Source: Escherichia phage vB_EcoS-12210III. From it: a stretch of 44,219 bases of DNA. Below are positions 1 through 44,219 of the stretch, one piece after another (the first letter of the stretch is position 1; each line of letters begins with the position of its first letter). The stretch lies in sequence record MK907227.1; one strand, written 5' to 3'. A program made the translations under genes and the position numbers. The notes under the pieces were generated by a model. The model searched no databases and was not told where the DNA came from. It saw only the letters and a list, made by a program, of their open reading frames with translations.

Positions 1-127
1 CGAAGTGATAGCCAGCGCAAAGCGGTAGATGAGATTCGCGCACAGATTAATAATCAGCAATTCGACGTCAGTGACTTCGAATCATCACGCCAGTACGAGG
101 CGCTTATCGTTAATGCCGCATACCTCA
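1..127. repeat. Terminal exact overlap: positions 1-127 are identical to 44093-44219 (circular or circularly permuted genome, linearised arbitrarily)
   Basis: Direct comparison of the first and last 127 nt of the window; the same open reading frame runs from 44021 across the junction to the stop at 154-156. Confidence 0.9.
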
Positions 128-156
128 CTAACTTGGATAAGGCGACTAAGAAATGA
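1..156 (+). CDS. 3' portion of a hypothetical early protein (same gene as 44021..44219 across the wrap point; about 76 aa in total)
   Basis: In-frame continuation of the 44021 ORF through the 127-bp overlap; stop TGA at 154-156. Confidence 0.5.
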   Translation, partial: RSDSQRKAVDEIRAQINNQQFDVSDFESSRQYEALIVNAAYLTNLDKATKK

Positions 157-296
157 TTTACATCCATACGTACTACACTGGTAAGTTTAATAGCGTTAAG
201 CATGTTCGAGTGTGCGAGGGGTTTCATAAAGCATTTGATCAGCAGAGGGTTCTTGGGGGAACTATTAAGTGGTGTGAAGTTGTCAAAGAATGCTAA
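153..296 (+). CDS. Small hypothetical protein (47 aa), start overlaps the upstream stop (ATGA)
   Basis: ATG 153 overlapping TGA 154-156; ORF to TAA 294-296; below the size cutoff of the ORF track. Coding status uncertain. Confidence 0.3.
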   Translation: MIYIHTYYTGKFNSVKHVRVCEGFHKAFDQQRVLGGTIKWCEVVKEC

Positions 297-340
297 ATAG
301 CACGAATTCCTAAAACAGTATTGGGGTAATTTATTATAGT
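297..340 (+). promoter_or_regulatory. Conserved phage promoter unit: palindrome ATAGCACGAATTCCTAA (297-313), 22-nt spacer, -10-like TATAGT (335-340), leader CCGAAACGAG
   Basis: Member of a repeated motif family read directly from the sequence; lies upstream of the gene at 372. Confidence 0.5.
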
Positions 341-371
341 TACCCTACCGAAACGAGATGAGGTTACAATA

Positions 372-815
372 ATGACTAAGTTTATTTGCACAGGAAGTTA
401 CACTGATTCAGTTTCTATTGGTCAGGTAGTATATGGCCTCGCCTCTGAAGATGGGGAGTTTATTATAACCAAAGACACCAACGATTGCCCTTCTAATGAT
501 GGTGAGCCAAAGTTTAAGGTTGGAGAACGAGTTCCATTAAATGGTATACTTTGGCAATGGAAAGAGGTTAAAGAGATGGATAAAGATCCAACATTTGACA
601 TGATGATGAGTCAGTGCAAGGCGAGAGCTGAGTCACTTCGATTCTCCCAATCAGAGCCAAAGCTCCAGGCCAACCACTTTGACGGCTACGCAACATTCAT
701 CATTGCCCAGGCGTGCGGGATGCGCGAAGAGCCACAGGTTCACACCATTCACTTAACCGAAGAGCAGGCCAGAGAGCTAGCATACGAAATTCTTGAGCAA
801 TTGAATAAGATTTAA
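372..815 (+). CDS. Hypothetical early protein (147 aa)
   Basis: ORF with RBS-like GAGG upstream; preceded by a conserved promoter unit; no recognisable domain. Confidence 0.6.
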   Translation: MTKFICTGSYTDSVSIGQVVYGLASEDGEFIITKDTNDCPSNDGEPKFKVGERVPLNGILWQWKEVKEMDKDPTFDMMMSQCKARAESLRFSQSEPKLQANHFDGYATFIIAQACGMREEPQVHTIHLTEEQARELAYEILEQLNKI

Positions 816-866
816 CGCGCCTAAAACGCATTCTAACGAACGATAATTTAAGCAAGGTGATTCATC

Positions 867-992
867 ATGGAAGCACAAGAAAGCCCAGCAGAGTGGTGCA
901 AGCGAATGCAGGACGAAGCTAAAACTAGCGAAGAGGTGATGGCTTACTACGAGCTTGCGCAAATTTGGATGCAACGGGAGGAGAAACAATGA
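867..992 (+). CDS. Small hypothetical protein (41 aa)
   Basis: ATG 867 preceded by AAGGTGA; ends TGA 990-992 overlapping the next ATG (ATGA). Confidence 0.3.
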   Translation: MEAQESPAEWCKRMQDEAKTSEEVMAYYELAQIWMQREEKQ

Positions 993-1132
993 GCTTCACT
1001 GAATACGTAATCGCATGTGAAAGACTGGTCTTTGATATGAAAACATTCAACCGGTTCATCATTAAGGATTTAATTAAGCCTTACAAACAAGGTGTGACGC
1101 CAGAGGCTTTTGTTAAGTCATTCTATAAATAG
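989..1132 (+). CDS. Small hypothetical protein (47 aa)
   Basis: ATG 989 overlapping the previous stop; stop TAG 1130-1132. Confidence 0.3.
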   Translation: MSFTEYVIACERLVFDMKTFNRFIIKDLIKPYKQGVTPEAFVKSFYK

Positions 1133-1172
1133 CACGAATTGCTCAACGCAGTCGCCATGGATGGCATATAAT
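1129..1172 (+). promoter_or_regulatory. Conserved phage promoter unit: palindrome ATAGCACGAATTGCTCA (1129-1145), 22-nt spacer, TATAAT (1167-1172)
   Basis: Same architecture as the other copies; implies that the TTG-initiated extension of the track ORF (1110) is not coding. Confidence 0.5.
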
Positions 1173-1205
1173 CACCATATCAACACAACTAGAGAGATAG
1201 AGAAA

Positions 1206-1409
1206 ATGAACAACAAATCAAATGAAGTGACCAAAGTTAAATCACATATCGCAGAAAATAATTATGATGAGTCTTTGGGTTTAGGTTTAGGTTTGAATTC
1301 AAGAAAAGTAGTTGTTAACGGAATCACGGGTTTTCATTCTCGCTGCGTTATAGCTAAACCAGTTATTGGTTTTGAGTCTCGCTGCGTCTTTGTTGGTGGA
1401 GTCTTATAA
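1206..1409 (+). CDS. Hypothetical protein (67 aa); start trimmed to ATG 1206 downstream of the promoter
   Basis: In frame with track ORF 1110..1409, whose 5' part overlaps the promoter palindrome; AGAGAGATAGAG precedes ATG 1206. Confidence 0.4.
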   Translation: MNNKSNEVTKVKSHIAENNYDESLGLGLGLNSRKVVVNGITGFHSRCVIAKPVIGFESRCVFVGGVL

Positions 1410-1648
1410 TGTTCGGATTATCAGAAGCACACTTCAACGCAGTTAAACGTCAGGCCGCAAAGTTGAACGAAGAGTACAGCAAGCTATCGCCAAAGCAGCG
1501 TAAGGACGATAAGCATGTTGCGACGTTGATTTCTAAGATGTGGGAGCCAGTTTTTACAATCATTAGTCGAGATCGCTTTGTTTGGACTAGTGGATATCTT
1601 AAGGGTCGTGTGGGTCATGACGAGAATGGGAATAGTCTTTATGAGTGA
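1409..1648 (+). CDS. Hypothetical protein (79 aa)
   Basis: ORF; start overlaps upstream stop (TAATG). Confidence 0.5.
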   Translation: MFGLSEAHFNAVKRQAAKLNEEYSKLSPKQRKDDKHVATLISKMWEPVFTIISRDRFVWTSGYLKGRVGHDENGNSLYE

Positions 1649-1922
1649 ATTTACTATCTGGTTTATCGCGGGACTGATTGCTTGGGGTTGCTTTTTAATC
1701 GTTTAGATGGAGGTTGTAAAAAAGAGCTTGCATCACTGACCGGAATTATCTAACATTAACCACGTAGGCAATCGAGCCATCCAAGATGGAACGGCGCACG
1801 GAGCGCAGCTAATAAGTCCGTTGCTCATTAGGTAGCGTATACGGCATTAAGACCTAGCGCAAATAGGCAGATTAACCGGCTGTATCAGGCAGCCCCGGAG
1901 CCGTAACCGGGACTCATTCAAG

Positions 1923-1997
1923 GCTCTGCTAGCTCAATAGGATAGTAGCAACGACCTTCTAAGTCGTAGGTTACTGGTTCGAATCCAGTGCGGAGCG
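1923..1997 (+). tRNA. tRNA-Arg, anticodon UCU (reads AGA); CCA encoded at 1998-2000
   Basis: Manual fold: acceptor GCTCTGC/GCGGAGC (one G-U pair), U8, D-arm with GG, anticodon stem ACGAC/GTCGT, loop CTTCTAA (U33, anticodon TCT), 5-nt variable loop, T-arm ACTGG-TTCGAAT-CCAGT, discriminator G. Confidence 0.7.
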
Positions 1998-2015
1998 CCA
2001 ATAAAGGAGTTCATT

Positions 2016-2198
2016 ATGTGGGATGTGAAGTTGTCCATTCGCTTAATGGGCCGCAGTTGCAAGAATTGCTCTCAAGATTACATCGCGTCAGTTGCCGCAA
2101 TCAGCGCTGAGGATGCGGTAGCGAAAGTAAAAGAGATGTCAGGTGCTGACCCTGACACTCACAAATTCCTTGTAGCTTACGTTCGTGAGCGAAAGTAA
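2016..2198 (+). CDS. Hypothetical protein (60 aa)
   Basis: ORF immediately after the tRNA with RBS AAAGGAG. Confidence 0.5.
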   Translation: MWDVKLSIRLMGRSCKNCSQDYIASVAAISAEDAVAKVKEMSGADPDTHKFLVAYVRERK

Positions 2199-2242
2199 AA
2201 AGTGTTATACCCTTGTAAAGTTTCGTTTCTCTCGTTGTTTTT

Positions 2243-2266
2243 AGCCCTCGCTTGAGGGCTTTTTTT
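2243..2266 (+). terminator. Intrinsic terminator (stem AGCCCTC/GAGGGCT, T-run), followed by a TATAAT at 2281-2286 upstream of the small terminase gene
   Basis: GC-rich hairpin plus T6 read from sequence. Confidence 0.6.
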
Positions 2267-2309
2267 CGTCTCCAATATGGTATAATCTGACCTCAACAAA
2301 GGAGGATTT

Positions 2310-2816
2310 ATGAGTAAAGCAGCACTAAAGATGGGTGAGGGAAATTTCAAGGCGCTATACAACAAGAAGTATGGCGATATTGCCATGGTGGCAATCAACC
2401 GCAAGTACACACCAGAGGAGGTCTTCAATTTCGCCGTTCGATACTTCTCCTGGGCAGAGAGTGAGGCAATTAAGGCAATTGAGACAGCAGCTTTCCAGGG
2501 CGTTGTTAGTGAAAACCTTGTACACAAGCCGCGCGTGTTCACATTAACCGGGTTGGCGCTCTTCATGGGTGTCAACATCAATAGATTCGCACGCTGGCGT
2601 ACTGAGGCTGGGTACTCTGATGTGATGGAATTTATTGATAACGTAATCTACGAGCAGAAGTATCAGCTTGGCGTTGCGGGTATCATCAACTCCACAATCG
2701 TTGGTAAAGAACTTGGCATTGATAAGCCGCAGGAGATTAAGATTAGCAACAACTCCACAGCTAACGACGTTGATAGTATGAAGGAGGCGCTGGAGTCCGT
2801 GATTAGCAAGTTATAA
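2310..2816 (+). CDS. Terminase small subunit (putative)
   Basis: 168-aa ORF with strong RBS (AAAGGAGG) immediately upstream of the large terminase gene; assignment mainly by position and size. Confidence 0.55.
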   Translation: MSKAALKMGEGNFKALYNKKYGDIAMVAINRKYTPEEVFNFAVRYFSWAESEAIKAIETAAFQGVVSENLVHKPRVFTLTGLALFMGVNINRFARWRTEAGYSDVMEFIDNVIYEQKYQLGVAGIINSTIVGKELGIDKPQEIKISNNSTANDVDSMKEALESVISKL

Positions 2817-2834
2817 CAATAAGAGGGTATAACA

Positions 2835-4409
2835 ATGAGTGATGTTTTAGTTTGGGAGGAGCTATCCCAATCAGAAAAGCAAGCCATCAGGCTTCTTTCC
2901 ACGCATAACTTCGAGACATTCCTTCGGGTATGGTTCAGCCTGACACAGGGCCAGAAGTACATCATGAACTGGCATCACAGGTATCTTTGCAGGATAGTTG
3001 ACGAGATTATTAGCGGAGATCGAAAGGATACAATCATAAACGTATCGCCTGGCGCCGGTAAAACCGAGATCACATCCATCCACTTTCCAGTTTATAGCTA
3101 TCTAAAACTACCAAAAGTGCGAAATCTTAGCCTTTCGTTCTCTGATAGCCTGGTTAAGCGAAACTCTAAGCGAGTGCGCGACCTAATTAAGTGCAAGGAG
3201 TTTCAGGAGCTATTCCCTAGCAAGTTTGGCACGTGCAAGGATGATGAGATTCAGGTTCTCGATGAGTCAGGCAAGGTTCGCTTTGAGTCGATATCAAAAG
3301 CTATCGGAGGCCAGATTACAGGTTCACGTGGCGGCTACATTACTGACACCTATAGTGGTTGCCTTATGCTGGATGATGTAGATAAGGTTGATGACATGTT
3401 TAGCAAGGTTCGCCGAGAGTCGGTTCATATGCTCCTGAAGAACACCATTCGCTCTCGTAGGGCTAGCTCGGTCAAGGGTAAGGCCACACCAATTATTTCC
3501 ATACAGCAGCGATTGCATGTTAACGACTCAAGTTGGTTCATGGCTGAATCTGGAGGTATGGGGATAGACTTCGATGTGGTGAAGATTCCGGCGATAGTTA
3601 CTGAGGATTACATCGACACACTTCCTGACTGGTTAAAACCACACTTCGAGGCTGACGTTCTATCTAGTGAGTACATCGAGCGAGATGGTGTTAAGTACTA
3701 CAGCTACTACCCACAAAAGGAATCCATTCATGATTTAATGGCTATGCAAGACGCAGACCCATACACGTTCGCAAGTCAATATATGCAAAGCCCCATAGCT
3801 CTAGGTGGCAACATGGTGGATACGGATTGGTTTATACGTTACGGTGGAGATTTGCGAGCGCCATTGAAGTATGATTACCGATTTATTACTGCGGATACCG
3901 CGCTTACCACGAAGTCGTACAGTGACTTTAGTGTATTCCAGCTGTGGGGAGTAAAAGACAGAAAGCTATACCTTCTTGATATGGTTAGGGGTAAGTATGA
4001 AGCGCCCGAGCTTGAGGCTACCTTGCTAGAGTTTGAATCCAATGCGAGAAAGACTAATCGGGAGGAGGGTATTCTTCGGAAGGTAATCATCGAGAAGAAA
4101 GCATCTGGTATCGGTCTGATTCAATCTGCAAGCAGGGTTATGCGTACACCTATTGAGCCATTTATACCAGATACAGATAAAGTTACCAGAGTGCTGTCAG
4201 CAATGCCTCAGATTAAGGCTGGAAATGTAATGATTCCAGAATCGGCGCCGTGGATGAGTGCATTCATCTCTGAGTTTTCAGCATTTACAGCAGACATGAG
4301 CCACCGCCATGATGACATTGTAGATACAACAACAATGGCAATAAACTGCGAGCTAAACCTTGCAGATGACCCTAAATCGCGGATGTTACGCCTCGCAGGA
4401 ATTAAATAA
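2835..4409 (+). CDS. Terminase large subunit
   Basis: 524 aa; N-terminal P-loop (VSPGAGKTE), C-terminal nuclease-like region with conserved acidic residues; canonical position before the portal gene. Confidence 0.85.
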   Translation: MSDVLVWEELSQSEKQAIRLLSTHNFETFLRVWFSLTQGQKYIMNWHHRYLCRIVDEIISGDRKDTIINVSPGAGKTEITSIHFPVYSYLKLPKVRNLSLSFSDSLVKRNSKRVRDLIKCKEFQELFPSKFGTCKDDEIQVLDESGKVRFESISKAIGGQITGSRGGYITDTYSGCLMLDDVDKVDDMFSKVRRESVHMLLKNTIRSRRASSVKGKATPIISIQQRLHVNDSSWFMAESGGMGIDFDVVKIPAIVTEDYIDTLPDWLKPHFEADVLSSEYIERDGVKYYSYYPQKESIHDLMAMQDADPYTFASQYMQSPIALGGNMVDTDWFIRYGGDLRAPLKYDYRFITADTALTTKSYSDFSVFQLWGVKDRKLYLLDMVRGKYEAPELEATLLEFESNARKTNREEGILRKVIIEKKASGIGLIQSASRVMRTPIEPFIPDTDKVTRVLSAMPQIKAGNVMIPESAPWMSAFISEFSAFTADMSHRHDDIVDTTTMAINCELNLADDPKSRMLRLAGIK

Positions 4410-4421
4410 GCGTGATAAACT

Positions 4422-4445
4422 AGCCCCGTGTATGGGGCTTTTTTA
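4422..4445 (+). terminator. Terminator-like hairpin (AGCCCC-GTGTAT-GGGGCT, T-run) between the terminase and portal genes
   Basis: Hairpin plus T6; overlaps the GTG-initiated extension of the portal ORF in the track. Confidence 0.5.
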
Positions 4446-4457
4446 TTGGAGAAAAAC

Positions 4458-5726
4458 ATGGTCAAGACAGACAGCTACGCCAATATCTTTCTAGGCGGCA
4501 GTGATGGTAGTGAGATTTACGGGAGCTTGCAGAGCCAAGCCCCTACAATTCTAGCTTCGCTTTATGCGGATAATGCGCTGGTGCGTCGAATAATCGACAC
4601 AATCCCGGAAACAGCATTAGCGGCAGGATTCCACATTGATGGAATTGATGATGAGCCTGCATTCTGGTCGCGCTGGGACTACCTAGAACTAACAAAGCAC
4701 ATCAATGAAGCCTGGTCATGGGCGAGATTGTTCGGCGGTTCTGCCATTGTCGCTATCGTTAAGGACAATAGGGCGCTAACAAGTCCGGTCAGAGAAGGCG
4801 CTGAACTTGAAACTGTTCGCGTTTACGACCGTACGCAGGTAAAAGTCCAGACTCGCGAGGAGAACCCACGCAACGCGCGTTTTGGTAAGCCACTAACCTA
4901 TCGCATCACAACTAATGAGAGCGATATGTTCTATGATGTGCACTACAGCCGCATTCACATCATTGACGGAGAGCGAATTCCTAACGTAATGCGTCGGCAG
5001 AATGATGGCTGGGGCCGCAGCGTTCTCTCCAGTGACATTCTTGACTCAATTAAGGATTACACCAACTGCGAACTACTTGCTACGCAGTTACTGAAGCGCA
5101 AGCAGCAGGCGGTGTGGAAAGCCAAGGGTCTTGCTGAATTGTGTGATGATAGCGAAGGATTTGGCGCTGCAAGATTGCGCCTAGCTCAGGTTGATAACAA
5201 TAGTGGCGTTGGTCAGGCAATTGGCATTGACGCAGAGTCTGAAGAATACAGTGTTCTGAACTCTGATATTGGCGGGATTGATGCGTTCCTGGATAAGAAG
5301 TTCGACAGAATCGTTGCGCTGAGCGGTATTCATGAGATTATCCTGAAGAACAAGAACGTTGGCGGCGTATCATCAAGTCAGAACACCGCATTGGAGACAT
5401 TCCATAAGCTAGTCGATCGCAAGCGTAACGCTGAACTACTGCCGATTCTCGGGTTCCTGATTCCGTTCATTTCAGACGAGCAAGAATGGTCAGTGGAGTT
5501 TAATCCCCTAGCGCAGGAATCAAGTAAGGATAAGGCCGAGATTCTTGAGAAGAACGTAAACAGCATCGCGACGCTAATTGCATCTGGCGCTATGGATATT
5601 GACGAAGCGAGAGATACATTGCGCGCAATCGCTCCAGAGGTTAAGATTAGTGACGGTTCAGTAGAGACAGAGGTGACGATTAGTGAAACCAGTAACGACC
5701 CGCTGGAAGTATCCGCAGATAATTGA
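4458..5726 (+). CDS. Portal protein
   Basis: About 422 aa directly after the large terminase; start set to ATG 4458 (RBS GGAG) rather than GTG 4428, which lies inside the hairpin. Confidence 0.75.
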   Translation: MVKTDSYANIFLGGSDGSEIYGSLQSQAPTILASLYADNALVRRIIDTIPETALAAGFHIDGIDDEPAFWSRWDYLELTKHINEAWSWARLFGGSAIVAIVKDNRALTSPVREGAELETVRVYDRTQVKVQTREENPRNARFGKPLTYRITTNESDMFYDVHYSRIHIIDGERIPNVMRRQNDGWGRSVLSSDILDSIKDYTNCELLATQLLKRKQQAVWKAKGLAELCDDSEGFGAARLRLAQVDNNSGVGQAIGIDAESEEYSVLNSDIGGIDAFLDKKFDRIVALSGIHEIILKNKNVGGVSSSQNTALETFHKLVDRKRNAELLPILGFLIPFISDEQEWSVEFNPLAQESSKDKAEILEKNVNSIATLIASGAMDIDEARDTLRAIAPEVKISDGSVETEVTISETSNDPLEVSADN

Positions 5727-6411
5727 GAGCAAGGTTAACCGCAATCTCAGCATTGCGGTAACTGAGTTAATTTCAGCAATGAAGGATTCAGCAACAAGGC
5801 TTAGAATTGATACTGCAGAGGAGCTAGGGGAGGAGGATGGATATCTTGAGGGGATAATTTCTGCATTGGTGGCGTCATTTATATCAACCATCCCGGCTAT
5901 AGGGGCGGCGATATACAGATACAATAGCTCGCAATTTCTTGTGCTTGCAATAAAGACCGGAGGAAGGTCCAATCCTAGCGTTCTGAACCTTGAGGTTAAC
6001 GGCATCAATGGTGGTGAGCCGTGGTATAATGATGACCTTAATCAGTGGATTTACACCACGGATAAGTCAGCCAGGAAGCTGCTAAATAACATCAAGGATG
6101 ATTTCTTACAGGCGGCTGCAACAATACAGAATGGTGACTACGTTAAGTTATCCGATAGGTACAAAACATACAGGAAGCGAACGGCAAATATTGCATCTGG
6201 AATTGTCTCTAGTCTCAACTCGACACTGATGAGGCGTAGGCTTGAGGATGCTGGTGTTAGCCGTTACATCTGGCATGGCATGTTAGATGATAGGGAGCGT
6301 CAGTCTCACATAGCAAGAGAAGGTCTTAGCTTTAAACTTGGTGGTAACGATATATTTCCAGGTCAAGAATACGGCTGTCGTTGCTGGTCGGTTCCAGATT
6401 GGGAATCATAA
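5683..6411 (+). CDS. Head morphogenesis protein (Mu F / SPP1 gp7-like minor head protein)
   Basis: 242 aa after the portal, overlapping its 3' end; C-terminal motif region (WHGMLDDRERQSH...CRCW) typical of MuF-like proteins; position. Confidence 0.6.
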   Translation: MKPVTTRWKYPQIIESKVNRNLSIAVTELISAMKDSATRLRIDTAEELGEEDGYLEGIISALVASFISTIPAIGAAIYRYNSSQFLVLAIKTGGRSNPSVLNLEVNGINGGEPWYNDDLNQWIYTTDKSARKLLNNIKDDFLQAAATIQNGDYVKLSDRYKTYRKRTANIASGIVSSLNSTLMRRRLEDAGVSRYIWHGMLDDRERQSHIAREGLSFKLGGNDIFPGQEYGCRCWSVPDWES

Positions 6412-6423
6412 TAGGAGAATTAA

Positions 6424-7512
6424 ATGAGCAAAATCCGCTATGACAGCGCAAAGTTCAAGGCGACAATCGACGAGAATGGATTTCTAGTCGACACACCAGT
6501 AGTCGCACGCCTAGGCGTGCAAGTCTACTACATGGAAGACGGTCGAACGGTTCGAGAGTTTCGCCCAGCCGAGGAAGTCTTCAAGGATGAATCCCTCGCT
6601 AGTTACCAGGGTAAGCCAATGACTCTTGATCATGTTTTCGTTAACTCAGAGAACGCTAAAGAGGTAGTGGTAGGTTCCGTTACTGGCAAAGCTGAGCCAT
6701 TGGGTAGCTCAGTGGTTGCTCCGATTGTTGTTTACGATAACACAGCCATTCAGGAAGCTATGGCAGGTAACGCCAAGGAGTTATCCGTTGGTTACTATGC
6801 AATTCTTGACGAAACCCCTGGCTGGGGCGACCCCATTACTGGCGAGTACGTCCTTAAATCTGATGGTGATCAATTCGATGCGCCAGAAGGATGGCAGGAG
6901 TTCGACGCAATTCAGCGTGACATTAAAGTGAACCATCTCGCAATGGTGTATAGAGGTCGCGCAGGTATTGCCAAATTGAATATGGACGGTGAGCAGGAAA
7001 ACCCGTATACTACTGACGTTGATATCAATAAAGAGGATAAACATGAAATGACAGTTAAAATTAAACTCGACGGCGCGCAGGAATTTGAGGTCGCCCCGGA
7101 AATCGCCTCTCACATCGAAGCACTGAACGCAAAGGCTGACACCGCAATCGCTGAGCGCGATGCACTGAAAGCCAAGGTAGATGCAATGCCTGCTGAAATC
7201 GAAGCTGCCGTGGCTAAAGCGAAAGCTGACGCTGATGCCCTTGCCGCCCTGGTTGCTGTTGCTGCTGAAGCTGGTGTTAAGGCTGACGGTATGGATGCTA
7301 AAGGCATTAAAGTTGCTTACGTTAAAGAAGTCTCCGGCCTTGATGTTTCCGAGAAGTCTGACGCATACATCGACGCAGCGTTCGACATTGCCAAAGAATC
7401 TGATAAAATGGCTGAAATACGTAAAGCGACTACCGCTTCCGACAAATATGACAGCGCCGATGAGCCTAAGAAATTAGACCCGCGTGCTCGTTTAGCTAAA
7501 ATTAAGAAATAA
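6424..7512 (+). CDS. Scaffolding / prohead core protein
   Basis: 362 aa; C-terminal Ala/Lys/Glu-rich predicted coiled coil (AEIEAAVAKAKADADALAAL); sits between the MuF-like and capsid genes. Confidence 0.55.
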   Translation: MSKIRYDSAKFKATIDENGFLVDTPVVARLGVQVYYMEDGRTVREFRPAEEVFKDESLASYQGKPMTLDHVFVNSENAKEVVVGSVTGKAEPLGSSVVAPIVVYDNTAIQEAMAGNAKELSVGYYAILDETPGWGDPITGEYVLKSDGDQFDAPEGWQEFDAIQRDIKVNHLAMVYRGRAGIAKLNMDGEQENPYTTDVDINKEDKHEMTVKIKLDGAQEFEVAPEIASHIEALNAKADTAIAERDALKAKVDAMPAEIEAAVAKAKADADALAALVAVAAEAGVKADGMDAKGIKVAYVKEVSGLDVSEKSDAYIDAAFDIAKESDKMAEIRKATTASDKYDSADEPKKLDPRARLAKIKK

Positions 7513-7524
7513 GGAGTTATAAAC

Positions 7525-8034
7525 ATGGCAATTCGTTCCGTAGCACTGGCTGGTATGATTTCTGATACTTCGCTCTATAACATCGACGGTGCTTGTGTGG
7601 TTGGCGGTGCAGCACCAATTCCGGTTGGCACTTTTGTTGGCGTTACATCCGCTCAGCCTGTAGATGGTCACAAGGTTGTTGGACTCCCAGCTGTAACTGG
7701 CTCGCCAGTTAAACCTTATGGTGTTGTTGTTAAATCTCATTACGAGACTCCAGATGGCACAGCTCGCGTAAATGAAGCGGTTAACGTAATGACTCATGGT
7801 CGAATCTGGGTTCGTACAAATCTAGCGGCTGCGCCAGCTTTTGGTGGCAAGGTTTTCGTAAACGCGAGTGGCGTTGTTGTTGCAGAAGCGGCAGGTTCTA
7901 CTTGGGAGACTGGTTTTACATTTGCTGGTGGTTACATCAAAAAAACGGGCACAGACCCGCAAGACCTAAGCGTTGATGGCGCACTAGTTGAAGTTCAGCT
8001 TATTCAATCCGCAGACTCAACTGTTGCAGCTTAA
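7525..8034 (+). CDS. Head-associated structural protein (possible decoration or minor capsid protein)
   Basis: 169 aa, Gly/Val/Thr-rich, strong RBS (AAGGAG); placement between scaffold and capsid genes. Function uncertain. Confidence 0.4.
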   Translation: MAIRSVALAGMISDTSLYNIDGACVVGGAAPIPVGTFVGVTSAQPVDGHKVVGLPAVTGSPVKPYGVVVKSHYETPDGTARVNEAVNVMTHGRIWVRTNLAAAPAFGGKVFVNASGVVVAEAAGSTWETGFTFAGGYIKKTGTDPQDLSVDGALVEVQLIQSADSTVAA

Positions 8035-8050
8035 TAATTAAGATATATAA

Positions 8051-8075
8051 AGCCTCCTTCGGGAGGTTTTTTTTA
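8051..8075 (+). terminator. Intrinsic terminator (CCTCC-TTCG-GGAGG, T8), followed by a sigma70-like promoter (TTGCGT 8081-8086, TATAAT 8103-8108) upstream of the capsid gene
   Basis: Read from sequence. Confidence 0.6.
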
Positions 8076-8146
8076 TGTCATTGCGTGGGCTAAAAACTCG
8101 TGTATAATGAATCCGTAAACACATAACTGAAAAGGAACAATAAAGA

Positions 8147-9091
8147 ATGGCCATTAAATTTGATGCAGAACAAGCAAAAATCACCGCTCACCTCGAGCAA
8201 ATGGGCGTAGAAAAAGCTGATGCCGCTGGTATCTGGACTGTTAGCCAGCTTACCGCTGCTCTGAACCGTGCTTACGAAAAAGAATACGCAGAAAACTCAG
8301 TTGTTAATATCTTCCCTGTAACAAATGAAATTCCTGGTCACGCGAAGTATTTCGAGTACCCAGAATTTGATGGTGCTGGCATTGCTCAGATTATCGCTGA
8401 TTACTCTGACGACTTGCCGCTGGTTGATGCGTTTATGAACGAGAAACAAGGCAAAGTGTTCCGTTTCGGTAACGCATTCCTGATTTCTATTGATGAAATT
8501 AAAGCTGGCGCCGCAACTGGTCAGTCCCTGTCAACTCGCAAGCAAGCCCTGGCTTTCGAAGCGCACGACAACCTGCTGGATAAACTGGTGTGGTCTGGTT
8601 CCGCCCCGCACGGCATCGTGAGCGTATTCGACCAGCCGAACATCAACAACGTTGTTGCAACTCCAAGTTGGAATATTCCGGACAACGCAATCGGTGATAT
8701 CACCGAGATGATTGACGCAGTTGAGACTTCAACACAGGGCCTCCATCATGTGACTGACATTCTGCTTCCGGCCTCTGCTCGTCGAATTATGCAGCAACTG
8801 GTTCCGCAGACAAATTTGAGCTACGGTGAACTGTTCACTCGTAACAACCCAGGTTTGACCATTCGTTTCTTGCAGTTCCTGGACAACTACGATGGTGCGA
8901 ATGGTAAGGCTGCTCTGGCGTTTGAGAAGAGTCCACTCAATATGTCTATCGAGATTCCGGAAGCTACCAACGTTCTTCCAGGACAACCTAAGGACTTGCA
9001 CTTTAAGTACCCTGTAACATCAAAAGCTACAGGTTTGATCGTTTATCGCCCTCTGACGATGGCCGTAATCAAAGGTATTACCTTAATCTAA
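8147..9091 (+). CDS. Major capsid protein
   Basis: 314 aa with its own promoter and terminators either side (high-expression unit) in the head module. Confidence 0.7.
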   Translation: MAIKFDAEQAKITAHLEQMGVEKADAAGIWTVSQLTAALNRAYEKEYAENSVVNIFPVTNEIPGHAKYFEYPEFDGAGIAQIIADYSDDLPLVDAFMNEKQGKVFRFGNAFLISIDEIKAGAATGQSLSTRKQALAFEAHDNLLDKLVWSGSAPHGIVSVFDQPNINNVVATPSWNIPDNAIGDITEMIDAVETSTQGLHHVTDILLPASARRIMQQLVPQTNLSYGELFTRNNPGLTIRFLQFLDNYDGANGKAALAFEKSPLNMSIEIPEATNVLPGQPKDLHFKYPVTSKATGLIVYRPLTMAVIKGITLI

Positions 9092-9097
9092 TAAATG

Positions 9098-9120
9098 GCC
9101 CTCTTCGGAGGGCTTTTTTT
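9098..9120 (+). terminator. Intrinsic terminator (GCCCTC-TTCG-GAGGGC, T7) after the capsid gene
   Basis: Read from sequence. Confidence 0.65.
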
Positions 9121-9184
9121 ACGTCTGTACCAAATGGATTTGTTGGGTTATAATCACTCAATCAGATAAACAAAGGAGACAAAA

Positions 9185-9430
9185 ATGATTCGTTTAGAAC
9201 ACACTGGCGCTTGCCTTATCGTTTACAAGGGTGAGAAATATTTGCCTGGTGACACTTTTGAGGTTGATGTAATTTGCGACGGACTCAAGCGTTTAATCGC
9301 AGAGGGTAAACTCACTATTGAAGGTGACGCTAAAGCAACCAAGCAAATCGCGCAAGAAATTGTTAGCAAGAAAAAGCGCAAAGAACCGAAAACTATCTCC
9401 GAAGCTGAGACTGGCAACGAGTACAAATAA
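9185..9430 (+). CDS. Hypothetical head/neck protein (81 aa)
   Basis: ORF with RBS AAAGGAG. Confidence 0.5.
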   Translation: MIRLEHTGACLIVYKGEKYLPGDTFEVDVICDGLKRLIAEGKLTIEGDAKATKQIAQEIVSKKKRKEPKTISEAETGNEYK

Positions 9431-9471
9431 CAAACAGGGCGCTTCGGCGTCCTTTATTGTATGGAGCTAAT

Positions 9472-9873
9472 ATGAATGATGCAATTTTGGCGTTTATGCG
9501 CTCGCTTGTTCCGGCGCTCAAAGCGGTGGATGACGAATCAATTAATGTATGGATTGATTTGGCACGCCTATACGTATGCGAAAGTAAATTTGGAGCAGAC
9601 AAAGATAAGGCAGTAGGACTTTACGCGCTACACCTGATGATTGCTGATGGCGCGTTTAAGGGTGAGAATGAAGGGCTGGAAACATACAGCCGTAGGATGG
9701 CAAGTTATGCACTGAGCGGTGAATTCTCTATCACTTATGATACCCAATCAGCAGCATCTGGCGACTTATCATCTTCTCAATTCGGCCGTATGTACAAAGC
9801 ACTGCTCCGCAAGAAAGGCGGCGGCTTCGGTTTAATTACTTCCGCTGGTGGCGGTGGGTGTGGTTGCCGATGA
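9472..9873 (+). CDS. Head-tail connector / head completion protein (putative)
   Basis: Position in the neck gene series; start set to ATG 9472 (RBS GGAG). Confidence 0.45.
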   Translation: MNDAILAFMRSLVPALKAVDDESINVWIDLARLYVCESKFGADKDKAVGLYALHLMIADGAFKGENEGLETYSRRMASYALSGEFSITYDTQSAASGDLSSSQFGRMYKALLRKKGGGFGLITSAGGGGCGCR

Positions 9874-10241
9874 ACTACAGTGAAATTGAATCAATCACTC
9901 GCTCTGGCATTAACTTCTTTAGTGATGCCAATGGCGTTTATGAAATGAGTACTGGTGATGGATATGTTGAAATTGCTAACGGCGTTGAAGTTGAAGTTCC
10001 TTCGCAAACATTTCAGCTAAAAGGCTTGGTGCGAGAAATCAAGACGCGCGATATAGATGGTGAGTTTATCCAGTTTGGCGATAAGCGCGGAATATTCACG
10101 GCGCAGGTTGAAATTAAGCAGGGTTATCAGATTAAAGTCAATGGCGACACTTTTGTTGTTGTTGACCCGAGACCTGTTAAACCAACTGGTACAGTTGTTG
10201 GCTACAGGCCAATTCTTCGTAGGGTGGCTACTTATGGCTAG
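9870..10241 (+). CDS. Head-tail joining protein (putative)
   Basis: ATGA overlap with the upstream gene; position. Confidence 0.45.
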   Translation: MNYSEIESITRSGINFFSDANGVYEMSTGDGYVEIANGVEVEVPSQTFQLKGLVREIKTRDIDGEFIQFGDKRGIFTAQVEIKQGYQIKVNGDTFVVVDPRPVKPTGTVVGYRPILRRVATYG

Positions 10242-10683
10242 TTTTATACCGAAGGCCAATGGCGGGGTTATTGAATTTACCCGCTCCATTTCTGAATGGA
10301 TAGATAAGGTTGAATCTGGAGTTGATGAGGTTGTTGCAGGAACCATTATCAAGACAGCTAATGGCCTGGTAGATCAGTCACCAGTTGACACCGGTAGATT
10401 TAAAGCCAACTGGCAAATAACAGCAAACTCCCCGGCTCAGCAGTCAGTAATTGACTATGATAAACTTGGAACAGAGACCAAAAGAGCACTCGCAAGACAA
10501 GCAAGGGCGGTAGCCAGAGCAAAGGGAACAAAGGTCATTTACATAACAAACAGGCTTGATTACTCAATTCACCTTGAGTATGGCGGTTCGGGTCAGGCGC
10601 CAAACGGCATTATTAGGATTGTTCAGATGCGGCTTGGTCGATACTTCCAGGAAGCAGTAGAGGAGGCTAAACGTGCACTATGA
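10234..10683 (+). CDS. Neck / tail completion protein (HK97 gp10-like, putative)
   Basis: About 149 aa; start ATG 10234 overlapping the upstream stop; position. Confidence 0.45.
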   Translation: MASFIPKANGGVIEFTRSISEWIDKVESGVDEVVAGTIIKTANGLVDQSPVDTGRFKANWQITANSPAQQSVIDYDKLGTETKRALARQARAVARAKGTKVIYITNRLDYSIHLEYGGSGQAPNGIIRIVQMRLGRYFQEAVEEAKRAL

Positions 10684-11074
10684 ATTGTCTATAGCTGCCA
10701 GGAAATATGTTAATGATTTGCTGGTGAAAAACTTCCCAGTCAGATATCCAGTATCTTGGGAAAACGTTGCTTTCACTCCTCCAGCAGATGGTTCTATCTG
10801 GCTAAAGTATGACTACATCGAGGTTGACACCGTAACATACGGGCTGAGCAGGAAGTGCAAATACTATGTAGGGATGGTGCAGGTTTCTGTCTTCTTCAGT
10901 CCAGGTACTGGCATTGATAAGCCTAGACAAATCGCTAATCAATTGGCAGAATCTATCGTTGATGGTACAATGCTTGACACCGGGACCATTTACGAGTCTG
11001 GAGTTGTTAACCCGGTTATCAAATCCAAGTCTGGGTGGTTTATCCCGGTTCATTTTTATGTTCGTCTAGACTAA
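10673..11074 (+). CDS. Tail terminator / tail completion protein (putative)
   Basis: 133 aa, GTG start after RBS GAGGAGG; immediately upstream of the major tail protein gene. Confidence 0.45.
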   Translation: MHYELSIAARKYVNDLLVKNFPVRYPVSWENVAFTPPADGSIWLKYDYIEVDTVTYGLSRKCKYYVGMVQVSVFFSPGTGIDKPRQIANQLAESIVDGTMLDTGTIYESGVVNPVIKSKSGWFIPVHFYVRLD

Positions 11075-11089
11075 CAAAAGGAAAAATAC

Positions 11090-11746
11090 ATGGCTCATTT
11101 ATCAAATGGCACGCAGGTCTTCGTAGAAGGAACTCGCGGAACTCCAATTAACGTAACTAAAATCTCTAACGCAACTAAACCAGTTTTAACCGTATCTAGC
11201 GCATCTGGCCTGGCTAAGGGTGACTACCTTCTGTTTACCGCCTCCAGCTCAACCCTACTTAGCGACAAACAGGTGCGAGTAACTGAAGTTTCTGGCACTT
11301 CGGTAACAGTTGAAGGTATTGATACCTCCGACGCCACTAAGTTCCCTGCTGGCTTAACTGGTGAGGTTGTTAAGATTAATTCATGGATCGAAGTCCCGTG
11401 TGTTCAGGACGTATCTACTGACGGCGGCGAACAGCAGTTTGTTAACTTCCAGTGCCTTTCTGACGAACGCGAACAGCAGATTCCGACTTATAAATCTGCG
11501 GTAACAAACACCTTCACCTTTGCTCACGAGTACACCAACCCGGTCTATCCGGTTCTGCGTAAATACGATGAGTCTGGCCAGGTTGTTGCGATTCGTCTGT
11601 TCGTACCTCGCGCTCAGGAAATGCGCTTGCAGTCCGGCACTATCTCTTTCAATGACATCCCTGCCATTGGTGTCAACGAAATCGAAACGGTATCCATGGC
11701 GGTATCCATTCGTGGTCGACTGTCCTCCGTGGCAGCTAAAGTTTAA
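11090..11746 (+). CDS. Major tail (tube) protein
   Basis: 218 aa; strong RBS; terminator downstream; precedes the chaperone and tape-measure genes. Confidence 0.7.
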   Translation: MAHLSNGTQVFVEGTRGTPINVTKISNATKPVLTVSSASGLAKGDYLLFTASSSTLLSDKQVRVTEVSGTSVTVEGIDTSDATKFPAGLTGEVVKINSWIEVPCVQDVSTDGGEQQFVNFQCLSDEREQQIPTYKSAVTNTFTFAHEYTNPVYPVLRKYDESGQVVAIRLFVPRAQEMRLQSGTISFNDIPAIGVNEIETVSMAVSIRGRLSSVAAKV

Positions 11747-11754
11747 AACACAAA

Positions 11755-11774
11755 CCCTCTTCGGAGGGTTTTTT
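11755..11774 (+). terminator. Intrinsic terminator (CCCTC-TTCG-GAGGG, T6)
   Basis: Read from sequence. Confidence 0.6.
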
Positions 11775-11779
11775 ATTGC

Positions 11780-11823
11780 ATGGCACTTTTTGCTAAAGAG
11801 TTAATCCAATCTTCCTGTATAGT
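11780..11823 (+). promoter_or_regulatory. Conserved phage promoter unit inside the tail module: palindrome variant ATGGCACTTTTTGCTAA (11780-11796), 22-nt spacer, TATAGT (11818-11823), leader CATCGAAACGA (11829-11839)
   Basis: Same geometry as the early-region copies. Confidence 0.5.
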
Positions 11824-11856
11824 TAACTCATCGAAACGAAATGAGAGATTAATTAA

Positions 11857-12105
11857 ATGAATAACGTTAAAAACATCATCAAACTTACTGCGGTTCTGGT
11901 TGCTTTTTATGCGGTAGTTAAGATTGTTAACCCAACTGGCGAGACTTATGCCAATGCAAAGGCAAGCGAATATAACTTTGAGTTTGCTAAGGCCGAGCGA
12001 GTTTGCAAGGGTTTGGTAGGTGGTAAAGTTGACCAAATCATGAAATATGGTAGCGAGATTTGCAAGGATACCGCTGCTAAGATTGCAAAAGAAAACACTA
12101 AGTAA
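11857..12105 (+). CDS. Small exported/membrane protein (82 aa) inserted in the tail module (moron-like)
   Basis: Own promoter unit; N-terminal hydrophobic segment (IIKLTAVLVAFYAVVKIV); two Cys; interrupts the major tail to chaperone gene order. Confidence 0.5.
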   Translation: MNNVKNIIKLTAVLVAFYAVVKIVNPTGETYANAKASEYNFEFAKAERVCKGLVGGKVDQIMKYGSEICKDTAAKIAKENTK

Positions 12106-12143
12106 TAGAATACACACTCACAAACAATAAGAGGATTAACAAA

Positions 12144-12458
12144 ATGGCAAAGTTCAAACTTTCACTGGCAGCACTCCCTGACTTTAAGTTGCCTGTAAAA
12201 TTTAAGCTGGCTAACGACCAGGATGTAGAGGTTATCTTTACAGTCAAACATAAGAAAACATCTGAGTTGCAGGAATTACTTAGAAAGGAAGACTTGAGCA
12301 CCAAAGAGCTTATTATGGCAATTGCCTCTGACTGGGACTTGGAAGAGGAATACAACGAGGATAACGTTAATGAGTTCTGTGACCTATTCCCTGCTTCAAC
12401 CGTTGCGCTAACTACCGCCTATATGCAAGCACTGGCTGGTCAGCGTGTAAAAAACTAA
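12144..12458 (+). CDS. Tail assembly chaperone (lambda G-like)
   Basis: 104 aa directly upstream of the tape-measure gene; slippery heptamer A_AAA_AAC at 12449-12455 just before its stop. Confidence 0.7.
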   Translation: MAKFKLSLAALPDFKLPVKFKLANDQDVEVIFTVKHKKTSELQELLRKEDLSTKELIMAIASDWDLEEEYNEDNVNEFCDLFPASTVALTTAYMQALAGQRVKN

Positions 12459-12778
12459 AACGAGCGGTGTATCTACAGTACCAGTCAGAACCAACTGATG
12501 CCGAACTGGAAGCTATTGGGATGCGCCGCTCTGATTACGAAGACGAAGAGCCTGAAGTTTTGCACTTCGACGATAACATGATGAAGGCGTGGGACATTTA
12601 TTGTTCAATGGCTACACAGTGGCGAGTCGGAGCTAATGGAGTAACAGGTCTTGATTACAACGTGCTAAATTTCCTCTTTAGAGTGTATAATGTTTCTGAA
12701 GAAGAATTGGTGCTCAGTGATTTACGCATCCTTGAAGCTAAAGCTCTTGAGATGATGGACAACCTGAGAAAAAAATAA
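12144..12778 (+). CDS. Tail assembly chaperone frameshift fusion (lambda GT-like): 12144..12455 joined by -1 frameshift at 12449-12455 to the -1 frame running to 12778
   Basis: The downstream ORF (track 12467..12778) has no ATG and is in the -1 frame relative to the G-like ORF; heptamer A AAA AAC lies in the correct register (codons GTA AAA AAC TAA). Confidence 0.6.
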
Positions 12779-12796
12779 CCCGCTTCGGCGGGTTTT
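12779..12796 (+). terminator. Hairpin (CCCGC-TTCG-GCGGG) with short T-run; weak terminator or RNA stability element
   Basis: Read from sequence. Confidence 0.4.
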
Positions 12797-12813
12797 CTAT
12801 TATGGAGGCTTAG

Positions 12814-15789
12814 ATGGCAACAAATGAATTAGCCGGAATCACACTAGCCGTAGACGTATCGCAAGTAGACAGGGGTACGCAGTCCCTACAAAAGTTCAGG
12901 CAGGCAAACCAGCAGGCTGCTTCCGGTATTAGTGAGTTCGTCAACGCTGAGCAGGTTGCTAAAAACCAGGCTAGAGACACGGCTCGCGCACTTGCTGAAC
13001 AGCAAGCATCTTTGGCTAAATTGCAAACGGCTATTGACCCAACTGCGGCAAAGTTCCGTAAGCTGCAAGAGGCAGCGGTAGGTCTTGATAAGGCATTCGC
13101 GGCTGGCGTAGTTCCTGATGAGGAGTTTTTCCGCTTAGGTGAGGCGCTTGAAACGCAGAACGCAAAACTTGCTCGTTCACGTGCGGCACTAACTGAAGAG
13201 GGTAGAGCGGCAGCGCAAGCTGCAAAGGATAAGGCAAAGGCAAAGGCTGAAGCGGATAGATTCATTGCATCACTTGAGCGTCAGGCTCAAGCGGCAACAT
13301 TGACGCGTGAGGAGTACTTAAAATTACAGGCTGCTCAGCTTGGCGTAAGTTCTCAGGCAGCGCCTATTATTGACAGAATCGCCGATGCATCACAGAAGGC
13401 AAACACCCAGCTAATTGCTCAGAGCAAGGCCTTTCAACGCTCTGGCTTAAGCGCAGGCCAATACAAGGCTGCAATCTCTCAATTGCCAGCGCAGATTACA
13501 GATATTGGGACATCACTTGCTGGCGGCATTCCGATTTGGCTTATTGCAATTCAGCAAGGCGGACAAATTAAGGATGCATTTGGAGGTATTGGTAACACCT
13601 TTAGATTCGCGCTTGCAGCCTTAAATCCATTCAATGTTGCTGTTGGGGTTTTGGGTGGCGCGCTTGTTGCTCTAGGTATCGGTGCTGCCCAGGCAGAGAG
13701 TGAATTCAGAGCATTAAATTCTGCCATTGCGTTCTCAAACAACTCCACAATCGCATCAATCTCGCAGGTTAGAGAGTTGGTTAGCTCTGTTTCTGATGCT
13801 ACTGGTGCAACCAGAGGACTTGTGACTAGCATCGCAACAAGCCTTATTGAGCAAGGGAACCTTACGCTGACGCAGATTGACAAGATTACTAAATCTACCG
13901 CCAGATGGGCGCAGTTGACAGGTAAGGATGCAAAGGAAATTACTGGTTACTATAACCAGATTGCGAGCGACCCAATTCAAGGACTTGCTGATTTAGACAA
14001 GAGGTTTAACTTCCTTACTCAGGGGCAGTTAACAACAATTGAAAGATTGAGAGAGACTAGGGGTGAGGTTGAAGCCGTAACTGCTGCTATTGATATATTT
14101 AGCAAATCACAGGAAGCAAACCTTAACGATATTGCAGCCCAGCTTACTCCTCTTGAATTGGCCTGGAATGACTTCAGGAAGTACATATCTGATGTATGGG
14201 ATGCGATTAGTCGCAGAACGGTTGGGGCGCTAAACCTGTTTGTTGATGTAATAGCCGGGACAATTGAACAGATTAAGGTCTTCATTAACCAAGGTGACGC
14301 GCTGATTGGTGAGTTTGTAATTAGTGCAACTCAGGCATTGCAGAATATCCCAGGCCTTGATGGTGTCGGTGATGATGTAATCAAGAGTCAGCAGAAGATT
14401 ATCGATGCCGCCAAGAAGCAAAACCTTGAGCTAGAGAAGTCTATCAGGGAGAGAGATGCCAGAATCAGAGAGGGAGAACTTGGTTACGTTACACGCAGGG
14501 AAAATCAGAATTCCAATGAGCAATCAGGTACTGATGAGGAGTTTGCAAAAAGGAAGAAGGCGCTTCAGGATGAACTTGATGCGATCAAGAAGAGCAGGAA
14601 AGAAGAAAATGGTAGGGTTAAAGAGCAAAGAGACCTTACAATTGGTTACGAATCTGGCGTGTTGGCGCTCCAGGCTCAGCTCAAGGTTCTTCAGGAAAAC
14701 AGGGATATCGGCGCGGTAATAAGCAATGAGCGCAAGCAGTATCTTCAGGAGGTTGCCAAATTCCAGATTCTTGAGCAGAGGCAACTTGATGGCTCAATTA
14801 CCAAAGAGCAAGCAAGACTTCTCATTGAAAAGGATAAAGTTCTTGAGCTGGCAAGACAGAAGGCTGAGCTAGGTGATCAGATTGCTTTGCAGGAGCGAGC
14901 TAATAAGTTGGCTGAAGATAACCGCAAGAAGATTCTTCAGATTAACAATGAGGCAAGCAATATTAATTTGGGTACTGGACTATCATCTCGTGAACTGCAA
15001 AGAGCCAAAGAGATTCAGGCTCTTCAGTCCAATCAGGTCAATGCTGGTGGCTCTCTTGATGATGTTGATTTTCAGCAATTGCTGGAAGCAAGAAAGGAAT
15101 ACTACAAGCAAGAGGATAATCTTAGGTCAGACTGGCAATCCGGTGTAATATCCACTCTCGCTGACTTGACAGATAAGTACACTGACTACAACCAGATTGC
15201 TAAGGACTTAACCGTTGCGGCATTTGACGGGATAACAGAGCAAATTACAAACCTTGTAACCACTGGTGAGACCAATTTTAGGGAGTTCACAGCAAGCATC
15301 CTCAAAATGATTGCCAAGATTGCAACTCAGCTTCTTATTGTCAAGGCTATTGAGTCCAGTTTAAGTAGCTTCGGCGGTACTGGCGGCGCCTTTGGTTCAA
15401 TTGCTTCTGGCCTGGGTTTTGCTGGTGGCGGCTATACTGGCAATGGTGGTAAGTATCAGCCAGCAGGAACGGTGCACCGCGGTGAGTTTGTATTCACAAA
15501 AGAAGCGACTAGCAGAATTGGTGTTAAGAACCTTTACGCACTAATGAAGGGTTACGCAAATGGCGGTGTTGTTGGTGGCCCTTCTGGTTATGCAAATGGT
15601 GGTTTGGTTTCTGGTGGAGCAGATGTTAATGTTAGTGGTATCACTGTTAACGTAAACTCGGGTGTAGGTAGCGACCCAGAACAAGCTAAGGCACTGCAAA
15701 GCGGAGTCAAGGCTATCGTAGCCGAAGAGATTGCTCAGTCCTTCCAGCAGGGTGGTAGGGCGTATGCCTACCTTCGTGGATTCAACTAA
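12814..15789 (+). CDS. Tail tape measure protein
   Basis: 991 aa, long Ala/Gln/Glu-rich predicted helical region, C-terminal Gly-rich repeats (GYANGGVVGG / GYANGGLVSGG); follows the chaperone pair. Confidence 0.9.
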   Translation: MATNELAGITLAVDVSQVDRGTQSLQKFRQANQQAASGISEFVNAEQVAKNQARDTARALAEQQASLAKLQTAIDPTAAKFRKLQEAAVGLDKAFAAGVVPDEEFFRLGEALETQNAKLARSRAALTEEGRAAAQAAKDKAKAKAEADRFIASLERQAQAATLTREEYLKLQAAQLGVSSQAAPIIDRIADASQKANTQLIAQSKAFQRSGLSAGQYKAAISQLPAQITDIGTSLAGGIPIWLIAIQQGGQIKDAFGGIGNTFRFALAALNPFNVAVGVLGGALVALGIGAAQAESEFRALNSAIAFSNNSTIASISQVRELVSSVSDATGATRGLVTSIATSLIEQGNLTLTQIDKITKSTARWAQLTGKDAKEITGYYNQIASDPIQGLADLDKRFNFLTQGQLTTIERLRETRGEVEAVTAAIDIFSKSQEANLNDIAAQLTPLELAWNDFRKYISDVWDAISRRTVGALNLFVDVIAGTIEQIKVFINQGDALIGEFVISATQALQNIPGLDGVGDDVIKSQQKIIDAAKKQNLELEKSIRERDARIREGELGYVTRRENQNSNEQSGTDEEFAKRKKALQDELDAIKKSRKEENGRVKEQRDLTIGYESGVLALQAQLKVLQENRDIGAVISNERKQYLQEVAKFQILEQRQLDGSITKEQARLLIEKDKVLELARQKAELGDQIALQERANKLAEDNRKKILQINNEASNINLGTGLSSRELQRAKEIQALQSNQVNAGGSLDDVDFQQLLEARKEYYKQEDNLRSDWQSGVISTLADLTDKYTDYNQIAKDLTVAAFDGITEQITNLVTTGETNFREFTASILKMIAKIATQLLIVKAIESSLSSFGGTGGAFGSIASGLGFAGGGYTGNGGKYQPAGTVHRGEFVFTKEATSRIGVKNLYALMKGYANGGVVGGPSGYANGGLVSGGADVNVSGITVNVNSGVGSDPEQAKALQSGVKAIVAEEIAQSFQQGGRAYAYLRGFN

Positions 15790-15819
15790 TTAACGGGGCT
15801 TCGGCCCCTAAGGATTTTT

Positions 15820-16170
15820 ATGGCTATTGATAAATTTACCTGGTGCACTCAAATCCAAAATGGAGGCGGCTCGTTCTCTAACACGAACAATGTGCGAATA
15901 GTTAGCTTCGGCAATGGTTACACCCAAAGGGGTACTGGTGGATACAGGAGCAACACCAGAAGCTACCAGATGACATATACCAACAAGGACTGGCGAGATG
16001 TCATGGATTTCTGCTTCAACCACATCATTACCCCGTTCTTCTGGACTACGCCGCAGGGCGACACATCCATGTTTGTTATTCAGCAGGATAGTATTAGCGT
16101 CACACCAGTCAGTAAGGAAGTTCAGACTGTAAGCATGCAATTCGTAGAAGTATTTAGTTCAATGCGTTAA
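15820..16170 (+). CDS. Minor tail protein (lambda M-like, distal tail)
   Basis: 116 aa directly after the tape measure, in the conserved M-L-K-I-J order. Confidence 0.55.
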   Translation: MAIDKFTWCTQIQNGGGSFSNTNNVRIVSFGNGYTQRGTGGYRSNTRSYQMTYTNKDWRDVMDFCFNHIITPFFWTTPQGDTSMFVIQQDSISVTPVSKEVQTVSMQFVEVFSSMR

Positions 16171-16175
16171 ACTAA

Positions 16176-16196
16176 GCCCCTATGCGGGGCTTTTTT
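16176..16196 (+). terminator. Terminator-like hairpin (GCCCC-TATGC-GGGGC, T6) inside the tail operon
   Basis: Read from sequence. Confidence 0.5.
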
Positions 16197-16209
16197 ATTG
16201 GAGAAATAT

Positions 16210-16965
16210 ATGCTAAGTCCAAAGTTTGAAAATCAGTTGCAAAGCCTTTTCCCTGGCGAGATTGTGACACTAATCCAGGTTGACGGAACCTCCTTCGGAA
16301 GTCTCGTTTACAACTTCCACAATGAGAATATTTCATACACGCCAGAAGAGATCATGCTGGCCCAGATGAATGGCGAGCCACTACCAGAGAAAACCATCAC
16401 CTTCCGCGGTGAAGAGTACGGACCTAGACCTTTCGGTATCTCGGGTATCAATATGACTTCTGACGGCAAGGCTAACAAGGTTACGTTAACGGTATCAAAC
16501 GTGGACCAGCGCATTAGCGCACTTATCCGCACATACAACGGATTGGTTAAGGCTAAGGTTACTATCTGGATTACTACGCGAGACAACATCAATGAAGACG
16601 GAAGCATTGCTGATGGGGACTATCGCAGATTCGTTTACTTCATTGAGCGACCTAAGCAGGTTGATTATAAAACCGCATCATTTGAGCTAAGTAGCCCGAT
16701 GGATATGGATGGTATTTATATCCCCGCAAGACTTGTTCAGTCTGTTTGCTACTGGGCTTCTAGGGGTTGGTATCGTAGCGGTAATGGGTGTACTTATGAT
16801 GGAAATAGATACTTTAATAAGGATGATAAGCCAGTTGATGACCCGTCTTTAGACTTCTGTGCAGGAACTGTTAACAGTTGCAAACTTAGATTTGGTGAGA
16901 ATAATCAGTTAGATTTCGGCGGCTGCGCTGCAGCAAGCCTTCAAGCTAAAGCCAACCAGAGTTAA
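16210..16965 (+). CDS. Minor tail protein (lambda L-like)
   Basis: Start set to ATG 16210 (RBS GGAG); four C-terminal cysteines (CYWAS...C...C...C) as in L-like proteins; position. Confidence 0.65.
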   Translation: MLSPKFENQLQSLFPGEIVTLIQVDGTSFGSLVYNFHNENISYTPEEIMLAQMNGEPLPEKTITFRGEEYGPRPFGISGINMTSDGKANKVTLTVSNVDQRISALIRTYNGLVKAKVTIWITTRDNINEDGSIADGDYRRFVYFIERPKQVDYKTASFELSSPMDMDGIYIPARLVQSVCYWASRGWYRSGNGCTYDGNRYFNKDDKPVDDPSLDFCAGTVNSCKLRFGENNQLDFGGCAAASLQAKANQS

Positions 16966-16975
16966 GGAGAAATAA

Positions 16976-17734
16976 ATGTTAACACCAAAAGTTAAACTTG
17001 AAATCTTTCAGCACGCAAAAGAGGATTACCCGCATGAATGCTGCGGAGTTGTCACACAAAAGGGTCGCGCTCAGAAGTATCACAGAATCACCAACGCCAG
17101 CAAAGACCCAGAGAATGAATTCCTCCTTGATTCAAATGAGTATGCTAGTGTCGCATTCAACCTAGCGGATAATGAGTCCATTGTTTACGTAGTTCACTCC
17201 CACACGGGCGATGGAGCAACAACAAGACCAAGCCCAGCGGATATCTGTAGCTGCAATGAGTGCGAGATTCCGTATGTTATTGTAAGCATCCCGGAGGGAG
17301 ATATGCGTATTCTTGAGCCATCAACGATGCCACTGATTGGTCGCCCGTGGGGGCTTGGTAGCTTTGATTGCTGGGAGTTGGTAATGGCATTCCATAAGAA
17401 ATACGGCGTCAAACTGAATGACTACCGCGTTAATTACCCGTGGTGGGAGAAGCGGTACAATGAAAATATCTATGATGACAACTGGATTAAGGAAGGATTT
17501 GAGCTGGTAAAAACTTCAGATATTCCGATTGGTTCCATGATTATGATGCAGGTGCAAAGTGAGGTGACAAACCACGCCGGAATCTACATTGGCAATAACA
17601 GATTCATTCATCACCTTTATGGTAAAATGAGTTCCGTTGATATCTACTCCGATTACTGGAGGGAGCGCACTGTGCGAATTGTTCGCCACAAGGATTTACC
17701 AGAGGATGTAATTTATGACTCAGAAGCTGATTGA
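16976..17734 (+). CDS. Tail assembly protein (lambda K-like: JAB/MPN metalloprotease plus NlpC/P60-like domain)
   Basis: N-terminal E...HSH...D motif (HECCG..., VVHSHTGD) of the JAMM type; C-terminal Cys/His region; position between the L-like and I-like genes. Confidence 0.7.
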   Translation: MLTPKVKLEIFQHAKEDYPHECCGVVTQKGRAQKYHRITNASKDPENEFLLDSNEYASVAFNLADNESIVYVVHSHTGDGATTRPSPADICSCNECEIPYVIVSIPEGDMRILEPSTMPLIGRPWGLGSFDCWELVMAFHKKYGVKLNDYRVNYPWWEKRYNENIYDDNWIKEGFELVKTSDIPIGSMIMMQVQSEVTNHAGIYIGNNRFIHHLYGKMSSVDIYSDYWRERTVRIVRHKDLPEDVIYDSEAD

Positions 17735-18287
17735 CATTAAGTTGGGCCTGTCACTAGGCCGCAGGTTTGGAAAGATTCACCAGATGGCGGTGAGTAGCGT
17801 GCCTGAAGCTATGCGGGCACTTTGCTCACAGATCCCTGCGTTCAAGGAGTTCATGAATAGCCATGTAGGTCAAAACACCAGATATGCTATTTTTGTGGAT
17901 GGTAAAAATGTGAACGAGCATCGAATAGCTGATTTTAGTGCCGTTCAGGAGATACGCATCTTACCAATCCCTCAAGGCCGTAAGTCTGGCGGGCTTTTTC
18001 AGACTATTTTAGGCGCCGCTCTTATCACGGTTGGCATCTTTACCGGGCAGATTTATCTTGTTGGCGCTGGTGTTTCTCTGGCTGCTGGCGGTATTGCCCA
18101 GCTACTTTCACCTCAAGCAACTGGATTAAAGACGCAGGACAACCAAACAAGCAACCGCGCCTCTTACGCATTTGGCTCAGCTGTAAACACTGTAGCCGCT
18201 GGTTATCCTGTTTGCCTACCTTATGGTTATCGAACGGTTGGCGGTTCGGTATTTAGTGCTGGCAGTTATTCCGAAGACATTGCTTAA
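17715..18287 (+). CDS. Tail assembly protein (lambda I-like)
   Basis: 190 aa with hydrophobic C-terminal half; overlaps the K-like gene end; position before the J-like gene. Confidence 0.55.
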   Translation: MTQKLIDIKLGLSLGRRFGKIHQMAVSSVPEAMRALCSQIPAFKEFMNSHVGQNTRYAIFVDGKNVNEHRIADFSAVQEIRILPIPQGRKSGGLFQTILGAALITVGIFTGQIYLVGAGVSLAAGGIAQLLSPQATGLKTQDNQTSNRASYAFGSAVNTVAAGYPVCLPYGYRTVGGSVFSAGSYSEDIA

Positions 18288-18295
18288 ACATCATA

Positions 18296-18316
18296 CCCGC
18301 CTAGTGCGGGTTTTTT
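18296..18316 (+). terminator. Terminator-like hairpin (CCCGC-CTAGT-GCGGG, T6) before the J-like gene
   Basis: Read from sequence. Confidence 0.5.
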
Positions 18317-18367
18317 ATTTAGTGTAGAATGGCACAAATGATCAAAACAAACATGAGGCTTTGTGAT

Positions 18368-21300
18368 ATGGCTGAAGATATTAAGATTTATGGTGCTAAA
18401 GGTGGTAGCCAGAAGCAGCATCAACCAGTTGAGCAGGAAGACAACCTTATTTCATTAAACAAGGTTAAGGTGTTGCTTGCGGTTGCTGACGGAGAGGTGG
18501 ATTCAAACTTCTCAATGAAGGATTTATACCTTGCTGACGTTCCGGTACAAAATCAGGATGGTAGTTACAACTATGAAGGTGTTCGCGCTGAGTTCCGTGC
18601 TGGCACGCAGTATCAGGACTATATCGCTGGCCTTGATGGTGCCAACTCAGAAATTCAGGTATCAAGGGAAATCAAAAACGATACCCCGCACATCATTGCG
18701 GTTAACAATAATCAGCTATCAGCGATTCGTGTAAAGCTATATTGGCCCAGACTGGTTAAGCAAGAGAGTAACGGTGACCTGAACGGGACAACCTGCGAGT
18801 ATGCAATTGACCTTTCTGTTAATGGTGGAGCTTACCAGGAATACACTCGAGGAGTTGCTAACGGGAAGACAACAACTGGTTACGACCGCAGCATTCGTGT
18901 AAATCTTCCTGCTGAATTTGATAGCGCATTGGTTCGCATCCGTAAGATCACACCAGACTCAACAAGTAGCACCCTGGTTAACGGAATGCAGATCACAACC
19001 TATCAGGAGGTAATCGACGCTAAATTCCGATATCCGCTTACGGCCCTGGTTTATGTTGAGTTCGGCTCTGACCTTTTCCCTAACGGGATTCCAACAATCT
19101 CAATCAAGAAGAGGTGGAAGCTGATTCAGGTCCCAACTAACTACGACCCTGAAACCAGAACTTACAGCGGGACATGGAACGGTTTGTTCAAGATGGCATG
19201 GTCAAATAACCCAGCGTGGGTTCTTTATGACTTGGTGACAAACCGCCGATATGGTCTTGACCAGCGAGAGCTAGGTGTAGAGATTGATAAATGGGGGCTG
19301 TACGAAGCCGCGCAATTCTGCGACCAGATGGTTCCTGATGGTAAGGGTGGTTTAGAGCCTCGTTATCTTTGCGATATGGTTGTCCAGAATAAAGCTGAGG
19401 CTTACACGCTAATTCGTGATATCTGTTCAATCTTCCGTGGCCTAACCTTCTATGACGGTGAAAAGATTGGCGTCGTGGTTGATAAGCCTCGTAATCCATC
19501 TTACATCTTCACGAATGATAACGTTGTTAATGGATTGTTCAGTCGCACATTTGCCAGCGATAAGAGCCTTTACACTACTGCTAACGTCCAGTTTGATGAT
19601 GTAGAGAACAACTATCAACAAGATGTAGAGCCGGTATTTGAATTAGAGGCAACTCGTCGTTTTGGATTTAACCCTGTAGATTTAACTGCGATTGGCTGTA
19701 CTCGCAGAAGTGAAGCAAACAGACGTGGTAGGTGGCTCCTTAAAACCAATCTGAGAAGCGAAACTATTAGCTTCACTACCGGGTTGGAAGGCATGATTCC
19801 GATGATTGGAGAGGTTATTGCGGTTAATGACGCAGCATGGTCGAGCAACTATCAGTTAAACCTTTCCGGTCGCATTGAGTCAGTTCAGGGATTGCAGGTT
19901 TTTACCCCGTTTAAAGTTGACGCAGCTCCAGGTGACAGAATTCTTCTGAACAAACCCGACGGAAGCCCGGAGGCAAGAACTATTGCAAGCGTATCTGAGG
20001 ATGGTATGACGATTAACCTGAACACGGCTTTCAGCTTTGTAGCTCAGCCTGACACTGTATTCGCAATCGATAAGGATAATCTGGCGCTTCAGCAGTATGT
20101 TGTGACCGGGATTCAAAAAGCGGATTCTGATGGTTCGGATTCATTCCAGTACACGATTACCGCAGTAGAGTATGACCCGAACAAGTATGACGAGATTGAC
20201 TACGGCGTTAACATCGTTGATCGTCCGACTTCAATCGTAGAGCCTGACAGATTGTCGCCGCCTGAGAATTTAACAGTGTCAAGCTACAGTAAGGTTGTTC
20301 AGGGCTTGTCAGTCGAGACGATGGTAATTGGCTGGGACAAGGCTCCATATGCTAAAACCTACAATGTTCAGTGGAGAAAAGAGAATGGCAACTGGATTAA
20401 CGTACCCAGAACAGCTAGCGCAGAGGTTGATATCGAAGGTATTTACGCAGGAATCTATGACGTTAGGGTTCGCAGCGTATCAGATACTGAAAACGTGTCT
20501 GCCTGGTCTGACATTGTAACTGTATCGCTAACTGGTAAGATTGGCCGCCCGTCTGCGCCTACAGTTATCACTGCATCAACTGATGAAGTATTTGGCATCC
20601 GTGTTAAATGGGGATTTCCTGAAGGATCTGGTGATACTGCTTACACTGAACTTCAGCAGGTTCCTGATAATGGTGACGGTACTTATAATCCTGATAACGC
20701 AAGTTTGCTGACTTTACTGCCTTATCCAGCCTATGAATACTGGCACACACCAATTCAGCCAGGAAAGGTTATCTGGTATCGCGCAAGATTGATTGACAGA
20801 ATCGGTAACACATCTGATTGGTCTAATTTCGCAAGAGGCATGAGTACTGACGACGCCAATATTATCAATGATTACATCAAGGTTGATATTGAGGGCTCGG
20901 AAGGATTCAAATACCTCGAGCAGAATGCGATTCAAAAGAATCAGGACATTCAGAACCAGGCAGAATCAATCCTTCAGAACGCATTGGCTAATGACACTGA
21001 TGTTCGTCGTATGACTAAGGAGAACGGCAAACGTAAGGCTGAATATGTTCAGGCTGTTAATCTCATAGCCGATGAAACTCAGGCGCGCGTAGAGGCTCTC
21101 ACACAGCTTAAGGCGCAGATAGATGATGAAGTTGTAGCGTCGATTACTGAAGTTCAGACTGCATTAGCCACAGAGACAGAAGCAAGGACTACAGCAGACA
21201 CGGCTCTATCAGCAAGGCTCGGTGAAAACGAGGCGGCTCTAAACCAGAAATTAGACGCATTCTCTAATGCCACATCAACTGGAGTGCAGTACGGAATTAG

Positions 21301-21739
21301 CCTTGGCCTGAAATACAATGGGCAGACTTATTCATCCGGCATGAGTATGGAGCTTGTTGGCACTGGTGGTAATGTTCGTAGTCAATTCATTTTTGACGCA
21401 AACAGATTCGCAATCAGTAACGGCATTGGTTCTGGTTCCGGTCAGTGGCAACTCCCCTTCGTTGTAGAGAACGGAAACGTAATCATCCAAAGTGCGGTAA
21501 TTGGCGATGGCTCAATTACTAACGCGAAGATTGGTGACTTTATTCAGTCCAGCAACTACGTAGCAGGAAGCACAGGCTGGAGGATTGATAAGTCTGGTAA
21601 CGCTGAGATTCGCGGTAAACTGTACGCCAACAGTGGTGAGTTCGCATTCAACGGAATAAATAATACGGTACAGATTAACGGAAACGGAATCACGGTTAAC
21701 TTACCTGGAGGGGGAAGAGTTGTGGTAGGTACGTTCTAA
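18368..21739 (+). CDS. Central tail fiber / tip attachment protein (lambda J-like host-specificity protein)
   Basis: Clear similarity to lambda J over the N-terminal and central regions as I recall them (e.g. IQVPTNYDPETRTYSGTWNG / DKWGLYEAAQFCDQMVPDGKGG / AIGCTRRSEANRRGRWLLKT); about 1123 aa from ATG 18368 (alternative start ATG 18329). Confidence 0.9.
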   Translation: MAEDIKIYGAKGGSQKQHQPVEQEDNLISLNKVKVLLAVADGEVDSNFSMKDLYLADVPVQNQDGSYNYEGVRAEFRAGTQYQDYIAGLDGANSEIQVSREIKNDTPHIIAVNNNQLSAIRVKLYWPRLVKQESNGDLNGTTCEYAIDLSVNGGAYQEYTRGVANGKTTTGYDRSIRVNLPAEFDSALVRIRKITPDSTSSTLVNGMQITTYQEVIDAKFRYPLTALVYVEFGSDLFPNGIPTISIKKRWKLIQVPTNYDPETRTYSGTWNGLFKMAWSNNPAWVLYDLVTNRRYGLDQRELGVEIDKWGLYEAAQFCDQMVPDGKGGLEPRYLCDMVVQNKAEAYTLIRDICSIFRGLTFYDGEKIGVVVDKPRNPSYIFTNDNVVNGLFSRTFASDKSLYTTANVQFDDVENNYQQDVEPVFELEATRRFGFNPVDLTAIGCTRRSEANRRGRWLLKTNLRSETISFTTGLEGMIPMIGEVIAVNDAAWSSNYQLNLSGRIESVQGLQVFTPFKVDAAPGDRILLNKPDGSPEARTIASVSEDGMTINLNTAFSFVAQPDTVFAIDKDNLALQQYVVTGIQKADSDGSDSFQYTITAVEYDPNKYDEIDYGVNIVDRPTSIVEPDRLSPPENLTVSSYSKVVQGLSVETMVIGWDKAPYAKTYNVQWRKENGNWINVPRTASAEVDIEGIYAGIYDVRVRSVSDTENVSAWSDIVTVSLTGKIGRPSAPTVITASTDEVFGIRVKWGFPEGSGDTAYTELQQVPDNGDGTYNPDNASLLTLLPYPAYEYWHTPIQPGKVIWYRARLIDRIGNTSDWSNFARGMSTDDANIINDYIKVDIEGSEGFKYLEQNAIQKNQDIQNQAESILQNALANDTDVRRMTKENGKRKAEYVQAVNLIADETQARVEALTQLKAQIDDEVVASITEVQTALATETEARTTADTALSARLGENEAALNQKLDAFSNATSTGVQYGISLGLKYNGQTYSSGMSMELVGTGGNVRSQFIFDANRFAISNGIGSGSGQWQLPFVVENGNVIIQSAVIGDGSITNAKIGDFIQSSNYVAGSTGWRIDKSGNAEIRGKLYANSGEFAFNGINNTVQINGNGITVNLPGGGRVVVGTF

Positions 21740-21743
21740 AACA

Positions 21744-21763
21744 AAAGCCCCGAAAGGGGCTTT
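21744..21763. terminator. Bidirectional terminator hairpin (AGCCCC-GAAA-GGGGCT) between convergent genes
   Basis: Perfect hairpin flanked by A-run and T-rich sequence. Confidence 0.6.
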
Positions 21764-21767
21764 ATAT

Positions 21768-22703
21768 TTAATACATATCAGGAAGGTAAGGAAGTGGCAT
21801 TGATATTGTTACGTCAGGCCTATTTCCTATCTCGTATCTGACAATCCTTGAGCCGGTGCCAGATCTAACATACCCATTGCTCATTACGATTCCTTTGTTT
21901 CTCAACTCCTTATATGCTCGTATTGCCCTTGTGTTAAACCCACATCTGAGTATTGGGAAGTAAGATTCGCCAATGTACTGATTGCTACCTGATAGGTTTA
22001 TGAATCCAGAAACAACCAATGGCCTAGTTACGGTCGACAGCGTACAAACACCATTTGAATTAAATATGTTTAATCCAGGACCTGGCGTTGGTGCTACCAT
22101 CTGAAATATAAGAAGGTCCATAGTTACACTTCCTGGAGTGTCACCAGTATCTTCCGTATTTATGTTTGTGCATACCAGCTGGTTACTACCATTGTATTCA
22201 ACTGATACGCCGGAGTTGTTCCACTTTCCAAACGGTATACCATAAATTGGCAGTGTGTATGTGTTGGTGAAAGATATTCTCTGAGCAAACTTGCATACTA
22301 ATAGCCTGTCAGTGGTGGTTATAGAAGTAAAGTCAGTACTGTCAGAAACGTAAATACCCTGGCCTGTAGATGCTCTTAGTACCTCAACAACAGTACCAGA
22401 AAATTGAGTTATACGGTCGGAATATCCATTCTCATAGCCAATCGATATCGTTCCTCTTGATGCAGTTGATGAGAATCCATTTATGTAGTAAATCTCAACA
22501 CCTCTATCAAGTTCGAATGAGTAAGCTCCATTGTTAGGGATAAGGAACCTTGATGCCCCTTCATTTCCCTGGATTGAGAACGTCTTACTAAATCCACCAC
22601 TAGAAACGTTGAAGTTTCCAGCAAAGTTCAAGGCTCGCATGCCTGCGGTAATTGTCATTGGATTCCTTCCATCATTAAGATCTATGTATATACCTTGAGT
22701 CAT
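21768..22703 (-). CDS. Tail-associated protein, candidate receptor-binding protein (about 311 aa)
   Basis: Gly/Ser/Thr/Asn-rich; convergent with the J-like gene and co-transcribed downstream of a small lipoprotein gene; start taken at ATG 22703 (TAATG overlap) rather than GTG 22712. Function inferred from context only. Confidence 0.35.
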   Translation of the reverse strand: MTQGIYIDLNDGRNPMTITAGMRALNFAGNFNVSSGGFSKTFSIQGNEGASRFLIPNNGAYSFELDRGVEIYYINGFSSTASRGTISIGYENGYSDRITQFSGTVVEVLRASTGQGIYVSDSTDFTSITTTDRLLVCKFAQRISFTNTYTLPIYGIPFGKWNNSGVSVEYNGSNQLVCTNINTEDTGDTPGSVTMDLLIFQMVAPTPGPGLNIFNSNGVCTLSTVTRPLVVSGFINLSGSNQYIGESYFPILRCGFNTRAIRAYKELRNKGIVMSNGYVRSGTGSRIVRYEIGNRPDVTISMPLPYLPDMY

Positions 22704-22933
22704 TAATTCCACTCCTTAGAGCCATAATCACGAACGGAGCCACTGGAGCCTTTAATTCCATCGTAGCGAATGTCAATTTCACCAGCCGGAACAACTACGC
22801 CACCTTTCCATTTAGCTACGCACACGCCGTTTGAGGACGTTGCACACCAACCATCAGGACGAGGACCAGAAGAACAACCAACTGCCATGATTACTGCTGC
22901 TGCGATGATTGCTGATTTGATGAAGTTATTCAT
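22703..22933 (-). CDS. Small lipoprotein (76 aa), candidate superinfection-exclusion lipoprotein (Cor/Llp-like role)
   Basis: Signal peptide ending in a lipobox-like AVGC ([22 protein letters not shown]); own promoter unit; start ATG 22933 with RBS AAGGA. Confidence 0.55.
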
Positions 22934-22968
22934 TTTGTATTCCTTGGTAATTTCGTTTCGATGGAGTA

Positions 22969-23012
22969 ATAGTATCGCATCCTTGCGATCAGTGTTTAGC
23001 AATTAGTGCTAT
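22969..23012 (-). promoter_or_regulatory. Conserved phage promoter unit (minus): palindrome at 22996-23012, 22-nt spacer, -10 TACTAT (22969-22974), leader CATCGAAACGA
   Basis: Reverse complement matches the family consensus; overlaps the 3' end of the Rha-like gene. Confidence 0.5.
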
Positions 23013-23656
23013 TTCTTTTCCAGCAGCAGCTTAATGTCAATTCCGAGATTATTCTCAATCAATCCAGTCAGCGCATCATTCTTTTCTTTAAGGGCGAAGC
23101 ATTGGGCTTCATACTTAAATCTTTCCTCCATCTCATCAGAACGACTAGCCCAACACTGGCGAGCCTCACAAGCCAGCATGTCTAGTTTTTCATCGGTACT
23201 CTTATCCATGAGTAAGATCTCATTTATTCTTTGCTCTGCAACAATGCGCTGGCTCAGGTGTGCATTCTGCGCATTAGCCACACCAAGCATCATTCGAACC
23301 TCTTTAAGTTCATTAATGCTTACCATCTGGCTGATTACTTCTGCTTGTTTTTTAACTAACGCCTCAAGCTCATGAAGTCGACGGATAACTCTGTGACGAA
23401 GAATGACGCTGTAGCCAGTTATTAGCGTTTCTGTAAGTTCCTTGTTAAGTAAAATCTCTGATGTATAGCCTAAATTATCTGTAAGTACTTGATAATCCTC
23501 ACTCCTTAAGTATGAGGAGTTGTTATAATGTATCAAATCATTGATCATTTCCTTGGCATCACGAATTACCTTATTATGTTCTTTACCAGTTAACCCCGCG
23601 ATCTCTTTGGTGCTCATCATGGCAACGTTGGTATCTTTAAATGGCTTGATATTCAT
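23009..23656 (-). CDS. Rha-family phage regulatory protein (putative)
   Basis: N-terminal motif STKEIAGLTGKEHNKVIRDAKEMI resembles the Rha signature (GK.H..V.RD); start taken at ATG 23656. Confidence 0.5.
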   Translation of the reverse strand: MNIKPFKDTNVAMMSTKEIAGLTGKEHNKVIRDAKEMINDLIHYNNSSYLRSEDYQVLTDNLGYTSEILLNKELTETLITGYSVILRHRVIRRLHELEALVKKQAEVISQMVSINELKEVRMMLGVANAQNAHLSQRIVAEQRINEILLMDKSTDEKLDMLACEARQCWASRSDEMEERFKYEAQCFALKEKNDALTGLIENNLGIDIKLLLEKK

Positions 23657-23657
23657 T

Positions 23658-23987
23658 TTAACCGCCAAAAATTTTATTAATCAATTTATCAGCATCATCC
23701 TGAGACAGCTTCAATCTCTCTATTGGCTCTGGTTTTTTGCCTGTAACATTCCATCCTGTACATTTTCTTTTTATGTCAATACGCCTTGAGACTGAGTAGT
23801 AAGAGGCAACTTCAACCCTTTCAACAACCCCATAAGATTCAAGTTCAAGCAAGGTCCTCCTTGCGTTAGCCCTTTGGATTCCTGTCAATCTAGATACATC
23901 ATCCGCGGTAGGGCTGTACCTATCGCATCCTTCAGTGCAGTGTAGTATGCAATCAATTACCTTTTTTCTTGTGCTTGTCATTCTCAT
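23658..23987 (-). CDS. Winged-helix DNA-binding transcriptional regulator (putative)
   Basis: 109 aa; HTH-like segment (DVSRLTGIQRANARRTLLELESYGVVERVE); strong RBS GGGAGG; leader contains a palindromic half-site array. Confidence 0.5.
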   Translation of the reverse strand: MRMTSTRKKVIDCILHCTEGCDRYSPTADDVSRLTGIQRANARRTLLELESYGVVERVEVASYYSVSRRIDIKRKCTGWNVTGKKPEPIERLKLSQDDADKLINKIFGG

Positions 23988-24035
23988 CTTTCATCCTCCC
24001 GTTATGTATGCGATGAATATACTCGTTAACTCATA

Positions 24036-24101
24036 TGTAGTCAATATTGCTGACTACATTTTATTGCAGTCACTTCAAATGACTACATTTAATTGTAGTC
24101 A
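24036..24101. promoter_or_regulatory. Array of five 8-bp half-sites in alternating orientation: TGTAGTCA (24036), TGACTACA (24051), TGCAGTCA (24066), TGACTACA (24080), TGTAGTCA (24094)
   Basis: Read from sequence; spacing 15, 15, 14, 14 bp; lies between the -10 of the regulator gene promoter and its start codon. Confidence 0.6.
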
Positions 24102-24152
24102 CTTAAACAAAATTGCCATCCAAAAAGTAAAGTAAAAACCTCGCTCCCTGAG

Positions 24153-24196
24153 TTAATAAATGAAATTATCAGAATGTCTTTAGCAATTAGTGCTAT
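24153..24196 (-). promoter_or_regulatory. Conserved phage promoter unit (minus): palindrome 24180-24196, 22-nt spacer, -10 TATTAA (24153-24158)
   Basis: Reverse complement matches the family; drives the winged-helix regulator gene. Confidence 0.5.
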
Positions 24197-24318
24197 TTAT
24201 CGCCAATTTCACCACAAATCACGGTTACACGTAACCGATGTAACTCGATGTATGCAATCTCATCCGCGAAAAATGATATACGCGCTGTTACGCCAATTTA
24301 CGCATTAGTTACATTAAA

Positions 24319-24388
24319 ATATCTATATATATCAACCTTTTACTCTTATTATTATTATTATATATATTACTGTGTATATCATGTAACT
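24319..24388. repeat. AT-rich ~70-bp repeat, copy A (ATATCTATATATATCAACCTTTTACT...(TTA)n...TATATAT...TACTGTGTATA)
   Basis: 26-bp exact match plus microsatellite-containing tail shared with copy B at 41355-41425. Confidence 0.8.
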
Positions 24389-24549
24389 ACTTCTATAGAG
24401 TGTTCCGGTTATAATTTTAATATCATGTGGATTTATACAGTATTGCGCGACAGCTATACCAATGCACCATTAGCAATAAATGATATACACGATATACACG
24501 ATGGTTACATTGAGCTATGGCTGGGCTGAGATGCCAAGAAACGTAACTA

Positions 24550-24879
24550 GTGGTAATACCTACACGGGATTACAAAGGATTCACGCGTAAGTTTAAATCA
24601 ACGATTGGTGAAACCAATTGGACTGGCTACAGTGCCGAATATATAGTTAACTCATCGAAAGCAAACAACCAGAGAGATGCAGAAATGACCTACTACATTA
24701 TCAAAGAGAAAAACAACGCACTGTTCGGCGACTGCTATTTTGGTGGCCCAGCTGGATACACCACGAATAAGAGCGAGGCTGACAGATTCGAGACTAAAGA
24801 GGAAGCTAGGGATGTACTGAACGGATACTTCACTGAAGAAGATTTGAAGTCTGTTAAAGTAGTTAAGGTTAAGGAGTAA
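24550..24879 (+). CDS. Hypothetical protein (start uncertain; internal ATG at 24676)
   Basis: ORF from the track; no clear RBS at either candidate start. Confidence 0.4.
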   Translation: MVIPTRDYKGFTRKFKSTIGETNWTGYSAEYIVNSSKANNQRDAEMTYYIIKEKNNALFGDCYFGGPAGYTTNKSEADRFETKEEARDVLNGYFTEEDLKSVKVVKVKE

Positions 24880-24883
24880 AAAT

Positions 24884-25081
24884 ATGAAGGCTTTTATAGA
24901 CATAAATAAGTCACCATACAACGACGAATCAGATCCAGAGGTAAGAATAAGGATAAAATTTGAAACTGGAAGAGAGATAAACATAACAACAACATGCTCT
25001 GGTATATCAAAGGCTATTATGGGATGCAGTGAAATCCCTGTAGATGTATCACTTAGAAACGTAGAGGTTAAGATAAAATGA
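24884..25081 (+). CDS. Hypothetical protein (65 aa)
   Basis: RBS AAGGAG; ATGA overlap with the next gene. Confidence 0.5.
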   Translation: MKAFIDINKSPYNDESDPEVRIRIKFETGREINITTTCSGISKAIMGCSEIPVDVSLRNVEVKIK

Positions 25082-26043
25082 CTTTCAGAGTTTACACACG
25101 AGAGGAACTAAGCAATGAGTCTTACCACTCCGAGACTGAACACATCTCCGGTAGCTCACTTGTCGAGATTATCCAAGGATCACCAGCAAAGTGGAAATTC
25201 AAGCAGCGTAACAGCGATAGCAAGGCACTTAAATTCGGAACGCTTAGTCACACGTACATCCTGGAAGGTGACATGTTTGATAAAGAATACCTTCGAGCTA
25301 CAGACCTTGACGCGATTGAAGGCTTAATTACAAGCCAGGCAGGTTTAGCTTCAGCACTTAAAAAAGTTGGCGTGGCTGGCACTTCCGGGAAGGGTTATAG
25401 CGAGCTCGTAGAGATGATGTATCGATCTGGTGAGGACTGGCCCGTTAAATGGCTAATTGAGCAGCTGGAAAGCGCTCAGGCGCTCGTGGAGGGTAAGGAG
25501 CTGGTTAGCGCAGCAGACTACGACAAAGTGGTAGCGATGCGCGAGGTTCTTTGCAATATTCCAGCATATAATGCAATCGTGAACAGCGAAACGGCGCAGA
25601 AAGAGCTATCAATCTTTGGTGAGATTCTCGGTGTCGGAGTTAAGATTCGAATAGACCACGTTGATGTTGTTGATGGTGTAGTTCGGATCACAGATTATAA
25701 AACTACCGCAGACGCAAGCCCGGAAGGATTTGGTAAGTCGGCGTTTAATCACGGCTACCTTGCAAAAATGGCGCTTCAGAGAGATCTGTTTGTGAAGGCA
25801 TTTAACGAGAAGCGAAAGGTTGTTGTAGGGTTGTTGGCTCAGGAGAAGGTGGAGCCATACTTACCAATGCTGTACACCCTAACTGACGAGCAACTTCGAA
25901 TTGGTCGCCTTCAGTACCTTGAGGCGCTCGCCACTTACAAGAAGTGCAAGGAGCTGGATATCTGGCCTGGGTACTCTAATGGCATTACAGAGCAAGAGTT
26001 GATGATTCCTGACTGGGCAATTAAGCAGTATAAAGAAATTTAA
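25078..26043 (+). CDS. PD-(D/E)XK family exonuclease (putative recombination exonuclease)
   Basis: 321 aa; motifs consistent with the PD-(D/E)XK fold (..IDHVD.. and ..ITDYKT..); precedes the ERF-like and SSB genes. Confidence 0.6.
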   Translation: MTFRVYTREELSNESYHSETEHISGSSLVEIIQGSPAKWKFKQRNSDSKALKFGTLSHTYILEGDMFDKEYLRATDLDAIEGLITSQAGLASALKKVGVAGTSGKGYSELVEMMYRSGEDWPVKWLIEQLESAQALVEGKELVSAADYDKVVAMREVLCNIPAYNAIVNSETAQKELSIFGEILGVGVKIRIDHVDVVDGVVRITDYKTTADASPEGFGKSAFNHGYLAKMALQRDLFVKAFNEKRKVVVGLLAQEKVEPYLPMLYTLTDEQLRIGRLQYLEALATYKKCKELDIWPGYSNGITEQELMIPDWAIKQYKEI

Positions 26044-26087
26044 ATAGCACGAATTGCTAAATAAAAAATTAAAAGGTGGAGTATGAT
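26044..26087 (+). promoter_or_regulatory. Conserved phage promoter unit: palindrome ATAGCACGAATTGCTAA (26044-26060), 22-nt spacer, TATGAT (26082-26087)
   Basis: Family member; overlaps the GTG-initiated extension of the track ORF. Confidence 0.5.
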
Positions 26088-26117
26088 TACCCCCATCAAC
26101 TACGAACGAGGTTAAAT

Positions 26118-26768
26118 ATGCAAATTTCAGAATCATGCAAATCAATTTTAAACGCGCTACACACTGCCAAATCGCTATTTGCGAAGGCTGAAAAGTCTAA
26201 GCAGAACTCGCACTTAAAGAACAAGTACGCTACCTTAGAAGACGTTTTGGCGGCTGTTGAGCCTGGTTTAGATGAGTGTGGGCTTGTTATGTTCCAGAGT
26301 GTACTTGATGATGAACAAACCAATCGCATGAAGGTTGAGACAAAACTGTTTCATGCTGAATCTGGAGAGTGGGTTAGCTTCTTAATGATCGTCCCAATCA
26401 GTAAGAATGATGCACAGGGCTACGGCTCAGCATTAACATACGCTCGACGTTACGGAATCACAGCTGCATTAGGACTTAGTCAGGCAGATGATGATGGCAA
26501 TCTCGCAGCGAAAGGTGTTAAGGACTTTAAGCGAGAGCTAGAGAAATGCAATACTCTTGATGAGCTTCGCAATGTCTGGAAGGAGGCTAAGCAGTCACTT
26601 GATGCGGCAGGATGGAAGGTTTTCGAACCCCACATCATAGAGCGAAAGGCAGAGATTGAAGCAAATGCAGCAACTGGCTTCAACCCAGCAGCACCAAAGA
26701 AAGTTGCAGAAAAAAGTAGTCCTGAAGAAAAGATTAAAGTAGAATCAAAACAAATCGACACATTCTAA
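26118..26768 (+). CDS. ERF-family single-strand annealing protein (putative)
   Basis: Motifs KYATLEDVLAAVEP and GSALTYARRYGITAALGL resemble the ERF signature as I recall it from P22 Erf; start set to ATG 26118. Confidence 0.6.
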   Translation: MQISESCKSILNALHTAKSLFAKAEKSKQNSHLKNKYATLEDVLAAVEPGLDECGLVMFQSVLDDEQTNRMKVETKLFHAESGEWVSFLMIVPISKNDAQGYGSALTYARRYGITAALGLSQADDDGNLAAKGVKDFKRELEKCNTLDELRNVWKEAKQSLDAAGWKVFEPHIIERKAEIEANAATGFNPAAPKKVAEKSSPEEKIKVESKQIDTF

Positions 26769-26809
26769 TTTAAGAGATGCTTCGGCCCCAACAATAGAGA
26801 GATAAAAAC

Positions 26810-27235
26810 ATGCACGTAATTACTGGTCAGATTCGACGCGCCCCATTCACTAAGGAAGGTCAGAATGCTAATGGTAGCTGGAAAATGTTCGCAGTTGATT
26901 TGAGTGAGCGATATAAGGATAAAGATGGGCAGAATCAGTATAGTAACTATCGCGCCGTCTTCTTCGCTAAAGAATCTATGTTAGATTGGTACAATGATGC
27001 ATTTCAAGAAGGTAAAGTTGTTAGTGTTAGCGCTGAAAGTTTGGCTGTAGATGTTAGGGATAAAGATGGTAAGACTTACGTAACCATTAACATGAACAAT
27101 CCGCGACTTGAGTTTAGTCAGCGTGGTGATTCAGCACCGCAGCAACAGCAACATCAACCTCAGCGGCAACAGCAACCTCAGCGGCAACAGCAACCTCAGC
27201 AGCAACAGAACTTCGAGGACGACATCCCATTCTGA
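26810..27235 (+). CDS. ssb: Single-stranded DNA-binding protein
   Basis: 141 aa; C-terminal acidic tail ending DDIPF (SSB C-terminal tip) preceded by a Gln/Pro-rich linker. Confidence 0.8.
   Translation: MHVITGQIRRAPFTKEGQNANGSWKMFAVDLSERYKDKDGQNQYSNYRAVFFAKESMLDWYNDAFQEGKVVSVSAESLAVDVRDKDGKTYVTINMNNPRLEFSQRGDSAPQQQQHQPQRQQQPQRQQQPQQQQNFEDDIPF
27161..27200 (+). repeat. Tandem 18-bp repeat (CAGCGGCAACAGCAACCT x2 plus partial) encoding the SSB Q/P-rich linker
   Basis: Read from sequence. Confidence 0.8.
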
Positions 27236-27242
27236 TAAAAGA

Positions 27243-27264
27243 TAAAGCCCCTTTCGGGGCTTTT
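27243..27264. terminator. Bidirectional terminator hairpin (GCCCC-TTTC-GGGGC) between convergent SSB and tailspike genes
   Basis: Hairpin flanked by A-run and T-run. Confidence 0.6.
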
Positions 27265-27268
27265 CTTG

Positions 27269-29638
27269 TTAGAAAACTATAACACTAAATGCTTGGTTTA
27301 CAGATACTCCTCCTGTATTTGTTACGCTAACCCTAATCTTGTTGTTATCAACAAACACAAATGAAGATAAACCAATGTAACCATACAAATCAACTGATGC
27401 GCCCGTAATTCCATTTGAATAATCAAGAGTTACAAGGTACGTTCCGTCAGCCTCTCTCTCACATGAAGCCCCCGAGCCTCTAATTACATTACCTTCAGCG
27501 TTTACGAGAATAGAAGTTATTGCGCTTTTTCTTGGTACTGGATTTACAACTCCAGCCGCGGAAACTACGTAATCATACGTTACGCCGTTTGATGCGTTGT
27601 ATGTAATCCTTGATCCAATTGCGCTTCCACTAGCTGTCACAACAGGCATTAAGCTGCCAGATCTCCCAAAACGACCGCCATTAATAACGATGTTGTTTCC
27701 AGGACCAGCAATATAGAAGTCAGATGAGTAGTTTATTCCTGGTATGACTTCAAAGTTAGTAAGGTTGATATCATTGTTAGATCCGAAGCTAACCAATGCA
27801 GGCCCTTGATCTGGTACAGGTAAGCATGAGAATCCACTAACAAAGATATTCTTGTTGTTATCCCTAAATGCAATCGCCGTTCCTGAATTTGCTGTAGTTG
27901 TTCCTGATGCTTCACACCCACATGAAATCATGCTCAACCCCTCACACGCATTGAGTGAATAAGCGGTATTTGTCGTGTGGTCTGAAGTGCAGCTAATCAT
28001 TGTTGAGTACTTCATTCCGGTAAGGTCAAAGGCTCCAGTTCTCTCAGTGTCTGATGATGCAAGCCCGCAGTTAGAAATAACAACCGATGTTCCGTTATCC
28101 AGCCTTATCTTTCCGTCGTTAGAGAAAACGCGGTTAATGCGCGTCTGAAAAATATCCTTTGACCACACTGAATACTTACAGTTAATAGTATCTACGCCAT
28201 CAATTTCAGCAACGCCTGCTTGTAGGATGTAAATCGCTGCCTGATTCTTGCTTGCAGCCGAGTTACCCTCAATTGTTAGATTTTTTATTGTTGTCTTCTG
28301 CGGGTAAACAGAAGCAAAAGGCCACGCTGGGTCCTGGTAAAGAACTGCGTCAACAACCTGACTGCCTGCGTTGGAATCCTGATTTGATAATGTAACTGTA
28401 GAGTTTGAACTTTTCCTTATCGTCTTGTTCTTTCTATAATCAACTCCAATAAAACCAGCCCTAAAGTTTTTATCGCCTGATATTTCAGCAAATGAAGGCA
28501 CCGAAAGCCCATCGGAGATAACCAAGGACTTAGATATAGTTGCCATACCGCTTGATAGCCCTGAAATAACTTCCGCAAGATTAGTTGAATAACCCTCTCT
28601 TGAGTTAATTTCTGACTTTGAGTAAATTTCTGACTTTGAGTAAACATCAAGATTGGTTCTTGCTGTAGCTTTATTTGAAACGTCAGAGAGGTTTAATGAT
28701 TTTTGAAAAGTCTCACTTTTTGAATAAACATCAAGCAAACCCCTTACTCTATTAGCACTTGCGCCACCAGTATTAGAGCCAGAAGCAACATACAGAGCCT
28801 CTCTGGATGAATAGGAGCGCACACCGCCCGCTACAGTCTGGTTTAGGTCAATGACTCTGTATATGTTATCAGATGACGTGTTTGCTGAAATCTGGAAGTT
28901 TTTCTGACCATTGATCCCTCGGTTTGATTTAACTTCAATTATGCAGACTGTCGCAGCTGCGAAGGTTGATGTTATCACCTCCGGGGTGTTGGTCATCGAT
29001 GATACCCGGCACAGGTAACGAGAGCCAGAATTGAAATTAAACGTATCCCAGTCAAGCGATGTTAGAAGTGGCGTTGTTCCGCTAATTCCCATTCCTGCGA
29101 GAGCAACCATAGCCCCCGCGTCTCCAGCGCTATCAATGGCTGCGATAGTTGCATCTCTTGCGGCTGTAGTTATGTCTCTTGCACTAACAGCAGTGGCGGC
29201 GCTCTCTGCTGCGGCAATCTGGCTAGCTAAAGCCTCGGAGGCGCCTGTTACTGACTGGTTGGCTAATTGCTCGAAGCGAGGCCAATCGAAAGTATCTTGC
29301 CCGATAAATTGCAGTAAACTTTCAATAGAAGTCTCCTTTGACTGATAGTATCGCAAAGTCTCCGCAACATCCTGAGCCAAACCCTGAACCGTAATACCAT
29401 CGTGCGCAAGAATCGCATAACCCGTACCAGCCGGAACTGTTTCAGAATTAGGATTGTAAACATTAATCTGCGTATCACTGATGATTTCAGAGATGGTGTA
29501 AATTTTTAGTGGGTTAGTTTTAAAAATGATAGTGGCACCAACCCTGATCAGTGTAAGAGGTGCTTTCCATGTTGTCCCCGCGCCAGTTACCTTGCCATTT
29601 GCGGCCAGCGAGGCGGTTCCTAAGTCATAAATTGCCAT
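27269..29638 (-). CDS. Tailspike / tail fiber protein (probable glycan-binding or depolymerase-type receptor-binding protein)
   Basis: About 789 aa from ATG 29638 (RBS GGAG); Gly/Ser/Thr/Asn-rich body typical of beta-helix tailspikes; internal tandem hexapeptide repeat. Enzymatic specificity not determinable. Confidence 0.7.
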   Translation of the reverse strand: MAIYDLGTASLAANGKVTGAGTTWKAPLTLIRVGATIIFKTNPLKIYTISEIISDTQINVYNPNSETVPAGTGYAILAHDGITVQGLAQDVAETLRYYQSKETSIESLLQFIGQDTFDWPRFEQLANQSVTGASEALASQIAAAESAATAVSARDITTAARDATIAAIDSAGDAGAMVALAGMGISGTTPLLTSLDWDTFNFNSGSRYLCRVSSMTNTPEVITSTFAAATVCIIEVKSNRGINGQKNFQISANTSSDNIYRVIDLNQTVAGGVRSYSSREALYVASGSNTGGASANRVRGLLDVYSKSETFQKSLNLSDVSNKATARTNLDVYSKSEIYSKSEINSREGYSTNLAEVISGLSSGMATISKSLVISDGLSVPSFAEISGDKNFRAGFIGVDYRKNKTIRKSSNSTVTLSNQDSNAGSQVVDAVLYQDPAWPFASVYPQKTTIKNLTIEGNSAASKNQAAIYILQAGVAEIDGVDTINCKYSVWSKDIFQTRINRVFSNDGKIRLDNGTSVVISNCGLASSDTERTGAFDLTGMKYSTMISCTSDHTTNTAYSLNACEGLSMISCGCEASGTTTANSGTAIAFRDNNKNIFVSGFSCLPVPDQGPALVSFGSNNDINLTNFEVIPGINYSSDFYIAGPGNNIVINGGRFGRSGSLMPVVTASGSAIGSRITYNASNGVTYDYVVSAAGVVNPVPRKSAITSILVNAEGNVIRGSGASCEREADGTYLVTLDYSNGITGASVDLYGYIGLSSFVFVDNNKIRVSVTNTGGVSVNQAFSVIVF
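28601..28640 (-). repeat. Tandem 18-bp repeat inside the tailspike gene (encodes SKSEIY-SKSEIN)
   Basis: TGAGTTAATTTCTGACTT / TGAGTAAATTTCTGACTT / partial third copy on the plus strand. Confidence 0.75.
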
Positions 29639-29661
29639 TGTGTAAAGTCTCCATTTGTAAA

Positions 29662-29678
29662 ATAGCACTAATTGATAA
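29662..29678 (+). promoter_or_regulatory. Copy of the promoter palindrome (ATAGCACTAATTGATAA) with no matching -10 in either direction, between the primase terminator and the tailspike start
   Basis: Sequence identical to the palindrome of the primase promoter (30707-30723) but in plus orientation; 22 nt downstream is GGCATA. Confidence 0.4.
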
Positions 29679-29704
29679 GTTGGATTGTATCATCTTTCAG
29701 GCAT

Positions 29705-29725
29705 AAAAAAACCTCCCGAAGGAGG
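29705..29725 (-). terminator. Intrinsic terminator for minus-strand transcription (CCTCC-TTCG-GGAGG followed by T-run on the minus strand)
   Basis: Plus strand shows AAAAAAA-CCTCCCGAAGGAGG. Confidence 0.6.
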
Positions 29726-30658
29726 TTAGTCTAGTAATTCGCTTGCCTTGTATATGCGCTTTCTTATTCCTGACTTGAAAAAATTATCATCATTTGGCAT
29801 TACAACATCAAGATTGCGATCATCAGCAACGGCGAGTAAATCAAAATCGTGGCGAGTACAAGCCACTCTCAGCTTGTGGTTCCTAAGCGCATAAGCAACC
29901 ATCTCCATATTGTAGCTAGAGTGGCAAACAAGTACACAGCGGTTACCAGTAGCAAGATGAACACGAATACCATCAATCCAATTATCCACAAGATAAGCGT
30001 ACTCATCACTTTTAAAGGCACCAATAACAGCGACAGATTGGCGAGTGTAATCTTTTGCAGCATAACTAACATCTCCATCTTCATTTATAAACATTACATT
30101 GCACATTTCTTCCGATATGCCGTCACTATAAGCCATAAAACACGGTATTGCGTGTATTATTTCGCCTGATTTTGTTCTGCCAACATCAAAGCCAAACTCG
30201 CTATAGATACCCTCATATATGCTGAGTGGAGTTGATTCTACCCTCTCCGTCCTTTCCATTATCTCTAAGCATCTTTCATGGTCAATCTGAGCGCCCATTT
30301 TGTATGGTGATGTACGAGATGCTCTTTTGTTTGCTTTTGATATAACCTCTACTGGAACGAGATTTAGCCAATCACCAAGCGTATCTATTGTTTCACTATA
30401 ACTCATTCCGGAACACTTCATGACCCAACCAACACCAGAATCATTGCCGCACTGGTTGCATATTGCTGCTCCATTTCCCTTTTCTTGACCTAACTCATCA
30501 GTGAATCTAAACCTATCACGACCTCCACAATTCGGGCATGGCCCATGCTTCTTGCTAAGATTTTCTCTGGTCCATCCCAAATGAGACAAGTAGAACTCAC
30601 CCCACATCCCTTTCATTTTAGCTATCACTTCATTTTTGTCATGATAATTCATATACAC
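29726..30658 (-). CDS. DNA primase (zinc-ribbon plus TOPRIM-like)
   Basis: 310 aa; N-terminal CPNCGGRDRFRF zinc-ribbon motif and a second Cys pair (CNQCG); acidic motifs downstream. Confidence 0.65.
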   Translation of the reverse strand: MYMNYHDKNEVIAKMKGMWGEFYLSHLGWTRENLSKKHGPCPNCGGRDRFRFTDELGQEKGNGAAICNQCGNDSGVGWVMKCSGMSYSETIDTLGDWLNLVPVEVISKANKRASRTSPYKMGAQIDHERCLEIMERTERVESTPLSIYEGIYSEFGFDVGRTKSGEIIHAIPCFMAYSDGISEEMCNVMFINEDGDVSYAAKDYTRQSVAVIGAFKSDEYAYLVDNWIDGIRVHLATGNRCVLVCHSSYNMEMVAYALRNHKLRVACTRHDFDLLAVADDRNLDVVMPNDDNFFKSGIRKRIYKASELLD

Positions 30659-30678
30659 CCTCCATAAACAATAAAGGC

Positions 30679-30723
30679 ACTATACACAATGCATAGCGCC
30701 ACTGTTTATCAATTAGTGCTATT
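30679..30723 (-). promoter_or_regulatory. Conserved phage promoter unit (minus): palindrome 30707-30723, 22-nt spacer, -10 TATAGT (30679-30684)
   Basis: Family member upstream of the primase gene. Confidence 0.5.
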
Positions 30724-30727
30724 TCCC

Positions 30728-31201
30728 TTACTCTTTAGCTTTCCGTGCTGCTTCGTTAGCGGCCTTAATTTTGCGCCAGGACCGACACTCTGGCTTGGTG
30801 GCTAATTCAGCCTCGGTAACCACGCGAAGCATGTGGCGTTTTTTGCACCGAAGTGTCAGCGGCTTGCCGTTGCCGTCGAATTGCAAGTCTGGTCGGCAGA
30901 ATGTTGCGCGAAAACCTTCTCCATTTCGCTTATAGTAGTTGTGCGAAAGCTGAGCACCACGCGCCGACATCATGCCGCGCTTAAACCATTCTTCTACAGC
31001 CTGTGGTGTTACCTTTAATTGCTTTGCCATATTTGCCTTTGTGCCGAAGAAATCAAGAACAATTTCCAGCCGCGCACGTAAACCCGCTCTTACTTCATCT
31101 TTTAAAACGTAGTAACCTGAAGGTCGTTTTCGCTGCTTTTTATCTTCAGTGCGGATGGTTCCGTTATTGCCGTTAATGGTTCGCTTGTCTACTGCATTCA
31201 T
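30728..31201 (-). CDS. HTH DNA-binding protein (Cro/CI-like, putative regulator)
   Basis: 157 aa; HTH-like segment KANMAKQLKVTPQAVEEWFKRG; basic N-terminus; divergent from the helicase gene. Confidence 0.5.
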   Translation of the reverse strand: MNAVDKRTINGNNGTIRTEDKKQRKRPSGYYVLKDEVRAGLRARLEIVLDFFGTKANMAKQLKVTPQAVEEWFKRGMMSARGAQLSHNYYKRNGEGFRATFCRPDLQFDGNGKPLTLRCKKRHMLRVVTEAELATKPECRSWRKIKAANEAARKAKE

Positions 31202-31302
31202 TTCATTACCTCAATAGCATTTTTTGTTAAAAGTCATACTGATTTGATGGTATTATTGTACTCAATTAAACGCTACAAGACAATTTTTATAGGAATTTAG
31301 AT

Positions 31303-33297
31303 ATGTTGCCTATCGAGAAGCTGGTTGCAAACTTCGATAAAGAAAGAATCAAGCAGATTCAGAAAGATTACCAGTTTGGCGAGATAACCCCTTACGAATT
31401 CCAGTGCGTTACATTTGACGCAATTGGGAAGGCTATTGGCAAGTATGAGGCGCCATTTATCGCAGACCTTTCCGTATCGGCTGGTAAGACAATCATTCTC
31501 GCTATGATTGGTAAGCGTATGGAGCAGCTTGGTCTTCCTTATATGGTGCTTTCTCGCCAGTCAGAGATAATCAGCCAGAACTCAGAAGAGCTTCGCAATC
31601 TTGGCATCCGTAATAGCGTCTATTGCGCCGGGCTTAACGTTAAATCAGTTTATTACCCAACCATAGTTGCCAGTGAGGGCACGGCAGCTAACGGCTTATT
31701 TAAGGGGCTTGGTGACTATGTTCCGGCTGTTATCGCAATCGATGAGTGTCACATGGTCGATCACATGGATATCGTGGAAGCCGAAGAGAATGAAGAAACA
31801 TTTGAGCAAATGAGCACAAAGAAAGGCGAGATGGTTTTTAAGGATGGCGTTAATACTGGATTGCTTGGTACTGGTCGTGCGCAGTACACGCTAATAATCA
31901 CTGAGATGAAGCGTCGCTGCCGTGAAAAATACGGGCGGGAGCTTCGTATATTCGGCCTTACTGGTAGCCCTTATCGAAACAATGATCATATCGTCGTTAG
32001 CAATCCAAATATCCGTGGGTTCTGGCGAAAAACTGTGATTCAGGTTCCAACAAATTACCTTGTTGATTTGGGATTCGTGGTTCCTACTGTTTATGGCGAG
32101 GTTGGCGATTTGGGTTATGACCTTAGCGAGTTTGTTCCAGACGGTAGTGATGGCGTGAAAGACTTTAGCAGAAAAGAAATGGATGCAATGGCCGCAAAGA
32201 TTCACGACAACCAAACCATGACACAAAAGATAATGCAGTTTGTCGTCAAAATACTGGAGACTCGCAACGCCGCATTGGTCACCTGCGCTGGAAAACTCCA
32301 TTGTGATGAGGCTGCTGCGGCATTGCCGGATGGATACCCTTACGCCATTATCACCGATTCTACCGGAGAGAGGAGGCGCAGAGAGATTCTTGCAGATTGC
32401 CAGACTGGAAAGTACAAGATTATCTTTCAGATTGGATGTCTAACCACGGGCGTAAACCAACCGCTGTGGGATACTAGCGTCATACTACGCAAGATTGGCA
32501 GTCTAACCTTAATGATTCAGCTTCTTGGTCGTGGCATGCGAAAACTAAAAAAGGCGCACATAGATGCTGGGTTCAAGAAGGAGGACCACTTGGTATTAGA
32601 CTTTGCCGGAGCGCTTGATGACATGGCAGAGCTTTACTTTGACCCAATAATTGAGGAGATTCAGGCTGAGAAGTTTAAATCCTCAAGAAAAGGTGGTGAT
32701 GAGGTTCGCCAGTGTCCGCAATGTGGATATGAGAACTCGCCATTTGCTAGACGCTGTAGCAATAAGATTAATGGCGTTAGATGCGATCACTTTTTCCAGT
32801 TCACAACATGTGATGATATTACCGACCAACAAACAAAGGCGGTAATCAAGAAAGGTTGTGGAACTAAAAATGACATAGCAGCAAAAGTTTGTCGTGAATG
32901 CGGAGAAATGCTTAAAGACCCAAACGCTAACCTGACTGGAAAGATGTATCGTCGCGGAGACTATTTGCGGGTTTATGATTTTCAAGTTGGTTTAAGCAAG
33001 AATCAAACGGGCATTGTAGTTAAGTACAATATCATGGCCCACAACGGAGAAAGATTTAACGCTTGGGAGTTCTTCAATCCAGAATCTGACCATAGGGTTT
33101 GTAGTGTGCTTTGGAAAAACTTTTGCCTTGCTCACATTGAAAATCGCGCTGAAGCAGCACGAATTGGCAGACTGAAGAATGCAAGAATGATTATGACTAA
33201 CGCAGATAAGTTTCGTGCGCCAGTCCAGGTGACACACCGCAAGAATGGCAAAGGAAAGGATATAATAGCTTTTAAGAATTTTGGAGAATTGTTATGA
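31303..33297 (+). CDS. Superfamily-2 DNA helicase with C-terminal zinc-ribbon region
   Basis: 664 aa; Walker A (SVSAGKT), DEAH-like motif (IDECH), C-terminal Cys clusters (CPQCG...C...C; CRECG). Confidence 0.75.
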   Translation: MLPIEKLVANFDKERIKQIQKDYQFGEITPYEFQCVTFDAIGKAIGKYEAPFIADLSVSAGKTIILAMIGKRMEQLGLPYMVLSRQSEIISQNSEELRNLGIRNSVYCAGLNVKSVYYPTIVASEGTAANGLFKGLGDYVPAVIAIDECHMVDHMDIVEAEENEETFEQMSTKKGEMVFKDGVNTGLLGTGRAQYTLIITEMKRRCREKYGRELRIFGLTGSPYRNNDHIVVSNPNIRGFWRKTVIQVPTNYLVDLGFVVPTVYGEVGDLGYDLSEFVPDGSDGVKDFSRKEMDAMAAKIHDNQTMTQKIMQFVVKILETRNAALVTCAGKLHCDEAAAALPDGYPYAIITDSTGERRRREILADCQTGKYKIIFQIGCLTTGVNQPLWDTSVILRKIGSLTLMIQLLGRGMRKLKKAHIDAGFKKEDHLVLDFAGALDDMAELYFDPIIEEIQAEKFKSSRKGGDEVRQCPQCGYENSPFARRCSNKINGVRCDHFFQFTTCDDITDQQTKAVIKKGCGTKNDIAAKVCRECGEMLKDPNANLTGKMYRRGDYLRVYDFQVGLSKNQTGIVVKYNIMAHNGERFNAWEFFNPESDHRVCSVLWKNFCLAHIENRAEAARIGRLKNARMIMTNADKFRAPVQVTHRKNGKGKDIIAFKNFGELL

Positions 33298-33713
33298 ACA
33301 TTACAGACAAATTTGATTACATTGAGTTTTACTCTGGACCGGTTAAGTCGTGTCCGAAAGAGGATGACGAACAAATCTTTTGCTCTGATTGGGTTAAGTA
33401 TAACTATCCAGAGATGGTATTTTTCCACTGCGTGAATGAGGGCAAAAAAACCATTGGTCAAGCAAGAAAGGACCAGGCTAAAGGGCTTCTCAAAGGCGTA
33501 TCAGACTGTATGTTTCTTATTCCCGAATCTATCAGAGGAAAGTACCCTTTCGGAGCCATAGAGCTAAAGAGGGCAGGAAAAACCCAGGCTAGTCCAGTCA
33601 GTAACGAGCAGAAGTCCTTCCTTAAAAGCGTAAGAGAGTCAGGCGGCTTCGCTGCCGTGGCGTACGGTCGCGAGGGTTTTCTTGCTGCATTTAGAGAAAT
33701 GATTTCAAAATAG
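33294..33713 (+). CDS. VRR-NUC-like nuclease (putative)
   Basis: 139 aa; C-terminal region with D...ELK-type motif (GAIELKRAG) and overall VRR-NUC-like pattern; ATGA overlap with the helicase gene. Confidence 0.45.
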   Translation: MNITDKFDYIEFYSGPVKSCPKEDDEQIFCSDWVKYNYPEMVFFHCVNEGKKTIGQARKDQAKGLLKGVSDCMFLIPESIRGKYPFGAIELKRAGKTQASPVSNEQKSFLKSVRESGGFAAVAYGREGFLAAFREMISK

Positions 33714-33753
33714 CACTAATTGCTAAAGATGAATCGGTGGGGTGGTGTATTAT
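33710..33753 (+). promoter_or_regulatory. Conserved phage promoter unit: palindrome ATAGCACTAATTGCTAA (33710-33726), 22-nt spacer, TATTAT (33748-33753), leader CATCGAAACGA
   Basis: Family member. Confidence 0.5.
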
Positions 33754-33789
33754 CACCTCATCGAAACGAAACGAAGAGAGAGAAACAAA

Positions 33790-33984
33790 ATGGCTACTAT
33801 CTACACTGGCAAAATGTACGAATCACGCAAGACTGGTTACGAATATGAATTAGTAATTACAGCTGACGGTTATGTTCTTGATGATGGAGATGGTTACGCA
33901 TTCGAAGTTAGCCCGACATACAAAGATGATTTAGAAACTGTTAAAAACGCATTTGGCGAAAAATTTGATGAGGTATCGGAATAA
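33790..33984 (+). CDS. Hypothetical protein (64 aa)
   Basis: Start set to ATG 33790 downstream of the promoter and leader. Confidence 0.4.
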   Translation: MATIYTGKMYESRKTGYEYELVITADGYVLDDGDGYAFEVSPTYKDDLETVKNAFGEKFDEVSE

Positions 33985-34205
33985 TGGCAATTTTTACATT
34001 TGAGCACCAATGGGAAGTATTTAAGTTAATGGCAGTTCAGGAGCTAAATAAATCTGGATATAACAAAAACCCTTGGGGCTTAGCATTTTGCCTGGACATG
34101 AGTTTTGAAGAAGATTACCTGAACACAGATATCGAAACATGGCGTGACCGTATTGTTGCAGACATTGCGGAAATGAAAAAAGATTGCCCGGAGGATTTTG
34201 AATAA
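33984..34205 (+). CDS. Hypothetical protein (73 aa)
   Basis: ORF with start/stop overlap. Confidence 0.4.
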   Translation: MAIFTFEHQWEVFKLMAVQELNKSGYNKNPWGLAFCLDMSFEEDYLNTDIETWRDRIVADIAEMKKDCPEDFE

Positions 34206-34330
34206 TGAAAATTGTAGACAAAGAGATGTTCGAAATTTCACAGACTTATGCAAAAGACGCAGTTAAAACCGGCTCAGAATATTGCTGGATGTGTGCTAAA
34301 GAGTACATAAAAATGGCATACGGCTTGTGA
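34205..34330 (+). CDS. Small hypothetical protein (41 aa)
   Basis: ATG overlapping the upstream stop; ends overlapping the next start (GTGA). Confidence 0.25.
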   Translation: MKIVDKEMFEISQTYAKDAVKTGSEYCWMCAKEYIKMAYGL

Positions 34331-34575
34331 TAGTTGAAACCGGACGCGCCGCAGTATGGGCGCATTGTGGGGAGGCGGGGTTGCAGGATGACATTAAGCA
34401 GATATCCCGCTTCTTTGACATAAAAGATATTAGCGTTGTCTTTAATGGTAAATTTTCTTACATGGATGAACGCCCAAGAAAATACGCAAGAGTTAAGCCA
34501 GGTGTTAGAATTGATGTTAACGAGTTCCTTAAATCTGAGGGATTAAAGTTTAAGATAACGAAGCATAAGGATTAA
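34327..34575 (+). CDS. Hypothetical protein (82 aa, GTG start)
   Basis: ORF from the track. Confidence 0.4.
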   Translation: MIVETGRAAVWAHCGEAGLQDDIKQISRFFDIKDISVVFNGKFSYMDERPRKYARVKPGVRIDVNEFLKSEGLKFKITKHKD

Positions 34576-34577
34576 GT

Positions 34578-34829
34578 ATGTTAGGTTTAGATTTTCAGCC
34601 AGGGCATTACGATTTAGTGCATGGGCAAAGCGGTGCAAAGTTTAGAGCGATACCTATTTCTGACTGGTTTCCTCCAGATTATGTGGATGTGAACGCAAAA
34701 ACTAAAGAAGGAAAGTGGGTGCAGATTTACTACTCTCCGGCATGCGGAAACCTTTGCATGACTGACCTTGGTCATAAGTTAACAATTAGTGCTGATTTGA
34801 TTGACTACTGGTTGAAAGAAGTTGAATGA
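34578..34829 (+). CDS. Hypothetical protein (83 aa)
   Basis: ORF from the track. Confidence 0.4.
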   Translation: MLGLDFQPGHYDLVHGQSGAKFRAIPISDWFPPDYVDVNAKTKEGKWVQIYYSPACGNLCMTDLGHKLTISADLIDYWLKEVE

Positions 34830-34911
34830 AGATCCTAATACTAGTAGCATTAGTCCCACTATTTAGCTTTACTATCTTATACTTTATCGTAATGAATTAA
34901 GGAACTTATAA

Positions 34912-36042
34912 ATGGCAACTGCAAAAATTACCAACGAAGAACTGCGCGAAGAGCTGGCTAATGGCATGACAAACAAGGCAATCGCAGAGAAGTACGGAAT
35001 GAACATTCGCAACGTTGAATTGCGTCGTAGTAAATTAGCTAAGCAAGGTGAGGGGCATGGCCGTGATGTTAGCAACCTAATTCCTCAAGGTTACGCTGTC
35101 AAAGGTGTGTCTAGCTTAATTGGTGCCGACGGTGAGATTAAGCAACAGTGGGTTAAATCTGACATCGACAAAGAGAAGCAAGAAGAAATGATGCTTCAGG
35201 CAATTCAGGCCCTAACTGATGAGTTGCCACGCGAGAAACCAAAGCCGCTCAGTAAGTCATCATTTGAGGATACCTTAAGCCTGTACCCCGTATTCGACTT
35301 ACACATTGGCGCAATGGCTCACCATGCCGAGTGTGGTGAGAACTACAGCACTGAAATTGCAGAGCGCATTCTTAATAGCTACTTTGATTACGCGGTTGCA
35401 AAGGCTCCTAACTCAAAGAAGGCTGTATTGCTGATTGGTGGTGACTTCCTTCACTCTGACGGAATGGAAGCGGTAACTCCAACGAGTCGTCATATTCTTG
35501 ACCAAGATAGCCGTTATCACAAATTGGTTTACGTAGCAGTACGAGCAACCCGCAGAGCAATTAGCCGGATGCTTGATAAGCACGCTGAGATTGAGGTTCA
35601 GATTATCCCTGGAAACCACGACCTCTCAGGTATGATTTGGCTTCGTGCTGCAATGGCGGCGTTCTATATGGATGAGCCTCGAGTTAATGTTGACGCATCT
35701 CCTGCAGCGCTTCACGTAACGCAGTTTGGAAAGACGCTGCTTGGTTACTGTCATGGACATGAACTCAAAAAGCCTGATACCAGACTATCAACACTGGCTC
35801 GTGACCATCGTAAGGCTTTTGGTGAGTCTGAGTATGTTTACACTCATAGTGGCCATTACCACCATCAAACGATTACAGAGGGTAACTTAGGTATCGATGA
35901 GTCTCATGGTCAGCTTGGTTGCAAGGATGCGTACAGTGCCAACGGTGGTTATCGCTCTTATCGCCAGGCGTCGGTAATCATCTACAGCCCTAAATTCGGA
36001 GAGATTGGTCGATTCACTTGCCGTCCCGAAATGTTTAGTTAA
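34912..36042 (+). CDS. Metallophosphoesterase (calcineurin-like) with N-terminal HTH-like segment
   Basis: Motifs DLH, GGDFLH, GNHD, GH, GHYHH in the canonical order; N-terminal TNKAIAEKYGMNIRNVELRR is HTH-like. Confidence 0.6.
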   Translation: MATAKITNEELREELANGMTNKAIAEKYGMNIRNVELRRSKLAKQGEGHGRDVSNLIPQGYAVKGVSSLIGADGEIKQQWVKSDIDKEKQEEMMLQAIQALTDELPREKPKPLSKSSFEDTLSLYPVFDLHIGAMAHHAECGENYSTEIAERILNSYFDYAVAKAPNSKKAVLLIGGDFLHSDGMEAVTPTSRHILDQDSRYHKLVYVAVRATRRAISRMLDKHAEIEVQIIPGNHDLSGMIWLRAAMAAFYMDEPRVNVDASPAALHVTQFGKTLLGYCHGHELKKPDTRLSTLARDHRKAFGESEYVYTHSGHYHHQTITEGNLGIDESHGQLGCKDAYSANGGYRSYRQASVIIYSPKFGEIGRFTCRPEMFS

Positions 36043-36085
36043 TAGCACTTTTTGCCTAAGTAATGCCGTAGAAATGCGGCATAAT
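36042..36085 (+). promoter_or_regulatory. Conserved phage promoter unit: palindrome ATAGCACTTTTTGCCTA (36042-36058), 22-nt spacer, CATAAT (36080-36085), leader CATCGAAACGA
   Basis: Family member. Confidence 0.5.
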
Positions 36086-36126
36086 CACCACATCGAAACG
36101 AGATGAGCTAAACAAGGAAGCACAAA

Positions 36127-36303
36127 ATGACTAAAGTGATTTATTGCACCAAGAACAACTCAAAGACACTGCCATTTACAGTTAACCAGCCGTACAATGC
36201 AGAGTACCAGGGTGATGGATATTACAAGATTTACGGCGATGACATGACTCACATTTTAGCGCCGATTGATGGTTCGTTAGTTGAATTTATTATCGCTGAC
36301 TAG
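36127..36303 (+). CDS. Small hypothetical protein (58 aa)
   Basis: ATG 36127 downstream of the promoter and leader; terminator-like hairpin follows. Confidence 0.35.
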   Translation: MTKVIYCTKNNSKTLPFTVNQPYNAEYQGDGYYKIYGDDMTHILAPIDGSLVEFIIAD

Positions 36304-36330
36304 CGCAGAAAAAACATAGCTTTACAAGCG

Positions 36331-36354
36331 GGGGGCCTTTGGCTCCCTTTTTTT
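36331..36354 (+). terminator. Terminator (GGGGGCC-TTT-GGCTCCC with one G-U pair, T7)
   Basis: Read from sequence. Confidence 0.5.
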
Positions 36355-36432
36355 ATGCTTCTTTTCCGAGCGGTGCTAATGTATCATTCTTTTATTAACT
36401 TAAGCATTGACAAATACATAAAGGTGGATCAC

Positions 36433-36648
36433 ATGAGAGAAGTAATTAACGCCGCTACAGCATCAACTGGCGGTGCTGCGTTTACTGGTGCGGCAACTGG
36501 TCAAATGACTATAGCAATAATCAGCCTTATCGCTCTAATCATTTTCGGAGCCTGGGGTGCTTACTGGAAGTATAAGGATAGTCAAGCTATCAGGCGGGCG
36601 CTTGAATCTGGAGACTTGAAAACAGCAATCAATATAAGGAGCAAATAA
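36433..36648 (+). CDS. Holin (putative, single transmembrane segment)
   Basis: 71 aa from ATG 36433 (RBS AAGGTGGA); hydrophobic segment MTIAIISLIALIIFGAWGAY with charged C-terminus; directly upstream of the endolysin gene. Confidence 0.55.
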   Translation: MREVINAATASTGGAAFTGAATGQMTIAIISLIALIIFGAWGAYWKYKDSQAIRRALESGDLKTAINIRSK

Positions 36649-37134
36649 ATGAAGCAGAAGCTGCTAATTACCGCGGCTACGGCTGCGGCGATATACATCG
36701 CAGCTCCGCTTATTGAGCTCGTGGAAGGTGTGGAGAACAAGCCGTACATGGACATTGCCGGAATCCCTACAGTTTGTTCCGGTATTACTGGTCCTGATGT
36801 TGTTTGGGGTAAGACTTACAGCAATAGGGAGTGCCGGAACCTGCTGGAGAAACATATCCAGATTCATGCTAAGTATGTTCAGGATGCAGTTACCTACCCA
36901 ATCGCACCGCAGACAAGGGGGGCGTTAATCAGCTTTAGCTATAATGTTGGCGGCTCAGCGATGAGGAAGTCCACGGCTGTAAGGCTAATTAACCAGGGTA
37001 AGATTGAGCAAGGTTGCAAGGCTCTCGGGATGTGGAACAAGGCTCGAGTTAACGGGAAACTGAAGGTAGTTAAAGGCCTTGTTAACAGGAGAAATGAGGA
37101 GATTAAGCTATGCTTAAGTGGATTGCAGCGTTAG
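36649..37134 (+). CDS. SAR endolysin (T4 lysozyme-like muramidase with N-terminal signal-anchor-release segment)
   Basis: N-terminal weakly hydrophobic Ala/Gly-rich segment (LLITAATAAAIYIAAPLIELVEG) followed by an E-x8-D-x5-T catalytic triad pattern (E...D...T in ELVEGVENKPYMDIAGIPT). Confidence 0.8.
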   Translation: MKQKLLITAATAAAIYIAAPLIELVEGVENKPYMDIAGIPTVCSGITGPDVVWGKTYSNRECRNLLEKHIQIHAKYVQDAVTYPIAPQTRGALISFSYNVGGSAMRKSTAVRLINQGKIEQGCKALGMWNKARVNGKLKVVKGLVNRRNEEIKLCLSGLQR

Positions 37135-37499
37135 TAATGTGCGTAGCTTTATCTGGATGTTCGGCAACGTCTGCGCTGACTGGTTTAATTGGCAGTAAGC
37201 CAGAGATTAGCGCTCAAGCTGGTACAGAGAACAATAAGGTTGGTGTCGGGTTAACGAACAAGGTTGACTCAAGTAACTCCAGTGAAGCCACAGTTAAAGA
37301 TTCTAAGGTTGGGTCACTTGATAGCTCGAGCGGAAAAAAGACTGCTGACAATTCGATTAAGGCCTCAACAATCACTGCTGAAAAGATTGAGATCACCAAT
37401 AACGAATCATCCGCACTGCCGTGGATTGGAACGGGAGCGATGGGTCTGCTGGTTTTAATTCTCATGGCATTAATCTTAAGACGCAAAAAAGCCTCATAG
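37110..37499 (+). CDS. Unimolecular spanin (u-spanin; N-terminal lipoprotein signal plus C-terminal transmembrane segment)
   Basis: Lipobox LSGC near the N-terminus and C-terminal TMD (WIGTGAMGLLVLILMALIL) followed by RRKKAS; this architecture matches the T1 gp11-type spanin. Confidence 0.75.
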   Translation: MLKWIAALVMCVALSGCSATSALTGLIGSKPEISAQAGTENNKVGVGLTNKVDSSNSSEATVKDSKVGSLDSSSGKKTADNSIKASTITAEKIEITNNESSALPWIGTGAMGLLVLILMALILRRKKAS

Positions 37500-37514
37500 T
37501 GGAGGCTATTTCTG

Positions 37515-37607
37515 TTACTTAATTCTAACTTCAACGTCGATATCGTACCGCATAGCTAATGGATGGGCCTTTCCATTAACTTGGCTCATCTTCATAATAT
37601 TATCCAT
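37515..37607 (-). CDS. Small hypothetical peptide (30 aa)
   Basis: ATG preceded by AAAGAGGA and a promoter unit; coding status uncertain. Confidence 0.25.
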   Translation of the reverse strand: MDNIMKMSQVNGKAHPLAMRYDIDVEVRIK

Positions 37608-37637
37608 TTTAAAATCCTCTTTGTTTTCTATGAAGTA

Positions 37638-37681
37638 ACTATGCTCTTTTTGTTTTTCTTTTATTTAGCAATTTGTGCTAT
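37638..37681 (-). promoter_or_regulatory. Conserved phage promoter unit (minus): palindrome 37665-37681, 22-nt spacer, -10 CATAGT (37638-37643)
   Basis: Family member. Confidence 0.45.
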
Positions 37682-37758
37682 CAGTACACGCCAAGATAAA
37701 TAGCTACGTTATCCATGATTGCAACAGCAGTCAGCATACCAGCGAAGAACTTAACCAT
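37681..37758 (-). CDS. Small hydrophobic peptide (25 aa; MVKFFAGMLTAVAIMDNVAIYLGVY)
   Basis: ATG downstream of a promoter unit and CATCGAAACGA leader; coding status uncertain. Confidence 0.2.
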   Translation of the reverse strand: MVKFFAGMLTAVAIMDNVAIYLGVY

Positions 37759-37795
37759 TTTGTTTTCCTTTCCTGTCTATCGTTTCGATGAATTA

Positions 37796-37839
37796 ATAAT
37801 AACAAAAGCCCACAAGGGGCTTTTAACAAAAAGTGCTAT
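37796..37839 (-). promoter_or_regulatory. Conserved phage promoter unit (minus): palindrome variant 37823-37839, 22-nt spacer, -10 TATTAT (37796-37801), leader CATCGAAACGA; overlaps a terminator hairpin (37805-37822)
   Basis: Family member with the first half-site degenerated (TTAACAA). Confidence 0.4.
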
Positions 37840-38175
37840 TTAAGAAAATAACTCCTCGTCAGTCATTGTTCCTATGTTCATCATCTCTTTTATGTACTTG
37901 CTCTCATACCCGCTAAGCGCATCGAAATTGAAATCAAACGGCCTCTTCAGGCTACCCTTGCTAACAAACTCACCACACTTACCATCAATGTATCCAGCAG
38001 TTAACATCTTTGCGCAAAACTCCTTTGAAGCAGCGCTGCAAAATTCCCTATGCGACAAACCTGCTGCTTTGCTGAATCTCTGAGAGTCCTTATGTTGGTA
38101 GATGAATCGCGCCAAATGCTGGCGCGTGAAGTATGAATACGACTCGCAGAAGCGGTACAAATCCAAAATAAACAC
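37840..38175 (-). CDS. Hypothetical protein (111 aa, GTG start)
   Basis: ORF from the track; GGGGTGA upstream of GTG. Confidence 0.4.
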   Translation of the reverse strand: MFILDLYRFCESYSYFTRQHLARFIYQHKDSQRFSKAAGLSHREFCSAASKEFCAKMLTAGYIDGKCGEFVSKGSLKRPFDFNFDALSGYESKYIKEMMNIGTMTDEELFS

Positions 38176-38178
38176 TCA

Positions 38179-39762
38179 TCACCCCAATAGTCGTGGATTA
38201 ATGTAAACTTTATCACCAATCAGGCACGTGTAGTTTTTCTCATCAAGCATTGGCAGCAAGTGGTCTTTAATCTTCGTCATTACTCCCGCTTGAGCCTCGA
38301 ACGGCTTAACCTTGCGAGCCGCTTCATATAGCGAACGAATACCTACTACTCCTTTCCCGTTTTTGCCTTGCTTAATCAGGATATCAATCAGCTTATTCAT
38401 CTCTGCATTGTCGCCAGCGTGACCCGCGGCGTTAGCGGATGACAAATAAGTCTTGCTAAGTTCCTGGAACATAATTACAGCTTCCTGCATTGTATCAAGC
38501 TCAATTTCTCTCGACTTCTGAGGGCTACCGCCATTTGGGTTGAACCAGTTACGCACAGTGTGAAGAACCGCCGCAATCCTGATTGCCTGCTTATCGAACT
38601 TACCCAACGCGCCTCGCAACATTGTGTGTGAATACTTCCCGCCGTCAGCAAGGTGCGGTTCCATCTCCTGACGCGCGCGGTTGAGATATTTCATTGCTGA
38701 ATTACTAACTGTCAACTTAACTTCTTGTTCATTCATGATTTCATGAACCAGACGGAAGTAGTTAGCCTTAAGCTCACCATCTATCGGTTCGTAAGTTGAC
38801 TCACCATTTTCATCAACAAACACACGCTCGCCCAGGAATGACTTTTCACGTACAAGCAGGAAACGTTCAGATACACCGATACCACGCGCGCCAGCGTTCA
38901 TGATCGCATTGATTGTTTCATCCTGTGCAATTACAGAGATGCAACCCATAGCAACAAAGCTCATATTGTTTTCTGCGTTAGCACGCGCAATTGACACGTT
39001 ACCAGCATCCCAGGCCTTCAGCACAAGCTCGCTGTTCGTTTTCTTCGAACCATCACCATAGGTCATACCAAGCAGTGAGTTGACGCTGGTTGCTTCATCT
39101 GATATTACAGCAAAGCTGCCCTGGCGGTTGTTTATTCGCGCAAGTCCTTCCGGTGTGGTATCTGACACAGGGAAAACGATATCACATAGTTTCTCGAGTT
39201 TTTCCTCTAGTTCCTCTTTCTCCTCAAAAAGTGAAGCCATCTCTGACGGAGATTTTTCCTGCTTCATCTCTTTGGATAATTCAGATAGTTTTGCCATAAT
39301 TTTCTTGCGCTCACGCTTTCTCACTTTATTTAGTCGCTCAGTCTCAGCAATCATTGGAGCAATTGAAAGTGAGTTGATTGCTGATTTACCCGTCGATGGT
39401 GGCTGACTCGTTACGACGTACAGCGAAGTCGGTTGCTGCGTTCCGTGATACTCAACAGTAAATCGACCCAGCATTGCAGCGGAAATACACCCCAGGAAGT
39501 GCATGTAAGCTGACGACTCAGGGAACTGAACAGAACGGGCAATATTAGCTGACAGCTTACCAACAACATCAATGTCATTACCTAGTGAGATTACTGGATA
39601 CTTGTCATTAGCTGCATCAATCTCGACTGGTGCTTTCCAGAATGATTGAGACTGGCGATAGCCATTAGCATTAATGGCGACGCGCAGGGGCGGGAGGTTT
39701 TCTGCGGCAGCAATTGCCATAACCTGTTCAACAGATAGTTTATCTTCGTTGAAATCGAACAT
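38179..39762 (-). CDS. P-loop NTPase, DUF3987-like (putative replication/primase-associated ATPase)
   Basis: 527 aa; Walker A-like SQPPSTGKS and Walker B-like AVISDEAT; its N- and C-terminal segments are paralogous to the protein at 42248..42670. Confidence 0.6.
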   Translation of the reverse strand: MFDFNEDKLSVEQVMAIAAAENLPPLRVAINANGYRQSQSFWKAPVEIDAANDKYPVISLGNDIDVVGKLSANIARSVQFPESSAYMHFLGCISAAMLGRFTVEYHGTQQPTSLYVVTSQPPSTGKSAINSLSIAPMIAETERLNKVRKRERKKIMAKLSELSKEMKQEKSPSEMASLFEEKEELEEKLEKLCDIVFPVSDTTPEGLARINNRQGSFAVISDEATSVNSLLGMTYGDGSKKTNSELVLKAWDAGNVSIARANAENNMSFVAMGCISVIAQDETINAIMNAGARGIGVSERFLLVREKSFLGERVFVDENGESTYEPIDGELKANYFRLVHEIMNEQEVKLTVSNSAMKYLNRARQEMEPHLADGGKYSHTMLRGALGKFDKQAIRIAAVLHTVRNWFNPNGGSPQKSREIELDTMQEAVIMFQELSKTYLSSANAAGHAGDNAEMNKLIDILIKQGKNGKGVVGIRSLYEAARKVKPFEAQAGVMTKIKDHLLPMLDEKNYTCLIGDKVYINPRLLG

Positions 39763-39792
39763 TACTTGTCTCCGTATTGTTTCTGAGCGGCC

Positions 39793-39836
39793 ATTATATC
39801 AACGACCGCTTATAATTCATTGTCAATTTGTGCTTA
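39793..39836 (-). promoter_or_regulatory. Conserved phage promoter unit (minus): palindrome variant 39820-39836 (hexamer TTGACA), 22-nt spacer, -10 TATAAT (39793-39798)
   Basis: Family member upstream of the NTPase gene. Confidence 0.5.
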
Positions 39837-40190
39837 TTATCGGTATTGAGCCTCAAAGCGGTAGTCGCCGCAAACTGTAACAAAGCCAACATCTTCGTCA
39901 CGATATAGCTGCCATGCGCTGCCCTCTTTATCGTAAATGTATCCAGCGAACTGACCAAGTCCAGCATGGAGATCTACTTGATATCTCTTCCCTTCAGTGA
40001 AGTATTTACGAATGGATGATCGATGATTAACATTTGTGCAGTAAATGGTCTTTGTCTTGATGTACTTGCCGCGCTCTTCAATGTTAATCCATTTTCCATC
40101 TTTCTTGATTTGCTCTACGCCATCTTTTACTCTGGCTTTGTATAATACGTTTTCGTTACTGATCCAGTTTTTGGTAATCGTAGTTGTCAT
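39837..40190 (-). CDS. Hypothetical protein (117 aa)
   Basis: ORF from the track; ATGA overlap with the upstream small ORF. Confidence 0.5.
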   Translation of the reverse strand: MTTTITKNWISNENVLYKARVKDGVEQIKKDGKWINIEERGKYIKTKTIYCTNVNHRSSIRKYFTEGKRYQVDLHAGLGQFAGYIYDKEGSAWQLYRDEDVGFVTVCGDYRFEAQYR

Positions 40191-40351
40191 TTTGTTACTC
40201 TCTTAGTTGTCCACATGAATTTGTTAGGTACTGATTTGCGCACGATTCGCACAACAATCTTGTCAACCTTCTGAACTAAACCGTAAATCTTCCCATCAAG
40301 TGACGCGCGGTACAATGCCTCTTCTATCGCGTCATGAAAGTTGTCGAACAT
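40187..40351 (-). CDS. Small hypothetical protein (54 aa)
   Basis: ATG 40351 downstream of a promoter unit and leader (RBS GGGAG). Confidence 0.3.
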   Translation of the reverse strand: MFDNFHDAIEEALYRASLDGKIYGLVQKVDKIVVRIVRKSVPNKFMWTTKRVTK

Positions 40352-40377
40352 TTCTTATCTCCCGTTTCGATGTAAAG

Positions 40378-40421
40378 ATAATACCGCATCCTTGCGATTT
40401 CGTTTTAGCAATTCGTGCTAT
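40378..40421 (-). promoter_or_regulatory. Conserved phage promoter unit (minus): palindrome 40405-40421, 22-nt spacer, -10 TATTAT (40378-40383), leader CATCGAAACGG
   Basis: Family member. Confidence 0.5.
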
Positions 40422-40569
40422 TTCGTGCTTTTTCTATCGCCTTGAGCATAATCTCGTGAGAATCCAGTAGGTCCTCATTAAACCAGTCACCGCAAGGCCA
40501 ACCCTTGCCGCTGTAGGCACTTATGACCTCAAGATCGAAATAATTTATCTCAGATGGTAATAGCATCAT
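40405..40569 (-). CDS. Small hypothetical protein (54 aa)
   Basis: ATG overlapping the upstream stop; 3' end overlaps the promoter palindrome. Confidence 0.3.
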   Translation of the reverse strand: MMLLPSEINYFDLEVISAYSGKGWPCGDWFNEDLLDSHEIMLKAIEKARNSTNC

Positions 40570-40805
40570 TTCACCTCGTCAAAAGTTGCAATTCCAGGGA
40601 TAAACATCACAACATTCCAGCCTGCAATGGCAATCCAGCCAGAATCGTTCTTGTGCGGTCGCTCAGCGCCATTAATCAACCACTCGTTCGGGATTGCCTT
40701 GCCGTTAATGATTAGTGGCTCAGCGTTGTATACAGAGCCCTTTACGAACGGTGTCAAAATCTTCTTGTCCGTGCTGGTGATACAGTTAGTGCAGCGAATT
40801 TTCAT
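40566..40805 (-). CDS. Hypothetical protein (79 aa)
   Basis: ORF from the track. Confidence 0.45.
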   Translation of the reverse strand: MKIRCTNCITSTDKKILTPFVKGSVYNAEPLIINGKAIPNEWLINGAERPHKNDSGWIAIAGWNVVMFIPGIATFDEVK

Positions 40806-40815
40806 ATCTCAATCT

Positions 40816-40995
40816 TCAAATAAATGGTAAACATTCAACGCATCCAAGTCCATCACAGCACAGGAATTCATCCTCTGACTGGAATTGCTTAGCCAAGTTA
40901 ATGTCCAACTTTCCGCGCAACACAAGGTCTGTGTAATCTTCGTTAAGCCCAATCAGTGCGCATTCGTTACGAAGTTCATCTTTATCAATCTTCAT
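40816..40995 (-). CDS. Small Cys-containing hypothetical protein (59 aa)
   Basis: ATG 40995 with RBS GAGGAG downstream of a promoter unit; C-terminal CCDGLGCVEC. Confidence 0.35.
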   Translation of the reverse strand: MKIDKDELRNECALIGLNEDYTDLVLRGKLDINLAKQFQSEDEFLCCDGLGCVECLPFI

Positions 40996-41022
40996 TTCTA
41001 TCTCCTCGTTTTTGATGAGCTA

Positions 41023-41067
41023 ACTATAGCCTCGCTAACTCATAATGTCTTTAGCAAAAAGCGCTAT
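41023..41067 (-). promoter_or_regulatory. Conserved phage promoter unit (minus): palindrome variant 41051-41067, 23-nt spacer, -10 TATAGT (41023-41028)
   Basis: Family member. Confidence 0.45.
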
Positions 41068-41354
41068 TCGTCAGATTTATGCATTGTTGCAGATATTGCA
41101 ATGATTCACATGATTATTGCACATACAGCAATATTGCTTCTGATGCAATGATGTTTTTGATTGTTGCGAAAAGTGAAATGAAGTGGTGGGTGAGTGAATG
41201 AAAGATGGATTGACTACCATACAAGTTGATTTTCATTCTTGGTGAGCCATTCTTGAGATATACGAGTAACCATCGTATACCAAGTGTCGTCACAAAAGTT
41301 AGTTACCACTAACCTACGTTTTTTACGCGAGATATACGCACGATATACAATATA

Positions 41355-41425
41355 ATATCTATATATATCAACCTTTTACTTTATTATTATTATTATTATT
41401 ATATATATGTATACTGTGTATACCG
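41355..41425. repeat. AT-rich ~70-bp repeat, copy B (with (TTA)6 microsatellite), inside a 540-bp non-coding AT-rich region
   Basis: Matches copy A at 24319-24388. Confidence 0.8.
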
Positions 41426-41699
41426 ATAATTGATTGGATAATTGATATGTTCCGCGCAGATATTCTGACACTTGTCAGAATGGGATGACATTGTAGGAAT
41501 AAAAAGGCGCATATATAGGAAAGCACTCCCAAAAACGGTACACAGGGGATACGGCACGTTTACAACCAGTGCTGACGCTGCCTTGGAGGCCGAAAAAACG
41601 TATCCGCGATGGAATAGACATAAAAATACGTTGACCGACACGTAAACAAGTGGCAAGATGGCAATCACTGAAACGAAGTAAACGAAACGAGGTATCAAC

Positions 41700-42248
41700 A
41701 TGCAGAAAGTAACACTTGGCGAAGTTATCCGTGAGATGGTGCGTAACGCAATGGCGTCTGAGAACGGCGAGTTCAAAGTTCCGGTAAGCCAGATATTCAA
41801 ACTTGTTCGCGGCAAGCCATATCCAGAAATGGAGTATGACGAAGAGACTGACGAGATCCTAAACCTGGCAGACAGGGCGATGCCTGAACTCAAGAACTCG
41901 TACATCTACAATACCGTGTCGCGAATGACTGAACTACGAGACGCCAACAAGCGAGCGCGCTACAAGTTCATCTGGATTGACGATGAAGGCGAGCAAACCA
42001 GGCCGGGTAATTTCGACGGCGATGGTGCTGATAAATACCTGGTAATTTATATTGAGAACGGCTCTCACTGGACTGGCAATCGTGAGAAGAAGAAGCAGGA
42101 AGCAGAGAAAGAGGTCGCCATCATTGAAAGGTTCAAGGCTCGGTTACTCAAGATCACACCTAACGTTATCGACCTGCAAGGCGAGCAGAAAGAGGGCGCT
42201 CTCATTGCCCTGGCCCGTTACTATGAAATGATTAAGGAGACTAACTGA
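41700..42248 (+). CDS. Hypothetical protein (182 aa)
   Basis: ORF from the track; leader contains AAACGAAACGAG. Confidence 0.55.
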   Translation: MQKVTLGEVIREMVRNAMASENGEFKVPVSQIFKLVRGKPYPEMEYDEETDEILNLADRAMPELKNSYIYNTVSRMTELRDANKRARYKFIWIDDEGEQTRPGNFDGDGADKYLVIYIENGSHWTGNREKKKQEAEKEVAIIERFKARLLKITPNVIDLQGEQKEGALIALARYYEMIKETN

Positions 42249-42670
42249 TGTTTAATTTCGATGAAGAGAAACTGACGGACGAGCAGATTATGAATATTGC
42301 TATCCAAGATGGGCTGCCACCGCTACTGGTTGCAATCAATGCTAACGGGTATCGACAAACGCAAGGCTTCTGGGGTCATCCCGATGCGTCAGAAGTATAC
42401 AAAGATGAAGCGCTTGGCGTTCTGATTAATATTATTAGGAAAATGGCAAAGAACGGCAAGGGCGTGCTTGGTATCAGGTCTTTATACGAAGGCGCTCGCA
42501 GGGCGAAAAGAATTAAGGGTGGCAATGACAGGCTAATGGCGCGCATTAAGGATGAGTTTATCCCAGCCCTAGAGAGTATGAATCTAGCTTGCCTCATTGG
42601 AGATAAGATTTATGTTCATCCGGCAATCCTCGAGGAGAGCTGGGAGCCTAACTTCAAAGTATACGAATGA
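42248..42670 (+). CDS. Mini-paralog of the DUF3987-like NTPase termini (140 aa; lacks the ATPase core)
   Basis: N-terminus MFNFDEEKLTDEQIMNIA...LPPLLVAINANGYRQTQGFW matches the NTPase N-terminus; C-terminus KNGKGVLGIRSLYEGAR...CLIGDKIYVHP matches the NTPase C-terminus. Confidence 0.6.
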   Translation: MFNFDEEKLTDEQIMNIAIQDGLPPLLVAINANGYRQTQGFWGHPDASEVYKDEALGVLINIIRKMAKNGKGVLGIRSLYEGARRAKRIKGGNDRLMARIKDEFIPALESMNLACLIGDKIYVHPAILEESWEPNFKVYE

Positions 42671-42777
42671 GAGCATCCTAGTAGACTACCATACCACTTC
42701 CGGTACAGTGATGAGGAGGTGAAGGCGGGGATTGAGTTCTACTGGAAAGCGAAAGCTCTCCTGAACGGTGAATATTA

Positions 42778-42993
42778 ATGCTTATAAAATGTGTGTATGT
42801 AAGGCAAGCCAATCACCACAACCTTTCAGTTGTAAATGGCGGGATATACGTGGCTAAGCCGATACCTTGTTTTAATGGCTCATACTACATCAAGGTTGAT
42901 GGTAATGGGTACATAGTTAAGACGATAGGTGAATCCCTTATGATAAAAAGCCTTGGCGTCATAATGGCTAAGTTCGAAATAGTTCGCAAATAG
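42778..42993 (+). CDS. Hypothetical protein (71 aa)
   Basis: ORF from the track. Confidence 0.4.
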   Translation: MLIKCVYVRQANHHNLSVVNGGIYVAKPIPCFNGSYYIKVDGNGYIVKTIGESLMIKSLGVIMAKFEIVRK

Positions 42994-43033
42994 CACGAAT
43001 TGCTAAACAATGGATCGGGTAGTCAGCTATGAT
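42990..43033 (+). promoter_or_regulatory. Conserved phage promoter unit: palindrome ATAGCACGAATTGCTAA (42990-43006), 22-nt spacer, TATGAT (43028-43033), leader CATCGAAAACAAAGAGG
   Basis: Family member. Confidence 0.5.
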
Positions 43034-43063
43034 TACCCCATCGAAAACAAAGAGGAAATGAAT

Positions 43064-43267
43064 ATGGAAGCTGTTCGAGTAGAAGATCAGTGCTTTGATC
43101 AGGCCGAGGTAAGTATAGGTAGCGGCGCTCAAGGAACGTTTGTGTATCTGGATTTCGATCCTGACGACAATGGAGACAGCCAGGCGATTATGCGATACAG
43201 CTCTGATCAAGCCCGCAAACTGGCGGCGGCATTAATCCTGGCAGCAGACGAGGCGGAGAGGCAATGA
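43064..43267 (+). CDS. Hypothetical acidic protein (67 aa)
   Basis: Start set to ATG 43064 (RBS AGAGGA); the track start at 43010 lies inside the promoter. Confidence 0.4.
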   Translation: MEAVRVEDQCFDQAEVSIGSGAQGTFVYLDFDPDDNGDSQAIMRYSSDQARKLAAALILAADEAERQ

Positions 43268-43280
43268 AGGAGAAATTATA

Positions 43281-43499
43281 ATGCAGGTATATACGAATAG
43301 TAATGGTGTCGAGTTTTGTGTGGTTTCCGGAGTGGTTCTTCGCACTGTTGGCGGTCTCGGGATCATCAACATTTCAGGGATCAAGCCTGAATCGCTGGTT
43401 AAGGGTGTCCAGGCCGGAATCTTCACCTTTCACTCAACGCTGACGGCTAAGCAGTATGTTACCCTCGCCAACGCGGTTAAGTACGGGGTTATCAGATAG
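43281..43499 (+). CDS. Hypothetical protein (72 aa)
   Basis: ORF from the track; RBS-like AAGGAGA upstream. Confidence 0.45.
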   Translation: MQVYTNSNGVEFCVVSGVVLRTVGGLGIINISGIKPESLVKGVQAGIFTFHSTLTAKQYVTLANAVKYGVIR

Positions 43500-43539
43500 C
43501 ACTTTTTGCTAAAATGGGATTCATCCTGACTGGTATAAT
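43496..43539 (+). promoter_or_regulatory. Conserved phage promoter unit: palindrome ATAGCACTTTTTGCTAA (43496-43512), 22-nt spacer, TATAAT (43534-43539)
   Basis: Family member. Confidence 0.5.
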
Positions 43540-43611
43540 CCCCACACCAACCACGCGAGTGTAAGTTAAGTGACGATATACGAACATAAATTCAGCAGCA
43601 GGGGTATTGAT

Positions 43612-43695
43612 ATGCTCCTGCACTATGTAGACGAAAAGTACGCAAAGCTCATGCTTAAGACGCATGGCGGCACAATAACGAGGATTGATATATGA
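43612..43695 (+). CDS. Small hypothetical peptide (27 aa)
   Basis: ATG with RBS-like AGGGG; ATGA overlap with the next gene; coding status uncertain. Confidence 0.25.
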   Translation: MLLHYVDEKYAKLMLKTHGGTITRIDI

Positions 43696-43952
43696 GTAAG
43701 TACAATCGTGAAATTATTGGCATTGATGGCACGGTAACAACAGTGGATGTTTATCGCGTTCTTGATGCGTTTGGTGTATCTGACCCAGCAACGCAGCATG
43801 CAATAAAGAAGATGCTTTGCACTGGTCTGCGTGGTCACAAAGATTACCTTACTGATCTTAATGACTCGATTGATTCATTGCGGAGGGCTAAAGAGCTTTA
43901 CGGGCAGAAGATGATTCATGAATCGTCTAAATCAATTCAGGTTGGTAAATAG
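43692..43952 (+). CDS. Hypothetical protein (86 aa)
   Basis: ORF from the track. Confidence 0.45.
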   Translation: MSKYNREIIGIDGTVTTVDVYRVLDAFGVSDPATQHAIKKMLCTGLRGHKDYLTDLNDSIDSLRRAKELYGQKMIHESSKSIQVGK

Positions 43953-43992
43953 CACTTTTTGCCTAACCAGCTACGGCGGGTTTTGTTATAGT
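43949..43992 (+). promoter_or_regulatory. Conserved phage promoter unit: palindrome ATAGCACTTTTTGCCTA (43949-43965), 22-nt spacer, TATAGT (43987-43992)
   Basis: Family member upstream of the gene that wraps across the window ends. Confidence 0.5.
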
Positions 43993-44020
43993 TGGTTCAC
44001 ACAAAGCGAGAGGATAGAAA

Positions 44021-44219
44021 ATGATTACTATTAACCTGTCAGACAAGCAAGCAGCAGAACTGAAGTCGATGATTAATTCATTCATGCCAACACGAAGTGA
44101 TAGCCAGCGCAAAGCGGTAGATGAGATTCGCGCACAGATTAATAATCAGCAATTCGACGTCAGTGACTTCGAATCATCACGCCAGTACGAGGCGCTTATC
44201 GTTAATGCCGCATACCTCA
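44021..44219 (+). CDS. 5' portion of the hypothetical early protein that continues at 1..156 across the wrap point
   Basis: ATG 44021 with RBS GAGAGGA; reading frame continuous through the 127-bp overlap. Confidence 0.5.
   Translation, partial: MITINLSDKQAAELKSMINSFMPTRSDSQRKAVDEIRAQINNQQFDVSDFESSRQYEALIVNAAYL

Follow-up and report, generated by a model that had tools for sequence, protein, structure and literature searches.

Phage T1 belongs to the classical set of seven T phages, and contamination by its relatives is notorious in fermenters and laboratories. Multipartite pac sites are known from SPP1 (pacL-pacC-pacR) and from P1, where clusters of hexamers flank an IHF site and the cut, and origins that pair iterons with AT-rich DNA are known from lambda (ori) and from iteron plasmids, with oriL and oriR of SPP1 as a two-copy case. 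The Drexlerviridae are described in the literature as pac/headful packagers, and the pac of T1 and T1-like phages has been placed within the untranslated region considered here (PMC7718038). Among phages whose pac site has been defined, P22 is the nearest by TerS, and its pac is a 22-bp asymmetric sequence inside gene 3 (PMC11447400). Earlier guesses at a recognition sequence in T1-like phages were ATATA repeats for T1 and, on the model of P22, AGATTT for TLS. Recent papers list terminase recognition at pac, the start of replication and the function of a 21-nt repeat as unknown.

The window analysed here is the whole 44,219-nt sequence of Escherichia phage vB_EcoS-12210III, a Veterinaerplatzvirus (Drexlerviridae, Braunvirinae; T1/Rtp-like) to which 42 Veterinaerplatzvirus records are 100% identical. 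Each of the 42 opens a circular assembly (127-bp overlap) at an arbitrary point. Two divergent operons are separated by a gene-free gap of 704 bp (40996–41699), bordered on the left by the start codon of a minus-strand gene (40816–40995) and on the right by the ATG of the plus-strand DUF7174 gene (41700–42248). The initial annotation had described a gene-free, AT-rich and repeat-rich region of 540 bp; the gap indeed holds no conserved ORF, is poorer in GC than the genome (37.1% against 44.4%, with 41332–41425 at 19%) and contains every repeat type then listed, but it is longer than had been stated. The two 100-bp windows of lowest GC in the genome start at 41351 (17%) and 24301 (21%). The matching gap between the same two operons measures 634–716 bp in 14 of 16 relatives, the outliers being TLS (783 bp) and Rtp (1015 bp).

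The left ends of T1, TLS, TR1, UDF157lw and SU57 occupy the same position, between the leftward operon of small genes and the DUF7174 gene, are of similar length and alignable, and have in common with the present locus the 21-nt repeat and the palindrome block. The best-conserved block of the locus in the alignment of relatives is 41044–41170 (88–96% column identity), and the segment 41079–41210, beneath which no conserved ORF lies, is retained in 12 of 12 relatives at 76–96% identity over 70–100% of its length, exceeding both flanking genes. A search for distant homologues with the DUF7174 protein found two loci. Scanning IMG/VR with an invariant 20-mer returned 36 loci, most of them further copies of the 21-nt repeat from other genera; those truly homologous to the locus were isolates already in the sample.

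The repeated ATTGCA/TGCAAT units noted earlier are present, and turn out to belong to palindromes of the form TTGC-N7-GCAA. Four of these, recognized by pattern count and clustering and regarded as candidate recognition or assembly sites of the terminase, lie at 41087–41178: P1 (41087–41101), P2 (41117–41131), P3 (41134–41148) and P4 (41164–41178), the last being degenerate here (TTGCGAAAAGTGAAA) and intact in TR1, Rtp, 50EP, Jk06 and T1. The exact pattern occurs five times in the 44,219-nt sequence against 1.45 expected, three times within 62 bp, a clustering far above chance. The start-to-start spacing is 30/17/30 bp; offsets from the leftward start codon are 92/122/139/169 nt in TR1, AN_ECEAS and CY1, and most other relatives keep the spacing with shifted offsets. 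The palindrome arms are 94–98% identical among relatives, the spacers of P3 and P4 only 67–74%. T1 retains just two of the four (P3 and P4), and TLS carries unrelated repeats (GACCGATTGGTCTA, twice) at this position. The direct repeats previously placed at 41170–41205 are confirmed as GTGAAATGAAG and GTGAGTGAATGAAAG (41171–41204, plus strand), in a GAATG/GATGG-rich tract that runs up to the predicted cut described below; GAATGAA is kept in every relative but T1 and TLS.

Published termini or record starts of T1-like phages fall within an aligned span of 41127–41235. The PhageTerm packaging site of TR1 (record position 3,615; PMC10450929) aligns to 41209, the UDF157lw record, which was re-opened at its PhageTerm terminus (PMC10838988), breaks after 41210 (41210/11), and the start of the SU57 record, set by PhageTerm and a step in read depth (PMC7718038), aligns to 41235. 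The restriction-mapped pac of TLS (record position 1) aligns to 41149/50, and the records of T1 and Rtp open at positions aligned to 41132/33 and 41126/27. The T1, Rtp and TLS starts, 60–85 bp to the left of the sequencing-based termini, may be partly conventional. PhageTerm found no clear terminus for KanT1, 7WV and MSK, and position 36,862 of MSK has no meaningful mapping onto the related OzMSK record or to the pac candidate here. By homology alone, TR1, UDF157lw and SU57 define a predicted pac cleavage zone at 41209–41235 (plus strand), with TLS at 41150, and homology with TR1 and UDF157lw puts a predicted first cut at about 41209–41211 (plus strand), between GAAAGATGGAT and TGACTACC. The TGCAAT units and GTGAATGAA repeats lie directly to the left of the termini of three relatives and at the openings of the T1, Rtp and TLS records, as would be expected of a pac site.

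The left third of the gap (about 41070–41235) is most likely pac, the site at which headful packaging is initiated. We infer that the first cut in vB_EcoS-12210III falls at the base homologous to the relatives' termini and that packaging proceeds rightwards; the TTGC-N7-GCAA palindromes would then be the element read by the terminase. The palindromes could alternatively be bound by a transcription factor or a replication protein. The conserved array does not correspond to either the ATATA guess for T1 or the AGATTT guess for TLS.

The terminase genes are of the headful type, small and large. TerL has a Terminase_6C domain, and TerS matches the Pfam family GP3_package (PF16677) at 4e-13 and P22 gp3 (PDB 3P9A) at 7e-16. 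TerS is 52% identical to that of T1, a divergence about equal to that of TerL (54% identity between SU57 and T1, as reported in the literature); there is therefore no covariation signal, and TerS divergence was rejected as covariation evidence. The clear homology of TerS with gp3 is a likeness to P22, and sequential headful packaging from a unique start would be another. By contrast, the candidate pac here is non-coding, palindromic and 5.2 kb upstream of terS. The only sequence shared with P22 pac is the 8-mer AGATTTAT at 41073, which is not significant because it occurs six times in the 44,219-nt sequence, and similarity to P22 pac was rejected. The locus also resembles the multipartite sites of SPP1 and P1, in that arrays of short binding units would lie beside a defined cleavage point in a promoter-bearing non-coding stretch with an IHF-type site nearby. 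However, both the sequences and the TerS families are unrelated, and the IHF-like site here lies about 160 bp beyond the predicted cut and is duplicated 17 kb away.

At the edges of the gap lie the predicted promoters, one for each flanking operon. The leftward promoter P_L (41023–41067, minus strand), identified by promoter scan and by position in relatives, combines a −10 hexamer TATAGT (41028–41023) with a −35 hexamer AAGACA (41051–41046) across a 17-nt spacer, and in 13 of 16 relatives the same −35/N17/−10 layout lies 26–37 nt ahead of the start codon. A copy of the 21-nt family repeat, ATAGCGCTTTTTGCTAA (41067–41051, minus strand), stands immediately before P_L, abutting the −35 hexamer, and therefore lies at about −37 to −57; P_L and the repeat form a block with 88–92% column identity in 14 relatives. 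The motif ATAGCACnnnTTGnTAA has 21 matches in the 44,219-nt sequence against 1.4 expected and is the TLS repeat aaATAGCACnnnTTGnTAAAA (PMC11447400). As in TLS, the copy is oriented with transcription, and here it is precisely placed against the predicted promoter. At the level of predicted promoters, spacer, distance and repeat adjacency all fit a sigma-70 promoter with an upstream 21-nt repeat.

The rightward promoter P_R and its 5′ leader (41631–41699, plus strand) comprise a predicted sigma-70-like pair whose position is kept in relatives, with −35 TTGACC (41631–41636), a 17-nt spacer and an extended −10 (TGg-CAAGAT, 41651–41659), followed by GAAACGA repeats and the Shine-Dalgarno sequence of the DUF7174 gene (ATG at 41700). 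In all 16 relatives the last 110 nt have as their best match a sigma-70-like pair with a 16–17-nt spacer, its −10 ending 30–49 nt before the ATG in 15 of them; the P_R sequence itself is not alignable in distant relatives. Candidate promoters within the AT-rich core of the gap were rejected, being weak and having no conserved −35.

Between the pac candidate and P_R lies an AT-rich module, here termed module B. It begins with an array of phased WTACRC repeats (41314–41350, plus strand; CTACGT at 41314, TTACGC at 41323, ATACGC at 41334 and ATACAA at 41345) spaced by 9/11/11 bp. The densest WTACRC windows of the genome are those at 24276 and 41301, and in 15 relatives (module B) and four phages (module A) arrays of three to four copies with 9–12-bp spacing likewise stand before the AT-rich core. 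The core (41351–41425, plus strand), the stretch of lowest GC in the genome, consists of ATATCTATATATATCAACC, a (TTA)n tract and TATATATGTATACTGTGTATACC, with 83–94% column identity in relatives. The IHF-consensus core TATCAACCTTTTA lies within ATATCTATATATATCAACC at 41366–41378, and the tract, (TTA)7.3, spans 41381–41402; TTA/TAT-type tracts of relatives vary from 12 to 27 nt in steps of 3, with just 6 nt in T1 and TLS. On the right, a second array (41538–41565, plus strand; GTACAC at 41538, ATACGG at 41549, TTACAA at 41560) repeats with an 11-bp period. Its equivalents are three tandem copies of CGATTAACA in T1, three of GAACA in TLS and, in module A of vB_EcoS-12210III, two of GATATACAC plus GGTTACAT.

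Module A (about 24270–24400, plus strand) is a paralogue of B in the other large divergent intergenic region, upstream of an operon of rtp46-like, exonuclease, Erf and SSB genes, and is conserved at its own locus with 80–95% identity in more than 90 further phage records. What the initial annotation called copy B of a 70-bp AT-rich element is thus present, and the match between copies (41332–41420 and 24296–24385) extends over about 90 nt. Judged by their sequences, modules A and B are two ancient paralogues that share phased WTACRC repeats, an IHF-like core and a variable (TTA)n tract. Their role may be either that of a replication origin or that of an array for regulators or architectural proteins.

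The gap also contains an operator-like pair. The inverted repeat earlier placed at 41463–41482 exists, but parses as a perfect 9+2+9 palindrome, ATTCTGACA-ct-TGTCAGAAT, at 41462–41481; an imperfect copy, GATGACATTGTAGGAA (41484–41499), has its centre about 20 bp away. The pair is absent from DTL, CY1, PCEc3, Rtp and C119. With the predicted promoters of both divergent operons, operator-like palindromes and the best-conserved non-coding block of the family, the description of the gap as a regulatory hub at a divergence point is supported. Its alternative label, replication origin, does not hold for the repeats that were used as iterons; an origin role would be possible for the AT-rich module only.

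These features might be thought purely transcriptional, the palindromes, the WTACRC arrays and the 41462–41499 pair binding phage regulators (wHTH, Rha or Cro-like proteins of the phage genome) that time both early operons, the AT-rich module acting as an additional early promoter or as an element of UP-like or architectural type (IHF, H-NS), and packaging starting here incidentally or elsewhere. We regard this as a possible but rather unlikely account. It would suit the presence of both operon promoters inside the gap, the symmetry of the operator-like palindrome, which is preserved in JulesPiccard and Jk06 although both arms are altered together (TTCCTACA..TGTAGGAA), and the similar palindromes (TGTAGTCA-N7-TGACTACA) in the other divergent region, beside wHTH-like and Rha genes. 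Weak promoter-like hexamers within the AT-rich core, where a promoter is annotated in AHP24, point the same way, but the putative −35 of that core (TTTACT) is not conserved. Moreover, the TTGC-N7-GCAA array overlaps no core promoter, being upstream of both by 70–160 bp (P_L) and about 450 bp (P_R), and the convergence of three sequencing-based termini on 41209–41235 would be left unexplained. It is highly improbable that the gap conceals a small protein gene or a structured non-coding RNA. For the sole plus-strand ATG ORF in the gap (41079–41201, 40 aa), TR1, BEK1-1 and Phleasolo carry an annotation as hypothetical protein, but no Shine-Dalgarno sequence precedes it, and 8 of 16 relatives have no ATG ORF of 25 aa or more at this position although the underlying DNA is 76–96% conserved; a TTG-started 57-aa ORF (41472–41645) is retained in the three closest relatives only, with changes of frame and stop. 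Of three sub-segments folded as RNA, only the palindrome block stood out: the plus strand of 41070–41330 folds better than shuffled sequence (z = −2.5), but the four palindromes alone yield this signal, and nothing notable came from the opposite strand or from the right half (z about −1). At the gathering score, Rfam recognized tRNA-Arg alone in the whole 44,219-nt sequence and nothing in the gap, where a single sub-threshold sRNA match (E = 0.12) appeared at E ≤ 1; there is no terminator-like site in the gap. Where relatives carry annotated small ORFs at this locus, these are probably spurious.

A role in replication was the other reading offered for this region, and the literature consulted on T1-like phages states that no replication origin has been identified in them. 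The claim that the ATTGCA/TGCAAT units are iterons of an origin is unsupported: TGCAAT and GTGAATGAA units adjoin the relatives' packaging termini, and so sit at the predicted packaging cut rather than at the AT-rich element. GC skew was rejected as an origin locator; it follows gene orientation only. Modules B and A might nevertheless be iteron-type origins, in which a phage protein would bind the WTACRC arrays, IHF would bend TATCAACCTTTTA and melting of the (TTA)n/TATATAT tract would let the helicase load there, with transcription directed outwards on both sides of each origin. Candidate binders would be the C-terminal winged-helix domain of the replicative DUF3987 helicase (MCM-like), encoded 1.2 kb to the left of the gap region, or a 140-aa mini-paralogue encoded 550 bp to the right, which has only the C-terminal winged-helix part and lacks the ATPase. 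As in iteron origins, phased direct repeats lie beside the least stable DNA of the genome in each module, with a possible IHF site, and, as in SPP1, there are two copies in one pac-type phage. The modules are the two most AT-rich spots of the genome, both at points of divergent transcription; each is flanked by three to four short direct repeats on one side and by three on the opposite side, and in T1 and TLS these repeats are lineage-specific; the tract varies freely in steps of 3, unlike a promoter spacer; and the flanking operons have their own promoters, so that the AT-rich module is not needed for them. The repeats, however, are 6 bp rather than about 19–22 bp long: module B offers four short, degenerate WTACRC units at 9/11/11 bp beside a core of 17–19% GC. 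As for the host-factor sites of enterobacterial origins, the gap has no DnaA box and no GATC, and each module has one perfect IHF core, a pattern that is altered to AACAA in several relatives and not enriched genome-wide (four matches against 3.1 expected, two of them the identical 13-mers of both modules). Two conserved copies are equally compatible with regulatory modules. An iteron-type mechanism at both modules is considered unlikely, and the fuller proposal that modules B (41314–41565) and A (about 24270–24530) are the twin iteron-plus-unwinding-element origins of T1-like phages, read by the DUF3987 winged helix and/or the mini-paralogue with IHF in an architectural part, slightly more so. 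If it were true, one origin would lie only about 150 bp from the pac cut.

The observed anatomy of the region, its conservation and the positions of the relatives' termini fit best into a single scheme, and we think it probable that the gap is a composite, conserved non-coding control region, the one at which T1-like (Drexlerviridae) genomes conventionally have their left end. For the most part such a feature is of a known kind, here dissected anew, and it is not a demonstrated replication origin. The P22-gp3-type small terminase and the large terminase would assemble on the four TTGC-N7-GCAA palindromes, the first cut would be made about 30 bp beyond the last palindrome, at about 41209–41211, and headful packaging would proceed to the right, across the early genes and on to those for the terminase and the structural proteins. 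At the edges of this composite region, P_L with its 21-nt upstream repeat and P_R, of plain sigma-70 type, would serve the two operons, and the AT-rich copy B would contribute one of the two ancient modules together with a second repeat array.

For annotation, the dissection indicates where to open the genome and which small ORFs of relatives to distrust. The twin AT-rich modules give two specific places in which to seek an origin. A predicted cut beside a family-wide array of four palindromes offers a concrete, testable recognition element for the terminase of T1-like phages, one that may help in constructing T1-type transducing particles or in blocking packaging.

The space between the divergent operons is gene-free, as the initial annotation had proposed, but it spans 704 bp rather than 540 bp, from the start of the minus-strand gene at 40816–40995 to the ATG of the plus-strand gene at 41700–42248 (gap 40996–41699), and holds no conserved ORF. 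It is indeed AT-rich (37% GC versus 44% for the genome), with a core of 19% GC at 41332–41425; of all 100-bp windows in the genome, the two with the lowest GC content begin at 41351 and 24301, corresponding to copy B, the AT-rich element in the gap, and its paralogue, copy A. Two small ORFs were rejected as genes. One (40 aa, 41079–41201) has no ribosome-binding site, and 8 of 16 relatives lack an ATG ORF of 25 aa or more at its position although the DNA is conserved; the other (57 aa, TTG start) is limited to the closest relatives and its frame is unstable. A search of Rfam found no family in the gap. A structured RNA was likewise rejected: only the block of palindromes in the left part of the gap folds better than shuffled sequence, an effect expected of palindromes as such.

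Every repeat listed in the initial annotation is present, but two were parsed anew. The ATTGCA/TGCAAT units are TTGC-N7-GCAA palindromes, three at 41087, 41117 and 41134 and a fourth, degenerate one at 41164 (P1–P4), and the inverted repeat, at 41462–41481, forms a perfect palindrome of 9+2+9; a pure (TTA)7 tract at 41381–41402 was added. Exact matches to TTGC-N7-GCAA number five in the window against 1.45 expected, and three of them lie within 62 bp.

The homologous gap was taken from 15 other phages belonging to Braunvirinae, Rogunavirinae, Tunavirinae, Tempevirinae and the unassigned genus Nouzillyvirus. Its flanks are constant in all phages compared, with a leftward operon of tiny genes on one side and a rightward operon headed by a DUF7174 gene on the other, and its length is 634–716 bp in 14 of 16 phages (TLS, 783 bp; Rtp, 1015 bp). 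The alignment has two conservation peaks, of which the second (41348–41410) is the AT-rich core. The first (41044–41170; 88–96% column identity in 14 phages) contains the four palindromes together with one copy of a 21-nt repeat known from the T1 family. Counted from the leftward start codon, the palindromes begin at 92, 122, 139 and 169 nt in TR1, AN_ECEAS and CY1; in most other relatives the offsets are shifted but the 30/17/30 spacing is unchanged. Conservation is 94–98% in the arms of P3 and P4, versus 67–74% in their 7-nt spacers. T1 retains only P3 and P4, and TLS has other repeats at the same place. By BLAST, 41079–41210 matches 12 of 12 relatives at 76–96% identity over 70–100% of its length, exceeding either flanking gene.

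We consider that the left third of the gap is most likely the packaging start (pac) site. TR1 was classed as headful by PhageTerm, which put its packaging site at position 3,615 of the record, in ‘hypothetical ORF13’ (PMC10450929), in agreement with the note in its GenBank record; this position aligns to window 41209. The UDF157lw record, re-organised for deposit at its PhageTerm terminus (PMC10838988), breaks at 41210/41211, and the start of the SU57 record, a PhageTerm end at which read depth changes abruptly (PMC7718038), aligns to 41235. The pac of TLS, which was mapped through a sub-molar restriction fragment and taken as position 1 (PMC11447400), aligns to 41149/50, and the T1 and Rtp records open at positions aligned to 41132/33 and 41126/27, respectively. 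The SU57 authors place pac within this untranslated region in T1 and in T1-like phages generally (PMC7718038), and the phage encodes a small terminase of the P22 gp3 type (Pfam PF16677; PDB 3P9A, E = 7e-16) alongside a large terminase. On these grounds the first packaging cut is placed by homology at about 41209–41211 (GAAAGATGGAT|TGACTACC). The predicted cut would lie roughly 30 bp past the fourth palindrome, directly after the GTGAATGAA-type repeats of the initial annotation. Packaging would proceed rightwards from it, in the same orientation as the PhageTerm-ordered UDF157lw record and the T1 record, and we infer that the palindromes may be what the terminase reads. The P22 pac sequence itself is absent from the region except for a non-significant 8-mer.

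In some relatives PhageTerm yielded no distinct terminus. For MSK, its start at 36,862 (PMC8421802), classed ‘unknown’, falls at an unrelated short intergenic spot in the OzMSK record of equal length (PQ659294, 36300–37500); either coordinates differ between the records or the call is unreliable. The fifth exact TTGC-N7-GCAA match (TTGCCATGGTGGCAA, 2380–2394) lies inside the small terminase gene and may be due to chance, 1.45 being expected genome-wide, and a tRNA-Arg(TCT) gene (1923–2000) lies just upstream of the terminase genes.

The ends of the present record are uninformative about physical DNA ends, since the records are permutations of a circular assembly with a 127-bp end overlap. Forty-two GenBank records of 44,219 bp (vB_EcoS-12397V and others) match the 901 bases around the region at 100% identity; they are classed as Veterinaerplatzvirus (Drexlerviridae, Braunvirinae) and so count among the T1/Rtp-like siphophages. 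The records are circular permutations of one assembly, each different; window 1–127 is identical to 44093–44219, an assembler overlap of a circular contig, and the true non-redundant circle is 44,092 bp.

Copies A and B are paralogous over far more than the 70 bp originally noted. The left arrays of the two modules comprise 3–4 WTACRC repeats spaced by 9–12 bp (41314, 41323, 41334 and 41345 in module B) and are followed by ATATCTATATATATCAACC, which includes a perfect IHF core consensus TATCAACCTTTTA, then a (TTA)n tract and TATATATGTATAC; three similar repeats (41538, 41549 and 41560) form a right array about 110 nt beyond. In T1 and TLS the arrays take forms of their own; in T1, for instance, CGATTAACA occurs three times. 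The IHF pattern has four matches genome-wide, two being the identical 13-mers of A and B, and shows no overall enrichment. Among relatives, the TTA/TAT-type tract of module B is 12 to 27 nt long, changing in increments of three (6 nt in T1 and TLS), and that of module A spans 12–15 nt in four phages, the modules of T1 having only 6 nt; this polymorphism is microsatellite-like, within otherwise conserved DNA. Module A occupies the other large divergent gap, upstream of an rtp46-like/exonuclease/Erf/SSB operon, and is conserved there in over 90 other phage records, so the duplication is old and the two copies have both been kept. In DTL (499–657 of the gap), PCEc3 and CY1, unannotated ORFs of 52–70 aa (..LSYSWA.MPF.VTTP.SYQKLHL..) occupy the right part of the pac-region gap. 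They resemble the sequence with which the rtp46-like gene next to module A starts (24480–24550), so the duplication may have included the 5′ end of a gene. A TAA at 24544 appears to shorten the rtp46 homologue of the window phage at its N terminus.

The module architecture resembles an origin built of iterons and an unwinding element, and the neighbourhood would fit, with the gene for a 527-aa DUF3987 (MCM-like) replicative helicase (38179–39762, minus strand) 1.2 kb to the left and a 140-aa paralogue of it (42248–42670, plus strand) 550 bp to the right. However, the module repeats are short, the gap contains neither a DnaA box nor GATC, and the two copies are equally suited to regulator arrays, which makes an origin here unlikely; recent papers report no origin found in T1-like phages. 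The mini-paralogue retains only the N-terminal 45 residues (49% identity over residues 1–45) and the C-terminal region of the helicase (44% over residues 60–128), without the ATPase core. That C-terminal region has been described as a winged-helix domain (Kazlauskas et al.), and the paralogue could be a DNA-binding regulator or a competitor of the helicase. For the repeats on which the initial annotation based its origin, that role is unsupported: they belong to the proposed packaging start site.

Its alternative suggestion, a regulatory hub, was right, as the gap holds predicted promoters of both operons and operator-like palindromes. A promoter scan predicts leftward P_L at 41051–41023 (minus strand; −35 AAGACA, 17 nt, −10 TATAGT), which recurs in 13 of 16 relatives. 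The predicted rightward P_R at 41631–41659 (plus strand; TTGACC, 17 nt, TGg-CAAGAT) has a positional counterpart in 16 of 16, even where the sequence is beyond alignment. Both operons would thus be served from the gap edges, leaving about 560 bp for other functions. The 21-nt repeat ATAGCACnnnTTGnTAA occurs 21 times in the window with up to two mismatches (1.4 expected), always oriented with transcription (for example at 297, 1129, 26044, 33710 and 42990 on the plus strand and 22996, 24180, 30706, 37665, 40405 and 41051 on the minus strand). At P_L, a −35/N17/−10 promoter, it adjoins the −35 hexamer at about −37 to −57; the TLS authors list its function as a question, with UP-like elements as one option (PMC11447400). 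The 41462–41481 palindrome and an imperfect neighbour are lineage-specific, and in JulesPiccard and Jk06 both arms have changed together with symmetry kept, as expected if it is a site for a dimeric protein. Related TGTAGTCA-N7-TGACTACA palindromes with a 29-bp period lie at 24035–24107 in the other divergent gap, adjoining a 109-aa wHTH-like gene (23658–23987, minus strand) and a Rha-family gene (23009–23668, minus strand); operator-like sites in the pac-region gaps of relatives resemble them.

That pac lies in this untranslated region had already been published at the level of the family. What is new is the convergence, by alignment at base level, of three independent termini of relatives, the four-palindrome array as a candidate for the recognition element, the position assigned to the 21-nt repeat with respect to the −35 hexamer, and the twin-module architecture.
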